64,000 bases of DNA from an uncultured Chloroflexia bacterium (GTDB lineage: Bacteria; Chloroflexota; Limnocylindria; Limnocylindrales; CSP1-4): contig CAWDUR010000015.1 of NCBI GenBank assembly GCA_963805585.1, forward strand, positions 256-64,255, given 5' to 3'. A model generated the notes under the pieces. That model saw only the letters and a program-made list of their open reading frames with translations. It was not told where the DNA came from and made no database searches. A program made the position numbers and the translations under genes. Positions 1 to 64,000 of the stretch are shown here, piece by piece (positions within the stretch are counted from its first letter, which is position 1; every line of letters starts with the position of its first letter).

Positions 1-1316
1 GGGGCCGCCCTATGCGCCCCACGCGCACCGGGCAGGCACGCGACGCCGGGCATCGTCACGATCTACCAGGAGCTCAACCTCGTTCCCGAGCTCACCATCA
101 CGGAGAACATGTTCCTGGGGACCGAGCTGAGCGTGGGCCCGTTCCTCGACTGGCGCGCCATGCACGGACGGGCGCGCGAGCTGCTGGCGCGACTTCATCT
201 GGAGATCGACCCGCGCACGCGCCGTGAGTCGCCTGGGCGTCGGCCAGCAGCAGATGGTGGAGGTCGCCAAGGCCCTGCTCCACGAGGCGGACGTCATCAT
301 CATGGACGAGCCCACCGCCGTCGCTGAGCCTGCGCGAGATCGAGCGACCTCTTCCAGATCGTGCGCGAACTCAAGGCCCATGGCGTCTCCACCATCTTCA
401 TCAGCCACCACCTCGACGAGGCCTTCGCACTCTCCGACCGCATCACGGTGCTGCGCGACGGCCAGCCTCGTGGCCACGCGAGCCACCCGCGAGCTGACCA
501 GGACCGAGCTCATCGCGCTCATGGTCGGCCGCGAGCTGGCGGAGCACGCGCCCAAGAAGCCCGTGCCGCCTGGCGCGGAGATCCTGCGCGTGGAGGGCCT
601 GACGCGCCGCGGCGTCTTCGAGGACGTCAGCTTCACGGCGCGGGCCGGCGAGGTCGTCGGCCTCGCCGGGCTCGTCGGCGCCGGGCGGACGGAGGTCGTG
701 CGCGCCATCTTCGGGGCCGATCCGGTCGACGCCGGGCGCATCCTCATCGACGGCCAGCGAGGTCAGCATCCGCAACCCGCGCGACGCCATCGACCATGGC
801 ATCGCGCTGCTCACCGAGGACCGCAAGGGCCAGGGCCTCATCCTCATCTTCGACGTCCGCGAGAACATCTCGCTGCGCGGTCCTCGACCGCCTCAGCGCG
901 CGGCCAGTTCACGAACGAGGGCCGCGAGCGCGACCTGGCGTCGGCGTTCATCGACCGCCTGGCCATCAAGGCCTCCAGCCAGGAGCAGCTGGCCCTCAAC
1001 CTCTCGGGCGGCACCCAGCAGAAGGTCGTGCTCAGCAAGTGGCTGGCAGCCAAGGCCCGGGTCATCATCTTCGACGAGCCGACGCGCGGCATCGACGTCG
1101 GCGCCAAGGCGGAGATCTACCGCGATCATGAACGAGCTGGCGGCGCAGGGCGACACCATCCTCATGGTCAGCTCCGAGCTGCCGGAGATCCTGGCCATGA
1201 GCGATCGGGTCCTGGTGATGCAGGGCGGTCGGATCCGCGGCGAGCTGTCGCGGCCGAGGCCACGCAGGAGCGCATCATGGCCCTGGCCACGGAGTCCGGT
1301 CCAGGCAGCCGGATGA
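1..1316 (+). pseudogene. CUT2 (ribose/xylose-type) sugar ABC transporter ATP-binding protein with two NBDs; 5' end lies outside the window; heavily frame-disrupted as sequenced
   Basis: Conserved segments lie in alternating frames: [20 protein letters not shown]; [24 protein letters not shown] (signature + Walker B); [26 protein letters not shown]; [16 protein letters not shown] (second Walker A); [26 protein letters not shown]; [22 protein letters not shown]. Joining them needs about ten frame changes, for example extra bases near 321 and 347. TGA 1314-1316 overlaps the next ATG (ATGA). Confidence 0.8.
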
Positions 1317-2444
1317 CGGCCTCGGCGGCGACCACGACTCCGGCGGCGCCTCCGGTGCGCTGGCGGCACGGCGAGCGCTGGAGTCAGCCAGTGACCGAGT
1401 CGGGCACCACCGCCAGCCGTTCCGCTGGGCTCGTCAAGAGCATCGTCTCGGGAGCCGGTCCGGCGCTCGTGCTCATCGCCATGGCCGTCGCGCTCTGGAT
1501 CATGTCGCCGGCCTTCCGCTCGCCCACCAGCCTGCTGCTCATCGGGCTCGAGGCCTCGGCCCTCGGCCTGGTGGCGGCCGGCCAGACCTTCGTCATCCTG
1601 ACGGGTGGCATCGACCTCTCCGTGGAGGCCATGGTCTCGTTCTGCGGCGTCATCGCCGCCATCCTCATCGCCGGCACGAACGTCAGTGGCGGCCAGCTGG
1701 CGGGCGGCTTCCCGTCCTGGGTGGCCATCCCCATCGCGCTGGCGGCAGGCATGGCCATCGGCGCCGGGCCAGGGCGTCCTCATCACGGCCTTCCGCATGA
1801 ACCCGCTCATCGTCACGCTGGGGGTCAGGTCGGTGCTGCTTGGATTCGCGCTGGTGCTGTCGCGCGGATCAGGCATCTACATCAAGAAGGACGATCTGCT
1901 CGGCGCCCTGACCGGGTATGTCAGCGTCCTGGGCTTCAACATCCCGGTGCCGCTCATCCTGACCATCGTCATCTACACGATCTGCTGGATCGTCCTGAAG
2001 AACACCAAGTTCGGGCGCTACACATACGCCATCGGCGGCAACGAAACGGCCGCTCGCCTGTCCGGCGTACGCACGTCGCTGACGAAGGTCGCCATCTATG
2101 CCATCTCTGGCTTCCTGGCTGCCATGGCCGGCATCCTGGTCATGGGTCGTCTCGAGTCGGGCGCCTACCAGAACGGCACCAACCTGACGCTGATGTCCGT
2201 GGCCGCCGTGGTCATCGGCGGCACCTCCCTGACGGGCGGCGTGGGCGGCATCTGGGGCACGCTCATCGGCGTCTTCATGATCCGGCTCGTGGATGCCGGG
2301 CTCGTCTACATGTCGTTCCCATCGCAGGCCAAGGAGATCATGATCGGCACGATCATCGTCCTGGCCGTGCTTCTCGACACGGCGCGCCGCGGCCAGATCC
2401 CGTGGTTGACGCTGAGATTGAGGGGAGGTGATCCGGGAGGCTGA
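1313..2444 (+). pseudogene. CUT2 sugar ABC transporter permease (RbsC/AraH-like), one apparent frameshift near 1766
   Basis: [17 protein letters not shown] in one frame, then [39 protein letters not shown] in the next. Hydrophobic throughout. ATG 1313 overlaps the ATPase stop. Confidence 0.8.
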
Positions 2445-2530
2445 GCACAGGGAGGGTTGTGCCCATCGAGGCGCCCTCAAGAGGCGCTGGACGGGGCGAT
2501 CCAGCGAGTTCGATAGGAGGAGAGTCCAAC

Positions 2531-3586
2531 ATGCGAAACCCTGGTTCCCACTTCAAGGCCGCTGCGCTCCTGACCGCCCTGGCGATCGTGGGCAGCGGCG
2601 CGGCCGTGACGGCACAGGACGAGGAGAGCAAGACCATCGGCTTCGTGCCGCCGGCCCTCACGAGCCCGTTCCACGTGGCCATGGCAGATGGCGCCACCAA
2701 GCGTGGCGAGGAACTGGGCTGGACCGTCGATGTCCAGGCCCCCACGAGCGAGGGCGACTTCGCTGCCTTCGTCACGACCGTCGAGCAGCTCCTCGAGAAG
2801 GGCGTCGACGGCCTCAGCATCAACCCCATCGGCACCGACTCGGCCGTCACCGCGGTCAAGGCCGCCAACGCCAAGGGCGTGCCCATCATCGCGCACAACT
2901 TCATCACGCCGTTCTCCGAGGGCGACGTCCTTTCGTACATCGGCTACGACCAGTGGGGTGGTGCCGAGAAGCTGGCTGCCCACACCTGCGAGCTCCTTGC
3001 CGGCAAGTACGGCACGACCGCAGCCGAGACACCCGGCAAGGTCTACATCCTGCTGGGCATCGACTCGATCTTCTCGCATCGGCGCACTGGCGGCTTCAAG
3101 GCCGGCCTCGCGAAGAACTGCCCCAACGTTCAGGTGGTCGGCGAGCAGACGGCTAACTGGGTACGCCAGGACGGTCAGGCAGTGGCCTCGGTGGCCTGGC
3201 AGACCGACCCCGAGATCGATGTCTTCTATGGCAACAGCGACGAGATGGCCATCGGTGCCGCCCTGGCCGGCGAGCAGCTGGGCAAGAAGATCAACGAGGA
3301 CTTCTTCGCGGTCGGCATCGACGGCAACCCGCCCACGCTGGACCTGCTCGGAGAGGGCAAGTTCAGCGCCACGCTCGGCGTAGACCCGGCCAACATGGGC
3401 AAGACCACCATCGACACCCTCCAGAAGATCTTCGCCGGCGAAGAGGTGCCCCTGGTCACGCTCACCCCGTCGGTGGTCGTGACCCCGGAGAACCTGGAGG
3501 CCTACCTGGCCGGTGAGCTCTGGACGGAGCCCGTCGCGGGCGCGCCCGAGCTCGACAACGACATGCCCACGGTGCCGGAGGAGTAG
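2531..3586 (+). CDS. Sugar ABC transporter substrate-binding protein (periplasmic binding protein type I)
   Basis: Intact ORF. Signal-like N-terminus [32 protein letters not shown]1-like body ([24 protein letters not shown]..). Follows ATPase + permease. ATG 2531 preferred over the ORF-track start 2459. Confidence 0.8.
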
Positions 3587-3750
3587 GTTCATCCACCGAC
3601 CGCGTGGTCGATGGACTGCCCGGATCGGGCTGAAGGGCCCTGTCGAGGGTCGCCGCGTTCGGTGGAGCATCTGTCGCGCCACCGGTCCGTCGGCTCTCGA
3701 CAGGTCGAAGAGGCGGGGTCGTTCGACCCCAGCAAGGAGAGGAGAGGTAC

Positions 3751-4770
3751 ATGGTTACCACTCGTACGCATCGCTCCCTGGCGCTGCTGACGGCGCTGGC
3801 CCTGACGGCCTCGGCGGTCGCGGTGACGGGCGGGGCCGTGGCGGCCCAGGACGACGGCAAGTTCTGCAAGGGCACCAACATCGTCTTCTTCCCGGGTGGG
3901 ACCCAGGGCGGCCCGTTCGAGACCGTCGTGGCCAACGGCGCCAAGATGGCCGAGAAGGCCTTCGGCGCCACCGTCCAGTACGTCTGGTCCGACTGGGATC
4001 CGGCCAAGATGATCACCCAGTTCGGCGAGGCCGTGGCCACCAACCCGGATGGCATCGCCGTCATGGGTCATCCCGGTGACGAGGCCTTCAAGCCGCTCAT
4101 CGACGAGGCCGTCGCCAGCGGCATCGTCGTGACCGTCATGAACACCGAGCTGCCCGAGACCGAGGCGGCGCACGCCACCGAGGGCACCGGCTACGTCGGC
4201 GCCGTGCTCTACAAGGCCGGCGGCGACCTGGCCCGCGAGGCCATCAAGCGTGGCGGCCTGGTCGACGGCGACAAGGTCTTCCTGTGGGGCCTCGAGGCCC
4301 AGCCCGGCCGCGGCGAGCGGACCCTGGGCATCCATGACGCCCTCACCGAGGCCGGCATGGACGTCATCTACCTCGAGATCGACGACGCCACGAACGCCGA
4401 CCCGTCGGCCGGCATCTCTACCTTCACGGGCATGGCGTCCGCCAATCCCGACCTCAAGGCGGCCTTCTTCGATCACGGCAACGTGACGTCCACGGCGCAG
4501 GCGTACCTGGAAGCCGCGGGCATCGCGCCCGACGCGCTCTACGTGGCCGGCTTCGACCTGGCCCCGGCCACCATCGCCAGCCATCCAGAGCGGCTACGTG
4601 GACCTGGCCATCGACCAGCAGCAGTGGCTGCAGGGCTTCGAGGCCATCGCCCAGATCTGCCTGACCGACAAGTACGGCTTCAGCGGCCTGTTCATCGACA
4701 CTGGCGGCGGCTTCGTCGATGCCAGCAACATCGACATGGTCGCGCCGCTCGTCGAGCAGCAGATCCGCTA

Positions 4771-4771
<1 letters not shown>
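3751..4771 (+). pseudogene. Second sugar ABC substrate-binding protein, one apparent frameshift near 4583
   Basis: Signal-like MVTTRTHRSLALLTALALTASAVAVTGGAVAAQ and a PBP1-like body. The C-terminal part IQSGYVDLAIDQQQWLQGFEAIAQICLTDKYGF..VEQQIR* reads in another frame and ends at TAG 4769-4771, which overlaps GTG 4771. Confidence 0.75.
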
Positions 4772-5658
<887 letters not shown>

Positions 5659-6669
5659 ATGAGCAGCGCACAGACAGTGCCCGCCAGGATCGCGCCGAAG
5701 CACAGCGCGGTGGGCTCGTTCGCCCGGCGTTGGGCCTCGCAGATCGGCATCACCGTCGCATTCGTGCTGCTCTGGCTGACCTTCTTCGTCCTGGCGCCGT
5801 CGACGTTCGGTTCCGAGCGCATCTATCTCTCGTACGCACAGACCGTTCCCTACTTCGCCATCGTGGCCATGGCCCTCACGATGGTCATCGTTGCCGGCGA
5901 CATCGACCTCTCCTTCCCCTCGGTCATGGCCCTCGGCATGGTCGGCTTCGTGTGGACCTGGGAGGCCACGGACAACGTGGCCCTGGGCATCCTCGTGTCC
6001 CTCGGCGTGGGCGCTGGTGCCGGGCTCTTCAACGGGCTCATCGTCACCATCGTCGGCCTGCCGGCGCTGGTGGTGACCATCGGCACGCAGTTCCTCTTCC
6101 GTGGCCTCGTGCTCGTGCTCGTGGGCGGCAAGGCCAGTGCGCTGGCCGACACGCGGGGCGACCTGGCCCGCGATGTCCTCGTCGGCAAGCCGTTCCTGGG
6201 CATCCCCATGGAGTTCTGGTGGCTCCTGCTCGTCACGGTCGTGGCCTGGCTGCTGCTCAACCGTCACCGCCTCGGACAGAACACCTACGTCGTCGGCGAC
6301 AACAAGCAGGCCGCTGCGCTGATGGGCATCCCCATCAATCGGACCAGGATCATGCTCTTCGTGCTCACGGGCCTGACTGCCGCCCTGGCCGGCATGCTCA
6401 ACAGCCTCCAGATCGTGAACTTCTACCCCGGCATGGGTGACGGCTACCTGCTGCCGACCCTGGCTGCCGTCTTCGTCGGCGGCACCTCCGTCTTCGGCGG
6501 ACGAGGCAGCATCTACGGCACCTTCATCGGTGCCTTCATGATCGGGGGCATCCAGGCAGGCATCGTGGCCGCAGGCCTCACGAACTACCTGGAGCTGTTC
6601 ATCTACGGGGCGGTCATCCTCATCGCTGTCTCGATCCACGCGATCCTGCAGCGACGCTTCGAGCGCTAG
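5659..6669 (+). CDS. Sugar ABC transporter permease (CUT2-type)
   Basis: Intact hydrophobic ORF segment: MVIVAGDIDLSFPSVMAL..YVVGDNKQAAALMGI..FVGGTSVFGGRGS. Ends at 6669. Confidence 0.8.
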   Translation: MSSAQTVPARIAPKHSAVGSFARRWASQIGITVAFVLLWLTFFVLAPSTFGSERIYLSYAQTVPYFAIVAMALTMVIVAGDIDLSFPSVMALGMVGFVWTWEATDNVALGILVSLGVGAGAGLFNGLIVTIVGLPALVVTIGTQFLFRGLVLVLVGGKASALADTRGDLARDVLVGKPFLGIPMEFWWLLLVTVVAWLLLNRHRLGQNTYVVGDNKQAAALMGIPINRTRIMLFVLTGLTAALAGMLNSLQIVNFYPGMGDGYLLPTLAAVFVGGTSVFGGRGSIYGTFIGAFMIGGIQAGIVAAGLTNYLELFIYGAVILIAVSIHAILQRRFER

Positions 6670-6671
6670 CC

Positions 6672-6998
6672 ATGACCGATGGCGAAGCGCTGGGTCCCGA
6701 CCTCATGGTGCTGGCCGCCGACCTGGCGGCGGAGCTCGATGATGCCAGCGGCGACGGGCACGAGGGTGTGGTCACGTACCGGCGGGGCGACACCGTCTTT
6801 GCGCGCGCTTCGGCCGACTCTCTGGAGGTGCGGCTGCCGGCGGACATCGCCGATGCCGCCCTGCGCACACCGGACACCGCGGCGCTCCCCGATGGCGCCG
6901 GCTGGCTGCGCTTCGCGCCGGTCGGGCGGGAGCGCCACGTCGTGGACCGAGCCACGGCCTGGTTCCAGATAGCCTGGCGGCACGCCGCCGGGACGTAA
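6672..6998 (+). CDS. Hypothetical protein (108 aa)
   Basis: Clean ORF starting 3 nt after the permease stop. Protein-like composition. No family recognised with confidence. Confidence 0.5.
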   Translation: MTDGEALGPDLMVLAADLAAELDDASGDGHEGVVTYRRGDTVFARASADSLEVRLPADIADAALRTPDTAALPDGAGWLRFAPVGRERHVVDRATAWFQIAWRHAAGT

Positions 6999-7042
6999 GG
7001 CGGCCACCGATCGCCGCCGCAGCCTGTGCGGGCAGAAGCAAA

Positions 7043-7074
7043 GACGAGACCCCGGACTGACCCGGGATCTCGTC
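7043..7074. terminator. GC-rich hairpin between convergent genes (candidate bidirectional terminator)
   Basis: GACGAGA-C-CCCGG / loop ACTGAC / CCGGG-A-TCTCGTC gives 12 bp with one C.A mismatch. No clear U-tract. Confidence 0.4.
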
Positions 7075-7135
7075 ATCTCAGGGTGTGCCGCGCCGCCGCC
7101 GGCGCCGTGAGGCACCGCGCGGGCGCGGCCGCGGG

Positions 7136-7495
7136 TCAGGCGACGCTGCTAGCCTCCGCGCCCGGGGCAGCCGCCAGCTCGTTCAGGCCGAACTTCTTCT
7201 CCAGCGACTCCATGGGCTGGAAGCCGACCACGCCGCGCGGCTGGTCGCCGGGCTTGAAGAAGGCGATGGTCGGGATGCTCATGATCTGGTAGGCCTGCGA
7301 GAGACCGGGGTTCTTATCCACGTCCACCTTGACGACGTCGACGACACCCTCGTACTTCGTGGAGAGTTTCTCCATCTCCGGCGCGACGAGCTTGCAGGGG
7401 CCGCACCAGACGGCCCAGAAGTCGACGACCACGGGCTTGTCGTTCTTCAGCACCAACTCCTCGAAGGTGGCGTCGGTGGCTTCCTTGATGGCCAT
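7136..7495 (-). CDS. trxA: Thioredoxin
   Basis: 119 aa with VVDFWAVWCGPCK (WCGPC active site) and a typical Trx length. Confidence 0.9.
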   Translation of the reverse strand: MAIKEATDATFEELVLKNDKPVVVDFWAVWCGPCKLVAPEMEKLSTKYEGVVDVVKVDVDKNPGLSQAYQIMSIPTIAFFKPGDQPRGVVGFQPMESLEKKFGLNELAAAPGAEASSVA

Positions 7496-7563
7496 GTTCC
7501 TGGCTTGTCCTTTCTCCGCTCGAGGCGGTCACCCATCCGCCTCAGGGCGGGGTATCCAAAACG

Positions 7564-7902
7564 CTAACTTGCGACGGACTTGATCAACCGATAGGCCTCC
7601 AGGATCCGGGGATCCGTGAGGCGGTAGTAGACGGTGCTGCCCTCCCGGCGTGAGTCCACCAGGCCTGCCGACCGCAGGACGGCGAGGTGCTGGCTCATGT
7701 TGGGGACCTGGCAGCTGGCCTCGCGGGAGAGGTCGCTCACCGAGCGTTCACCTTGCGAGAGCAACTCCAGCACGCACAGCCGCTTGGCGTCGGCCAAGGC
7801 ACGGCTGATGGCCGCGTATCGCTGGCGCTCCGGTTCTGTCGTCACGGCCGACCCATCCTCGCGGCCCGTGTCGGCGTGCACTGCTGTCGTCATGACAGCC
7901 AT
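7564..7902 (-). CDS. ArsR/SmtB-family transcriptional regulator
   Basis: LADAKRLCVLELLSQGERSVSDLSREASCQVPNMSQHLAVLRSAGLV..REGSTVYYRL (wHTH). ATG 7902 (MAVMTT) preferred over the ORF-track start 7980, which runs through a non-coding repeat. Confidence 0.8.
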   Translation of the reverse strand: MAVMTTAVHADTGREDGSAVTTEPERQRYAAISRALADAKRLCVLELLSQGERSVSDLSREASCQVPNMSQHLAVLRSAGLVDSRREGSTVYYRLTDPRILEAYRLIKSVAS

Positions 7903-7935
7903 GTTCTCATCATTTGCGCAAGTACGCAAGTATCT

Positions 7936-7980
7936 TCTGGACGGGCTCCCTGCACACATCTGGACGGGCTCCCTGCACAC
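7936..7980. repeat. Perfect 22-bp tandem direct repeat (period 23) upstream of arsR
   Basis: TCTGGACGGGCTCCCTGCACAC occurs at 7936-7957 and again at 7959-7980, 34-78 nt upstream of the arsR ATG. Adjacent are the TTGCGCAA palindrome and a TACTTGCG x2 repeat at about 7912-7932. Confidence 0.85.
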
Positions 7981-8013
7981 GAAGGTCCACGATCCAGGGG
8001 GCAGGGATGGGCT

Positions 8014-8439
8014 TCAGTCGTAGCCGAGCTCGTGAAGCCGCTCGTCGCTGATCCCGGCGTGGTGGGCGAGCTCGTGGACGACGGTGCGTCGGACCTCGTC
8101 CTGCAGCTCGACCGGATCGGGGAAATCGGTCTCCAGCGGGATGCGGAACAGGCTGATCTTGTTGGGGAACGCGACGAAGTCAGCGCCCCACTCGGTGGCC
8201 GGGACGCCCTCGTAGAGACCGTAGAGCCAGCCGTCATCCTGAGCCCCACCGAGCTCGGACTGATCCGCATCCGGCACGTCCTCGATGACGATGGCGACGT
8301 CCTCGAGAAGGCGGCGAAACTCCGGAGGCAGGTCCTCCAGGGCCTCCTCAACGAGGATCTCGAAGGGCACATGGCGAGGTTCAGGCACGCGAACACGCCG
8401 CTCCGGGTGGCGGCGGGCCAGGTCTCCACGGCGTCGCAT
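8014..8439 (-). CDS. Small Zn-metallopeptidase-like protein (DUF1025/MtfA-like minimal HExxH protein)
   Basis: VVHELAHHAG (HExxH) near the C-terminus; acidic 142-aa protein. ATG 8439 (MRRRGDL) chosen. Confidence 0.6.
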   Translation of the reverse strand: MRRRGDLARRHPERRVRVPEPRHVPFEILVEEALEDLPPEFRRLLEDVAIVIEDVPDADQSELGGAQDDGWLYGLYEGVPATEWGADFVAFPNKISLFRIPLETDFPDPVELQDEVRRTVVHELAHHAGISDERLHELGYD

Positions 8440-8539
8440 GGGCACCTCCTGAGCATCGCACGAGCGGGCTGCACGTGGTGGCCGTGCCCACGGCCCATGC
8501 TGTCCACCCTCGTATCCTTGGCCCGATGGGACTCGAGCC

Positions 8540-9481
8540 TTGAGCGATGTGACGTTCGCACCGCACGGATCTGGCGCGCCCGGATCGATGATCGTGACCC
8601 TCCAGTCGGGCGAACGCATCCACTACCTGGACTGGTCTGCGAGGCGATCGGGCTCGGCGGATCCGGGAGGCCGGCCGATCGTGCTCGTCCATGAGCTGAC
8701 TCGCACGGCCTGGAGCTGGTTGCCGGTGGTTCGCCACCTTCCGGCCCGCCATCCGGTCGTCGCGCCCGACCTGCGCGGGCACGGCGCATCCGACGCGCCG
8801 CTGACGGGCTACGAGCTGGATTCGCTGGCTCTCGACGTGCTCACGGTCATGGCCGGCCAGGGCTGGGGCGAGTCGGTGGCGGGCCGGTCGGCCGTCGTCG
8901 CCGGCCATGGCCTGGGGGCCATGGTGGCCGTCGAGATGGCCCGCCTGCAACCTGGGTCGGTGGCTGGCCTGGTCCTCGTCGACGGTGGCTGGGAGACCAT
9001 GCTGGACGCGACCCGGATGCTCCCCATGCAGCTCGTCGAGGCCATGGCCGAGCCGCCGGAGGTGCTGGCCTCGATGGAGGCCTGGCTGGCCGACCGCCGC
9101 GCCTTCGACGCCGAGTCTTGGGACACCGACCAGGAGACCGCGGCGCGGTCGCAGGTCGTCGAGACGCACAACGGGCGCGTGGCGCAGGTGACGAAGGGCT
9201 CCGTCACCAGGCGAATGGTTGAGGCCATGTACGCCTATCGGCCGCTGGCGTCGCTGGCCGAGGTGCGTTGCGCGGTCAGCCTGCTGGTCGCGGATGCCGT
9301 GACCGCTGACGACGACGACCAACGCGAGCGACTGCTGGCCCTGGACGACGCGCAGCGGGCACGGGCGGCGGCGGGCCTGCCTCCCGCCCGCGTGCGACGC
9401 TTCCCGGGCGCCGGGCACGACCTCATGCGCCACCGACCAGCGGCCCTCGCCGAGGCCCTTGTCGAGCTGGCTGACGTCTGA
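8540..9481 (+). CDS. Alpha/beta-fold hydrolase family protein (nucleophile position reads Gly)
   Basis: IVLVHELTRTAWSWLPVV..APDLRGHGASD..VVAGHGLGAMVAVEMA. The nucleophile elbow reads G-H-G-L-G instead of G-x-S-x-G. Confidence 0.7.
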   Translation: MSDVTFAPHGSGAPGSMIVTLQSGERIHYLDWSARRSGSADPGGRPIVLVHELTRTAWSWLPVVRHLPARHPVVAPDLRGHGASDAPLTGYELDSLALDVLTVMAGQGWGESVAGRSAVVAGHGLGAMVAVEMARLQPGSVAGLVLVDGGWETMLDATRMLPMQLVEAMAEPPEVLASMEAWLADRRAFDAESWDTDQETAARSQVVETHNGRVAQVTKGSVTRRMVEAMYAYRPLASLAEVRCAVSLLVADAVTADDDDQRERLLALDDAQRARAAAGLPPARVRRFPGAGHDLMRHRPAALAEALVELADV

Positions 9482-9519
9482 GACGGGACGCGAGCCCCGC
9501 GGAGTACCATGTCGCCATC

Positions 9520-9723
9520 GTGGGACCGGAACTCGTCATCCTTCTGATCGTGCTGGTCGTGGTCGTGTTCTGGCGTGGACCATCGACGCTTCCCAAGCTG
9601 GGTGAGGCCCTGGGCAAGGCCGTCAAGGGCGCGCGGGACAACATGCCCGGCTCAGACGACGATAAGCCCGAGTCGGACTCGCCGGTCGATCCCACGGACG
9701 CCGGCCCGCGTGCCAGTCCCTGA
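9520..9723 (+). CDS. tatA: Twin-arginine translocase subunit TatA/E
   Basis: 67 aa: one N-terminal TM helix ([13 protein letters not shown]), then an amphipathic [20 protein letters not shown] and an acidic tail. GTG start. Confidence 0.8.
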
Positions 9724-9799
9724 CAGGTCCGCCGCGAGTCACCGGGCGCGTCAGATCACGCGCACGAAGGGTGCCGCGGAGGGCCCGTTGAACGATCCG

Positions 9800-10483
9800 A
9801 TGGACCGAGCCTCGGCGGTTAGAGGCCGGGCGCCCTCGACCGATCCGGCGGACCCTGCCGACCCCGCGGCGCCCAACGACCGCGCGGACCCTGCCGACCC
9901 CGCGGCGCCTGGCGACCAGGCCATCGAGTCGGCCGTCAGCACCATCCTGTCAGCCGTCGGGGAAGATGCCTCCCGCGAAGGCCTCGTGGACACACCGGCC
10001 CGCGTTCGGCGCATGTATGCAGAGCTCACGGCGGGCTACACCACGGACCCCGACGAAGTGCTCAACGACGCCATCTTCGATGTGGACTACAGCGAGATGG
10101 TGCTCGTCAAGGACATCCCCTTCCACTCACTGTGCGAACACCACCTGCTGCCCTTCGCCGGCTCGGTGGCCGTGGCCTACATCCCTGACGGCCGCGTCAT
10201 CGGCCTCTCCAAGATCCCGCGCGTCGTGGACATGTACGCGCGCCGGCTGCAGGTCCAGGAGCGTCTCACCCAGCAGATCGCCGACTTCCTCATGGAGCGC
10301 CTGGCGCCCAAAGGCGTGGGCGTCGTCGTCGAGGCCACGCACCTGTGCGCCAGCATGCGTGGCATCCGCAAGCCCGGCATGGTGATGACCACATCCGCCG
10401 TGCTGGGCATCTTCCGCCGCAGTGACAAGACGCGGGCGGAGTTCTTCAGCCACCTGCAGCGCCCCTCGTCCGGCGCACCGTAG
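9800..10483 (+). CDS. folE: GTP cyclohydrolase I
   Basis: [67 protein letters not shown] 9800 chosen. The N-terminal extension contains a 12-codon duplication. Confidence 0.9.
9848..9909 (+). repeat. In-frame 36-nt-period direct repeat (26-nt identical core x2) in the folE N-terminal extension
   Basis: GCGGACCCTGCCGACCCCGCGGCGCC occurs at 9848-9873 and 9884-9909, encoding ADPADPAAP(N/G)D. Confidence 0.8.
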
Positions 10484-10497
10484 GCGTCGGCCCTCGC

Positions 10498-10503
10498 TAC
10501 CAT
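10498..10503 (+). promoter_or_regulatory. Candidate -10 hexamer TACCAT, 6 nt upstream of ATG 10510 (leaderless-type)
   Basis: Matches TANNNT. The spacing would place the TSS at or next to the start codon. Confidence 0.3.
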
Positions 10504-10509
10504 CCCCGC

Positions 10510-10916
10510 ATGACCGACCGACCGCTCAAGGTGCTCATCGCCAAGCCCGGCCTGGACGGCCACGACCGTGGTGCCAAGGTGCTGGCACGTGGTCTCCGGG
10601 ATGAGGGTTTCGAGGTCGTCTATACAGGCCTGCGGCAGACGCCGGAGATGGTGGCCACGGCAGCCTTGCAGGAGGACGTGGACGTCGTCGGGCTCTCCAT
10701 CCTCTCCGGAGCCCACCTGACGCTTCTGCCCCGCATCTGCCAGCTCCTGCGCGAACAGGGCATGGCCGATGTGCTGGTGACAGCAGGCGGCATCATCCCC
10801 GAGGAGGACATCCCGGCGCTCAAGGATCCGGGGTGGCGGCCGTCTTCGGACCTGGAACGAGCATCGGCGAGGTGGCTGCCTTCATGCGGGAGCACGCGCC
10901 GCAGCGTCCGGAGTGA
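10510..10916 (+). pseudogene. Cobalamin-binding domain protein (methylmalonyl-CoA-mutase-type small/B12 subunit), one apparent 1-nt deletion near 10828
   Basis: [35 protein letters not shown] (DxHxxG B12 motif). The C-terminus [28 protein letters not shown] reads in another frame. TGA 10914-10916 overlaps GTG 10913. Confidence 0.8.
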
Positions 10917-11944
10917 CGACGCCCGGGTCGGCTGGCACCGGTACGCGCCTGGCGAACGATGCCCGCGCGGGCTCCCGGCTGGCCCTGTCGCGCTTGCTGA
11001 CGGCCATCGAATCACGCACCACGGTCGCTGAGGAAGCCCTGCGCAGTCTCTACTCGGAGGCCGGTGGCGCTCATGTCGTGGGCGTCACGGGACCCCCAGG
11101 TGGCGGCAAGTCGACGCTCGTGGCCGCCCTGGTCGCCGAGGTGCGCGCGAACGGCCGGGACGTGGCGGTGCTGGCCATCGATCCCTCCAGTCCTGTCACC
11201 GGTGGCGCCATCCTGGGCGACCGCATCCGCATGCAGCAGTACGCCCTCGACCCGGGCGTCTTCATCCGCTCCATGGCCTCGCGCGGGCATCTGGGTGGCC
11301 TGGCGGGCACGACGGCCGAATCAGCCGCCGCCCTGGCGGCCTGCGGCTTTGACCTTGTCTTCATCGAGACCGTGGGGACGGGCCAGAGCGAGGTGGAGGT
11401 GGCGGCCATCGCCGACACGACGGTCGTCGTGCAGGCGCCCGAGATGGGGGACGAGGTGCAGGCACTCAAGGCCGGCCTCCTGGAGGTCGCGGACATCGTC
11501 GTCGTCAACAAGTCGGACCGGCCGGGCGCCGACCGGGCCGCTGCCCAACTGAGCGCCGTGCTGAGCCTGGCAGGCGAGCCTGGGACAGGGGAGGCCCAGC
11601 CGGAGACAGGATCGGCGAGGACCGGCGCCGCGCCACGGCCCCGCCCGAAGCAGCCCCAGGTGCTGCTGGCCTCGGGGCTGACCGCGGCCGGGGTTCCGGA
11701 GCTGCTGGCTGCGCTCGACGCACACCATGAACGGCGGGCCGCGGCAGATGGCCCGCACGCCGCGCGCCTGGCACGGGCGCGTGCCCAGGTGGAGGGCATC
11801 CTGGCCGACCGTGTCCGCGAGACACTCTGGGCTGCTGGTCGTCGCGGAGCTACGGAAGCCCTCGTGGCTCGGGTCGCGTCACATGACCTCGACCCGTATG
11901 CGGCTGCCGACGCCCTGCTCGAGCAGATCGCGGCCCGGCCTTGA
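10913..11944 (+). CDS. meaB: Methylmalonyl-CoA mutase-associated GTPase (ArgK/MeaB family)
   Basis: [15 protein letters not shown] (P-loop), [33 protein letters not shown]. Confidence 0.9.
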
Positions 11945-11995
11945 GACACTCGAGCTGCCGCCCGCCCGCCGACAGCCTCCCGCCGGTCGGCCGGA

Positions 11996-14102
<2,107 letters not shown>

Positions 14103-14106
<4 letters not shown>

Positions 14107-14566
14107 GGGTGGTCCTCGGATGCTTCGGGACGAGCCGGCCGTCGGGCCTGCTCGTGGAGGAAGTCGATGGCTTCGAGGTAGCCACGCCAGCCGCGACCCA
14201 TGATGCGATGACTCACCACCGGCGTGATGACCGAGACACGTCGCCATGCCTCGCGCGCCAGGATGTCGCTGATGTGCACCTCCACGGAGGGACATTCGGC
14301 GCCGATGAGCGCGTCGTGAAGGGCATACGAGGTGTGCGTCAGGGCGCCGGGGTTGATGACGATGGCGTCGTAGTCGCGCTGCTCGACACGGTCGATGAGA
14401 GCACCCTCGTGGTTCGACTGGAAGGCCGCCAGCGAGTGGCCCAGGCCGGCGGCGTATTCGGCGGCCGCCTGCTCCACCTCGGCCAGCGTGGTCGTGCCGT
14501 AGATCTCCGGCTGGCGCAGGCCGAGGCGGCCCAGGTTGGGGCCGTTGAGCAGCAGGATATCGTCAC
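14103..14566 (-). CDS. aroQ: Type II 3-dehydroquinate dehydratase; start region disrupted by an apparent 1-nt deletion
   Basis: ILLLNGPNLGRLGLRQPEIYG..FQSNHEGALID..INPGALTHTSYALHDA..VEVHISD. The reading frame is open upstream but has no start codon. GTG at 14566 would form a GTGA overlap with the aroB stop but is out of frame by one base. Confidence 0.8.
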
Positions 14567-16167
14567 GGCCGGCCTCCCTGGATGACGTGCATGGCCTGCT
14601 CCAGCTCCGCCTCGCTCACGTCGTCGACCTCCTCCACCCGCCCGACGGCCATCGGCAGGATCCAGCGCTGCCGGCCGCGCAGGCGCTTCTTGTCGGTCGT
14701 CGCTGCCTGCCTGACCGCGGCGGGGTCGAAGGGGCGCCGGAGCGCATAGCCCAGGTCTGTCACGACGTCGTCGATGCGCTCGGCGAGGCCCGGCTCCGCA
14801 CCCCGCCCGGCGGCGATGGCGGCCACGGCGCGCAGGCCCAGCACGACCGCCTGGCCGTGCGGCAGGCGGTAGCCGCTCTCGATCTCCAGGGCATGGCCCA
14901 GCGTGTGGCCCAGGTTCAGGACACGCCGCTCGCCGGACTCGAAGGGGTCGCGGTCGACGACGTCCAGCTTGAGGCGGACGGAGCGGTCGATGATGGCGAA
15001 GCGGGCGGCCTCGTCGCCGCGCAGTGCGGCTCGCCCCCGTGTCTCGACCAGGTGCCACAGGCCAGGGTCCCCGATGAGCCCGGCCTTCAGCGACTCAGCC
15101 ATGCCGTCCAGTCGGCGTGGCCGCGGCAGGGTGCGCAGAGCCGCCATGTCGCCGACGATGGCCACGGGCGGCCAGAAGGCGCCGGCGGCGTTCTTCGCTT
15201 TCGAGAGGTCCACCCCGACCTTGCCGCCGATGGCCGCGTCCGTCATGGCCAGCCAGGTCGTCGGCAGGGCCACGAAGGGCACGCCGCGCAGGTAGAGGGC
15301 TGCGGCTGCGCCCACGACATCCGTGGTCGTGCCGCCGCCCACACCGACCCAGGCGTCGCCACGCTCGGCGCCCATGGCGCTGGCCGCCTCCAGGAGCCGC
15401 TCCACGGCGCGCAGGCGCTTGGAGCGCTCACCCGCGCTCATCGCCAGCCGGCGACCATCAGGAAGGGCGGCCAGGAGGTCAGGCAGCAGGGCTGCGGGGC
15501 GACGATCGGCGACCACGACCGGGACACCCGTGCTCGCGGCGGCGAGGGCATCGCCCAGGACCGCGCCATCGAGGTCGCGGCCGAGGACCACGCGTGCCGT
15601 CCGAGGGCCCATGGGATGGTCGCGCCGCACCTGCGCGTCGAAGAGGCGCCGCGCCGCAGGTCGGCCGGACGCGGCCGCGTCGAGGATGGTGGCCGCGACC
15701 ACCTCGGCTGGAGAGGTGGCGTCCACCCGCAGGTCGGCCGCGCGGTAATAGGGGGTCCGGGCCGCCCGCAGCGCGGCCAGGCGCCCGGCCGGGTCGCCGT
15801 CCAGCATGGGCCGTTCCTCGTCGTGCGCCGAGAGCCGGGTCAGCAGCACTTCGTCCGGAGCGTCCAGCCAGACCACCGTGCCCGCCTGCCAGAGCTGCCA
15901 GCGGTTGAGCGGGTCGACGACCGCCCCCCCGCCCGTGGCGAGGACGGCGCCGGGCACCTGACAGGCCTGGGCCAGCACGGCCGACTCGATCTCCCGGAAG
16001 AAGGCCTCGCCCCGCTCGCGGATGAGGTGTGCGGGGTGGGCGCCATGGCTCGACTCGATGTCGGCGTCGAGGTCCAGGAGCGGACGACCCAGCTGCCGGG
16101 CCAGGAGACGGCCGACGGTGGACTTGCCGACCCCGGAGAGCCCCACGAGGATGATGGCATCAGGCAT
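14563..16167 (-). CDS. aroK/aroB: Bifunctional shikimate kinase / 3-dehydroquinate synthase (AroK-AroB fusion)
   Basis: N-terminus: MPDAIILVGLSGVGKSTVGRLLA (P-loop kinase). It continues in frame, without a stop, into GVGGGTTTDVVGAAAALYLRGVPFVALPTT..AIGGKVGVDL..NLGHTLGHALE (DHQ synthase). ATG 16167 overlaps the aroE stop. Confidence 0.85.
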   Translation of the reverse strand: MPDAIILVGLSGVGKSTVGRLLARQLGRPLLDLDADIESSHGAHPAHLIRERGEAFFREIESAVLAQACQVPGAVLATGGGAVVDPLNRWQLWQAGTVVWLDAPDEVLLTRLSAHDEERPMLDGDPAGRLAALRAARTPYYRAADLRVDATSPAEVVAATILDAAASGRPAARRLFDAQVRRDHPMGPRTARVVLGRDLDGAVLGDALAAASTGVPVVVADRRPAALLPDLLAALPDGRRLAMSAGERSKRLRAVERLLEAASAMGAERGDAWVGVGGGTTTDVVGAAAALYLRGVPFVALPTTWLAMTDAAIGGKVGVDLSKAKNAAGAFWPPVAIVGDMAALRTLPRPRRLDGMAESLKAGLIGDPGLWHLVETRGRAALRGDEAARFAIIDRSVRLKLDVVDRDPFESGERRVLNLGHTLGHALEIESGYRLPHGQAVVLGLRAVAAIAAGRGAEPGLAERIDDVVTDLGYALRRPFDPAAVRQAATTDKKRLRGRQRWILPMAVGRVEEVDDVSEAELEQAMHVIQGGRP

Positions 16168-16957
16168 CGGAGCGCCCTCCCAGCTCCCGATCCAGGGCCG
16201 CGCGCATGGCGTCCGTGGGGGCGGGCTGGCGGAGCCACAGCTCCAGCGAGCGGCAGGCCTGGCCCAGGAGGATCCTGGCGCCGGCCTCGGCGGGCGCGCC
16301 GACCGCGTGCGCCTCGCGCACGAGTCGCGTGGGGCTGGGCCGGTAGACGAGGTCCAGCACGGCCAGGTCCGGTCGCAGGAGGGCCGCGGGGACCGGGCTC
16401 TCGTCGCTGCTCGTGCCCACCGGCGTGGCGTTGACGAGTAGGTCGGCGTCAGCGAGCTCATCGGCCAGGCGCGCCATGGAGCCATCCGAGCGGCGCAGGA
16501 TGCTGATGTGGCCGGCGCCCACGTGCCCAAGTGCCAGCTGGACGGCACGCCCGGCGCCGCCGGCGCCGAGCACGACGGCATGGCCGATGCCCTGCGGGCA
16601 GAGCCGGCCAAGCGCGTCCACGGTCGCCGGCAGATCCGTGTTGTGGCCGACGAGGCGGTCGCCGTCCCGGACGACGACGTTGACGGCCTCCGCCGCGCGA
16701 GCCTCGTCGGATAGTTCGTCCACGAGGGCTGCCACGGCCACCTTGTGGGGAACGGTCACGTTCGCGCCACCGGTGTCGGGCGCGCGCAGGCTGGCCACCA
16801 TGGCCGGCACGGCCTCCGGCGGGATGTCCGCGAGGACATAGTGGTGCGGCAGGCCCAGAGCGGCGAAGGCGGCCGCCATCATGGCCGGCGAGGCCGAGTA
16901 GGCGATGCCCTGGCCGAGCAGCCGGAATGTCAGGCTGTCGGCCACCGGGGATTCCAC
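16160..16957 (-). CDS. aroE: Shikimate 5-dehydrogenase
   Basis: SASPAMMAAAF..GANVTVPHKVA..VGHNTD..VVLGAGGAGRAV..LVNATPVG..DLVYRPS. Confidence 0.9.
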   Translation of the reverse strand: MESPVADSLTFRLLGQGIAYSASPAMMAAAFAALGLPHHYVLADIPPEAVPAMVASLRAPDTGGANVTVPHKVAVAALVDELSDEARAAEAVNVVVRDGDRLVGHNTDLPATVDALGRLCPQGIGHAVVLGAGGAGRAVQLALGHVGAGHISILRRSDGSMARLADELADADLLVNATPVGTSSDESPVPAALLRPDLAVLDLVYRPSPTRLVREAHAVGAPAEAGARILLGQACRSLELWLRQPAPTDAMRAALDRELGGRSDA

Positions 16958-16975
16958 CGCTCGGCGCGTCCGTCA

Positions 16976-18259
16976 TCAGGCGTCCTGGCCCACCAACGGC
17001 GTGGCTGCCTCGGCGGCCGTCTCGGGGAGGCTTGACAGCCCATCGCCGGCCCCGGCGCGACGACCGCGTGGCCCCATCGATCGGGCGCGGCGACGGCGCA
17101 CGGCCGCGCGCACGTCGCCCATGGTGTCGCCACCGAGGTCGGCCAGCAGGGCGTCCGCGAGCGCCAGGGCCAGCATGGCCTCGCCGACCACGGCAGCCCG
17201 CGGCATGATGGCCACGTCGCTGCGCTCGATGTGGGCGCGGCGCACCTCGCCCGTCTCGAGGTCCACCGCGTCGAGCGGCTTGCGCAGCGTGGACACCGGC
17301 TTCACGGCCACGCGGGCGACGATGGCGGCGCCGTTGCTCATGCCGCCCTCCGTGCCGCCGGCGCGGTTCGTCTTGCGTGCCCAGCCTGGGGCACCCGGCA
17401 CGACCTCGTCGTGGACCACGCTGCCGCGCCGGCTCGCCACGCCGAAGCCGAGGCCGATCTCGACACCCTTGACGGCCTGGATGCCCATGAGCACCGCGGC
17501 GATGGCGGTGTCCAGGCGGGTATCCCACTCGGCGTTGGAGCCGATGCCCACCGGCATGCCCTCAGCCACGACCACGAACGAACCACCCACGGAGTCGCCG
17601 GCTCCGACCGCTGCATCGACCTCGGCCAGCATGGCCGCCTCCGCGACGGGATCCGGGCAGCGCAGTGGCGTGGGCGTGCTTCGGTCGCCATCGACCCACC
17701 CGACAGGGACGTGCGCCACGGGGTCGTCCGCGCCGTCGAAGGCGCGCACCGGGCCGAGCTGGTCGACGAACGACCAGATGCGCACGCCGCACGTTTCAAG
17801 GAGCTGGCGGCAGACCGCGCCGGCGGCGACGCGCGGTGCCGTGGAGCGTGCCGAGGCTCGCTCGAGGACATCGCGGATGTCGCGCGCGTCGTACTTGATG
17901 GCCCCGGCCAGGTCGGCATGCCCCGGCCGCGCCAACGTGATGGCCCTGGGGCGCCGGGTCCGGGGTCGCGGCTCGACCGACATGCGCTCGGACCAGTCGA
18001 CCCAGTCCCGGTTGGGGATGCTGAAGGCGAGGGGAGAGCCAAGCGTGCGGCCGAAGCGCAGGCCAGCCGACCAAGTGACGCGATCTCGCTCGATCTGCAT
18101 GCGGCGGCCGCTGCCGTAGCCGTGCTGGCGCCGGGCCAGCTCGAGATCCACGGCCGCCGTGGAGACGCGCAGGCCGGCCGGCAGTCCATCCAGGATGCCG
18201 GACAGGCCGGGGCCGTGGGATTCGCCGGCGGTCAGGAGTCGCAAACGTCGTAAGGTCAT
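16976..18259 (-). CDS. aroC: Chorismate synthase
   Basis: LTAGESHGPGLSGILDGLPAG..RRQHGYGSGRRM..RPGHADLAG..ERASARSTA.. Confidence 0.9.
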   Translation of the reverse strand: MTLRRLRLLTAGESHGPGLSGILDGLPAGLRVSTAAVDLELARRQHGYGSGRRMQIERDRVTWSAGLRFGRTLGSPLAFSIPNRDWVDWSERMSVEPRPRTRRPRAITLARPGHADLAGAIKYDARDIRDVLERASARSTAPRVAAGAVCRQLLETCGVRIWSFVDQLGPVRAFDGADDPVAHVPVGWVDGDRSTPTPLRCPDPVAEAAMLAEVDAAVGAGDSVGGSFVVVAEGMPVGIGSNAEWDTRLDTAIAAVLMGIQAVKGVEIGLGFGVASRRGSVVHDEVVPGAPGWARKTNRAGGTEGGMSNGAAIVARVAVKPVSTLRKPLDAVDLETGEVRRAHIERSDVAIMPRAAVVGEAMLALALADALLADLGGDTMGDVRAAVRRRRARSMGPRGRRAGAGDGLSSLPETAAEAATPLVGQDA

Positions 18260-19629
18260 CGGCTGAGGGTCTCCAGGTCCGTCCAGAACGAAGGGTAGGA
18301 GACGGCCGCACAGGCGGGATCGTCGATGCGTACGGTACCCGCCACGCCGGTCAGCGCGGCGATCGCGAAGGCCATGGCGATGCGGTGATCGCCGTCCGTG
18401 TGGATGGCCGCCTCGCGGGCCTGGCCGCGGCTCACGAGCCAGCCGTCCGGGCGCTCCTCGACACGTGCGCCGACGGCGGCCAGATTGGCCGCTACGAGGG
18501 CGATGCGGTCCGACTCCTTGATGCGCAGCTCCGCGGCGCCGCGCAGCTCGCTACGGCCCTCCGCGGCGGCCATGGCCACGCCGATAAGGGGCAGCTCGTC
18601 GATGACGTCGGCCACGCGGTCGCCGCTGATCTCGATGGCTTGCAGAGGCCGCCCCCCGCGCACGGTGACCGTGCCCACCGGCTCGGGATGGTCGCGGGGA
18701 CCGCTGGGATCGCCCGGATCTCCGTCGTCGACGAGGACCTCGATGTCGGCGCCCATCTCGCGCAACACGTCGATGATGCCGACGCGCGAGGGGTTCAGCC
18801 CGACGCCGTCGAGACGGATCTCGGCCTCGGGGTGCAGGGCGCCCGCCACCAGCCAGGCCGCGGCGGACGAGATGTCGCCCGGGACGGTCATCGAGCGAGC
18901 CACGTATCCGGCGGGGCCCTCGATGGTGGTGACGAAGCCCTCGCGACGGATGGGCGCTCCCAGCCAGGCCAGCAGGCGCTCGGTGTGGTCACGCGTGGGC
19001 CCGGGCACCTCGATGCGCGTCGTGCCGTCCGCTGCCAGCGCGGCGAGGCTCAGGCAGCCGATGACCTGGGCGCTCGCCACCGTCGGACGGTGGGCCATCG
19101 CTCGCAGGGGGCGGCGCCCGGTGATGCGCAGGGGGGCATGGCCGTCGCTCGACTCGATGGTCGCGCCGATCGCTCGGAGCGGCACGGCGATGCGTTCCAT
19201 GGGCCGGCCGGAGAGCGAAGCGTCGCCGACCAGCGTGGCGGTGCCGGGTCGGCCGGCAAGGGCCCCGGCCAACAGGCGCATGGCGGTCCCCGCGTTGCCG
19301 CAGTCGAGCGTCTCCTCGCCATCACCGGGCAGGCCCGCCGCGGCTGGCGTGCCTCCGCCCCGGATCGTGGCCACCGTCCGGTCGGCGCCATCCGTCTCGA
19401 GGCTCGTGACGGCGCCCAGGCTGCGCAGTGCGCCCGCCATCGAGAGCACGTCGCCACCCGGTCGGTCGAGATGGACGGTGGCCGTCCCGGCGCCCATGGC
19501 GGTGAAGAGGAGCGCCCGGTGCGCGACCGACTTGTCAGCCGGGAGCCGCAGGCGGCCCGCCAGGCGCCCGGCACGCGAAACGACGCCCGACGGCTCCCGC
19601 TGGCGAGCGCCGGGCCGGCCCACCATCAC
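18256..19629 (-). CDS. aroA: 3-phosphoshikimate 1-carboxyvinyltransferase (EPSP synthase)
   Basis: [43 protein letters not shown]... 4-nt overlaps with both neighbours. Confidence 0.9.
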
Positions 19630-20996
19630 CTCGGTGATGCGCTGGTCGTGCCGGCAGCCGTGTCGCGGGCGGCTGCCGCCGCGGATTCCCGTGCCGCGGC
19701 GCTGCGGCGCTGAGCGGAGCGCGAGACGCGCAGGATGGCTGCGAAGACCATCTCGCGTTCGTCGGCCGTCAGGACGCTGCCCTCCACGTGTGTGGCCCGC
19801 TCGATGAGCTCGCGCTCACGGCCTACGTCGTGACCGTGGTCGTCCGCGGCACGCGTCTGCTGCACGGCTACGGAGAGCTCGGCGCGCTCCTCGAGCAGCG
19901 CCGCGAGTCGGGCATCCACGTCGTCGATGCGGGCGCGGAGTCGGCGTCGCTCGGCGGGCGGCTCGGCGGGCACGTAGGCACTGTGGGCCGTGGGGTTGCG
20001 CAGGTACTCGTGACGGCGCAGGTCGTCCATGAGATCGCCGAACTCCGGGAACGACAGCGACTGCTCGGAGTCGGAGCGAGCCATCGGCGGGTCCGGGTGG
20101 ACCTCGATGATGATGCCGTCCGCGCCCACGGCGGCTCCGGCCACGGCCAGAGGTCGTACGAGCGGACGATGCCCGGTGCCGTGCGAGGGATCGACCACGA
20201 TGGGCAGGTGCGTGCGCTCCCGGATGACCGGCACGGCGGAGAGGTCGAGCGTATTGCGTGTTGCCGTCTCGAAGGTGCGGATGCCCCGCTCGCAGAGGAC
20301 CACGTTGGGATTGCCGGAGCTCAGGATGTACTCGGCAGCCATGAGCCACTCCTCGATCGTGGCGGAGAGGCCTCGCTTGAGGAGCACCGGCTTGCGGCTC
20401 TGCCCTACGGCCTTGAGGAGGACGAAGTTGGCCATGTTGCGGGCGCCGACCTGGAGCATGTCCACGTAGCGCTCGAAGACCTCCACGTCGCCGGGGTCCG
20501 TGATCTCGCTGACCACCGGCAGGCCGGTCTCCTCGCGGGCCTCGGCGAGCAGCTTGAGTCCCTCCACCCCGAGGCCCTGGAAGGCGTAGGGCGACGAACG
20601 CGGTTTGTAGGCGCCGCCGCGCAGGAGCGTTGCGCCCTCGCGCTTCACCCAGCGGGCGGTGGCCATCAGCTGCTCTCGGGACTCCACGGCGCAGGGACCG
20701 GCCATGACCACCAGGGGGGCACCGGCACCGATCTCCACGTCACCGACCCTGACGCTGGAACGATCCGGGTGGTGCTCCGCGCTGGCCAGCTTGTAGGGCT
20801 TGCTGACGCGGATGCATTGCTCCACGCCGGGCATGACCTCGACATGCCGCACGCGCTCGACGCCCACGCCCACGACGCCCATGACGATGCGCTCCGCGCC
20901 AACCATGACGTACGTCTCGAGGCCCTCGTCGGCGACGACCTTGCGGACCGCGTCGATCTCCTCCTGCAGCGCTTCGGTGCGCATGACGATGATCAT
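19626..20996 (-). CDS. Type I-beta DAHP synthase with an N-terminal ferredoxin/ACT-like domain and a C-terminal AroQ-class chorismate mutase domain
   Basis: [30 protein letters not shown] (regulatory domain); [49 protein letters not shown] (catalytic barrel); C-terminal [51 protein letters not shown] (CM-like helices). ATG 20996. Confidence 0.8.
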
Positions 20997-21054
20997 CTCG
21001 GTACCACCCCGTCCTTTGGCTTGTCTTCCCTGCTGCTCGTTCACGCGGTGAGGC

Positions 21055-21088
21055 AACAAAAAACGCAGGGCCCCGGTGGGCTCCTGCG
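21055..21088 (-). terminator. Intrinsic (Rho-independent) terminator in the aro-operon leader
   Basis: Minus strand: GCAGG-A-GCCC ACCG GGGC-CCTGC (9 bp with a bulged A) followed by GUUUUUUGUU. It lies about 60 nt upstream of the DAHP-synthase ATG. Confidence 0.75.
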
Positions 21089-21142
21089 TCAGCGGGCACG
21101 AGTGCCTCTGCTGCCGGGCTCTGCCCGGCTGCCTCGTACCCG

Positions 21143-21169
21143 CTAGCTAAAGGACCAATAGCGAACCAT
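21143..21169 (-). CDS. Candidate leader peptide MVRYWSFS (8 codons + TAG)
   Basis: ATG GTT CGC TAT TGG TCC TTT AGC TAG on the minus strand. It carries Tyr, Trp and Phe, and uses AT-rich codons (GTT, TAT, TTT) that look rare for this GC-rich sequence. It lies between the promoter and the terminator. Confidence 0.6.
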
Positions 21170-21179
21170 GTGGCCTCGG

Positions 21180-21208
21180 ACCTTAGCGGTCGCCCGTGAG
21201 CCTGTCAA
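21180..21208 (-). promoter_or_regulatory. Candidate sigma70/SigA-type promoter TTGACA-N17-TAAGGT
   Basis: Minus strand: a perfect -35 (21208-21203), a 17-nt spacer and a TANNNT -10 (21185-21180). The sORF ATG lies 10 nt downstream of the -10, so the transcript is leaderless or nearly so. Confidence 0.55.
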
Positions 21209-21341
21209 ACGATGTCCGCATCTTGAGGCTGGACCTGCGCGACTGCGGCGTCGCCGCCGCTGACACTGCTGCCCGCTTCAAGATCCTGGCCGCCGCTCGC
21301 AGGGCACGCTGGCAGGCCGGAACCGCATCTGGCACCGGCGC

Positions 21342-21896
21342 TCAGCCGCGCCGCAGCCGCTCGAGCGCGATGGCCTGAAGGGGCAGCACCGAGAGGGCGT
21401 CGCCGATCTCGCCGGAATCGACCATGGCCATCACCTCGTCGAAGGGCAGCCAGCGCACGACGAGCTCCTCCGTGCCCTCTGGCTGGGCCTCGCCCTGCTC
21501 GAGGTCGGTGGCCAGGTACACGACGGCCTCCTCGTCGCTGACCGAGTTGGAGAGCTGGTAGCGACCGATCTCCCGCCAGGTCCGTGCCGTCAGCCCGGTC
21601 TCTTCGAGCAGCTCTCGCTGGGCACCCTCCAGGCTATCCTCGGCGTGGGGCGAGCCACCCTCGGGGATCTCCCAGGAGAGCTCGTCGAAGGCGTAGCGAT
21701 GCTGGCCCACGAGTGCCACTCGATCATCGTCGTCGATGGCGACCACGCCCACGGCCACGTTGGCGTAGTGCACGACGCCGTAGATGCCGGGCTGTCCGTC
21801 GGGCCGCGTGACCTCGTCGTGGTAGACGCTGATCCAGGGGTTCGCGATAGGCGATCCGCCGGGAGTGACGTGTCCAGGGCCCCACCGACGTGCCAC
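21342..21896 (-). CDS. NUDIX hydrolase (ADP-ribose pyrophosphatase-like)
   Basis: Nudix box GGSPHAEDSLEGAQRELLEETGL. Confidence 0.85.
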   Translation of the reverse strand: MARRWGPGHVTPGGSPIANPWISVYHDEVTRPDGQPGIYGVVHYANVAVGVVAIDDDDRVALVGQHRYAFDELSWEIPEGGSPHAEDSLEGAQRELLEETGLTARTWREIGRYQLSNSVSDEEAVVYLATDLEQGEAQPEGTEELVVRWLPFDEVMAMVDSGEIGDALSVLPLQAIALERLRRG

Positions 21897-21932
21897 CCCA
21901 GCCCGCGGAATCTGGTGAGACGCGCCGGACCC

Positions 21933-22691
21933 TCACGCCTCGCTGGGTCCCTCGGTGGCGTGGCGGCCGGCCGACGTCGCCGGCGACAGCACGCTCCGGC
22001 CACCGTCCACGCGCCACACCGCGCCGGTCACATAGGCCGCCTGCGGAGACAGCAGGAAGGCCGCCACCCCGGCCACCTCCTCTGCGCGCCCCATCCGCCC
22101 GAGCGGGACGTCCGGCCGGGCATCCGGGGGGTGCAGCGCCACGTCGAAGGGCGTGTCGATGGCGCCGGGTGCGAGGACGTTGACACGGATGCCGTCGGCG
22201 GCTCCGATGAGGGCCAGCGATCGCGCCAGACCCTCCAGACCGGCCTTGGCCGCGGCATAGGCGGGCGACCGCGCCGAGCCCTCCGCGGCGCCCACGATGC
22301 TACCCAGCAGCACGACCGAGCCGCGGCCCCGCTGCAAGGCCGGCCAGGCCAGGCGGGACGCCTCCCAGGCCGCCGTGAGGTCCACCCGGATGACCTGTTC
22401 CCAGTGCGCCGGGTCGTCCCAGGGACCGCTCGGCGGAAGGCCGGCCGCGCAGACGAGGCCGTCCAGGCGCCCCTCCGGCCCTTCGGCTGCGGCGATGGCT
22501 GCCTCGAGGTCGGCCGGTTCGGCGGCGTCCCCGGCGATGGCCAGCACGCCGTCAGGCGCCTGGACGCGGCGCGACAGGGAGGTCACCTTCCAGCCCTCAC
22601 CGCACAGCCGGGCAGCCACTGCCCAGCCGATGCCAGACGACCCGCCGGTGACCAGGCAGCGTGGCATAGCGGTCTCGCTCATGCCCTGCAT
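21933..22691 (-). CDS. SDR-family oxidoreductase
   Basis: LVTGGSSGIGWAVA (TGxxxGxG) and YAAAKAG (YxxxK). Confidence 0.85.
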   Translation of the reverse strand: MQGMSETAMPRCLVTGGSSGIGWAVAARLCGEGWKVTSLSRRVQAPDGVLAIAGDAAEPADLEAAIAAAEGPEGRLDGLVCAAGLPPSGPWDDPAHWEQVIRVDLTAAWEASRLAWPALQRGRGSVVLLGSIVGAAEGSARSPAYAAAKAGLEGLARSLALIGAADGIRVNVLAPGAIDTPFDVALHPPDARPDVPLGRMGRAEEVAGVAAFLLSPQAAYVTGAVWRVDGGRSVLSPATSAGRHATEGPSEA

Positions 22692-22773
22692 CGTACCCGC
22701 CGGCGTCGGTGCGGCGTGGATCGCGCCTCAGCCGCCAGGGCCCAGGGGGCTGACAGCGCCCGCCGCGCCGGCC

Positions 22774-22779
22774 TACGAT
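22774..22779 (+). promoter_or_regulatory. Candidate -10 hexamer TACGAT, 5 nt upstream of ATG 22785 (leaderless-type)
   Basis: Matches TANNNT with no Shine-Dalgarno in between. Confidence 0.3.
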
Positions 22780-22784
22780 GAGCC

Positions 22785-23632
22785 ATGCCCACCATCGCCA
22801 TCGTGACCGACACGTCGTCCGACCTGCTCCCCGAGCAGGCGGCCGAGGCGGGCATCCGCCTCGTGCCACTCACCGTCAGCTTCGGCGACGAGACCTTCGA
22901 GGCTGGCACCGAGCTGCGCAACGAGGACTTCTACCCTCGCCTCACGGCGCCTGGCGCAGCCCTGCCCCGGACGGCAGCGCCGAACCCGCAGCAGTTCGAG
23001 GCCGCCTACCGGGAGGCCCTCGACAGCGGCGCCGCCGGCGTCGTCTGCGTCACCCTCAGCCAGAAGCTCTCGGCCACCTACTCGTCGGCCGTCCAGGGCG
23101 CCAGGGCCTTCGAGCCGGGCACCGTCGAGGTCGTCGATTCGCGGACCACACCCACGCCCTGGGCATGATCGCGACCGAGGCGGCAGCCCTGGCGCGGGAG
23201 GGGCGCCAGCCTGGCCGAGGTCGCCGCCCGTGCCCGCGACCTCGCGGACCGCTCGCACCTCTACTTCGCCGTGGACACCCTCGAGTACCTGCAGAAGGGC
23301 GGGCGCATCGGCCGCGCCTCCGCCCTGGTGGGCACGCTGCTGTCCATCAAGCCCATCCTCTTCGTCGAGGACGGCGCCGTGGGCACGGCCGACAAGCTGC
23401 GCACGGCCGCCAAGGCGCGGGCTCGACTCCTGGAGCTGGTCAGCCAGCGCCCCGTCGAGCGCGCCACGGTGCTGCACACGGGCGCCCCGGGGGTCGAGGC
23501 CTTCCGCGACGAGTTCGCCGACGCTCGTCGGCCTCGACGCCGGCGTCGGTCCCCATCGGCCTCGTCGGTCCGGTGGCGGGCACCCACGTGGGGCCCGGCA
23601 TGTACGGCGTTTCGCTCATCACGCCTGCCTAG
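22785..23632 (+). pseudogene. DegV-family (fatty-acid-binding) protein, about four frame changes
   Basis: MPTIAIVTDTSSDLLPE..VTLSQKLSATYSSA; then HALGMIATEAAALAREG; then YFAVDTLEYLQKGGRIGRASALVGTLLSIKPIL; then LVGLDAG; then SVPIGLVGPVAGTHVGPGMYGVSLI*. The segments lie in frames 0/2/0/1/2. Confidence 0.8.
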
Positions 23633-23764
23633 CCGAGGCCGAATGGCCCTTCGGGAGCCGGCGAGCCCGAGGGTACACTCGCGCGGCTTCGGTTCGCATG
23701 CGAGCCCGCCCGCCGTTCCACTCGCTCCGGCCCGGCGCTCGCCCAGTGGGAGGTATGTGTTCCG

Positions 23765-25032
23765 ATGAGTGCCGTCGAGGTCGTCCCCGTCATCGATCCG
23801 TGGGCCTCCGCCCAGCGCCAGTTCGACATCGCCGCTGACCGGCTCGGTCTCGACCCGGCGCTGCGGGCCGTGCTCCGCGAGGCTGAGCGCGAGCTCATCG
23901 TCTCGGTGCCCGTGCGCATGGACGACGGCAGCGTCCAGGTCTTCACCGGCTACCGCGTGCAGCACAACCTGGGCCGCGGTCCGTCCAAGGGCGGCCTCCG
24001 CTACCACCAGGACGTGACCCTCAACGAGGTGCGCGCCCTGGCCATGTGGATGACCTGGAAGTGCGCCGTGGTGGGCATCCCCTTCGGCGGCGGCAAGGGT
24101 GGCGTGCGCGTCGACCCCAAGAAGCTCTCCATGCGCGAGCTGGAGGGCCTGACGCGCCGCTTCACGACGGAGATCAGCGTCCTCATCGGGCCGGAGAAGG
24201 ACATCCCGGCGCCGGACGTCAACACCAACGCCCAGACGATGGCCTGGATCATGGACACCTACTCCATGCACGTCGGCTACACCGTGCCCGGCGTGGTGAC
24301 CGGCAAGCCCATCAGCCTGGGCGGGTCGGAGGGTCGCCACGAGGCCACCGGCCGCGGCGGCGTGGTGACCATCGTGGAGGCTGCCAGGCACCTCGGCCTC
24401 GCCATCGAGGGCGCCACGGTGGCCATCCAGGGCTTCGGCAACGCCGGCGCCACGGCCGCCTACCTGCTCGAGGACCTGGGCGCCAGGGTCGTGGCCGTGT
24501 CCGACTACGTCGGGCGGCATCCACCGCGCCGACGGGCTGGACATCAAGGCCGTTCGCAACTGGAAGGCCGAGCACGGCACGGTGGTCGGCTTCCCCGGTG
24601 CGCGAGCCCATCAGCAACGAGGCGCTGCTCGAGCTGGACGTGGACATCCTGGCCCCGGCGGCCCTGGAGAGCCAGATCACGGCCGCCAACGCCGAGCGGG
24701 TGCGGCCCCGGATCCTGGCGGAGCTGGCCAACGGCCCCACGACGCCCGATGCGGACGTCATCCTCGCCCGCAACGGCGTGTTCGTCATCCCGGACATCCT
24801 CTGCAACGCCGGCGGCGTGACGGTCAGCTACTTCGAGTGGGTGCAGGACCTCAACCGCGACCAGTGGTCGGAGGCCATCGTCAACGCCAAGCTCACCGAG
24901 ATCATGGTGCGCAGCTTCGGCGAGGTGCTGGCCATGTCCCTGCGGGAGAATGTGGACATGCGGCTGGCGGCCTACCTGCTGGCCGTGGACCGCGTGGCCT
25001 CAGCCACGGCGCTGCGCGGCATCTACCCCTAG
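23765..25032 (+). pseudogene. gdh: Glutamate dehydrogenase (Glu/Leu/Phe/Val dehydrogenase family), two frame changes (about 24513 and about 24600)
   Basis: [40 protein letters not shown]; then [22 protein letters not shown]; then [38 protein letters not shown]. Confidence 0.85.
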
Positions 25033-25053
25033 CGCGGAGGAGAGGCAGCGTCG

Positions 25054-25672
25054 ATGCAGCGGCTGGACCACGAGGAGCAGTTCCTCTTCAAGCAGGAGGT
25101 GCAGCAGCTCGCCGAGGCGCTCGGTGAGAGCGGTGCCCTGGACAACGTGGAGGACCTGCTCACCGACGTCATCACCAGCCCGCGCTTCGACTCGGAGGTC
25201 TTCACCCTGGAGCGGTCGCTCCAGGTCATGCTGGGCGCGCGCCCGGGGACCACGCTGGTGGGGCTGCTCACGGTCTCGCCGGAGGTCTTCGACCAGGTGG
25301 CCGAGGTGCGCATCGCCGCCGAGACGCTCGACCGCCTGCGCGCCTGGCGGGCGCGCTTCGGGCTGGCCATCGACAACGCCCTCAACTTCCTCAACAACCC
25401 CGACGGCATCCAGGGCCACGACTTCTCGACGCAGATCGCCAACGTGGACGAGCGGCGCGTGCTGCAGGGCCGCCTGACGCTGGTGCGCTACAACAACGAG
25501 CCGCAGTTCTTCCTGGCCGACGCCCACGTCTTCTACGGGCTCATCGCCGACATCCTCGAGCAGCTCGGGACCGCACACGGACGAGGACGCCATCGACGAG
25601 GAGACGCTGGCCCGGCTGCGCGAGGCGCTCGACCGCCTCGAGCGCAAGTTGGCCTCACGCGAGCGCCGCTGA
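25054..25672 (+). pseudogene. Hypothetical protein (about 205 aa), one apparent frameshift near 25575
   Basis: MQRLDHEEQFLFKQEVQQLAEAL..LVRYNNEPQFFLADAHVFYGLIADILEQLG, then the tail DEDAIDEETLARLREALDRLERKLASRERR* in another frame. No family recognised. Confidence 0.45.
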
Positions 25673-25729
25673 CGGCCACGAGCGTAGGCCGCAGGTCGGC
25701 TGAGTGCCCGCGGCCGGAGGGGCCGAGCC

Positions 25730-26336
25730 TCAGCCCAACAGGCCATTCGCCACGAGGTCGGCGCGCAGGCCGTCGGCACCCCGGAAGTGGTGGACGGCGA
25801 TGCCCAGCGCGCGGGCGGCCACGATGTTGGGCTCGTGGTCATCCACGAACAGGACGTCCTCGCTCCGCAGACCGTACGTGTCCAGCAGGTAGCGGAAGAT
25901 GGCCGGGTCCGGCTTGGCCAGCTTGACGCGCCCGGAGACGACGACGCCATCGAACCAGTCGAGCCACTCGTAGCGTTCCTCGGCGTGGGGGAACTTCTCG
26001 GCCGACCAGTTGCTGAGCGCGTAGAGCGGCACGCTTGCGCTCGTGCAGCTCACGCAGGACGGCCACGGTGTCCTCGTGGGAGCCGGCCAGCGTCTCCGAC
26101 CAGCGCTCGTCGTAGGCGCGGAAGATGTCCGCCCACTGAGGATGCTGGACCACGAGGTCGGCCATGGCGTCCGACCACGAGTCGCCATGGTCGCGAGCCA
26201 GGTTCCAGTCGTGGTTGAGGACCTCGGCCAGGATGGTCTCCATCTCGGCCTCGCGGCCGGGCATGACCTTGCGCAGGAGGTAGCGGGGGTCCCAGTCCAC
26301 GAGGACCCCGCCCAGGTCGAAGACGACGGTGTTCAC
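25730..26336 (-). pseudogene. HAD-superfamily hydrolase (subfamily IA-like), one apparent frameshift near 26035
   Basis: MNTVVFDLGGVLVDWDP (motif I), then ALSNWSAEKF..VVVSGRVKLAKPDPAIF..VLFVDDHEPNIVAARALG in a second frame. Confidence 0.75.
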
Positions 26337-26366
26337 GTCCTCATGCTAATCGGCCGGGCGCCGCCG

Positions 26367-26372
26367 TACCCT
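26367..26372 (+). promoter_or_regulatory. Candidate -10 hexamer TACCCT, 7 nt upstream of ATG 26380 (leaderless-type)
   Basis: Matches TANNNT; the spacing puts the TSS at the start codon. Confidence 0.3.
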
Positions 26373-26379
26373 GTAGGAC

Positions 26380-27640
26380 ATGCGACAGGTCTACCTGGCG
26401 GCCACGGGCATGAACCGCGGCAAGACCACGTTCGCGCTCGGGCTCCTGGCGGCGCTCCTCGAGCGCGGCCTATCGACCGGGCTTCACCAAGCCGGTCGGC
26501 CAGCGCTACGCCATGGTGGACGACATGCCCGCCGACGAGGACGCCATCCTCATGCGGGCCACGTTCGGCCTCGACCGACCCCTACGAGCTGATGAGCCCG
26601 GTGCACATCCCGCGCGGCTTCACCAAGGCCTTCATCCGCGGCGACATCGTGGAGGACCTCGGCGCGCGCATCGAGGCCGCCCACGCGCGCCTCGCCGAGG
26701 GCCGCGAGGCGCTGCTCATCGAGGGCACCGGGCACGCCGGCGTCGGCGCCGTCATCGGGCTCTCCAACGCGGTCGTGGCGGCGCGCCTGCGAGCACCGGC
26801 GGTCATCGTGAGCGAGGCCGGCGTGGGCCGGCCCATCGACGAGATCGTCCTCAACGCGGCGCTCTTCGCGCAGCACGGCGTGCCCCTTGCCGGCGCCGTC
26901 GTCAACAAGGTCGACCTCGACGCCGACCCCTCGCTGGCCGAACTGCTGCGCGACCGGGCTGGCGCGCCACGGCATCGAGCTGCTGGGCGTGCTGCCCTAC
27001 CGGCCCATCCTCGCCCACCCCACCCTGGCCATGCTCCTCGAGCAGATGCACGGGGAGCTGCTGAACCCGGGCGACGACCTGGACCGGGCCATCGAGCACG
27101 TGGCCATCGGCGACATGCAGCCTGGTCACCTGCTCGAGCGCATCGGCCCGGGCACGCTGCTCATCCTGCCCGGCGACCGCCGGGACGTCATCACGGCGGC
27201 CGTGACCGCCCACCGTGCGCAGCGGGTCTGGCAGCCGCGAGCGGCCGCGGCCGGATCCGCCGCGCGAGCCCGCACCCGGGGCGCCCGGCCAGGCCGGCTC
27301 GGCCGCCGTGTCCGTGGCGGGCATGGTCTTCACCGGCGGCATCCGCCCGCACCGCGACGAGCTCGAGTCGCTGCGCGAGCGCCGGCCTCTTCGCCTATCT
27401 GATGGACGACGCGACCTACGAGGTCGCCACCAGGTCCACGGCCTGCTCGTCAAGACGCACCCGGCCAACCGAGCCAAGATCGAGGAGATCAAGCGACTGG
27501 TCACCGATCACTTCGACGTGGACGGGCTGCTCGATCGTCTGGCAGCTGGCCTTGACGCAGGGAGCCCGGTGGAGCACGCCGGGCCCCGTCGGTCGGCTCG
27601 GAGCGGGCGGCAGCGGTCGTCGCGGAGGTGGCTGATCCCA
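26380..27640 (+). pseudogene. Phosphotransacetylase-N-terminal-like protein (BioD/CobQ-like P-loop + DRTGG domain), about six frame changes; 3' end unresolved
   Basis: Segments in alternating frames: MRQVYLAATGMNRGKTTFALGLL; FTKPVGQRY..DEDAILM; LLIEGTGHAGVGAVIGLSNA..AVVNKVD; LGVLPYRPIL..TLLILPGDRRDVI (DRTGG-like); MVFTGGIRP; LFAYLMDDATYEVA; LLVKTHPANRAKIEEIKRLV. Confidence 0.6.
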
Positions 27641-27689
27641 GGCTGCGCCGGCGACGCGCAGCCTCGCAGCGCCCGGTCGGGCGTAGCGC

Positions 27690-28536
27690 CTAGCCTCCAC
27701 GCCCAGCAGGACGTTGTCGATGAGCCGGGTGGTGCCGAAGAAGACCGCCATGGAGAGGAGCGCCGGCCCCTCGACCCGTGCCAACTCGGTCAGCGTCAGG
27801 ACATCGGCGCAGGAGACGTACTCCACCTGGGCCAGCGGCTCCGCTGGCCAGGATCTCCTCCATGAGCCCGCGCAGCACGTCGCCCTCCCGTTCACCCTCC
27901 AGCCAGGCCAGCCGGGCAGCCGTGAGCGCCCGGTGGAGCACGGGCGCCGCCCGCCGCTCCTCCGGCGAGAGGTGCACGTTGCGCGACGAGAGCGCCAGGC
28001 CGTCCGGCTCGCGGACGGTGGGGCAGGGGACGACCCGCGTCGGCAGCGCCAGGTCGCTCGGCCATGCGCCGGATGACCATGACCTGCTGCGCATCCTTCT
28101 GGCCGAAGTAGGCGCGCTCGGCAGCCACGAGCGCGAAGAGGATGGCCACCACCGTGGCCACGCCGTCGAAGTGGCCCGGTCGCGCCGCGCCCTCCAGCGG
28201 TACCGCCACCGCGCCGACGCGCACGAGCGTGTCGAAGCCGGGTGGATAGACCTCCTCGACGCCGGGGAGCCAGACGATGTCGACGCCCTCCGCCGCGCAG
28301 GTGGCCAGGTCGGCGTCCGTGTCGCGCGGGTAGCGCGTGTAGTCGCTGGAGTCGTTGAACTGGCGCGGGTTGACGAAGATGGTGACCACGACCGTGGCGC
28401 TCTCCGCGCGGGCCCGCTGCATGAGCGCCCGGTGACCCTCGTGGAGCCAGCCCATGGTGGGCACCAGGCCGACCGGCCGGGGCACGTCCGCGAGCGCCTC
28501 GCGCAGCTCCGCACGGGTGCGCAGGACGCGGGTCAC
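27690..28536 (-). pseudogene. panC: Pantoate--beta-alanine ligase, at least two frame changes
   Basis: [46 protein letters not shown]; then [20 protein letters not shown]; then [23 protein letters not shown]. As read, the stop is unresolved; TAG 27690-27692 lies in a neighbouring frame. Confidence 0.8.
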
Positions 28537-28572
28537 GCGGGCATCCCCAGCGGCGCGGACGGCTCGACTCGC

Positions 28573-29482
28573 TCAGAGGTCCCGGTCGAGCGGGATGGCC
28601 AGGCTCATGTCCGGCTGGTCCAGGCTGGACCGCCCGAGCACCTCGTCCAGCACGGCCGCGTCCATGGTGCTCGACTCCGCCTCGCCTGGGAAGTCGCGGC
28701 TGATGACAGCGTCGCGATAGGCTGCCACGGCCTCCGCCAGCGCCTTGCCGACCTCGCCGAAGCGACGTGCGTGGCGGGGCGTGTAGCCCTGCGTCAGGCC
28801 CACGACGTCGGTGACGACCTGGATCTCGGCCGAGCGTGTACGGGCCCGCGCCGATGCCGATGGTCGGGATGCGCAGCCGCTCGGTGACGGCCCGGGCCAG
28901 CTCGGCGGGCACGAGCTCCAGGACGACGGCGAAGGCGCCCGCCTCCTGGACGGCCAGCGCGTCGGCGATGAGCTTGCGGGCCGACTCCTTCGAGCGGCCC
29001 TGGACGCGGAAGCCACCCAGTTGGTTGACGGCCTGCGGCGTCAGGCCGATGTGGCCCATGACCGGGATGCCGGTCGAGACGATGGCCTCGATGGTGCGCG
29101 CGGAGCGCACGCCACCCTCCACCTTGACGGCCTGCGCGTAGGCCTCGGAGAGGAAGCGACCGGCGTGCTCCACCGACTCCGCCTCCGAGACGCCGTAGGA
29201 GAGGAAGGGCATGTCGCCCACGACCAGGGCGTGGCGGGCGCCGCGGGCCACGGCTCGCGTGTGGTGCAGCATCTCCTCGATGCTGACGCGCACGGTCGTG
29301 TCGTAGCCGAGCATGACCATGCCCAGGGAGTCGCCCACCAGGATGACCGGGATGCCGGCCTCGTCGACGATGCGCGCGGTCGGGAAGTCGTAGGCGGTGA
29401 TGCAGGCGAAGCGCTCGCCGCTCTCGTGCAGGCGGGCGATGTCGGCGATGGTGATGCGGCGGTCGGGCTTGCTGGCGCTCAT
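28573..29482 (-). pseudogene. panB: 3-methyl-2-oxobutanoate hydroxymethyltransferase, one apparent frameshift near 28840
   Basis: ITAYDFPTARIVDEAGIPVILVGDSLGMVMLGY..VVGDMPFLSY..VKVEGG..GHIGLTPQ..IPTIGIGAGP, then IQVVTDVVGL..PRHARRF in a second frame. Confidence 0.85.
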
Positions 29483-30730
29483 CGGTCCAATGATGCACCG
29501 CCTGACGCCCGCAGGTGCAGGAGCCGGTCGAGGAGGTCATGGGCGATGGCTGACTTGGCGGCCGGTGGCCATGGCTCCGGGGGCCTGCCGGGCACGATGA
29601 TGGTGACGCGGTTCGTCTCCGTGCCGAAGCCGGAGCCCGGCTCCGAGACGTCGTTGGCGACCAGCAGGTCCACGCCCTTGCGTGCCGCCTTCTGCGGCGC
29701 GCGTTCGAGCGAACCGGACTCCGCCGCGAAGCCCACGATGAGGGGACGACGGAGCGGGTCATCGCCGTCGGCCCGGGCCTGCGCGGCGGCCTCGGCAAGG
29801 ATGTCCGGCGTGGGCTCCAGCTCCAGGGTCAGGCCCTCGGACCGGGTCAACTTGTCTTCAGCCACGCTGCGCGGCCGGAAGTCGGCCACCGCCGCGGCCA
29901 TGACGAGCGCATCGCAGCCCGGCAGTGCCGCCAGGACGGCCTCGCGCATCCGTGCGGTCGTCTCGGCCTCCACCAGCTCTGCGCCCATCCGGCGGCGGTA
30001 CGCTGGTGGTGCCCTTCACGAGCGTGACACGGGCGCCCCGCTCCAGCGCCGCCTCCGCGATGGCGAAGCCCATGCGGCCGCTGGAACGGTTGCCGATGAA
30101 GCGCACCGGATCGATGGGCTCCGCGGTGCCGCCGGCGCTCACGACGATGTGCCAGCCAGCCAGGTCCGCAGGTCGTCCGGCAACGACGCCCACCACGGTC
30201 TCCACGAGCAGCGGGAGTGACGCCAGGCGTCCGACCCCTACCTGGCCGGAGGCCAGCGGTCCGGAGGCCGGGTCCACCACGGTGTAGCCGAACTCGCGCA
30301 GCCGTCGCACGTTGCCCACGGTGGCTGGGTGAGCGAACATGTCTCCGTCCATGGCCGGCGCCACGACCACCGGTGCGCGCGTGGCGAGGCAGGTGGCGGT
30401 GATGACGTCGTCGGCCAAGCCGTTGGCCATGGCCCCCAGCCAGCGGGCCGTGGCCGGAGCCACGAGCACGGCGGCGGCCGAGTCGGCGGCCACGATGTGG
30501 CTGATGCGCCGGTCAGCCTGCAGCTCCAGCGGGTCGAGCATGACCGGCCGGCCCGAGAGGGTCTCCAGCGTGAGCGGGCCGATGAAATGGGTGGCAGCGC
30601 TCGTCATCATGACCTGCACCTCGGCCCCCGCGACGACGAGCTGGCGCAGCAGCTCGGCGGCCTTGTAGGCGGCGATGGAGCCGGTGACGCCCAATAGGAT
30701 GAGGCGCCCCTCGAGGGGTCGATCGGTCAT
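29479..30730 (-). pseudogene. coaBC: Bifunctional phosphopantothenoylcysteine decarboxylase / synthetase, one apparent frameshift near 29990
   Basis: [59 protein letters not shown], then [27 protein letters not shown] in a second frame. ATGA overlap with coaX. Confidence 0.85.
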
Positions 30731-31678
30731 GACGGTGCTCCAGCTCCAGGTCGGGTGGCGATGTGCTCGGCGAGCAGGCCCAGACCGCGCAACACGAGCT
30801 CGGGATCCAGCACGTCGGCGATGGCGGGCAGGTTCGGGCTGGCCGGCCGGCACCAGGCTGCGCGCGCCCAAGAGGCAGCGGCGTGACCTCCGGTGACCAC
30901 GACCCTGGGTGCCGAGGAGCCGAGCTGGCGACGGGCCCGGCACCGGTGGGCCGGGTGCCGATGGTCCAAGCTCCGGCAGGTCGATGGCCCCCGCCCCGAT
31001 GAGGCCGACCTGGCTGGCCAGGCGCTCGCGCATCCTCGTCACGAGCTCGCGCACGGCGCCCAGGTGCCCGATGACGATGCCGCTCTGCAGCGCCGCCGCG
31101 GTGTCCACGCCGATGGCGTCGTCGGGCAGCTCCAGCTCTACCCGCGGCAGTCGCGCCGTGCCCTCGGCCAGGGCCCGCGCCGCCAGGCCAAGGCCCGGCA
31201 GGATGGCGCCACCCAGGAAGAAGCCATCGGCGTCCACGGCATCGACAGTAGTGGCCGTGCCCAGGTCCACGACGACGACGGGTCGGCCGTGGAGGACGCT
31301 GGCGGCCCAGGCCGCGAGCAGTCGGTCCGGGCCGGTCAGGTCGGGGCGCGGCAGCGCCGTCAGCAGCGGGATGCGATCGGCGCCCGCGACCGTGAGGGGC
31401 AGCCCCAGCGTCCCAGCGGCGCGCTCGAGGCGTGCCGTCCAGCGATCCACGACGCTGATGGCCACGATGGAATCGGGTGGCACGCGAGCCTTCTCGACCA
31501 GCATGCGCAAGCCCGCCGTGAGGTCCGCCGTCGAGGCCACGGACGTGTCCAGCCGGCCCGCCTCGCGGACGGTGCTGCCATCGATGAGGGCAGCCTTCGC
31601 GGCGCTGTTGCCGATGTCCACGCCGATGATCACAGCGCGATGATAGGCCCGGCCGATGGCGGTGGGCTGCGATACCAT
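30727..31678 (-). pseudogene. coaX: Type III pantothenate kinase, apparent frameshift near 30950
   Basis: [50 protein letters not shown], then [20 protein letters not shown] in a second frame. An alternative GTG start at 31633 would give [10 protein letters not shown]. Confidence 0.8.
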
Positions 31679-31735
31679 CGGCTGCGTCGTCGATCCCACG
31701 GTCCGGCGGGCGCGGGCCGCGAACAGGAGGGGTGT

Positions 31736-32239
31736 GTGTCGTTCGAGCCGCCGGCCAAGTTCTTCGTCAACAGCGGCCTGGCCTCGAACCCCGTGGACAT
31801 CTACCACCTGCTGCGTCCCCTCCTGCGGCAGACCGTCGCGTACCGCTACCTGCGTGCCGGAAAGGTGGTCGCCCACGGCACCGGCTGGGTCGAGCGCATC
31901 GTGGCCGACCGGCCAGACGTCTCGTCCTTCTTCACGCCGCTCTCGATCTGCCTCTCGGTGGCCTCCTGGGAGCACCTCGAGTTCGAGACACGTCCCGACC
32001 AGCTCATCACCTACACCCTGGTCCAGGGAGACGAGCGGGTCGTGCTGCAGTTCGCGCCGGCCCCTGGCGCCGACCAGGAGGAGGCCATCCAGGAGCTGCT
32101 GCCCTTCCAGGTCATGCCCGGCTACATCCAGATGGAGCTCGGTGCACTGGACGTGGAGGAGTCCTCCGCTGATCGGGACCGGCCGCCCGCGGCTGACGGA
32201 GGAGCCGGGGGCCCCGGCGAAGGCGGGTCGACCACCTGA
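31736..32239 (+). CDS. Hypothetical protein (167 aa)
   Basis: AGGAGG sits 5 nt upstream of GTG 31736. The + frame is protein-like ([25 protein letters not shown]..) whereas the overlapping minus-strand long ORF looks like an antisense shadow. No family recognised. Confidence 0.55.
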
Positions 32240-32283
32240 CCTCGTGGGTCGACCACCTGATGACGGCAGGTCGACGCGCCTGA
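32225..32283. repeat. Three direct repeats GGTCGAC-N5-CTGA(C/T) with 21-22 nt period
   Basis: GGGTCGACCACCTGA at 32225-32239 and identically at 32246-32260. A third copy, AGGTCGACGCGCCTGA, is at 32268-32283. The array spans the stop of the upstream ORF and the region upstream of the M16 gene. Confidence 0.8.
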
Positions 32284-32319
32284 CGTGCAAGGCAACCCGT
32301 GCCTCGCGCCCAGCCCGTG

Positions 32320-32325
32320 TAGCAT
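32320..32325 (+). promoter_or_regulatory. Candidate -10 hexamer TAGCAT, 9 nt upstream of ATG 32335
   Basis: Matches TANNNT. It lies about 37 nt downstream of the repeat array. Confidence 0.3.
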
Positions 32326-32334
32326 GACGGCCCG

Positions 32335-33599
32335 ATGTTCCAACGCACCGCGCTGCCCGACGGGCCACGCGTCATCTCCGCTCGCCTGCCCGGCCTCCGC
32401 TCGCTCTCCGTGGCCGTCCACGTCCTCGTTGGCTCGCGCGGCGAGACGCGGCGCACTTCGGGGCTGGCCCACTTCATGGAGCACATCACCTTCAAGGGCA
32501 CGCGAGACCTGCCCACCACGCGTGACGTGTCCGACGCCATCGAGGGCGTCGGCGGCTCCTGCAACGCGGCCACCGACCGGGAGACGACGGTCTACTGGAC
32601 GCGGCTGCCACTGCGCGAGGCCGAGCGGGGCGTCCACGTCCTGGCCGAGCTGACGCTGCGACCGCAGCTGCGCAGCCAGGACATCGCCCACGAGCGGGAG
32701 ATCATCGTCGATGAGATCCGCTCCTATCGCGATGACCCCGGCCAGTACATCTACAACCTCTGGGACGAGGCCTACTTCGGCGACTCGCCGCTGGGCTGGG
32801 AGATCGCCGGCGACGAGGATACGGTGCGTTCACTCAGCGACTCGGACATCCGCGACTTCTGGTCCGCCCACTACCGGCCCGCGAACCTGGTCGTGGCGGC
32901 AGCCGGTGACATCGCCCACGAGGACGTCGTGGAGCTGGTCGACGTCGCCTTCGGCCGGGGCGCGGGCGAGCGGGCAGACGGTCCCACCCGCGCCACGTTC
33001 GCCCGTCGAGCGCCTGCGCGTGCAGCAGCGCGACACGTCGCAGGCCTACCTCTGCCTGGGCGTCACGGGCCTGCCGCGCGACCATGCCGACCAGTGGACC
33101 CTGGACCTGCTCAACACGGTCCTGGGGGACGGCACGTCGTCGCGACTCTTCATGGCCATCCGCGAGGAGGCCGGTCTCGCCTACGACGTGCACTCCTTCC
33201 AGACCGACTACGCTGACTGCGGCACGCTGCAGGTCTACCTCGGCGCGGACGCCGGCGACGTGCAGGCCGGCTGCCGAGCGAGTCCTCGTGGAGCTGTCGC
33301 GGCTCCGTGACGAGCGGGTCCCGGCTGCCGAACTCGAGCGAGCCCGCAACTACGCCCTCGGGCGCCTGGAGCTGCGCCTGGAGGAATCGAGGGCCATGGC
33401 GTCGTTCCTGGGCAGCCAGGAGGCGCTCCACGACCGGGTCATGACGATGGACGAGGTGATGGACGAGCTGCGGGCGGTGACGGCCGACGACATCCAGTCC
33501 CTGGCGGGGCGGCTCTTCCGCGACGAGGCGCTGTGCGCGGCCCTCATCAGCCCCGACCCCGAGTCCCTCGGCCTCGACAGCGGGCTGCGCCTGCCATGA
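32335..33599 (+). pseudogene. M16-family zinc peptidase (insulinase/pitrilysin-like), two frame changes (about 32985 and about 33270)
   Basis: SGLAHFMEHITFKGT (HxxEH), ..EREIIVDEI..; then YLCLGV..LLNTVLGDGTSSRLFMAIREEAGLAYDV; then ELERARNYALGRLEL. Confidence 0.85.
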
Positions 33600-34597
33600 G
33601 CGATCAGCCGGTCCGGCCACCATCCGGCGATGCCGCCACCCCCGCATGCCGGGCCGCCGCGACCGGGCACGCCGGCGCCAGGTGCGCCGCCCAGCGCACC
33701 GATGGTGCCGCCCGGCGGGCCACCCGCCACCGGCGCACCATCGTGGCCTCTCCACCTGGATACCGCCCACCCGGGCCACCGCCCAACCGATTGCCGCCCG
33801 GCGCCGCCGCCACCAGCCGGACCGGCGCCCCAGCCAACCACCACCCGGGCCGGGCGCGTCGGCCGGGAGCAGGTCCGGCCGCTCCGCCGCCGGTCGCTCC
33901 GCCAGCTGCCGGTGCGCCCGCGGCGCGGCTCGCTGGATCCGTGCCGATCCGCGCCCCCGTCGCGACCGACTCCCGGCGCTGCGCCTCCTGGCCCGGGGAG
34001 GACCAGGCGACCGCCATCGACCGCTCTGCCGATGCCCGCCTGGCCCGACTCCACCTGCGGGGCGGCCTGCTGTCCCTCGCGCGCGCCTCGCTGGAGCAGA
34101 TGGCCGGTGCCGGGACCCTGGACGTGCCGGCCATGGCCGATCTGGCCGAGGCCCGCTGGCGCAGCGGTGACCTGGAAGGTGCGGCCGATGCCGCCCGCGC
34201 CCACCAGTCGTCTGGTGGTGCCGAGCCGCTGGCTGCGCTCATCCTGGCCGAGGACCTCATGCGCATCGGGCAGGCGGCTGATGCGCGCCGCTACGCGGAG
34301 TTCGTGTTGGCCCGAGCCGGCGGCGCGGCCGACCAGCTCTTCGCCCAGGAGCCGCGCAGTCCGATCTGGCCTGCGCCCGACGGTGGCTGGATGGCGCACG
34401 GCGCTGACGCTCCGGGGCACGCGGGGCTCCTCGTCGGCGGCAGCGAGGTCGCGGCGCCCACGCCGCGGACGTGGATCCTCGAGCCGTCGCCCGGTCAGCG
34501 GGCTCGAGTCGGACTCGCTGCCGGCAGCCGGTCCCGGCGGGCCGGGGCGCGGCTGCGGCCCCGGGTGGCCCATCATCCACCGCGGCCGTGGTCATGA
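33596..34597 (+). pseudogene. Proline-rich hypothetical protein with a helical-repeat C-terminal part; reading frame uncertain
   Basis: ATG 33596 overlaps the M16 stop (ATGA). All three + frames are open and Pro/Ala/Arg-rich over 33630-34000. Frame 2 later gives ARLARLHLRGGLLSLARASLEQMAG..AEARWRSGDLEGAADAARA. Confidence 0.35.
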
Positions 34598-34606
34598 GCG
34601 GGCGGC

Positions 34607-34903
34607 TTGGCCGGTGAGGAGCTGGAGCGCGTGGACCGCTCCCTGGCCGGCGGCGACGTCCGCGCGGCCACCGGCCGGCTGGCCGTGCTCCTGCGCCTCG
34701 ACCCGGCGCTGGCACCCATCATCCTCTCGGCAGCCGAGCGCGCTGCCACCGTCAAGCCGCTGGCCAGCGGGGACCTGGCTGCCATCCACCTCGTCCGCGG
34801 TGACGCCTACCGCATCCTCGGCCGGGACAACGAGGCCGCAGCCGCCTATCGAGCAGCCCACCAGGCCCTCCCGGCAGGGCCGACACAGGAGGTCCATCCG
34901 TGA
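34607..34903 (+). CDS. Hypothetical helical (TPR-like) protein; possibly the C-terminal continuation of the preceding ORF
   Basis: [53 protein letters not shown]. It is in the same frame as the upstream ORF, separated by a single TGA at 34595-34597. The ndk GTG overlaps its stop. Confidence 0.4.
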
Positions 34904-35355
34904 GCGAGCGAACCCTCATCCTCATCAAGCCGGACGGCGTGCAGCGCCAGCTCGTCGGCCGCATCATCGAACGCTACGAGCAGCGCGGACTGCGCATCGT
35001 GGGCCTCAAGCTCCTGCAGGTCGACCGCACCCTGGCTGAGCAGCACTACGCCGTCCACGCCGACAAGCCCTTCTTCCCGGGCCTCGTGGCCTTCATCACC
35101 TCTTCGCCGCTGGTGGCCATGGCCGTCGAGGGCACCAACGCCGTGGCCGTCTGCCGCGCCCTCAACGGGGCCACGCGTCCGAACGAGGCGGCGCCCGGCT
35201 CGATCCGCGGCGACTTCGCGCTGGAGACGGGCATGAACCTCGTGCATGCCTCGGACAGCCCGGAGAATGCGGCCGCGGAGCTGGCACTCTGGTTCGACGC
35301 CGCCGAGCTGGTCGACTACCGGCGCGCCGTGGACGCCTGGATCGTCGAGGGCTGA
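34900..35355 (+). CDS. ndk: Nucleoside-diphosphate kinase
   Basis: [18 protein letters not shown]..GPxVAMAVEG..[21 protein letters not shown]. Confidence 0.92.
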
Positions 35356-35572
35356 CCTCGCACACGCTCGGCGGGGCCGAAGGCACAGCCTTCTCGTGAC
35401 CGATGGCCCGAGCCAGACGGGGCCGCTAGGCCCGCGTCGCGACGGGTGCCCGATGTGACACTCTACGGCGACCCGAGGCCGTGGTCTCGGCAAGACATGC
35501 CCAAGGCTCGCCCTGTCGCGACCGTTGCCGCGACCCGCGAGACCGGTTCCATGAAGGAGGCTCACGTACACC

Positions 35573-37801
35573 GTGTCTGACATCACCGTCTGGATCATCC
35601 CGATCGCCGGGATCGCGGCGATCCTCTTCGCGATATGGCTGGCCCGTGACGTGCTGTCGCGCGACAAGGGCACCAAGGAGATGCAGGAGGTCGGCAAGAC
35701 CATCCAGGAAGGCGCCAACGCCTTCGTCAAGCGCCAGTACTCGACCATCGCCCTGCTGGCCGTCATCGGCACGCTCGTCGTGGCCGCCATCATCGCCGTC
35801 GTCGAGACGAAGGAAGTCGCCGACACGCAGGTCTACGGCGTCGAGCTGGGCTTCCGCACCGGCTTCGCCTTCCTCGTCGGCGCGGCCTGCTCGATGGTCG
35901 CCGGCATCATCGGCATGTTCGTGAGCGTGCGCGCCAACGTGCCCACCGCCGCAGCCGCCCAGACCAGCCTCGTTGGCGCCGTGCAGACGGCCATGCGCGG
36001 CGGCGCCGTCTCCGGCTTCCTCGTCGTGGCCCTCTCGCTGCTCGGCGTGTGGGGCATCTTCGCCCTCTTCGGCGGCCTTCAGGGCGGCATCAACACGGCC
36101 CAGGCCCCCTTCCTCATCGTCGGCTTCGGCTTCGGCGCCTCCTTCGTGGCCCTCTTCGCCCAGCTCGGCGGCGGTATCTACACCAAGGCCGCTGACGTCG
36201 GCGCGGACCTCGTGGGCAAGGTCGAGAAGGGCATCCCCGAGGACGACCCGCGCAACGCCGCGGTCATCGCCGACCTCGTGGGCGACAACGTCGGCGACTG
36301 CGCCGGCCGCGGCGCCGACCTCTTCGAGTCCACGGCCGCCGAGAACATCGGCGCCATGATCCTGGGCGTGGCCGTCTACGCCATCGCGCTCAGCTCCGGC
36401 TGGGCGAACCCCGAGGCCTGGATCTTCTTCCCGCTCGTCGTGCGCGCCTTCGGCCTCATCGCCACGATGATCGCGATGTTCTTCGTCCGCGGTCGCGAGG
36501 ACGAAGATCCGATGCGCATCCTCAACAAGGGCTACTGGGCGACGACCCTGCTGTCCGTCGTCGGCCTGGGCATCGCCACCTACCTGATGATGAACTCGGC
36601 GGGCAACGGCGCCTCCGACATCCCCGTCTGGGTCTGGTATTTCGCGGCCGGCATCGTGGGCCTGGCCACCAGCATCGCCTTCGTCTACATCACGCAGTAC
36701 TACACGGCCGGCAAGTGGCGCCCCGTCAAGGACATCGCCGAGGCCTCCAAGACCGGCCCGGCCACCAACATCATCGCCGGCACCGCGGTCGGCTTCGAGA
36801 CCACCTTCGTGACCGCCATCACCATCGGCATCGCCCTGCTCGTGAGCTACTGGCTGGGTGATCAGGCGGGTCTCGTCAACGAGGCCGGCCACAACGTGGG
36901 CGGCGTCTTCGGCACCGCCGTGGCCACCATGGGCATGCTCATGACGACGGCCTACATCCTGGCCATGGACACCTTCGGCCCCATCACCGACAACGCCGGC
37001 GGCATCGCCGAGTTCTCGCGAGCCGGAGCCTCGGCGCGTGAGATCACCGACAAGCTCGACTCGGTCGGCAACACCACCAAGGCCCTCACCAAGGGCTACG
37101 CCATCGCCTCCGCCAGCCTGGCCGCCTTCCTGCTCTTCCAGGCCTACATCGACAAGGTCAACCTCATCCTGTTCCGCCAGATCGAATCCGGCGTGCGCGA
37201 TGCCGCCGAGGGGCTCATGGACTCTGTCAACCTGGCCAACGTGGGCGTCTTCGTGGCGGCCTTCATCGCGGCCATGACCGTCTACCTCTTCAGCTCCCTG
37301 GCCATCCGCGCCGTGGGCGTGGCCGCCGCCGCCATCATCGTGGAGGTGCGCCGCCAGTTCCGCGAGATGCCCGGCATCATGGACTACAGCCAGAAGCCGG
37401 ACTACGCGCGTGTCGTGGACATCACCACCAAGGCCGCCCTCCGCCAGATGATCCCGCCGGGACTGGTCGCGGTCGTGACCCCGATCGCCGTGGGCATCAT
37501 CCTGGGCTACGAGGCGGTCGCCGGCTTGCTCATGGTCGGCACCATCGCCGGCGTCCTCATGGCCACCTACCTCAACAACGGTGGTGGGGCCTGGGACAAC
37601 GCCAAGAAGTACATCGAAGCGGGTAACCTCACCGACGAGAACGGCAACGTCCTGGGCAAGGGTTCCGACGCCCACGCCGCGGCCGTGGTCGGTGATACCG
37701 TGGGCGATCCCTTCAAGGACACCGCGGGCCCCTCGCTCCACGTCCTCGTGAAGCTGCTGGCGACCCTGACCCTGGTCTTCGCGCCGCTCTTCATCCGCTA
37801 A
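35573..37801 (+). CDS. hppA: Membrane-bound proton/sodium-translocating pyrophosphatase
   Basis: 742 aa, polytopic: GGGIYTKAADVGADLVGKVE..IPEDDPRNAAVIADLVGDNVGDCAGRGADLFES..DNAGGIAE..GDTVGDPFKDTAGPS. Confidence 0.92.
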   Translation: MSDITVWIIPIAGIAAILFAIWLARDVLSRDKGTKEMQEVGKTIQEGANAFVKRQYSTIALLAVIGTLVVAAIIAVVETKEVADTQVYGVELGFRTGFAFLVGAACSMVAGIIGMFVSVRANVPTAAAAQTSLVGAVQTAMRGGAVSGFLVVALSLLGVWGIFALFGGLQGGINTAQAPFLIVGFGFGASFVALFAQLGGGIYTKAADVGADLVGKVEKGIPEDDPRNAAVIADLVGDNVGDCAGRGADLFESTAAENIGAMILGVAVYAIALSSGWANPEAWIFFPLVVRAFGLIATMIAMFFVRGREDEDPMRILNKGYWATTLLSVVGLGIATYLMMNSAGNGASDIPVWVWYFAAGIVGLATSIAFVYITQYYTAGKWRPVKDIAEASKTGPATNIIAGTAVGFETTFVTAITIGIALLVSYWLGDQAGLVNEAGHNVGGVFGTAVATMGMLMTTAYILAMDTFGPITDNAGGIAEFSRAGASAREITDKLDSVGNTTKALTKGYAIASASLAAFLLFQAYIDKVNLILFRQIESGVRDAAEGLMDSVNLANVGVFVAAFIAAMTVYLFSSLAIRAVGVAAAAIIVEVRRQFREMPGIMDYSQKPDYARVVDITTKAALRQMIPPGLVAVVTPIAVGIILGYEAVAGLLMVGTIAGVLMATYLNNGGGAWDNAKKYIEAGNLTDENGNVLGKGSDAHAAAVVGDTVGDPFKDTAGPSLHVLVKLLATLTLVFAPLFIR

Positions 37802-37810
37802 CCCAGCACC

Positions 37811-37856
37811 CGACCTCCGACCGGCGGGCGCTGACCCGCCGGTCACACGGAGGTCG
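37811..37856 (+). terminator. Long interrupted hairpin after hppA whose 3' arm contains the uppP Shine-Dalgarno
   Basis: Outer stem CGACCTCC/GGAGGTCG (8 bp) plus inner stem GACCGGCGGG/CCCGCCGGTC (10 bp), loop CGCTGA, bulge ACAC. GGAGG (37849-37853) lies 5 nt before TTG 37859. Confidence 0.5.
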
Positions 37857-37858
37857 AC

Positions 37859-38697
37859 TTGGAAGAGATCGTCCAGGCCATCGTCATCGGGGTGATCCAG
37901 GGGCTCACGGAGTTCCTGCCCATCTCGTCGTCCGCGCACCTCATCCTGGTGCCGCGGATCCTCGGCTGGGACGACGCGCTGATCAACAGCGCCGCATTCG
38001 TGGTCATGTTGCACATGGGCACGCTGGCGGCGCTGTTGCTGTACTTCTGGCGGGACGTGCTGGAGCTTACTGGCCGCGGGCTGGGCGGCGCTGCGGGAAC
38101 GCTCCCTGGCTGGCGACCCCAAGCGCAGGCTGGCGCTGGTGCTGCTGCTCAGCATCATCCCGGCCGCCGTCGTGGGCTTCCTGCTGGAGGACTGGATCGA
38201 GTCGTTCTTCCGCGACGCCATCCTGGTCATCCCGGTCATCCTCGTGGTCGGCGCCGTCATCCTCTGGCTGGCCGAACGCTTCGGCACCCGTCGAGCGTGA
38301 CCTCGACCACGTCGACTACGGGGACGCGGCGCTCATCGGCGCGGCGCAGGCGCTGGCACTCTTCCCGGGTATCAGCCGGTCCGGCATCACGCTCGCGGCG
38401 GGCCTCTTCCGGGGCCTGACGCGAGAGTCGGCCGCGCGCTTCGCCTTCCTGATGGGCATCCCCATCATCGCCGGGGCGGGCTTCTGGAAGCTGCGCAGCA
38501 TCGCCACGGGCGGGGCCGGGGAGGTCGATCCGGCCGTCCTCGCGGCCGGCGTCATCGCGGCCGCCCTCGCCGGGTGGCTGGCCATCGGCATCCTGCTGCG
38601 CTACCTGCGCACCCACAGCACCGCGATCTTCATCGTCTATCGGCTCATCGCGGCGGCCGTCCTGGTCGTCCTGCTCCTTGCCAGCGGGACCGTCTGA
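37859..38697 (+). pseudogene. uppP: Undecaprenyl-diphosphate phosphatase, two frame changes (about 38070 and about 38290)
   Basis: IQGLTEFLPISSSAHLIL; then LLLSIIPAAVVGFLLEDWIE..; then AQALALFPGISRSGITLAAGL..RFAFLMGIP. TTG start. Confidence 0.85.
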
Positions 38698-38705
38698 CAT
38701 CGGCC

Positions 38706-39170
38706 ATGGACGTCCTCAAGCGGGCGCGTCAGCAGGCCATCGGCGATCTCGTCCGCACGGCCCGCATCCGCACCCAGCAGGAGCTGGTCGCGGCGCTGCG
38801 TGAGAAGGGCTACCGCGCCACGCAGGCCACGGTGAGCCGTGACATCACGGAGATGGGCCTGCTCAAGGTCGACCGCGACGGCGGCGCGGTGTATGCGCTG
38901 CCCTCCAGCGAAGCCGCCGCCGAGCTCACCGGAGAGCGGCGCCTGGCCAGTCTGCTCTCCGACCTGCCCGTCGAGATCCGGGTCTCGGGCACGCTCGTGG
39001 TCATCCGCGCCGTGCCCGGGACAGCGCATGCCATCGCCGCCGCCCTCGACCGCGTGCGCTGGCCCGACGTGAGCGGCACCATCGCCGGCGACGACACCGT
39101 CTTCGTCGCCTGCGCGGATGCAGCGGCCGTGACGCGCGTCAGACAGCGCCTGCTGAGGCTCGGCCGCTGA
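38706..39170 (+). CDS. argR: Arginine repressor
   Basis: TQQELVAALREKGYRATQATVSRDITEMGL.. and C-terminal GTIAGDDTVFV. Confidence 0.88.
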   Translation: MDVLKRARQQAIGDLVRTARIRTQQELVAALREKGYRATQATVSRDITEMGLLKVDRDGGAVYALPSSEAAAELTGERRLASLLSDLPVEIRVSGTLVVIRAVPGTAHAIAAALDRVRWPDVSGTIAGDDTVFVACADAAAVTRVRQRLLRLGR

Positions 39171-39240
39171 TGGACCCGGGCCGCACGGGTCGAGCGCTGC
39201 GTCCCGGTGGTCCGAGGCCGGGCCGGCGGGTGCGACCGTG

Positions 39241-39246
39241 TACAAT
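39241..39246 (+). promoter_or_regulatory. Candidate -10 hexamer TACAAT, about 130 nt upstream of greA
   Basis: Near-consensus hexamer in GC-rich DNA. The downstream leader contains several 5-6 bp hairpins (CCTGT/ACAGG, GTCAGG/CCTGAC) and the SD GAGGA before GTG 39379. Confidence 0.25.
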
Positions 39247-39378
39247 CTCGACTCTGAACGGCGCCTGGTCCGCCTGTTCTCACAGGCGACATGGCCGCCC
39301 GTCAGGATCCGACCCTGACAAGCCGCCAAGGCCTGTGCCCAGCGCGTCCCCAGGCCGGGCGCAACACGAGGATCCACG

Positions 39379-39849
39379 GTGAACGCGAACAAGCCCGAAT
39401 ACCTCTCCGCGGAGGGAATGGCCAAGCTCAAGGCGGAACTCGATGAGCTGACCAACGTCAAGCGCCCGGAGATCGCCCAGCGCATCCACGACGCCAAGGA
39501 GTACGGCGACGTCACGGAGAACGCCGAGTACGAGGATGCCAAGAACGAGCAGGCCTTCGTGGAGGGCCGCATCCAGGCACTCACGTCGATCATCAAGAAC
39601 GCCGTCATCATCGAGGAGAACCACTCGCGGACGTTCGTCCAGATCGGTTCCACGGTGACCATCAAGGGCGACTCCGGCAAAGAGGAGAAGTACACCATCG
39701 TGGGGGCGGCGGAGGCCGCGCCCGCGGAGGGCCGCATCTCCAACGAGTCGCCCGTGGGCCGCGCCCTGCTGGGCAAGAAGAAGGGTGACGCGGTGACGGT
39801 CACTGTTCCCGCTGGTGCCTCTACCTACACCGTCGTCAACATCCGCTGA
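39379..39849 (+). CDS. greA: Transcription elongation factor GreA
   Basis: LSAEGMAKLKAELDEL..RPEIAQRIHDAKEYGDVTENAEYEDAK..ISNESPVGRALLGKKKGD. Confidence 0.92.
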   Translation: MNANKPEYLSAEGMAKLKAELDELTNVKRPEIAQRIHDAKEYGDVTENAEYEDAKNEQAFVEGRIQALTSIIKNAVIIEENHSRTFVQIGSTVTIKGDSGKEEKYTIVGAAEAAPAEGRISNESPVGRALLGKKKGDAVTVTVPAGASTYTVVNIR

Positions 39850-39960
39850 CGTCGGGCCGGAGCGTGCCTCCGGGATGCCGTCTCTCGCTTCCGGGCGCCG
39901 ACGGCCCATCCCGCTGACCGGGAGCACCGCCCGGACCCACGGTGCAGGGGACCGCATCGC

Positions 39961-41598
39961 ATGTTCTGGGCTGACGAGCTAGCCGCACAGTTCGACGGAC
40001 CGCAGGTCGTCAACGATTCCAAGACCCCTTCAGGGACCGTGCACATCGGCTCCCTCCGTGGCGTCGTCCTGCATGACGCCATCCACCGCGCCCTGCTGCA
40101 GGCCGGGCGGCCCAGCCGCTTCCTCTACGGCGTGGACGACCTGGACCCCATGGATTCGCAGGCCCTGCTGACGCCCGATGCCGTGGCGCGATCCATGGGC
40201 GTGCCCCTGGCGCATGTGCCGGCCCCCACCGGCAGCACAGCCCCCAGCTACGCGCGCTACTTCGTGGGTGAGCTCTTCATGGGCACCTTCCGCGGTCTGG
40301 GCGTGGAGCCGGAGATCTACTGGATGAGCGAGCTCTACGCGGACGGCTCGATGGATCCCTGGATCCGACGGGCGCTCGACGATGCGGAGACCATCCGGGA
40401 CATCTATCGGCGGGTCAGCAAGGTCGAGCGGCCGGCCGGCTGGCTGCCGGTCTCGGTCATCTGTGAGGCCTGCGGTCGCATCGGCACCACGCTGGCCACC
40501 GACTGGGACGGTCAGACCGTGGCCTACGCGTGCCAGCCGGACTACGTGTCCTGGGCCGTCGGCTGCGGCCATGGCGGCCGCGTGGCGCCATTCGGCGGTC
40601 GGGCCAAGCTGCCCTTCAACGTGGACTGGGCGGCCAAGTGGAGCCACTTCGGCATCACCATCGAGGGCTGCGGCAAGGATCTCGCCACCAAGGGCGGCAG
40701 CCGCGACCGCAGCGACGCGGTCAGTCGGGAGGTCTTCCACCGGGAACCTCCGGCCAACGTGCCATACGAATTCCTCAACGTGGGCGGGCGCAAGATGAGC
40801 ACCTCGAAGGGCAGCGGAGCCGCTGCCCACGAGATGGCCGACCTGTTGCCACCTGAGCTGATCCGTTTCCTCTTCCTGCGCCACAAGCCGCGCCGGGCCC
40901 TCGACTTCGACCCGGAGGGTGATGCCATCCCCGGACTCTTCGACGAGTTCGACCGGGTCGCCGCCGCTGCGGCCGGCCGCGAGGTGCGCGGCGAGCTGCC
41001 GCCGGACCCCGAGCGCATCTTCCGGGCCAGCCTCGTGGACGCTGACGCGGACGTGGCAGCTGCGGCGGCCCGCTTCCGGCCGGCCTTTCGCCACCTGACG
41101 CTGCTGGTTCAGGTGCCCGGCGTGGACCTTGAGGGCCGCGTGGCGGCGGAGAAGGGCGAGCCGCTGGACGATGCCGAGCGCGCCATCCTGGCCGAGCGTG
41201 CCAGCGTGGCCCAGGCCTGGCTCGACGGCTTCGCCCCGGATCGCTATCGCGTGGCCGTCAGGGAGGACCTGCCCGCGGAGGCCGGCGACCTGACGGAAGT
41301 CCAGGGCCTCTATCTGGGCGACCTGGCGGACGGTGCCGAGGCCGAGCGGCCCGCCGCTGGCGATGCCTGGCAGGACCTCATCTATCGCTGCGGACAGAGG
41401 CGCGGCGTCTCCTCGCGGGACGCCTTCGAGGCCGTCTACGCGGCGTTCCTGGGTCGCACCAACGGCCCGCGGGCGGGCTGGCTGCTGGCCAGCCTCGAGC
41501 CCGGCTTCGTGACGCAGCGCCTGCGGCAGGCAGCGGAGGAGGCTGCGGCTGCCGCCGCCGGTGGACCCGCCGGGTCGGCAGAGGGAGGGACGGCATGA
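39961..41598 (+). CDS. lysK: Class I lysine--tRNA ligase
   Basis: KTPSGTVHIGSLRG (HIGH-type) and GGRKMSTSKGSG (KMSKS-type), in the architecture typical of archaeal/bacterial class I LysRS. Intact 545 aa. Confidence 0.85.
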   Translation: MFWADELAAQFDGPQVVNDSKTPSGTVHIGSLRGVVLHDAIHRALLQAGRPSRFLYGVDDLDPMDSQALLTPDAVARSMGVPLAHVPAPTGSTAPSYARYFVGELFMGTFRGLGVEPEIYWMSELYADGSMDPWIRRALDDAETIRDIYRRVSKVERPAGWLPVSVICEACGRIGTTLATDWDGQTVAYACQPDYVSWAVGCGHGGRVAPFGGRAKLPFNVDWAAKWSHFGITIEGCGKDLATKGGSRDRSDAVSREVFHREPPANVPYEFLNVGGRKMSTSKGSGAAAHEMADLLPPELIRFLFLRHKPRRALDFDPEGDAIPGLFDEFDRVAAAAAGREVRGELPPDPERIFRASLVDADADVAAAAARFRPAFRHLTLLVQVPGVDLEGRVAAEKGEPLDDAERAILAERASVAQAWLDGFAPDRYRVAVREDLPAEAGDLTEVQGLYLGDLADGAEAERPAAGDAWQDLIYRCGQRRGVSSRDAFEAVYAAFLGRTNGPRAGWLLASLEPGFVTQRLRQAAEEAAAAAAGGPAGSAEGGTA

Positions 41599-42914
41599 GC
41601 GTCGGGGCAGCCCGACTCCGGGAGGAATCGGAGGCCATCCGCCGTGGCTGCGTGCTCAAGGGTGAGGACCCGGCGCTCGTGGACGAGGCTCTCGTGGTGG
41701 ACGCCGAGCGGCGTGACCTGCTGGGCAAGGCGGACGCCCTGCGCAATCAGCGCAAGACACTCTCCGACTCGATCGGCGAGGTCATCAGGAACGGCGCGGT
41801 GCCCGACGGCCCGGAGGTGACGCGGCTGCGCGAGCAATCGAACTGGATCGGGGCTGAGATCAGCGGCCTCGACGGGCGACTGGCCACGGTGAGCAGCCGG
41901 CTCGACGAGCTTCTGCTGCGCATCCCCAACCCACCCGACCCGGGCATCCCCGAGGGCGGCGAGGAAGCCAGCCTCATCGTGCGCACGTGGGGCGAGCCCC
42001 TGCCGCCACACCTCGAACCGCAACGCGACGACCAGCCGGCATGGGTGCGCAGACCGCACTGGGAGATCGCGGAGGAGCTGGGCATCTTCGACCTGGCGGC
42101 CGGCGCCAAGATCGCGGGCTCCGGCTTCCCGGTCTACAAGGGCGCCGGGTCGGCCCTGCAGCGCGCACTCATCGACTTCTTCCTTGATCTCCACACCCGT
42201 GAGCACGGGATGACGGAGATCTGGCCGCCGGCCGTGGTCAACGAGGCCTCCGCGCGCGGCACCGGACAGATCCCCGACAAGGAGGACCAGATGTACGTCG
42301 TCACCCGTGACGACCTCTACCTGGTGCCCACCGCGGAGGTGCCCGTCACCAACATCCACCGCGACGAGATCATCGAGGCCGACGCGCTGCCCATCCGCTA
42401 CGTGGCCTACTCGCCTTGCTTCCGGCGCGAGGCGGGCGCCGCGGGAGCCAAGACACGGGGCATCCTGCGTGTCCATCAGTTCGACAAGGTGGAGATGGTG
42501 GCCTTCGAGAAGCCGGCCGATTCGGACGCCACGCTGGAATGGATGACGGCCCGGGCGGAGGCCTGCCTGCAACGGCTCGGCCTGCCCTACCGCGTCAAGC
42601 TCATGGCCACCGGGGACATGGGTTTCACGCAGGCCAAGAAGTACGACCTGGAGGTCTGGGCGCCGGGCGTGGAGGACTGGCTGGAGGTCAGCTCGATCTC
42701 CAACTTCCGCGACTACCAGGCGCGCCGCATGAGCATCCGCTGGCGGCCGGAGCCAGGCGGCAAGCCGGAGATCCTGCACACCCTCAACGGGTCCGGGCTG
42801 GCCTTGGCACGCACCGTGGCCGCCATCCTGGAGGTCTACCAGCAGCCTGACGGGTCGGTCCGCGTGCCGGAGGTCCTGCGGCCCCGACTGGGCGACCGCA
42901 TCGGCGCCGACTGA
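41595..42914 (+). CDS. serS: Serine--tRNA ligase
   Basis: N-terminal coiled-coil arm (..LRNQRKTLSDSIG..), then GSGFPVYKG..LVPTAEVPVTN..YSPCFRREAGA..RVHQFDKVE..NGSGLA. ATGA overlap with lysK. Confidence 0.92.
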   Translation: MSVGAARLREESEAIRRGCVLKGEDPALVDEALVVDAERRDLLGKADALRNQRKTLSDSIGEVIRNGAVPDGPEVTRLREQSNWIGAEISGLDGRLATVSSRLDELLLRIPNPPDPGIPEGGEEASLIVRTWGEPLPPHLEPQRDDQPAWVRRPHWEIAEELGIFDLAAGAKIAGSGFPVYKGAGSALQRALIDFFLDLHTREHGMTEIWPPAVVNEASARGTGQIPDKEDQMYVVTRDDLYLVPTAEVPVTNIHRDEIIEADALPIRYVAYSPCFRREAGAAGAKTRGILRVHQFDKVEMVAFEKPADSDATLEWMTARAEACLQRLGLPYRVKLMATGDMGFTQAKKYDLEVWAPGVEDWLEVSSISNFRDYQARRMSIRWRPEPGGKPEILHTLNGSGLALARTVAAILEVYQQPDGSVRVPEVLRPRLGDRIGAD

Positions 42915-42971
42915 CCGGCCGGCCCATAGACCGACTGACCCGCGCTGCCATCCTGGCGAGGCGGCCGGCGC

Positions 42972-44114
42972 TCAGTGCTGCAGCGTCGGTGGCCGCGGGA
43001 TGGCGTAGTGGTTCATCGCGACATGCGTCAGCATGTCAGCCAGGCCCTGGATGTTGGTGCGTCCCAGGTTCGTGAGCACGACCACGTCGATGTCCTGGCG
43101 GTGCAACCGGTACATGAGAGCCACGAAACCGCGCAGCGAGCCACCGTGACCGATGCCCAGGATGCCGTCCAGCCGCGCGTAGCGCATGCCCAGGCCGTAG
43201 CCGCTCTTGGGGTGGAAGTCGAGCATCTGAGCCAGTGAGGCCGGCTGCAGGACACTGCCGCTGAGGAGCGCCTCCTGCCAATCGGAGATGTCGCGCACGG
43301 AGGACACCATGGCCCCGGCCGCGTTGGCGACCGTAGCCGCCGAGGTGTGGGGCCGGAAGCGGCTGCCATCAGCGAAGCGCCGGTAGCCTGAGCGCGTGGC
43401 CAGGTAGCCTTCCGCTGGGACCTTGAGGATGGCTTCCTGGCCTTGGAAGAAGGTGTCCCGGAGGCCCAGGGGGAAGAGGAAGCGGTCGCGGAGGTTCCAT
43501 GCCACCGACGCGCCAGTCACCTTCTTGACGATGCGGCCGAGCAGGACGTAGTTGGTGTTCGAGTAGTGGAAGCAGGTGCCCGGGCGGCAGTAGCGGGGGC
43601 CCGTGAGCGATAGGATCTCGTTCACGGTCCAGCGGTGTCGCGGGCGCGTGAAGACCTTCGACTCGTAGCGGGGGTGCGCGAAGTAGTCGTAGATGCCGCT
43701 TCGGTGCGAGAGGAGCATGCGTACCGTGATGCGCTTGGCCACGGGGTAGTCAGGCAGCCAGGTGGAGATGGGCTGGTCGAGGCCCAGACGGCCCTCCTCC
43801 TGGAGCTTGAGCAGGAGTGCTGCTACGAATGTCTTGGTCAACGAGCCGATGACGAAAGGCGTCAAGACGGAGACGGGCTTGGCCCCCTTGCCGATGACGC
43901 GGTCGCCGGACGTGCCCATCCAGCGGCTGCCGTTCGGCAGCCGCACGGCGGCGGCCACCCCCGGGGCCCTGTGCGAGACGCGCCAGCGGTCCAGGCGGGC
44001 CTGCATCTTGGCGGCCAGGACCGGGTCCAGCTCGCCGGGTGTCTGGGCGGCGGTGGCACCTCCGATGAGCACCACCAGCAGGAGAGCGGCGAGGATGGCG
44101 CGGAGAGCCCGCAT
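42972..44114 (-). CDS. Serine hydrolase (class C beta-lactamase / DD-peptidase family), secreted
   Basis: Signal-like MRALRAILAALLLVVLIGGATAAQ. SLTK (SxxK) and YSNTNY (YxN) motifs. ATG 44114; the longer ORF-track extension runs antisense through the tRNA. Confidence 0.8.
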   Translation of the reverse strand: MRALRAILAALLLVVLIGGATAAQTPGELDPVLAAKMQARLDRWRVSHRAPGVAAAVRLPNGSRWMGTSGDRVIGKGAKPVSVLTPFVIGSLTKTFVAALLLKLQEEGRLGLDQPISTWLPDYPVAKRITVRMLLSHRSGIYDYFAHPRYESKVFTRPRHRWTVNEILSLTGPRYCRPGTCFHYSNTNYVLLGRIVKKVTGASVAWNLRDRFLFPLGLRDTFFQGQEAILKVPAEGYLATRSGYRRFADGSRFRPHTSAATVANAAGAMVSSVRDISDWQEALLSGSVLQPASLAQMLDFHPKSGYGLGMRYARLDGILGIGHGGSLRGFVALMYRLHRQDIDVVVLTNLGRTNIQGLADMLTHVAMNHYAIPRPPTLQH

Positions 44115-44250
44115 GGGGCGTTGGGCAGTCACGGAGCCCAGAGCATAGCGCCGCTGCCAAGCGGGCCCTCCCGGACCATGGCCAAGGTGGCTCAGGGCGT
44201 CGTTCGGGCGATCGGACACAGGTCTCGGCGCTGCTATCCTCGGCCAGCCG

Positions 44251-44336
44251 GGAGAGGTGGCCGAGTGGTTGAAGGCGACGGTCTTGAAAACCGTTGGGCG
44301 AAAGCCTCGTGGGTTCGAATCCCACCCTCTCCGCCA
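44251..44336 (+). tRNA. tRNA-Ser (anticodon UGA), CCA encoded
   Basis: GGAGAGG acceptor pairs with CCTCTCC. 3-bp D stem. Anticodon stem ACGGT/ACCGT with loop CUUGAAA. Long variable arm. T arm GTGGG-TTCGAAT-CCCAC. Discriminator G + CCA. Confidence 0.9.
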
Positions 44337-44407
44337 CGTCTTGAGTCGCGACACGTGCGACACATGAGTCGGGACATCGGTGACAAGCTGATGGGCCAGC
44401 CTCGGTG

Positions 44408-44569
44408 TCACTCGGTCGCCTGGGACCCCGGCCATCGGGCGGGGTCTCTTCGCTGGTTGCGCCAGTAGGGCTTCCCGGGCTCGATGCGGTGCTCGGACAA
44501 GATCACCCTGGTCCGGGCCCTGTAGTCCACCGGCGTAGTGCTCGGAGGGCACTCGGCCTGATTGTCACT
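44408..44569 (-). mobile_element. Degenerate remnant of an IS3-family transposase (integrase-core C-terminal part)
   Basis: PSDNQAEC..VDYRARTRVILSEHRIEPGKPYWRNQ resembles hSDNGxEF..W..gv.l.fIxPGKPxQNg of IS2/IS407-type OrfB. It is truncated on both sides and lies 70-230 nt downstream of tRNA-Ser. Confidence 0.4.
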
Positions 44570-44586
44570 TGGGGGAAGAGGATCGG

Positions 44587-45363
44587 TCACGACCGCGGGC
44601 CTGGTTCGCCTCCGCCGTCCCATCCGGCGTTCGAGAAGGTGGGGATGAAGCGGTAGCCCTGGCGGGGCACTGTGGCGATGAAGCGCGGCTGCCGATAGTC
44701 ATCCTGCAGCTTGACGCGCAGGCTGCGGATGTGGCGATCCACGACGTTGCTCTCGGCCACGAAGTCGGTGCCCCAGATGGCATCGAGGATCTCATCGCGC
44801 GTTACGACCCGTCCGCCACGACTGGCTAGCAGGTAGAGCAGGCTCTGCTCGATCCCGCTCAGGTGGACGACGGCGTCGCCGGCACGCACCTGGCGATCGA
44901 CGATGTCGATCTCGATCTCGCCGAGCCGGATGGTGGGCACGATGGGCCGACTTGTCCCGGTGGCGCGACGCGTGATGACGACGGAGCGCGCGAGCAGCTC
45001 TTCGGGCGAGAAGGGAACCGTCAGGATGTCGTCGACCCCGAGGTCGAAGGCCCGCAGCTTGGTCTTGAGGTCGCCCCGCCGGGTGAGACCCAGGACCGGC
45101 GTGACGCTCCGTGTCAGCGTGTTCGAGGCGCCGACGCGCCCGAGTAGGGCGGTGCTGTCGTCATGGTCCATGTCGACCACCGCGAGGTGTGGCTGCCACT
45201 CGGACAGGATGGCGTTCGCCTCGGCCAGGCTGTGCGCGGCCCGCACGACGAAGAGGCCGTGGTTCAGCGTCAGCTCGATGAGGTCCACGACCAGCGGGCG
45301 ATCGTGGAGCACCAGGGCGCGGAGCGATCCACCCGAGCGGGCTTGCTCGTGACCCACAGTCAT
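44587..45363 (-). CDS. Orphan OmpR/PhoB-type response regulator with an atypical receiver domain
   Basis: C-terminal wHTH: LSGIEQSLLYLL..VVTRDEILDAIWG..NVVDRHIRSLRVKL..IATVPRQGYRF. The receiver has LVLHDRP (not DD) and ILTVPF (conserved Lys replaced by Val). No kinase gene is adjacent. Confidence 0.8.
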   Translation of the reverse strand: MTVGHEQARSGGSLRALVLHDRPLVVDLIELTLNHGLFVVRAAHSLAEANAILSEWQPHLAVVDMDHDDSTALLGRVGASNTLTRSVTPVLGLTRRGDLKTKLRAFDLGVDDILTVPFSPEELLARSVVITRRATGTSRPIVPTIRLGEIEIDIVDRQVRAGDAVVHLSGIEQSLLYLLASRGGRVVTRDEILDAIWGTDFVAESNVVDRHIRSLRVKLQDDYRQPRFIATVPRQGYRFIPTFSNAGWDGGGEPGPRS

Positions 45364-45689
45364 AGCTCGTCCCTCCGAGCGGTCCATCCCGACGCCAACC
45401 CCCGGCAGGACTCCGCCCCCGAGCGGGGATCCCGACGGAGCCACCTCGCAGGCCGTCGGACGACGTCGATTCTAGCGGCTGAGCTCCCGGGACCGAGGGA
45501 CGTCAGTCGAACTCCTGTTCCCTCGCAGTGACCGAACGACTCGGTGCGAGCGGCCGCCAGCTTCCACCATCAGATGACGGCTTGTCATGACGACACGGTG
45601 CCCGGCCCGCATCGTCCGTCAGGTACTCACTGCGAGGGTCGGTCCATCGACCGCGCTCCGTACGCACTCTCGAGAAGGAGACATCTCCG

Positions 45690-46399
45690 ATGGCAGCTTC
45701 GAAGCGGCCCCGTCTCATCACCGCCGCAGCCCTGGGCGCAGTCATGCTCATGGCGCTGGCGGCACCCGCCCAAGGCGTCAGGATCCCCGAGGGCGGCATC
45801 GTGCCACCTGGCAGCACCTTCGTCATCCACTTCCAGGTCCACGAGGGCTGTGACGGGAGCCCGACCGATACCCTCGAGGTCACCATCCCGGCAGTCCGTG
45901 GAGAACCCCATCCCCGAGGCCGTGCCGGGCTGGGTGGTGGAGACCGAGACCAGCCACGACCGACGGACAGGAGGGCGTGGACGCCGAACCGCGGATCTCG
46001 CTCGTGCGCTGGACCGGTGGCCCACTCGAGGACGGCCAGTTCCTCGAGTTCGGCCTGCGGCTCCGCTTCCCGGACGACCCGGGTGCCGTCCTGGAGTTCC
46101 CCGTCACGCAGCGCTGCGGGGAGCTCGAGCAGGCGTGGACGGGTGCGGACGAAGCGTTCCCTGTCCCGACCGTGGTGCTCGCGGAGCGACTCAGCGAACG
46201 CGACCTCATCGCCCTCAACGCGTCGCTAGATGAGCTGGTGACCGAGGTCAAGGACCTTCGGACCCAGATGGGTGACGTGGACGCAGCCAATCTCCGTTCA
46301 CGCGTCACGGACAGCGAGTCGGCCACCGATGAGATGTTGAAGCGCCTCGATAGGTTGGCAGAGCGCCTTAGCGTCCTGGAGGAGGCGGCGCAGGGATAG
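45690..46399 (+). pseudogene. YcnI/DUF1775-like secreted protein with a C-terminal coiled-coil, two frame changes
   Basis: Signal-like MAASKRPRLITAAALGAVMLMALAAPAQG. FVIHFQVHEG..TDTLEVTIP; then ENPIPEAVPGWVVETE; then ISLVRWTGGPLEDGQFLEFGLRLRFP..QRCGELEQAW..PVPTVVL, followed by a heptad-like tail. The mature N-terminus reads VRIP, with no His. Confidence 0.55.
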
Positions 46400-46412
46400 A
46401 CGACAGGATGAC

Positions 46413-46447
46413 CCCCTCGCGATCGGGGTGGGCCCGACCGCGAGGGG
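46413..46447 (+). terminator. GC-rich hairpin after the YcnI-like gene
   Basis: CCCCTCGCG / 17-nt loop (with an inner CGGG/CCCG pair) / CGCGAGGGG. No U-tract. Confidence 0.35.
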
Positions 46448-46639
46448 CCATCCGACCGTGTCTGAAGAAGGCACCCCACATGTCCCACCCGCCAGGGCGC
46501 GTGGAGCGGACCATCCGACCACGTCTCATCGACCGATCCCAGGGCGTCGACGGGCGTCACGGCGTAGCAGAGGCCTCAGCGACGCGCTGAGGATCGCACA
46601 TGAGATCGATCCGACGTATCCGCGGCTCGGCCGACCAGT

Positions 46640-49600
46640 GTGCGCGGGCCGGTCGCCTCCCCGGACGACCTCGACGAGCCGATCCTCGCAGAGCTCTTCA
46701 GCATCGAGCGGCTTGAGCAGCATGGCGCGTCGCTCGCCGCCGCACAGGCGATCACCGACGATCCTCGCCGCGGACACGCCCTTCGGCCCCGCGTCACCGA
46801 GAATGGGCGCGTCCTGCTCGCCTCCTACCGCGCACTGGCACGTGCCATCAAGGACGAGCGCGCGATCACGCCAGCCGCTGAATGGCTCGTCGACAACTTC
46901 CACATCGTCGACGAGCAGCTGCGCGAGATCCGCGATGATCTGCCCGCGGACTACTACCGCGAGCTGCCCAAGCTCGCCGAGGGCCATCTCCAGGGGTATC
47001 CCCGGGTCGTCGGTCTGGCGTGGGCGTACGTCGCTCACACCGACAGCCGCTTCGACGCGGAGAGCCTGCACCGTTTCGTGGACGCCTACCAGCGGGTCGA
47101 GCCGCTGACGATCGGGGAGCTCTGGGCCATCGCCATCAGCCTGCGCATCGTCCTGGTCGAGAACCTGCGCCGCCTGGCTGAGTCGATCGTCCGGGGCCGC
47201 GACGCTCGGCAGAAGGCGAACGAGCTCGCCGACGGCCTGCTCGGCCTGCGGAAGGAGCGGCCCGAGCTCACCGCGTCATCGCTGCGCCGGCTCGCCGACA
47301 CGGCGCTGTCGACACCCGGCCAGGTCCAGCTGTTCCAGCGGCTGCGCGACCAGGACCCGGCAGTCACGCCCGCACTCGGCTGGCTCGAGGAGCTCGTCGC
47401 GGCGCGCGGCACCAGCGCCGAGGAGATCGTCCGCCTCGAGCACCAGCGCCAGGCGGCCATGAACGTGACCGTCCGCAACGTCATCACCAGCATGCGCCTC
47501 ATCTCCTGGTTCGATTGGGCCGAGTTCGTGGAGGGCCTCAGCCTCGTGGACAGAGGTCCTCCGCGACGGCAGCTCGTTCGGGAGCATGGACTTCGCCACG
47601 CGAGACCGGTACCGGCACGCCATCGAGAAGCTCGCGCGGCGCTCGGGCCGGACCGAGGTGGAGGTGGCCCGCACGGCGATGCTGTTGGCTGCGGCGCCCG
47701 GCGCGGTCGATGATGCCGACGCATGGGGCTGGCCGGGCTGGCGCGGATGGCACGCAAGCCGCTCCCGGCGTGCCCCAGGGCACGGAGGAGGAGTCATCCG
47801 CACCAGCGAGCGGGACCACCTGGGGCGTGGACGACAGCCTCCGACCCCGACAGGCCGACGCCGTGACGCGGGCCGCTACCTGATCTCCGACGGGCGACCC
47901 TCGCTCGAGCAGGCGCTCGGGTGCCGCGTGCCGTGGACCGAGCGCCTGCGGCGCGCCTTCATGCGCATGGCCACGGTGGGCTATCTCGGCACGGTGGCGT
48001 CCGTCACCGCCATCGTCCTCGCGCTCCCCCTCTGGTCGGCGGCAGCGAGCGGCGCGACCGATCTGCTCCTGCTGGCCATGGCGATCCTGGCCCTCATCCC
48101 GGCGTCTGACGTCGCTGTGGCCCTGACCAACTGGCTGGTGACGCATCTCGTCGGCCCACGACCGCTTCCGAGGCTGGAGCTGGCCGGCGGTGTGCCGTCC
48201 GAGCTCCGGACGCTCGTCGTGGTCCCGACGCTCCTCGCCGACGAGGCGGACATCGAGGCGCAGGTGAGCCTCCTGGAGGTCCAGTACCTGGCGAACGCCG
48301 AAGGCGATCTGCGCTTCGCGCTGCTCACCGATTGGCTGGACGCACCGGACGAGCAGGGTCCCCGGTGACGAGGCCCTGCTGGCCGCGGCGACCGCTTCCA
48401 TCGATCGACTGAATGCCCGTCACGGCGAGGCCCCCGGGGGCGGGGCCCGCTTCCTGCTCTTCCACCGCGAACGCCGCTGGAACGCAGCCCAGGGCGTCTG
48501 GATGGGCTGGGAACGCAAGCGCGGCAAGCTCCACGAGCTCAACGCCCTGCTGCGTGGCTCTGCCGACACCTCCATCCTGGTCACGGGGCGACCCTCGTCG
48601 ATGCCCCCGAGCGGCGTTCGCTACGTCATCACGCTCGATTCCGACACTCGACTGCCTCGGGGCGCCGCCGCACGTCTTGTGGGGACGATGGCGCACCCGC
48701 TGAACCGTCCGGTGTTCGACGCGCACGCCGGAAGGGTCGTGGACGGACACGCCATCTTGCAGCCTCGGGTCACCGCGACGCTGCCTGCCGAGCACGAGGC
48801 ATCCATCTTCCAGCGTGTCTACTCGGGCTCCGCGGGCATCGATCCCGTACGCGTCCGCGGTCTCCGACGTCTACCAGGATCTCTTCGGTGAGGGCACCTA
48901 CACCGGCAAGGGGATCTACGACCTCGACGTCTTCGAGCAGGCGCTGGCCGATCGCGCACCCGAGAACACGCTGCTGAGCCACGACCTGCTGGAGGGCACC
49001 TTCGCCCGGGCGGGCCTGGTCACCGACATCGAGCTCTTCGACGAGTCACCGTCGCGCTACCAGGAGGCGGTGGCACGCCAGCACCGCTGGGCACGAGGAG
49101 ACTGGCAGCTCCTGCCCTGGATCCTGGGCCGGCCACATGGCGCGACGGGCCGGCCGAGCCAGATCCCCGGCATCGCGCGCTGGAAGATGATCGACAACCT
49201 GCGCCGAACGCTCTTCGCGCCATCGGCGCTGGTGACGCTCCTGGCGGCCTGGACGCTGCCCTCGGCGTCAGCCGGGCTGTGGACCGGGCTCATCCTGGCC
49301 TCGATGCTCGTGCCAGCCTCGCTGCCGGTGCTGGCGGGACTGCTGCCGCGGCGGCGAGGGATCTCGAAGCGCAGTCACCTGCGGGCCGTGGCCACGGACC
49401 TGGTCCTCGCCGCCGCCCACGTGGCACTCGGCATCACCTTCCTCGCCCATCAGGCCGTGTTGATGCTGGACGCCATCCTGAGAACGCTCGCTGCGGGTCT
49501 ACCTCACTCACCGCGATCTGCTCGAGTGGATGACCGCAGCCCACGCCAAGGCCCGTCACGACCTCGACCTCGCGGGGTCCTATCGATCGATGGCCGGCGG

Positions 49601-52600
49601 GGTCGGTCATCGCGGTCGCGTCAGGGTTCCTCGTCCTCGTCCTGAAGCCGTCAGCGGCCCTGATCGCGGCGCCGTTCGTCATCCTCTGGCTGCTCTCGCC
49701 GCTGGTGGCCAGATGGGTCAGCCTGACGCCTCGGGAGTCGACCGACCGCGAGCTCTCGGACGCCGATGCCCGGACGCTGCGTCTCATCGGCCGACGCACC
49801 TGGCGCTTCTTCGAGACGTTCGTGACCCCTGAGGACCACGGCCTGCCACCCGACAACTACCAGGAGGAGCCCGAGCCTGTCGTCGCGCACCGGACGTCGC
49901 CGACCAACATCGGCATGTACCTGCTCTCGACCGTCACCGCCCGGGACATGGGGTGGATCGGCACCCGCGAGATGGCGGAACGACTCGAGGCGACCCTCGC
50001 GACGGTCGGTCGCCTCGAACGGCTGCACGGCCACCTGTACAACTGGTACGACACACGCGACCTGCGGCCGCTCGAGCCGGCCTACCTGTCGTCGGTCGAT
50101 AGCGGCAACTTCTGCGGGCACCTGCTGGCGTTGTCCAACGCCTGCCGCGAGATGCTCGACCAACCACTCCCGGTCGCGGCGGCACTGGCCGGGATCGACG
50201 ACGCGATCGGGCTGACACGGCAGGCGGCGGACGCCATCGTCGACGGCCGACGAAGCGAGAGCGTCACCCGCCGAGATCTCGACGATGCCCTCGAGCCATT
50301 CGCGGAGTCACTGCAGTCCGCTCCGACGACGCCCGGGGCGTGGGTCGCACGCGCTGACCCTGCTCTCGACACAGACCCGGACACTCGCTGACGTCGCTCG
50401 GGCCTTCATGGCGGACCGCGCAGGGGGAGCACAGAGCGAGCTGGTGACCTGGGCGGAAGCCGCGCAGCGGACGGTTTCCAGCCACGCCCGGGACCTCGAG
50501 ACGATCGTGTCGAGCGGTGACTTCATCGGCACCGAGGTCACCCCGACCATCGCGGAGCCAGAGGTCCCGGCATCGGCCAGCCCGGCGATTCGGTCGACCA
50601 GCAGCGCGCGGCCTTCCCCACGCTGCTCCAGTCGCGGGGCCAGACCGCCCTGCGTCCTGGTGATGTCGCACCGACGGCAGCGACGCTCGTGCGATCGCTC
50701 CAGGGCATCGCCGAGGAGGCCCAGCGACTCTTCCGGGAGACGGACTTCCAGCTTCCTCTTCGTGCCCTCTCGGAAGCTCTTCTCCATCGGCTACCGGGTC
50801 AGGGACGGGAGCCTCGATCCGAACTGCTACGACCTCCTGGCGTCCGAGGCTCGCCTGACCAGCTTCCTCGCCATCGCCAAGGGCGATGTCGACGCGTCCC
50901 ACTGGTTCCGGCTGGGCCGCCCGCTGACGCCGATCGGCCGCGGTTCCGCGCTCGTCTCCTGGTCGGGCTCCATGTTCGAGTACCTGATGCCCGCGCTCGT
51001 GATGCGCGCACCGATGGCTGAGCCTGCTCGGCCACACCTACCGCCTGGTCGTGGCGCGGCAGATGGCGTACGCCGCCGACCGCGGCGTGCCCTGGGGCAT
51101 CTCGGAATCGGGGTTCAATGCGCGCGACCTCGAGGGCACGTACCAGTACTCGAGCTTCGGCGTGCCGGGCCTCGGCCTGAAGCGGGGCCTCGGCGAGGAC
51201 CTCGTGGTGGCCCCGTACGCCACCGCCTTGGGCGCCATGATCGAGCCCGAAGCAGCGGTCAGGAACCTCGCCCGCCTGAGTGACGCCGGAGCGAACGGCC
51301 GATACGGGTTCCGGGAGGCGCTCGACTACACCAGGCGACGACTCCCGGAGGACACGACCGTGGCAGTCGTGAACAGCTACATGGCGCACCACCAGGGGAT
51401 GTCGCTGGTGGCGATCGGGAATGTCCTCCATGACGGTGCGATGGTCAGGCGCTTCCATGCCGAGCCGATGGTCCAGGCCACCGAGCTGCTCCTGCAGGAG
51501 CGGATGCCCCGCGACGTCCTGGTCGCGCGACTGCGCTCGGAGGAGGTCAAGAGCGACGCGGACGTCCGCGATCTCGTGCCGCCGGTCCTCCGCCGCTTCA
51601 CGTCTCCGAGCGACCCGATACCGCGCACCCACGTGCTGTCGAACGGCCGCTACGCGGTCATGGTCACGGCCGCGGGGTCCGGATACAGCCGCTGGGGGGA
51701 CGTCGCCGTGTCGCGCTGGCGCGAGGATGTGACACGCGATCCGTGGGGCATGTATCTCTACCTGCGCGACTCGAGCAATGGTGACGTGTGGTCCGCAGGC
51801 CATCAGCCGACGTGTGTGGAAGCCGACAGCTACGAGGCCAGCTACTCGGAGGATCGCGCGGAGTTCTCGCGTCGCGATGGTTCGATCACCACGGAGCTGA
51901 GCGTCATCGTCTCGGCCGAGGATGACGCGGAGATCCGCCGCGTGTCCCTGACCAACCTCGGCTCTCGCAGCCGTGAGATCGAGCTGACGTCATACGCCGA
52001 GATCGCCCTGGCGCCGCAGGCCGCCGACGTCGCTCATCCGGCGTTCCAGAACCTCTTCGTGCAGACGGAGTTCGTCCCCGAGATCGGCGCGCTGGTAGCG
52101 ACCCGCCGTCCCAGGTCCGCGGGCGAGCGGCAGATCTGGGCCGCGCACGTCTCGGCGCTCGAGGATCAGGCCGGCGAGGCCGTCCAATTCGAGACGGATC
52201 GCGCTCGCTTCCTGGGCCGCGGTCGATCGGTTCGCAGCCCCGCGTCCGTCGTCGACGGACGCCCCCTCTCCAACACTGTCGGAGCGGTGCTGGATCCGGT
52301 CTTCAGCCTCCGTCGCCGGGTGCGACTCACGCCCGGTGGCACCGTCCACGTGATCTTCTCCACAATGGTCGCGGAGTCACGGGACGCGGTGCTGGACCTG
52401 GCTGACAAGTATCGAGAACCGGCTACCTTCGATCGGGCCCTGACCTTGGCCTGGACGCAGGCCCAGGTCCAGCTGCATCACCTGGGCATCGAAACCGATG
52501 AGGCGCACCTGTTCCAGCGGCTCGCCAATCGGCTCATCTACTCGGACCCGTCGCTGCGGCCGACGGCGGGGGTGATGGCACGCAACGAACGTGGGGCATC

Positions 52601-55600
52601 CGGACTCTGGGCCCGAGGCATCTCCGGCGATGTGCCGATCGTCGTGGTCCGGATCGACGGTCCAGACGATCTGGACATCGTCCGACAGCTACTGCGCGCC
52701 CATGAGTACTGGCACCTGAAGCTTCTGACCGTCGACCTCGTCATCGTGAACGAGCAGGGAGTGTCGTATGCCCAGGACCTCCAGGAGGCGCTCGAGACCC
52801 TCGTCCGGACAAGCCAGTCGGCCCTGGCGCACGAGGGTCCTGACGGTCACGGTGGCGTCCACATCCTGCGTGGCGACCTGCTCGCCATCGAAGACCGGAC
52901 GCTGCTCCAGACGGCGGCTCGTGCCGTCCTGCTGAGCCGGCGGGGCAGCTTGGCCGAGCAGGTCATCCGCCTGGAACGGCCCGGTCGGCACCACCCCGGA
53001 ACGCCACCGCAGCCCGCTCCATCGCCGGCCCGGGCGGAGGTCCTGCAGACCGCGGCGCGGTCCGTGCTGCGAACCCGGCTGGGCAGCCTGGCCGAGCAGG
53101 TCAGCCGCCTGGAACGGCCCGGTCGGACCGGTCCATCGACACCAGCGCCCGGCTCGGCCTGGGGCCGGACGACGGCGACGCAGATCACGGACCTGGAGTC
53201 CTTCAACGGCCTGGGTGGCTTCGCCGAAGACGGGCGGGAGTACGTCATCGTCCTGGGTCCGGGACAGGAGACGCCGGCACCCTGGCTCAACGTCGTCGCC
53301 AACCGCTCATTCGGCTTCCAGGTCTCCGAATCCGGTTCCGGCTACACGTGGGCGGAGAACAGCCGGGAGAACCAGCTCACGCCGTGGTCGAACGACCCCG
53401 TGAGCGACCCTGTGGGTGAGGCGATCTACATCCGGGACGATGACAGCGGCGAGCTGTGGGGCCCGTCGGCGCTGCCGATCCGATGGGACGGATCGACGTA
53501 CGTCGCCCGGCATGGCCCTGGCTACAGTCGCTTCGAGCATGAGCGCGACGGCATCGGGCTCGCGCTGGTCCAGTTCGTGCCCCTCGACGACCCGTTGAAG
53601 GTCTCACTGCTGGCCATCGAGAATCGTTCCGGCCGCACCAGGCGCCTGTCCGTGACCGCCTTTGCGGAATGGACCCTGGGGACCTCTCGAGGAGCGGCCG
53701 CGCCGTACGTCGTCACGGCGCTCGAGCCCGGGACGGGCGCGCTCCTGGCGCGCAACCCGTGGAACACCGAGTTCGGGAGCCGGATGGCCTTCCTGGACCT
53801 GGGAGGGCTCCAGACTGCCTGGACGGCCGATCGAACCGAGTTCCTCGGCCGCAATGGGGCACCCGACGCACCCGTGGGCCTCGCTGCGGGGCACGCTCTC
53901 TCAGGCACCGTTGGCGCCGGGCTGGATCCATGCGGCGTGCTCCAGACCAGCTTCGAGCTGTCCCCGGGGGCTCGTGCCGATGTCCTGGTCCTCCTCGGGC
54001 AGGCCGCCAACGCCACGCTCGCTGCCGATGTGATCCGGCGCCATCGAGCCATCGATCACCGGCAGACCCTGCGCGCGGTGGCGGATCACTGGGACGGCGT
54101 CCTTGGCACCGTCCAGGTGAAGACACCCGACCGTTCGATGGACATCATGCTCAACACCTGGCTGCTCTACCAGACGCTGGCCTGCCGAATGTGGGCCCGG
54201 GCCGCCTTCTATCAGGCCGGAGGTGCGTTTGGGTTCCGGGACCAGCTGCAGGATGGCCTCGCGCTCATGACGACCAGTCCGGCCCTGGCACGGGAGCACA
54301 TCGTGCGTTCCGCGGCACGCCAATTCCGAGAGGGGGACGTGCAGCATTGGTGGCATCCCCCCTCAGGTCGCGGGGTGCGGACCAGGATCCTCCGACGATC
54401 GTCTCTGGCTGCCCTACGCGGTCCACCGCTACGTGGCAGCCACCCAGGATGCTGCGATCCTCGAGGAGCGCGTCCCGTTCATCGAGGGACCGGAGCTCAA
54501 GACCGACGACGTGGACGCTTACTTCGAGCCGGAACACTCCGCGGAGACAGGATCCCTGTTCGAGCACTGTGCGCGGGCCATCGACCGGAGCCTGGCCGTC
54601 GGAACTCACGGGCTGCCCCTCATCGGGTCAGGCGATTGGAACGACGGCATGAACCTTGTCGGCGCCGCGGGCCACGGCGAGAGCGTCTGGCTGGGGTGGT
54701 TCCTCCACGCTGTCCTGACCGCCTTCGCGCCCGTCGCCCAGAGCCGCAGTGAGCCTGAGCGTGCGGAACGCTGGCGGGCCCACGCCAAGTCACTCCGACG
54801 TGCGCTCGAGCGCGATGGTTGGGACGGTGACTGGTATCGGCGCGCCTTCTTCGACGACGGCACGCCGCTCGGGTCCGCGGCCAACGCGGAGTGCCGCATC
54901 GATTCGATCGCCCAATCGTGGAGCGTCCTGTCCGGGGCCGCCAACCCTGCTCGCGCTGCGCGCGCGATGGCTGCGGTCGAGCAGTACCTCGTCCGTCGTG
55001 GCGACGAGCTGGTCCTGCTCCTGACACCGCCGTTCGACCGTGCCGATCTCGATCCGGGTTACATCAAGGGGTATCTCCCCGGCGTCCGAGAGAATGGTGG
55101 CCAGTACACCCACGGGGCGGCGTGGTCGGTCCTTGCCTTCGCGGCTCTCGGCCAAGGCGACAAGGCGGCTGAGCTCTTTGCGATGCTGAACCCGATCAAC
55201 CACGCCAGCACGCGGGCCGGGGTCCATCGCTACAAGGTGGAGCCGTACGTCATGGCGGCGGATGTCTACGCGGAGCCGTCACACCTCGGTCGGGGCGGGT
55301 GGACGTGGTACACGGGATCTGCCGGCTGGATGTACCAGGCTGGCGTCGAAGCGATCCTGGGCTTCCGGTTGCGAGGCACGACGCTGGCGCTCGAGCCCTG
55401 TATTCCGCGCGCCTGGCACGGGTATCGGATGGACTTCCGCTACCGGTCCGCCCGGTACCAGATCGTCGTGGACAACCCGCAGGGAGTCAGTCGTGGGGTG
55501 GCATCGATCGCGCTCGATGGGCGGGTCCTGGAGGGTGAGGGTGCCACCATCGCGCTCGCTGATGACGGCGCGACGCACGCGGTGAGGGTCCTGCTTGGCC

Positions 55601-55620
55601 CGTCAGCCACGGCTACATAG
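46640..55620 (+). pseudogene. Cyclic beta-1,2-glucan synthase-like giant protein (Cgs/NdvB/ChvB-type: N-terminal domain + GT84 + TM + alpha/alpha6 glucanase-like + GH94 phosphorylase), at least 10 frame changes, all outside 51051-54385
   Basis: AEWLVDNFHIVDEQLREIRDDLPADYYRELP..LTIGELWAIAISLRIVLVENLRR; LRTLVVVPTLL..; YVITLDSDTRLP..; GKGIYDLDVFE..LLSHDLLEG..RQHRWARGDWQLLPW; RRTWRFFETF..PPDNYQE..HRTSPTNIG..LYNWYD; YDLLASEARL..HWFRLGR..SWSGSMFEYLMP; PWGISESGFN; two GH94 N-terminal modules; GGAFGFRDQLQD..HWWHPPSGRGVRTR..GSGDWNDGMN..ENGGQYTHGA. Confidence 0.8.
52902..53177 (+). repeat. In-frame tandem duplication of 46 codons (138 nt x2) inside the glucan-synthase-like gene
   Basis: LLQTAARAVLLSRRGSLAEQVIRLERPGR.. 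versus VLQTAARSVLRTRLGSLAEQVSRLERPGR... The core GGCCGAGCAGGTCA(T/G)CCGCCTGGAACGGCCCGGTCGG is almost identical at 52952 and 53090; the flanks have diverged. Confidence 0.8.
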
Positions 55621-55689
55621 CTGGCACACCTCGACAACACGGGTCACGTCCGCCAGACCGTTCGTGCATGGCGCACTCCGTAGCCGAAG

Positions 55690-56060
55690 TCCGGAGTCCT
55701 CAATGGCGCTAACCGTCAGATGAGGTGCTGGCTCAGCCGTCCGACCCTGGCCCCGGACGCGCTCGGCGGACCCACCTCCACGTGGCGAAGGGATATCGTT
55801 CGCGTAATCACCGTCACTCGGTCCACCTCCCCAAGGAGAACGTCCACGTCATCGCGTCCCCTATCGGACTGCCGACGATCACCGTCACCGGCGCTGGGGA
55901 CGACTTCTTCTTCGAGGGCGTCATGAAGTACCCCGACGGAGGCGTCTTCAACGTGGTGGGCCTCATCGAGCTGGGCGCTGGCCGGGTCGTCAAGGAGACC
56001 TGGTACTTCGCGGCCCCGTTCGACCCTCCGGCGTGGCGAGCCCGATACGTCGAGGGTTGA
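55690..56060 (+). pseudogene. Decayed NTF2/SnoaL-like (ketosteroid-isomerase-fold) gene remnant
   Basis: The C-terminal part is intact in one frame (FNVVGLIELGAGRVVKETWYFAAPFDPPAWRARYVEG*). An upstream PQGER-like piece lies in another frame. No plausible full-length start. Confidence 0.4.
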
Positions 56061-56363
56061 GTGTCGGACGGAGACGGCCGCGCATGGTGACCGCGCTGCG
56101 CCAGACCCACCCGCGACTCGACGGATGAACGTGTCAAGAGCGGGGTGGCGTATCCACGACGAGGATGCGGTCGACTCGACACATGGCCCGGACTCGACGT
56201 CTGGATGGCAGAGGCCCGGTCAAGTGCTGCTCTTCTGTCCGCTCGTCAAGAGCCTCGATGCCAGCGTCGTGGCGCCGTCCGGCGCAGGGATGGGGTCCGT
56301 TTCATGTCAGGCGGATGACATCGGGCCGGCAGTAGCTGCTGCCGTGGATCTCGTCGGTACCCC

Positions 56364-56828
56364 ATGAGCGACAGCGACGGGTCCGACAGTGGTGGAGGAG
56401 CATCAGCCTCGCTCGAGGCGCGGCTCGAGGCCCTGGCCGCCTTCCTGCCGGTCTTCGAGCGAGCCGACTTTCGGCTCGGCACATGGGCGGGAGGCGAGAT
56501 GATGGCGGACGGGGTCATCCAGATGCCCTACTACTCGTTCGGACCGGAGGCGGCGCGGTTCATCTCGATTGCCTACGAGTTCGGCTGGGTCATTCCCTTC
56601 GACTGGGGCACCTGGGCGCAGACCCCCAAGGGGCAGCTGCTCTCGGCAGGAGGCGATGCCGTCGCCACGGCGACCCCAGACGACTTGGCGCGTCTCCTCA
56701 CCACGCTCATCCGCTCCGAGCGGTTCGGTGACGGTCAGCTCGAGGGAGCCTACGAGTCGGGGCTCCTGACCGCCATCGTCAGCCGCGCAGCGGCGCTTGC
56801 ATCGCAGGGACTACAAGCGTCTGGTTGA
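56364..56828 (+). CDS. Hypothetical protein (154 aa; resembles DUF6508-type proteins from memory)
   Basis: Clean ORF: ..IQMPYYSFGPEAARFISIAYEFGWVIPFDW..LLTTLIRSERFGDGQLEGAYESGLL. The family assignment is tentative. Confidence 0.45.
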   Translation: MSDSDGSDSGGGASASLEARLEALAAFLPVFERADFRLGTWAGGEMMADGVIQMPYYSFGPEAARFISIAYEFGWVIPFDWGTWAQTPKGQLLSAGGDAVATATPDDLARLLTTLIRSERFGDGQLEGAYESGLLTAIVSRAAALASQGLQASG

Positions 56829-57161
56829 CTGGCGGGCAATACGGCAGCTAAGGCACCGAGAGCCTTGACCTCTGGTACGCGAAAGGCGAGACCAGGGACC
56901 TGATGCCCGAGGACGGTGCATGGCCGTGGATCACGGGTCAGTTCGGGCGTCAGTGCGTCGACTACTTCACCGACAAGGTCGTTCTCGAGGCTGCCGGGAA
57001 GTTCACCTTCACGTCGCATCTCTTCGACCATTCAGGTCCTTCGCCTCTTGAACCGAGTGCTACCGCCGTGGCGTCATGCGTGATGAGCGGGAGGCGTTGA
57101 GGCGCGGCCCACATCCTGGCCGCCGGGACCGCGTCGAGCCACTGGCGGACCCGGCCCGCGC

Positions 57162-57800
57162 ATGAAGGGGGATCACATGCGCAGGCTGTGGGCCATCGGC
57201 GCGGCTGCCCTCGTGTGCATGGCACTCGCTGGGGTGGCCGATGCGGCCGCCAGGACGCCGCTCGGTCTCAACATCACGGTGGACTCCGGCGCTGAGGCGG
57301 CCCAGGGCGGCACGGGTGAGGTCGTCCCCGTCCCCCTCTGGAGGACCACCTCCACGATGACGGCCGTGCGCTACGGCGCTCCCGGGTTCCCGACCAGGGC
57401 CCAGGCCAGGGCCGGCAAGGGCGAGGCCAACTTCTTCTACTGCGGTGACATCACAGCCGGCTCGATGGCGCGCCAGCGGGTCAGGATCCACGGTCGCGAG
57501 CGGCTCACTGACAGCGGTGGCCTGGCGCTCGATCTGTCGGTGCGTATCGGGGTTGCCGCCGAGGATGGCGATGCGGGTCGCATGATCGTGCGCTACATCG
57601 ACGGCTCCGGTGGCCTGCTCGGCACGCTGGAGACAGCGACGGTACAAGCGACCGGCGGCTCGATGTCCCGCACCAGGATCTCGGGCGCCGTCCCTGCAGG
57701 CACGCGAACACTCCAGGTCATCCTCCAGGGCACAGGCACTGCCGGGACCGACTGTGATGTCTACTTCGACAACGTGAGCGTCAAACTGGTGGCTTCCTGA
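57162..57800 (+). CDS. Secreted hypothetical protein with a beta-sandwich (galactose-binding/CBM-like) flavour
   Basis: Signal-like MRRLWAIGAAALVCMALAGVADA. C-terminus ..VPAGTRTLQVILQGTGTAGTDCDVYFDNVSVKLV. Alternative ATG at 57177. Confidence 0.45.
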   Translation: MKGDHMRRLWAIGAAALVCMALAGVADAAARTPLGLNITVDSGAEAAQGGTGEVVPVPLWRTTSTMTAVRYGAPGFPTRAQARAGKGEANFFYCGDITAGSMARQRVRIHGRERLTDSGGLALDLSVRIGVAAEDGDAGRMIVRYIDGSGGLLGTLETATVQATGGSMSRTRISGAVPAGTRTLQVILQGTGTAGTDCDVYFDNVSVKLVAS

Positions 57801-57837
57801 GGGCCTGCGGCAGCCGCAACCGCCGCGCCCGCCGGGA

Positions 57838-58440
57838 TCAGGCGTCGTCGTGAGACTCCTCGCCTCGGAGGGCTTCCAGGCCCTCGCGGACGAGGAAGCC
57901 GACGATGACGAGCGCCGCCAGCGGGTCTGCCCACCACCAGCCCAGGAGAGCGTTGCCGACGAGGCCGGCGAGGGTCACAGCCGAGAGGTACCAGCAGGCG
58001 CGCGTCTGCTCGGAGTCGGCGATCAGGGCGCGGCTGCCGAGCGCCTCGCCCACGCGCCGTTTGGCACGCGCCAGCCACAGCATCAGGACCAGGGAAATGG
58101 CTGTCAGGGCGATGCCGACAGGGCTGGCGTCCGGTGCCTCCGCCGCGATCAGGGCGCGCATCGATTCGAGCGCAACGTACGTGGCCAGCACCAGGAACGC
58201 GATCCCGACCAGCCGTTCCGCGCGCCGCTCGACCTGCTCGACGCGTTCGTCGTCGGCCCCAGCCTGCTCCACGCGCAGGCGCCAGACCAGGATGACGCCT
58301 GATGTCGTCTCCACCAGGCTGTCCAGCCCGAAACCGACGAGGGCGATGCTGCCGCTGGCGAGGCCGGCCCCGATCGCCACCAGCCCTTCAAGGATGTTCC
58401 AGCCGATGGTGAGGAACTCAAGCCGAAGACCACGCCGCAA
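57838..58440 (-). CDS. Cation-diffusion-facilitator-like transporter, membrane domain only
   Basis: LEGLVAIGAGLASGSIALVGFGLDSLVETTSG..ALIADSEQTRACWYLS.. About 5-6 TM helices, no cytoplasmic CTD. TTG start as listed. Confidence 0.6.
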   Translation of the reverse strand: MRRGLRLEFLTIGWNILEGLVAIGAGLASGSIALVGFGLDSLVETTSGVILVWRLRVEQAGADDERVEQVERRAERLVGIAFLVLATYVALESMRALIAAEAPDASPVGIALTAISLVLMLWLARAKRRVGEALGSRALIADSEQTRACWYLSAVTLAGLVGNALLGWWWADPLAALVIVGFLVREGLEALRGEESHDDA

Positions 58441-58625
58441 CAGCTCGGCTCGTGGGACTGCGACTGTGCTCCCCGGGCCGCTCGATCGCGGCTTGCTGTC
58501 GTTCGTTCACCTGTGAGGTCAGTATCGACCGACGAGCGCTCGCGCGTGGTCCTCGGAACGGTTCGCGGCCCCACCGCGCGCCGTGTCTGAGGTCAGGCGT
58601 CTGAGGTGTTCGTCCCTGCGGTGCT

Positions 58626-59789
58626 TCAGGTCGCGGCAGGGGCCGACGCTGACGGCTCGGCCGACGCTGACGGCTCGGCCGACGCTGACGGCTCGGCCGA
58701 CGCTGACGGCTCGGCCGACGGTGATGGCTCGGCCGATGCTGACGGCTCAGGAGATGGGGTCTCTCTGGGCCCCTCTCGCACCGTCGCGCACCGCGGCAGG
58801 CTCGCGTAGACCTCGCGCATCGGCCGGTCCATGAGCCAGTGGTTGGACGGCGCCTCGAAGAAGGGCAGGTCCATGTCGAAGTAGACGGCCGCTTCCACGC
58901 CGCGCACGTCTCGCAGCGAGCGCAGCCAGCCGTCGCGATCAGGCAGATCGATGCGCCGCCCGAACTCGCCCACGAGGATGGGTCGACGGCTGATCTGGCC
59001 GAATCGATCGATGATGGGGCCCCATTGCTCGGCCAGCGGCACCCATGCCTCCGTCCTGGAGTAGCCGTCGAAGCCGACCTGCTGGCACCAATCGTCGCCT
59101 GGGAAGTAGGCCTCCATCTCGTCGAGGCCGGGCTTGCCGCTTCGCAGACCGGGGCAGAAGTGGAACTCCACGTTGCGGGCTCCCGCCACGTGTCGGATGC
59201 GTGCGCTGACGTGCCGGAAGGCGGCCACGAACTCGCGGGCCGGCAGGTCCGACCAGGGGAACTTGCCGTTCATCTCCTGGTCCCATCGCAGGATGAGCCG
59301 ATGGCCGTACGCGCCAGCGGCGATCCCCCAGTCCTCCAGCGCCTTGTCGCGCTTGCCCCTCGTGATGGCCTCGTAGCCGTGCGTCTGCCAGCGTGCCTCA
59401 TCTGCCGAGTGCGCGAAGACGGCCGGCTCCACGCCGCGCTCGCGCAGCCCCTGCAGCAGCCAGTCGGCCGGGAAGATGCCGCCGCGCGGGGCCGGCAGGT
59501 CCAGGTCGAAGGGGGACCAGAGCGGCAGGATGGCCGGATAGAAGCCGGTCACTTCGCGCCAGCGGTCAACGGCCGGCAGGACCAGCGTCTCGTCACCGTG
59601 CTGGGTGGCCTCGAAGAGCGCGACGCCCAGGCACATCCTCGGGTCACCGTCGCCTTCTCCGAGCGCGCTGCCTGAAGCCAGGGCGCTGAGTCCGGGCACC
59701 AGGCGGCCGGCCAGGGCCGCAGCGGCGACGCCGGCCGAGGCGAGCAGCAGCCGGCGCCGACTCATCCTCGCGCCCAGGTCGAGCGGCAT
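58626..59789 (-). CDS. Tat-secreted GH26-like glycoside hydrolase with a C-terminal (EPSASA)n tail
   Basis: MSRRRLLLASAGVAAAALAG (twin-Arg). RLILRWDQEMNGKFPW (acid/base Glu context) and ILVGEFG (nucleophile Glu context). AGGAG sits 8 nt upstream of ATG 59789. Confidence 0.55.
   Translation of the reverse strand: MPLDLGARMSRRRLLLASAGVAAAALAGRLVPGLSALASGSALGEGDGDPRMCLGVALFEATQHGDETLVLPAVDRWREVTGFYPAILPLWSPFDLDLPAPRGGIFPADWLLQGLRERGVEPAVFAHSADEARWQTHGYEAITRGKRDKALEDWGIAAGAYGHRLILRWDQEMNGKFPWSDLPAREFVAAFRHVSARIRHVAGARNVEFHFCPGLRSGKPGLDEMEAYFPGDDWCQQVGFDGYSRTEAWVPLAEQWGPIIDRFGQISRRPILVGEFGRRIDLPDRDGWLRSLRDVRGVEAAVYFDMDLPFFEAPSNHWLMDRPMREVYASLPRCATVREGPRETPSPEPSASAEPSPSAEPSASAEPSASAEPSASAEPSASAPAAT
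58641..58748. repeat. 18-bp tandem repeat x6 (coding, minus strand: EPSASA units)
   Basis: GGCCGACGCTGACGGCTC x4 are identical, then two variants. The array is in frame with the 3' end of the GH26-like ORF. Confidence 0.9.
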
Positions 59790-59901
59790 CGTCAGTGCTC
59801 CTGCTTGGTGACGGTGAGTCATCCTATTGTGGCGCTCAAGAGTTGTCGCGCAAGCGTGCGCATCGGCCCGGAACGGCCTGAGCGCTACAGAGGGAGGTCC
59901 G

Positions 59902-61707
59902 ATGCCGACGATGAGACTGGCGCTCAGCACGGCCGTGCCATTGCTCGCGGTCGTCCTGATGGTGACCACGTCGGGCAGCGCCACGCTCGCTGGCAAGGGT
60001 GACAGGGGCGGCAAGGGCGACAAGGAGACCGCCCCGACCGAGCCGCCGGCCGTCATCGCGGTCGTCGATGGCGACCAGGTGAAGATGGCCCGGACCAAGG
60101 TCGCCAAGAGCGTCACGCGCATCGCCGACGCCGTCGGCGACCAGGTCCTGTCGGATGGCACGCCTGCCCCAGACGCCGAGGCCTGGTCGGACATCCGGTC
60201 CGTCCACCTGGCCCCCATCAAGGTGCCCGGGAAGCTCGTGGCTCGCATCTTCGAGGACTTCCCACGCGGCGCGCAGGGCACGTTCTACGGTGCCGATGCC
60301 GACTGGTCGAGGGGCGACCATGCCGTCTTCGTGGCCATCGAGCTGGCCGACCGGCTCCCGTCCGACCCCGTGGTCCAGCAGGTGGAGGTGGGTCTCGACG
60401 GGGACGCCGCGGGCCCGCTCCAGGTCGGCGCGGCCACGGACACGCGCGCCGGGCTGGAGCGCTTCTCCCTGAGCGGCACCTTCCGTGATGGATCGGAATC
60501 GTCCGGCACCACGGATGTCAGCGGCCGACTGCCTGGCGAGCCCATCGACTACTACGACGCGGAGTCGGGCGTCTTCGGGTTCCACGATGACAGGGCAGCC
60601 ACGTACTACCTGATCATGCCCCTCCCTGGGGATGCCCAGTCGGTGTCGGTAGCCCTGCGCACCGTCACCGCCCAGGGCGAGATCGTCGACCGCCTGGAGC
60701 TGCCCGGCGGCGGCCACCTGGTGTCCCTGGAGGACCCGGCCGGTGCCTGGGACCCGGAGCTGGGAGCGCCGCTGGCATGCCGATCGCTGGAGACCTACAG
60801 CTCGGCAGCCGGCCTGCCTGGCCTGGAGGACCCGGGCACCACTCGGATCCGCTACGCCGCCGGTGCGGACCCCGCTCTCGACCAGGCCGAGGCGGATGCG
60901 CTCCTGGCCGCCCTCGACGGTATCGGCGACACGCTGCCGGTGACCCTCCAGCCGGCCGGCGGGGACAAGGCCGCCACCGAAGGCTCGCCCGCCGAGCCGC
61001 TCACCGTTGACGCGACCCTTGAGCGCGCCCCTGGGCTACATGCCTTCACCCTGACCATGGACGTGCCGGCGGGCCGATGGACGTTCACTCCGCCCGACGA
61101 CGCAGCCCTTTCGACCCCGGCCGGCGAGGCGCTCGTGGACGTCCGCTCGCTGATCGGTCGCGGCGGGCTGGGCACGGGGGAGGGACTGGACGGCTTCGTG
61201 GCCGGGGACCCCGCCTGCGCCCGATTCAACCTGGGCGCGGATGTCTGCGCCTTCGTCCCGGCGGACGATATCGCCGGCCTCGTGGGCCTCGACGGCAGCG
61301 AGATCGAGCAGCAGTCCCGGGTCCGATCGGACGGCGCGCACTGGTGCGTCGGGATGGCGCCGGCGACCGACGAGGTCCAGTACATCGCCCGCGTCGGGAC
61401 CGGCTACCTGACGTCTGAGGCGTTCGCGCGCGAGGTCGCCGCCAGCCCTTGCGCTGCCACTCCACGAGACCTCGGGGCAGAAGCCGTCATGCTCGACTGC
61501 GGCGCCGATGGCTACGAGCGGCACCTCGTGCGTGTGCTGCCGGATGCCATCGCGGAACGCGACCCGGAAGGTGGTCTGCTCGTCTCGGTCGACATGCTCG
61601 TGGACGGCGCCAAGCCTGCCGGCGAGCGTTACGACCCGGGCGCCGCTGAGGCCTTCTTCAGCGAGCTGGTGGAGAAGCTGGCCTCGTCCGCCGAGCCGGC
61701 GGGCTGA
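59902..61707 (+). CDS. Secreted hypothetical protein (601 aa)
   Basis: GGGAGG precedes ATG 59902. Signal-like MPTMRLALSTAVPLLAVVLMVTTSGSA. Intact acidic protein with several Cys pairs near the C-terminus. No family recognised. Divergent from the GH26-like gene. Confidence 0.55.
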   Translation: MPTMRLALSTAVPLLAVVLMVTTSGSATLAGKGDRGGKGDKETAPTEPPAVIAVVDGDQVKMARTKVAKSVTRIADAVGDQVLSDGTPAPDAEAWSDIRSVHLAPIKVPGKLVARIFEDFPRGAQGTFYGADADWSRGDHAVFVAIELADRLPSDPVVQQVEVGLDGDAAGPLQVGAATDTRAGLERFSLSGTFRDGSESSGTTDVSGRLPGEPIDYYDAESGVFGFHDDRAATYYLIMPLPGDAQSVSVALRTVTAQGEIVDRLELPGGGHLVSLEDPAGAWDPELGAPLACRSLETYSSAAGLPGLEDPGTTRIRYAAGADPALDQAEADALLAALDGIGDTLPVTLQPAGGDKAATEGSPAEPLTVDATLERAPGLHAFTLTMDVPAGRWTFTPPDDAALSTPAGEALVDVRSLIGRGGLGTGEGLDGFVAGDPACARFNLGADVCAFVPADDIAGLVGLDGSEIEQQSRVRSDGAHWCVGMAPATDEVQYIARVGTGYLTSEAFAREVAASPCAATPRDLGAEAVMLDCGADGYERHLVRVLPDAIAERDPEGGLLVSVDMLVDGAKPAGERYDPGAAEAFFSELVEKLASSAEPAG

Positions 61708-61717
61708 CCATTCCCGT

Positions 61718-62209
61718 TCAGGTGCGCATCAGGTAGGGGAAGAGCCGCATCTTCAGGTCGCTCGCCGGCAGCGCGCCGACGATGCGGTCCACGACGCGGT
61801 CGCCCTTGATGACGATCATGGTGGGGATGCTGCTGGCCCCGAACTGCTGGGCCAGCATGGGGTTCTCGTCGACGTTGACCTTGACGACCTTGATGCGTCC
61901 CGCGTATTCGAGCGCTAGTCCCTCCAGCATGGGGCCGACGACGCGACAGGGGCCGCACCACGGCGCCCAGAGGTCCACGAGGACGGCCACGGAGGCCCGC
62001 GCCTCGTACGGGAACGTGGCGTCCGTGGCATCCACGACCCAGGCCAGCGGCTTGCTGCAGGATCCACAGTGGGGAGTCCCGCGCTCGCTGGGCCGGATCT
62101 TGTTCTTCTTGCCGCAGTCGCCGCAGGTGAGGACGGAGACGGGGCCGCCAGGAATGGTGCTGGCGGGCGAAGGGGCGGCGGGGTCGGGTCGGTCGTTCGG
62201 GTCGGTCAT
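61718..62209 (-). CDS. trxC: Thioredoxin 2-type thioredoxin with an N-terminal zinc-finger
   Basis: CGDCGKKNKI..HCGSCSKPL (two CxxC) followed by VDLWAPWCGPCR. Confidence 0.85.
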   Translation of the reverse strand: MTDPNDRPDPAAPSPASTIPGGPVSVLTCGDCGKKNKIRPSERGTPHCGSCSKPLAWVVDATDATFPYEARASVAVLVDLWAPWCGPCRVVGPMLEGLALEYAGRIKVVKVNVDENPMLAQQFGASSIPTMIVIKGDRVVDRIVGALPASDLKMRLFPYLMRT

Positions 62210-62258
62210 GGCAGGCCGATTCTTGCCCGACTCGCGGTTCCCTGCACGCCAGGTCCGC

Positions 62259-62985
62259 TCAGTCGCCGCCGCGCAGCTGGTAGCGCGAGAGTCGCCAGCT
62301 GGCCAGCGCCAGCGATCCCACGATGACGGCGGTGAGGATGACCACGGATGTGGTCCCTGCCATCGTGTCGCCGGGTCCCCTCGCTGCCCTGGAGCATGGC
62401 CGCCAGGCCCATCGTGGCCTGCCGTACGGAGAAGACCTGCGTACCCTCGAAGAGACCGGACAGGACGCCCTCCCAGAGCAGGACGTAGGCGAGGCCGATG
62501 GCCAGCGCCCGCGAGGTGAAGCTGGAAAGGGCCAGGAAGCCCAGCGCGTAGGCAGTGCCGCCCACCGCCGCGGCGATGGCATACGCCACCGTGGAGTCCG
62601 CGAGCGAGGCCTGCTGCGAGGTGGCCACCAGCCCGGTGAGCACGGTGGCCGGGACGATGAGCAGCGCCGTCAGGCCCGCCGCCACGACACCCTTGGCCAG
62701 CACGATGCGGGCGCGCCGGATGGGTTTCGTGAGCAGGAAGACGATGGTGCCGTCGTCCAGTTCGGTGCCCAGGGCAGCCGTCCCGAAGACGAGCGCGATG
62801 AGGGGCAGCACCGTGCGCACGATGAGCTGGTCGAAGATGCGCCGGCTGAAGAAGTCGCCACCGAAGACGGCGCCGGCGATGGCCAGCAGCACGGGGCCCG
62901 CGGCCAGCAGCACCATGAGCCAGAAGCGCCGCCGGTCCACGAGGCTGCGCAGGGTGAGCGCCACGATGGGCATCGAGCGGATCAT
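62259..62985 (-). pseudogene. ABC-2-type transporter permease, one apparent frameshift near 62380
   Basis: MIRSMPIVALTLRSLVDRRRFWLMVLLAAGPVLL..GTELDDGTIVFLLTKPIRR.., then VVILTAVIVGSLALASWRLSRYQL* in a second frame. ATGA overlap with the ATPase. Confidence 0.7.
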
Positions 62986-63930
62986 CGGCCGACCAGGTAG
63001 GCGAAGACCGACTCGAGCGAATCGTCGGTCGGGGTCAGCTCCAGCACGCGGATGCCCGACCCTCGGGCGATCCGAGGCAGCTGTCTCGTGAAGCGCCCGA
63101 AGTCGGACGTCCGCACGAGCAGGCCCTTCGGATCGATCTCCACGCCGAAGACGCTCTCTTCGGCCAGCAGGATGGAGCCCAGCCGGCGGTCGTCGCTGGA
63201 GCGCACGAAGAACTCGTGCGGTCGGTCGGTCATGAGCCGGCGGATGGAGCGGAAGTCGCCCGAGGCCGCCAGCCGACCGGCGTAGATGACCAGCACGGAG
63301 GCGGCGATGCGCTCGACCTCCTCGAGGATGTGCGAGGAGAGCAGGACGGTGCGGCCGTCCTCCGCCATGCGTTGCAGCAGCTCGAACATGTGCAGGCGCT
63401 GCCGCGGATCCATGCCGTTGAAGGGCTCGTCGAGGATCAGCACCGGCGGGTCGTGGACCAGCGCGGCGGCCATCTTGATGCGCTGGCGCATGCCCTTGGA
63501 GTAGGTGCCCGATGCGCCGGTCGGCAGCGTCCGCGAGGTCCACCAGGTCGATGGCCCGCCGGGCCGCCGCGTCCGGGTCCGAGAGTCCCTGGACCCGGGC
63601 GTTGACGAGCACGAACTCGCGACCGGTGAGGAACGGGTAGACGGCCTCGCGCTCCGGCACGAGCCCGATGCCTCGATAGATGTCCGGGTTGCGCCAGGTC
63701 TGCTGGCCGCTGACGCGGATCTGCCCGGCCGAAGGCGCCAGGAGGCCAGCGATCATGTGCAGCAGCGTCGTCTTGCCGGCGCCGTTGGGGCCCAGCAGGC
63801 CGGTCACGCCCGGCCCCACCGCGAAGCTGATGTCGTTGACGGCGACGACGTTGCCGTACCAGCGCGAGGCATGCTCGACCTCGATGGTGGGCGCAGGCCC
63901 CGTCGGCATGGCGGGCATCGTCTCGCTCAT
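62982..63930 (-). pseudogene. ABC transporter ATP-binding protein (ABC-2/daunorubicin-type), one apparent frameshift near 63495
   Basis: GLLGPNGAGKTTLL (Walker A), then MRQRIKMAAALVHDPPVLILDEPFNGMDP (signature end + Walker B) and LSSHILEEV in a second frame. Confidence 0.8.
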
Positions 63931-64000
63931 GCCTCGATGCGCTGGTAGCGGCGCGCCAGCACGAACAGCGAGCCGACGATCCAGATGCCCGCGGCGGCCA
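63927..64000 (-). CDS. 3' end of a membrane protein gene (partial; continues beyond the window)
   Basis: ..AAGIWIVGSLFVLARRYQRIEA*. The TGA overlaps the ATPase ATG (ATGA). Confidence 0.4.
   Translation of the reverse strand, partial: AAAGIWIVGSLFVLARRYQRIEA

Follow-up and report, generated by a model that had tools for sequence, protein, structure and literature searches.

A candidate ribosome-mediated attenuator ahead of the aromatic amino acid operon in Ca. Limnocylindria (Chloroflexota)

The attenuators trpL and pheL of E. coli (Rfam families Trp_leader and Phe_leader) combine a short open reading frame (ORF) rich in codons for the end product with a terminator placed before the first structural gene, and they presumably respond to how much charged tRNA is available. 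There, the 5′ strand of helix 1:2 includes the control codons, and the 3:4 hairpin has a 2:3 antiterminator as its competitor. Other systems dispense with an RNA antiterminator: in pyrBI and ampC, a ribosome near the foot of the terminator stops the hairpin from closing. For the terminator tR2, a ribosome positioned a few nucleotides upstream reduced termination from ~90% to <10%, and the last 2-3 base pairs of the terminator stem must close for termination to occur (PMC4824070).

Aromatic leader peptides have also been described outside E. coli. In Corynebacterium glutamicum, the aroR leader contains Phe-Tyr-Phe and lies upstream of aroF, and ribosome stalling within it raises transcription (PMC11802643, PMC4046766); this is the aroF-linked leader to which the original prediction for the present locus had pointed, and it is real. 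The leader peptide of C. glutamicum ilvB is cited in PMC4046766 as being translated without a ribosome-binding site. In Acholeplasma, uORFC-13-1 consists of a promoter, a short ORF with Phe codons, and a terminator ahead of aroF (PMC8632094). No attenuator of such kind was found reported for Chloroflexota in the literature searched.

Ca. Limnocylindria is an uncultured class of Chloroflexota known from metagenome-assembled genomes. The analysis described here covers a 64,000-nucleotide stretch of DNA from this class (the window) together with related loci. The window contains an element that, judging from its sequence and conservation, is very probably a ribosome-mediated leader-peptide transcription attenuator of an aro-trpEG operon, one that would sense aromatic aminoacyl-tRNAs. 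Amino-acid supply would thus regulate the operon.

The element and the operon downstream

All features of the element and its operon lie on the minus strand:

21203..21208 (minus strand): -35 hexamer TTGACA, perfect in 82/82 distinct promoter regions
21180..21185 (minus strand): -10 hexamer TAAGGT, of the TAnnnT type found in 82/82 copies
21143..21169 (minus strand): leader ORF ATG GTT CGC TAT TGG TCC TTT AGC TAG (MVRYWSFS*)
21160-21158, 21157-21155 and 21151-21149 (minus strand): control codons TAT, TGG and TTT of the leader ORF
21133..21144 (minus strand): 5′ arm of helix P1, AGCGGGUACGAG, starting inside the stop codon
21113..21129 (minus strand): hairpin P2, GCCGGGC-AGA-GCCCGGC, capping P1
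21103..21109 (minus strand): purine bulge D, AGAGGCA, on the 3′ side between P2 and P1
21091..21102 (minus strand): 3′ arm of P1, CUCGUGCCCGCU, pairing with the 5′ arm with one G.U pair
21088-21064 (minus strand): terminator stem-loop CGCAGGAGCCC-ACCG-GGGCCCUGCG, with one bulged A, -18.6 kcal/mol
21063-21055 (minus strand): U-tract UUUUUUGUU (U6GUU), directly 3′ of the terminator stem
19626-20996 (minus strand): FXD-DAHP synthase-chorismate mutase gene, from Pfam matches
11996..20996 (minus strand): the putatively regulated operon, from Pfam matches, with genes that abut or overlap on one strand

The promoter TTGACA-N17-TAAGGT, the MVRYWSFS leader, the 12-bp helix that begins in the stop codon and encloses a 7-bp hairpin, and the terminator with its U-tract all lie on the minus strand where the original prediction had placed them. 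The 17-nt promoter spacer of the window is 17 or 18 nt across the family. A packaged promoter scan overlooked this promoter, as TAAGGT agrees with TATAAT at only 3/6 positions. Ten nucleotides (CCGAGGCCAC) separate the -10 hexamer from the leader ATG in the window, and the distance is 9-10 nt in 63/82 copies. Because no conserved Shine-Dalgarno sequence lies between the -10 hexamer and the leader start codon in the 82 copies, transcription is predicted to begin near 21171-21173, ~3-4 nt 5′ of the AUG, which would make the transcript leaderless or almost so.

The terminator hairpin is the only match to a hairpin plus U-tract in the window when both strands are scanned, and it escaped a packaged terminator scan on account of the bulged A. 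One further A:U pair is possible at its foot (21089/21063). The stem starts (21088-21089) 54 nt beyond the end of the stop codon (21143) and directly abuts P1, from which it is separated by 1-2 nt in the window and by 1-4 nt in 81/81 copies, or 0-3 nt if the first U's of the U-tract pair with the terminator. A minimum free energy (MFE) fold of 136 nt, of the kind recommended with the original prediction, reproduces P1, P2, and the terminator together (-71.6 kcal/mol, z = -4.3), and the fold of an 81-nt core has an energy of -58 kcal/mol (z = -6.15).

The DAHP-synthase ATG lies at 20996, 61 nt past the U run, close to the ~60 nt originally estimated. The operon that follows encodes, in order, FXD-DAHP synthase-chorismate mutase, aroA, aroC, aroE, an aroK-aroB fusion, aroQ, trpE, and trpG, and hence all seven steps of the shikimate pathway plus trpE and trpG. 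The expectation of an operon for the common aromatic pathway is borne out in this respect, but its first gene is not a plain DAHP synthase; it joins three domains, a ferredoxin-like regulatory one, DAHP synthase, and chorismate mutase. One promoter would control the whole common aromatic pathway along with chorismate mutase and anthranilate synthase.

Conservation of the leader codons and the RNA helices

A unit comprising promoter, short ORF, P1/P2, and terminator precedes the DAHP-synthase gene in 24/24 protein-anchored Ca. Limnocylindria loci, namely 14 genome loci and 10 protein-anchored contigs. A DNA pattern recovered ~57 more distinct copies, giving 81 distinct copies altogether, and wherever enough 3′ sequence exists, a DAHP-synthase gene with 56-95% identity is found ~80-140 nt downstream. 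The search proposed with the original prediction, for an ORF with Tyr, Trp, and Phe codons plus a terminator upstream of the DAHP-synthase genes of relatives, was thus positive in every anchored locus, and this distribution together with codon-level conservation supports the predicted ribosome-mediated attenuator sensing aromatic amino acids. With a covariance model, the window yields a single copy and 66 DAHP-synthase loci from outside Limnocylindria yield none; no further copies were found in the window or upstream of the DAHP-synthase genes of Firmicutes, Dehalococcoidia, and Anaerolineae. Chance does not explain this arrangement.

Outside the attenuator, the examined Limnocylindria DNA has hardly any canonical terminators: related loci totalling 469 kb contain 90 matches to a hairpin plus U-tract, of which 88 are the attenuator terminator and the remaining two represent a single weak hairpin. 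With no other canonical terminators there, no other attenuators of the same design are supported elsewhere in the examined Limnocylindria DNA.

The 81 copies encode 50 different leader peptides of 8-9 residues, a lone 6-residue entry (MYWYFS) being an artefact of start-codon picking for MSMYWYFS. Every leader has an aromatic run followed by exactly one non-aromatic spacer codon and UAG. Aromatic codons make up three of the eight in the window and number 2-5 per leader across the family, against a background usage of F, Y, and W of ~7% of codons, as estimated from window gene counts. Relative to the stop codon, position -4 is UGG in 64/71 tabulated copies, position -3 is F or Y in 64/71, and position -2 is F or Y in 71/71; all three of F, W, and Y occur in 70/81 peptides. 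While the peptide sequence drifts, the reading frame is kept, as are the aromatic run and a length of 8-9 codons, so the ORF appears to be read as codons.

Codon choice within the leaders is likewise distinctive. Across the family, 57/57 Phe codons at -2 and -3 are TTT, whereas among the 23 likely genes of the window TTT accounts for 2 of 245 Phe codons and TAT for 17 of 152 Tyr codons, in agreement with the original impression that the aromatic codons of the leader are rare for this genome. The stop codon is UAG in 81/81 leaders, compared with TAG in 3/23 of the likely window genes.

These observations weigh on two readings in which codon supply would play no part. One holds that the ORF is incidental and that P1, P2, and D form a binding element for a protein, a ligand, or RNA polymerase, either riboswitch-like or HK022 put-like. 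Conservation of bulge D and of the P1 foot beyond the needs of base pairing would suit such an element, as would the lack of an RNA antiterminator, but the reading is very improbable given the codon-level conservation, with F/Y swaps and synonymous UAY/UAU changes among the tabulated copies that keep the codons aromatic, and given that frame, length, and the distance from start codon to -10 hexamer are kept in all of them; no Rfam family reaches threshold either. The other reading is TnaC-like: the nascent peptide (W-F-Y-X) would sense free aromatic amino acids in the exit tunnel, and arrest at the stop codon would open P1. Its polarity would be right, conservation extends to the C-terminal motif and UAG, and P1 includes the stop codon. 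However, known small-molecule-sensing arrest peptides are far longer than the 8-9 residues available here, and F and Y exchange freely at -3 and -2 while some clades have E or Y in place of W, so sensing of codons and tRNAs fits better than a specific binding pocket, and this reading too can be given very little credence.

At the RNA level, P1 starts within UAG in 81/81 copies. Its foot (GCGGG:CCCGC) is nearly invariant, with one A.C exception among 39 aligned sequences, and support for P1 thus comes from conservation and energy and not from covariation. In the same alignment, P2 has compensatory changes at 5 of 8 pairs and the distal terminator stem covaries as well; for both, 0/500 shuffles reach the observed covariation values. 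Bulge D is nearly invariant as GCRNAGGCRN, one locus (L203) differing, although the invariance of D and of the P1 3′ arm is partly imposed, because most copies were gathered by a DNA pattern that fixes both.

Two further roles for D were considered and rejected. The first, as the Shine-Dalgarno sequence (GAGG, 5 nt, GUG/AUG) of a second ORF running through the terminator, is not supported: the length and frame of that ORF are unconserved and L203 is without GAGG. The second is a pairing of D with UGCCUC or CCUCUGC just past the U-tract, which is real in the YWYFS, SWYYD, and WWYA clades (up to -18 kcal/mol) but absent in the other clades; its partner sequence, moreover, is transcribed only after the termination decision.

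Antiterminator tests and the proposed switch

The element shares with attenuators in general a short ORF rich in pathway codons and a terminator ahead of the first structural gene. An antiterminator that depends on ribosome position and excludes the terminator was sought by folding, pairing, and covariation tests, and none was found. When the RNA covered by a ribosome was masked at successive positions in 15 elements, the probability of the terminator remained ~1.0 (>= 0.98) at every position. The same calculation applied as a positive control to the DAHP-synthase leaders of Desulfurella flips from 0.00 to 1.00 at the stop codon. Across 81 sequences, the terminator 5′ arm pairs with upstream RNA at -4.0 kcal/mol versus -4.85 kcal/mol for a shuffled arm, and the alignment contains no covarying alternative helix. 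These tests agree with the original remark that no clean antiterminator pairing could be made out by eye, and the missing antiterminator is a real property of the family.

The resemblance to the classic trpL/pheL layout that had been proposed did not hold, since the control codons lie outside (upstream of) the first helix, P1. With that position of the codons, a terminator that wins under all masks, and no alternative that covaries or pairs better than shuffles, a canonical 1:2/2:3/3:4 switch was rejected. Two local variants were also discarded. Pairing of leader codons with the terminator 5′ arm (CUUCUG/CAGGAG in the FFWYY clade) appears in some folds, is unconserved elsewhere, and would be masked by a stalled ribosome; lengthening P1 through the last sense codon so that it enters the terminator foot adds only two weak, unconserved pairs that would be masked in the stall.

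A milder form of the canonical attenuator, with a weak antiterminator, was weighed separately and is considered quite unlikely. Here a stall would open P1, and D and the P1 3′ arm would pair with the terminator and delay its folding, through either the 5′ arm (GG..CUC.UGC with GCA.GAG.CC) or the 3′ arm (GCAG-A-GGC with GCC-CUGC). When at least 9 nt after UAG are masked, the MFE structure of the RNA preceding the terminator 3′ arm has such a hairpin in most sequences. D also resembles the terminator 5′ arm and is partly complementary to the 3′ arm, with which it forms a duplex (D:T′) averaging -10.2 kcal/mol versus -6.1 kcal/mol for shuffled D. However, a ribosome stalled on an aromatic codon falls short of P1 and only one at the stop codon reaches it, so a canonical switch would have the wrong polarity for a biosynthetic operon. 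The D/B′:T pairing, at about -4 kcal/mol, is no better than shuffles and disappears in copies whose terminator arm reads GCAGUGG or GCAGAGA, and the D:T′ complementarity is lost without compensation in L202, L203, and L207. Neither pairing is backed by covariation, and the terminator (-15 to -21 kcal/mol) prevails at every mask position.

A switch that uses no competing antiterminator hairpin is therefore proposed in conditional form. A consensus-like promoter would produce a transcript beginning ~3-4 nt before the AUG of the 8-codon ORF. With ample charged Trp-, Phe-, and Tyr-tRNAs, the ribosome would complete the ORF and the terminator would act, yielding a transcript of ~115 nt; when any of the three is scarce, the ribosome would stall in the aromatic run and RNA polymerase would read through into the nine-gene operon. 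With the last aromatic codon in the A site, the G of UAG at which P1 starts would lie at +12 from the first P-site nucleotide. The mRNA helicase site of the ribosome is reportedly at about +11, and the G would be just outside it, so any stall in the aromatic run would leave P1 closed. Closed P1 would loop out ~57 nt and bring its foot, with the abutting stalled ribosome, to within 1-4 nt of the terminator foot; the last terminator base pairs could then not close inside RNA polymerase, and transcription would go on. A ribosome that finishes the ORF would either depart before the polymerase arrives or unzip the GC-rich P1 foot at the stop codon, and in both cases the terminator would be freed.

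That closed P1 with a stalled ribosome at its foot sterically blocks the terminator may be the explanation, although it is put forward tentatively; the geometry counted in its favor is the invariant one-codon spacer, the start of P1 in UAG in all copies, and the 1-4 nt linker, and the published effect of a ribosome close to tR2 (PMC4824070) speaks for it as well. More tentatively still, P1 might be pictured as clamping the stalled ribosome against the terminator foot, with the 57 looped-out nucleotides acting as a timer that lets an unstalled ribosome leave. The steric step has, to our knowledge, no direct precedent. Closed helices a few nucleotides upstream of terminators that still work are found in the 'off' states of riboswitches and in the his leader, so closed P1 alone may not block termination. 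Three features are left unexplained by the steric model: the near-invariant bulge D, the invariant, non-covarying P1 foot, and the universal UAG. With the ribosome as obstacle, the model would also give read-through when supply is replete, should the ribosome still be at the stop codon by the time the polymerase gets to the U-tract, and the timing is an assumption.

The geometry is shared with a related explanation in which closed P1 alone is the antiterminator and the bulk of the ribosome is irrelevant. A rigid P1 would keep the terminator foot out of the RNA exit channel, termination would occur only while a ribosome at the rare UAG holds the GCGGG foot open, and an untranslated leader would leave the operon on. 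The restriction of all leaders to UAG, so sparingly used by the window genes, speaks for this explanation, as termination is slow at UAG when C comes next and the ribosome would be kept waiting there, and by position P1 matches the Desulfurella antiterminator, whose 5′ arm likewise includes the stop codon. Nevertheless, it is judged unlikely: working terminators elsewhere often have helices close by, UAG may be used for the trivial reason that its G is needed for the first P1 pair, and the confinement of the rare TTT to -2/-3, beside P1, suggests that the position of the stall matters, which P1 acting alone would not require.

With eight codons, a single sensor appears to respond jointly to the availability of Trp, Phe, and Tyr. 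If steric control by the stalled ribosome is correct, it would represent a new switching principle for translation-coupled attenuation, namely steric exclusion instead of alternative base pairing. As the family is large (81 distinct copies) and compact (~120 nt), the antiterminator result is cleanly negative, and the control calculation works, steric control by ribosome position is directly testable. The family also points to consensus sigma-70-type promoters and leaderless translation in Limnocylindria, and its alignment and covariance model could serve as the start of an Rfam family and help to annotate Limnocylindria metagenome-assembled genomes better.

Relation to known attenuators

Searches with the Rfam amino-acid leaders (Trp_leader RF00513, Phe_leader, His, Leu, and Thr) gave no match at E <= 10 in 20000-22500, and none of the amino-acid leader families reached the gathering threshold across the whole window. 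Homology to Atu_C8 (RF02502) was rejected: its score of 30.3 bits (E 0.0019, full model length) falls short of the 50-bit gathering threshold, the Rhizobium copy lies upstream of an MFS-like transporter with an unrelated ORF, and the likeness is one of general architecture only.

The element resembles trpL and pheL in its short ORF rich in end-product codons, in the terminator before the first structural gene, and in the presumed signal. It differs in that its control codons lie upstream of P1, that no antiterminator is detectable, and that the leader has only 8-9 codons, mixes W, F, and Y, and is predicted to be leaderless or nearly so.

Compared with C. glutamicum aroR, there is again an aromatic leader peptide before a DAHP-synthase gene, a likeness that, taken from descriptions, is a functional analogy; aroR comes from a different phylum, lacks Trp codons, and is reported to respond to Phe alone. 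The attenuators of C. glutamicum also include, as cited, the one leader peptide translated without a ribosome-binding site. By its description, uORFC-13-1 of Acholeplasma differs in phylum, in being AT-rich, in having Phe codons only, and in its structure.

The Desulfurella DAHP-synthase leader (L067, L068) has an aromatic-rich peptide (…SYWWYYFYSWQV*), a UAG in the 5′ arm of a helix, a terminator, and a DAHP-synthase gene. It is longer, however, at 25-27 codons, and is a two-state device whose stop-codon helix shares nucleotides with the terminator, whereas P1 of the window merely abuts it.

The proposed switch, which does without an RNA antiterminator, resembles the attenuators of pyrBI, pyrE, and ampC, and also the terminator tR2 (PMC4824070), in that a nearby ribosome blocks the terminator. 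In pyrBI, pyrE, and ampC, the ribosome is near in the linear sequence, and the signal is the UTP level or the growth rate. In the window, the stop codon is 54 nt upstream of the stem, a gap across which a ribosome footprint does not reach the terminator 5′ arm linearly; closeness of ribosome and terminator would arise only if P1 is closed, and the signal would be aminoacyl-tRNA supply.

Anatomy of the element and its operon

The promoter-ORF-helix-terminator arrangement is confirmed on the minus strand, where a reading of 20900-21400 recovers every item of the original prediction: promoter, leader ORF with Tyr, Trp and Phe codons (TAT, TGG, TTT) among its eight, helix P1 starting in the stop codon, hairpin P2 within it, terminator and the next ATG. 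The features, including the downstream genes identified by Pfam matches, are as follows.

Features of the element and its operon
21208-21203, minus: -35 hexamer TTGACA
21185-21180, minus: -10 hexamer TAAGGT, after a 17-nt spacer from TTGACA
21169-21143, minus: leader ORF ATG GTT CGC TAT TGG TCC TTT AGC TAG, ten nt after TAAGGT
21144-21133 with 21102-21091, minus: P1, AGCGGGUACGAG with CUCGUGCCCGCU, beginning at the A/G of the leader stop codon
21129-21113, minus: P2 hairpin, inside P1
21109-21103, minus: purine bulge D, 7 nt, AGAGGCA
21088-21064, minus: terminator stem-loop CGCAGGAGCCC-ACCG-GGGCCCUGCG, then UUUUUUGUU, 1-2 nt past P1
20996, minus: downstream gene start codon
19626-20996, minus: ferredoxin-like regulatory domain (FXD), DAHP synthase and chorismate mutase, fused
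After the DAHP-synthase fusion gene, minus: aroA, aroC, aroE
After aroE, minus: aroK-aroB fusion
Operon end, to 11996, minus: aroQ, trpE, trpG

Each downstream gene is on the minus strand and abuts or overlaps its neighbour; together they cover the seven shikimate-pathway steps and two branch-point enzymes. Hundreds of close relatives of the DAHP-synthase protein occur in metagenomes, and those with a name are labelled Chloroflexota or Candidatus Limnocylindria. A NUDIX hydrolase gene upstream of the element ends at 21342. Convergent with the operon end are plus-strand genes for GTP cyclohydrolase I, a B12-binding domain protein and a MeaB-type GTPase (9575-11944). Elsewhere in the window, whose G+C content is 70.6%, the plus strand carries a Glu/Leu/Phe/Val dehydrogenase gene (23765-25032) in two overlapping frames, 23765-24820 and 24046-25032, a split that suggests a frameshift or assembly error; the window's sole tRNA gene (tRNA-Ser, anticodon tga, 44251-44336); and a match to the c-di-GMP-II-GCG aptamer (RF03170, 57081-57165, 69.4 bits against a gathering score of 47.9).

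The unmasked minimum-free-energy fold reproduces exactly P1, P2 and the terminator (-71.6 kcal/mol, z = -4.3), and the 81-nt core folds at -58 kcal/mol (z = -6.15). Scanned on both strands for hairpins followed by a U-tract, the entire 64-kb window gave only this terminator; a packaged terminator scan of the window did not return it, being blind to it because the stem has a bulged A. Such terminators are almost absent from the lineage as well: across ~469 kb of related loci (L001-L014, L081-L210), the aro attenuator terminator accounted for 88 of 90 matches, and one weak hairpin, counted twice, for the remaining two. These genomes seem to reserve hairpin plus U-tract terminators for regulation.

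Conservation of the unit and its leader codons

Conservation upstream of relatives' DAHP-synthase genes, a check on the original prediction, bore it out. A protein-anchored scan of species-representative genomes yielded 14 Limnocylindrales loci (73-95% protein identity), and the promoter, short ORF, P1/P2 and terminator precede the DAHP-synthase gene in all 14; the same unit is present in 10/10 further contigs reached through more distant homologous proteins without a DNA pattern. Searching metagenomes with a DNA pattern that joins bulge D to the P1 3' arm gave 120 stretches, ~75 of them true elements, and wherever the 3' sequence is long enough a DAHP-synthase gene (56-95% identity) lies ~80-140 nt past the element. 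With a covariance model derived from 39 representatives, the window copy scored 121.7 bits, no second copy appeared in the window, and none of 66 DAHP-synthase loci of Firmicutes, Desulfurella, Dehalococcoidia or Anaerolineae matched. One MAG, MFD09779.bin.2.210, has two DAHP-synthase/chorismate-mutase loci on different contigs, each with an attenuator (leaders MHQYWYFS and MTSYWYFS); either the locus is truly duplicated or the bin is mixed.

A perfect TTGACA and a TAnnnT box, 17 or 18 nt apart, occur in each of the 82 distinct upstream regions; the TAnnnT box precedes the start codon by 9-10 nt in 63 of them (range 8-16). Start codons are ATG (78) or GTG (4), and no conserved Shine-Dalgarno sequence was found between the -10 box and the start codon in these regions. 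From the usual -10-to-start distance, the 5' untranslated region would be ~3-4 nt long, and the leader mRNA is therefore probably leaderless or near-leaderless; C. glutamicum ilvB, as cited in PMC4046766, is a precedent for such leader translation.

Across the 81 distinct copies, the leader ORF specifies 50 peptides of 8-9 residues, MQHPCWWYA among them; a lone 6-residue entry, MYWYFS, is a start-codon-picking artefact for MSMYWYFS. Phe, Trp and Tyr all occur in 70 of the 81 peptides, Phe and Tyr only in seven, and Trp and Tyr only in four. Every leader stops at UAG, with a single non-aromatic codon between the last aromatic codon and the stop. Counting back from UAG in the 71 tabulated copies, position -1 carries a codon for a small residue (Ser, Ala, Gly or Thr), -2 is Tyr/Phe (71/71), -3 is Phe/Tyr (64/71) and -4 is UGG (64/71). 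Substitutions are of codon type, among them synonymous UAU/UAC changes and UUU/UAC swaps retaining an aromatic residue, as would be expected if the leader ORF behaves as a coding sensor.

The AT-rich leader codons were remarked on originally as looking rare, correctly so because the 23 likely genes of the window use TTT for only 2/245 Phe codons (<1%) and TAT for 17/152 Tyr codons. The pattern is sharper than first described. Leader Phe codons at -2 and -3 are TTT in 57/57 cases, including the window's own at 21149-21151; TTC is mostly chosen for Phe at -5 and -6, and Tyr codons show no such position trend. TAG ends 3/23 likely window genes, versus 81/81 leaders.

RNA folding and the proposed switch

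RNAalifold of 39 sequences returned P1, P2 and the terminator, with 96.8% of cells paired on this structure and ten pairs changed on both sides. The covariation score was 0.209, against 0.103 in shuffles (0/500 reaching 0.209), and sliding the 3' partners 1-3 columns lowered pairing to 34-44%. Covarying pairs fall in P2 (5/8) and the distal terminator stem (4/10). The P1 foot, GCGGG:CCCGC, is supported by conservation and energy only, because it is nearly invariant (one A.C exception in the 39 aligned sequences); part of this invariance is imposed by the search pattern, and the foot is unchanged in the 24 pattern-free loci as well.

A classic attenuator carries its control codons within the 5' strand of helix 1:2, and a stalled ribosome frees strand 2 to pair with strand 3 as the antiterminator. 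The trpL/pheL-type layout proposed for this element holds as far as the control-codon ORF and the terminator before the operon, but the control codons lie outside P1. An antiterminator had not been discernible by eye, and computation agrees. Progressive 5' masking of 15 elements left the terminator pair probability at ~1.0 (at least 0.98) at every mask position. Two Desulfurella DAHP-synthase leaders, the positive control, went from 0.00 to 0.99-1.00 exactly on stop-codon masking; the calculation therefore detects a real antiterminator.

A weak canonical antiterminator is a distinctly unlikely alternative. With the P1 5' arm masked and the terminator 3' arm not yet made, D/P1-3' and the terminator 5' arm do form a small hairpin in many sequences; however, across 81 sequences this pairing averages -4.0 kcal/mol, no better than a shuffled arm (-4.85), it is lost in clades with other terminator arms, and a scan of all column pairs found no stacked covarying pairs except in P2 and the terminator. 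Bulge D itself resembles the terminator 5' arm and pairs with the 3' arm at -10.2 kcal/mol versus -6.1 for shuffled D. This pairing is gone without compensation in three element loci (L202, L203, L207), so it is a possible helper and not the switch. In the YWYFS/YWSFS, SWYYD and WWYA clades, UGCCUC or CCUCUGC after the U-tract (window 21050-21056) is complementary to D, forming up to 9 contiguous pairs (-18.5 kcal/mol); other clades are not complementary, and the duplex could shape the read-through transcript.

Geometry points to a steric family of models. When the ribosome has the last aromatic codon in its A site, numbering from the first nucleotide of the P site puts the spacer codon at +7 to +9, the U and A of the stop codon at +10 and +11, and the first invariant P1 pair at +12. 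Takyar et al. reportedly placed the mRNA helicase site of the ribosome at about +11 in 2005; a stall on any aromatic codon would therefore leave P1 closed, and only a ribosome advanced to the stop codon would unzip its foot. Closed P1 would loop out ~57 nt and bring the stalled ribosome to the terminator foot, where it would hinder closure of the last stem pairs, a step that has to take place within RNA polymerase if transcription is to terminate. Published measurements lend this reading support: termination falls from ~90% to <10% when a ribosome sits a few nucleotides upstream of the terminator, and the A site and the stem need ~10-15 free nucleotides between them (PMC4824070). Through the P1 base pair, the A site lies ~9-12 nucleotide equivalents from the stem for stalls at -2 and farther for upstream stalls, which would fit the presence of the rarest codon, TTT, at -2 and -3. 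When aromatic amino acids are replete, the ribosome would finish the eight codons and leave while polymerase transcribes the looped-out segment, or would hold the P1 foot open at a slow UAG.

In this form, the steric models might explain switching, a tentative reading that we hold at slightly less than even confidence. The steric account does not cover the conservation of bulge D, the invariant P1-foot sequence or the use of UAG in every leader. That P1 alone blocks the terminator, from which it is separated by 1-4 nt (0-3 nt when the linker is paired to the first U's), is unlikely.

Relation to known leaders

The predicted role as a ribosome-mediated attenuator sensing Trp, Phe and Tyr supply is supported by strong comparative evidence, including codon-level conservation in 81 copies and presence at 24/24 protein-anchored loci. 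The element has two attenuator-class features, a control-codon ORF and a terminator before the operon, and lacks the third, a mutually exclusive antiterminator; the fourth, a response to charged tRNA, is predicted. On comparative grounds it would work like an attenuator. Leader-peptide attenuation of aromatic pathways is known from E. coli trpL and pheL. In C. glutamicum, trpL and aroR leaders are known, and AroR, with Phe-Tyr-Phe upstream of aroF and responsive to Phe (PMC11802643, PMC4046766), is the Corynebacterium leader mentioned in the original prediction. In Acholeplasma, aroF is preceded by the candidate uORFC-13-1 (PMC8632094). For Chloroflexota, the literature searches brought up no report of an element of this kind.

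An Rfam search returned no family at threshold, the best being Atu_C8 (30.3 bits against a gathering score of 50). The Atu_C8 copy of Rhizobium lusitanum NZ_CP050307.1 (L211, 2501-2620) has a short ORF, MKITMVLAVVIGRMGGMV*, entering its first helix and closes with a terminator immediately before an MFS-like transporter gene; the Atu_C8 'sRNA' may itself be a leader-peptide attenuator. Desulfurella sp. MAGs (L067 ~185-358 and L068 ~2240-2407) carry a 25-27-codon leader before DAHP synthase, ending …SYWWYYFYSWQV or …SYWWYYFNSWWE, which appears to be an independent aromatic attenuator with a textbook antiterminator.

The Desulfurella antiterminator includes the UAG stop codon in its 5' arm, and P1 is its positional counterpart; the Desulfurella 3' arm overlaps the terminator, whereas P1 shares no nucleotides with it. 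The element is outside every described leader family and founds a sizeable, lineage-specific family with non-canonical architecture.
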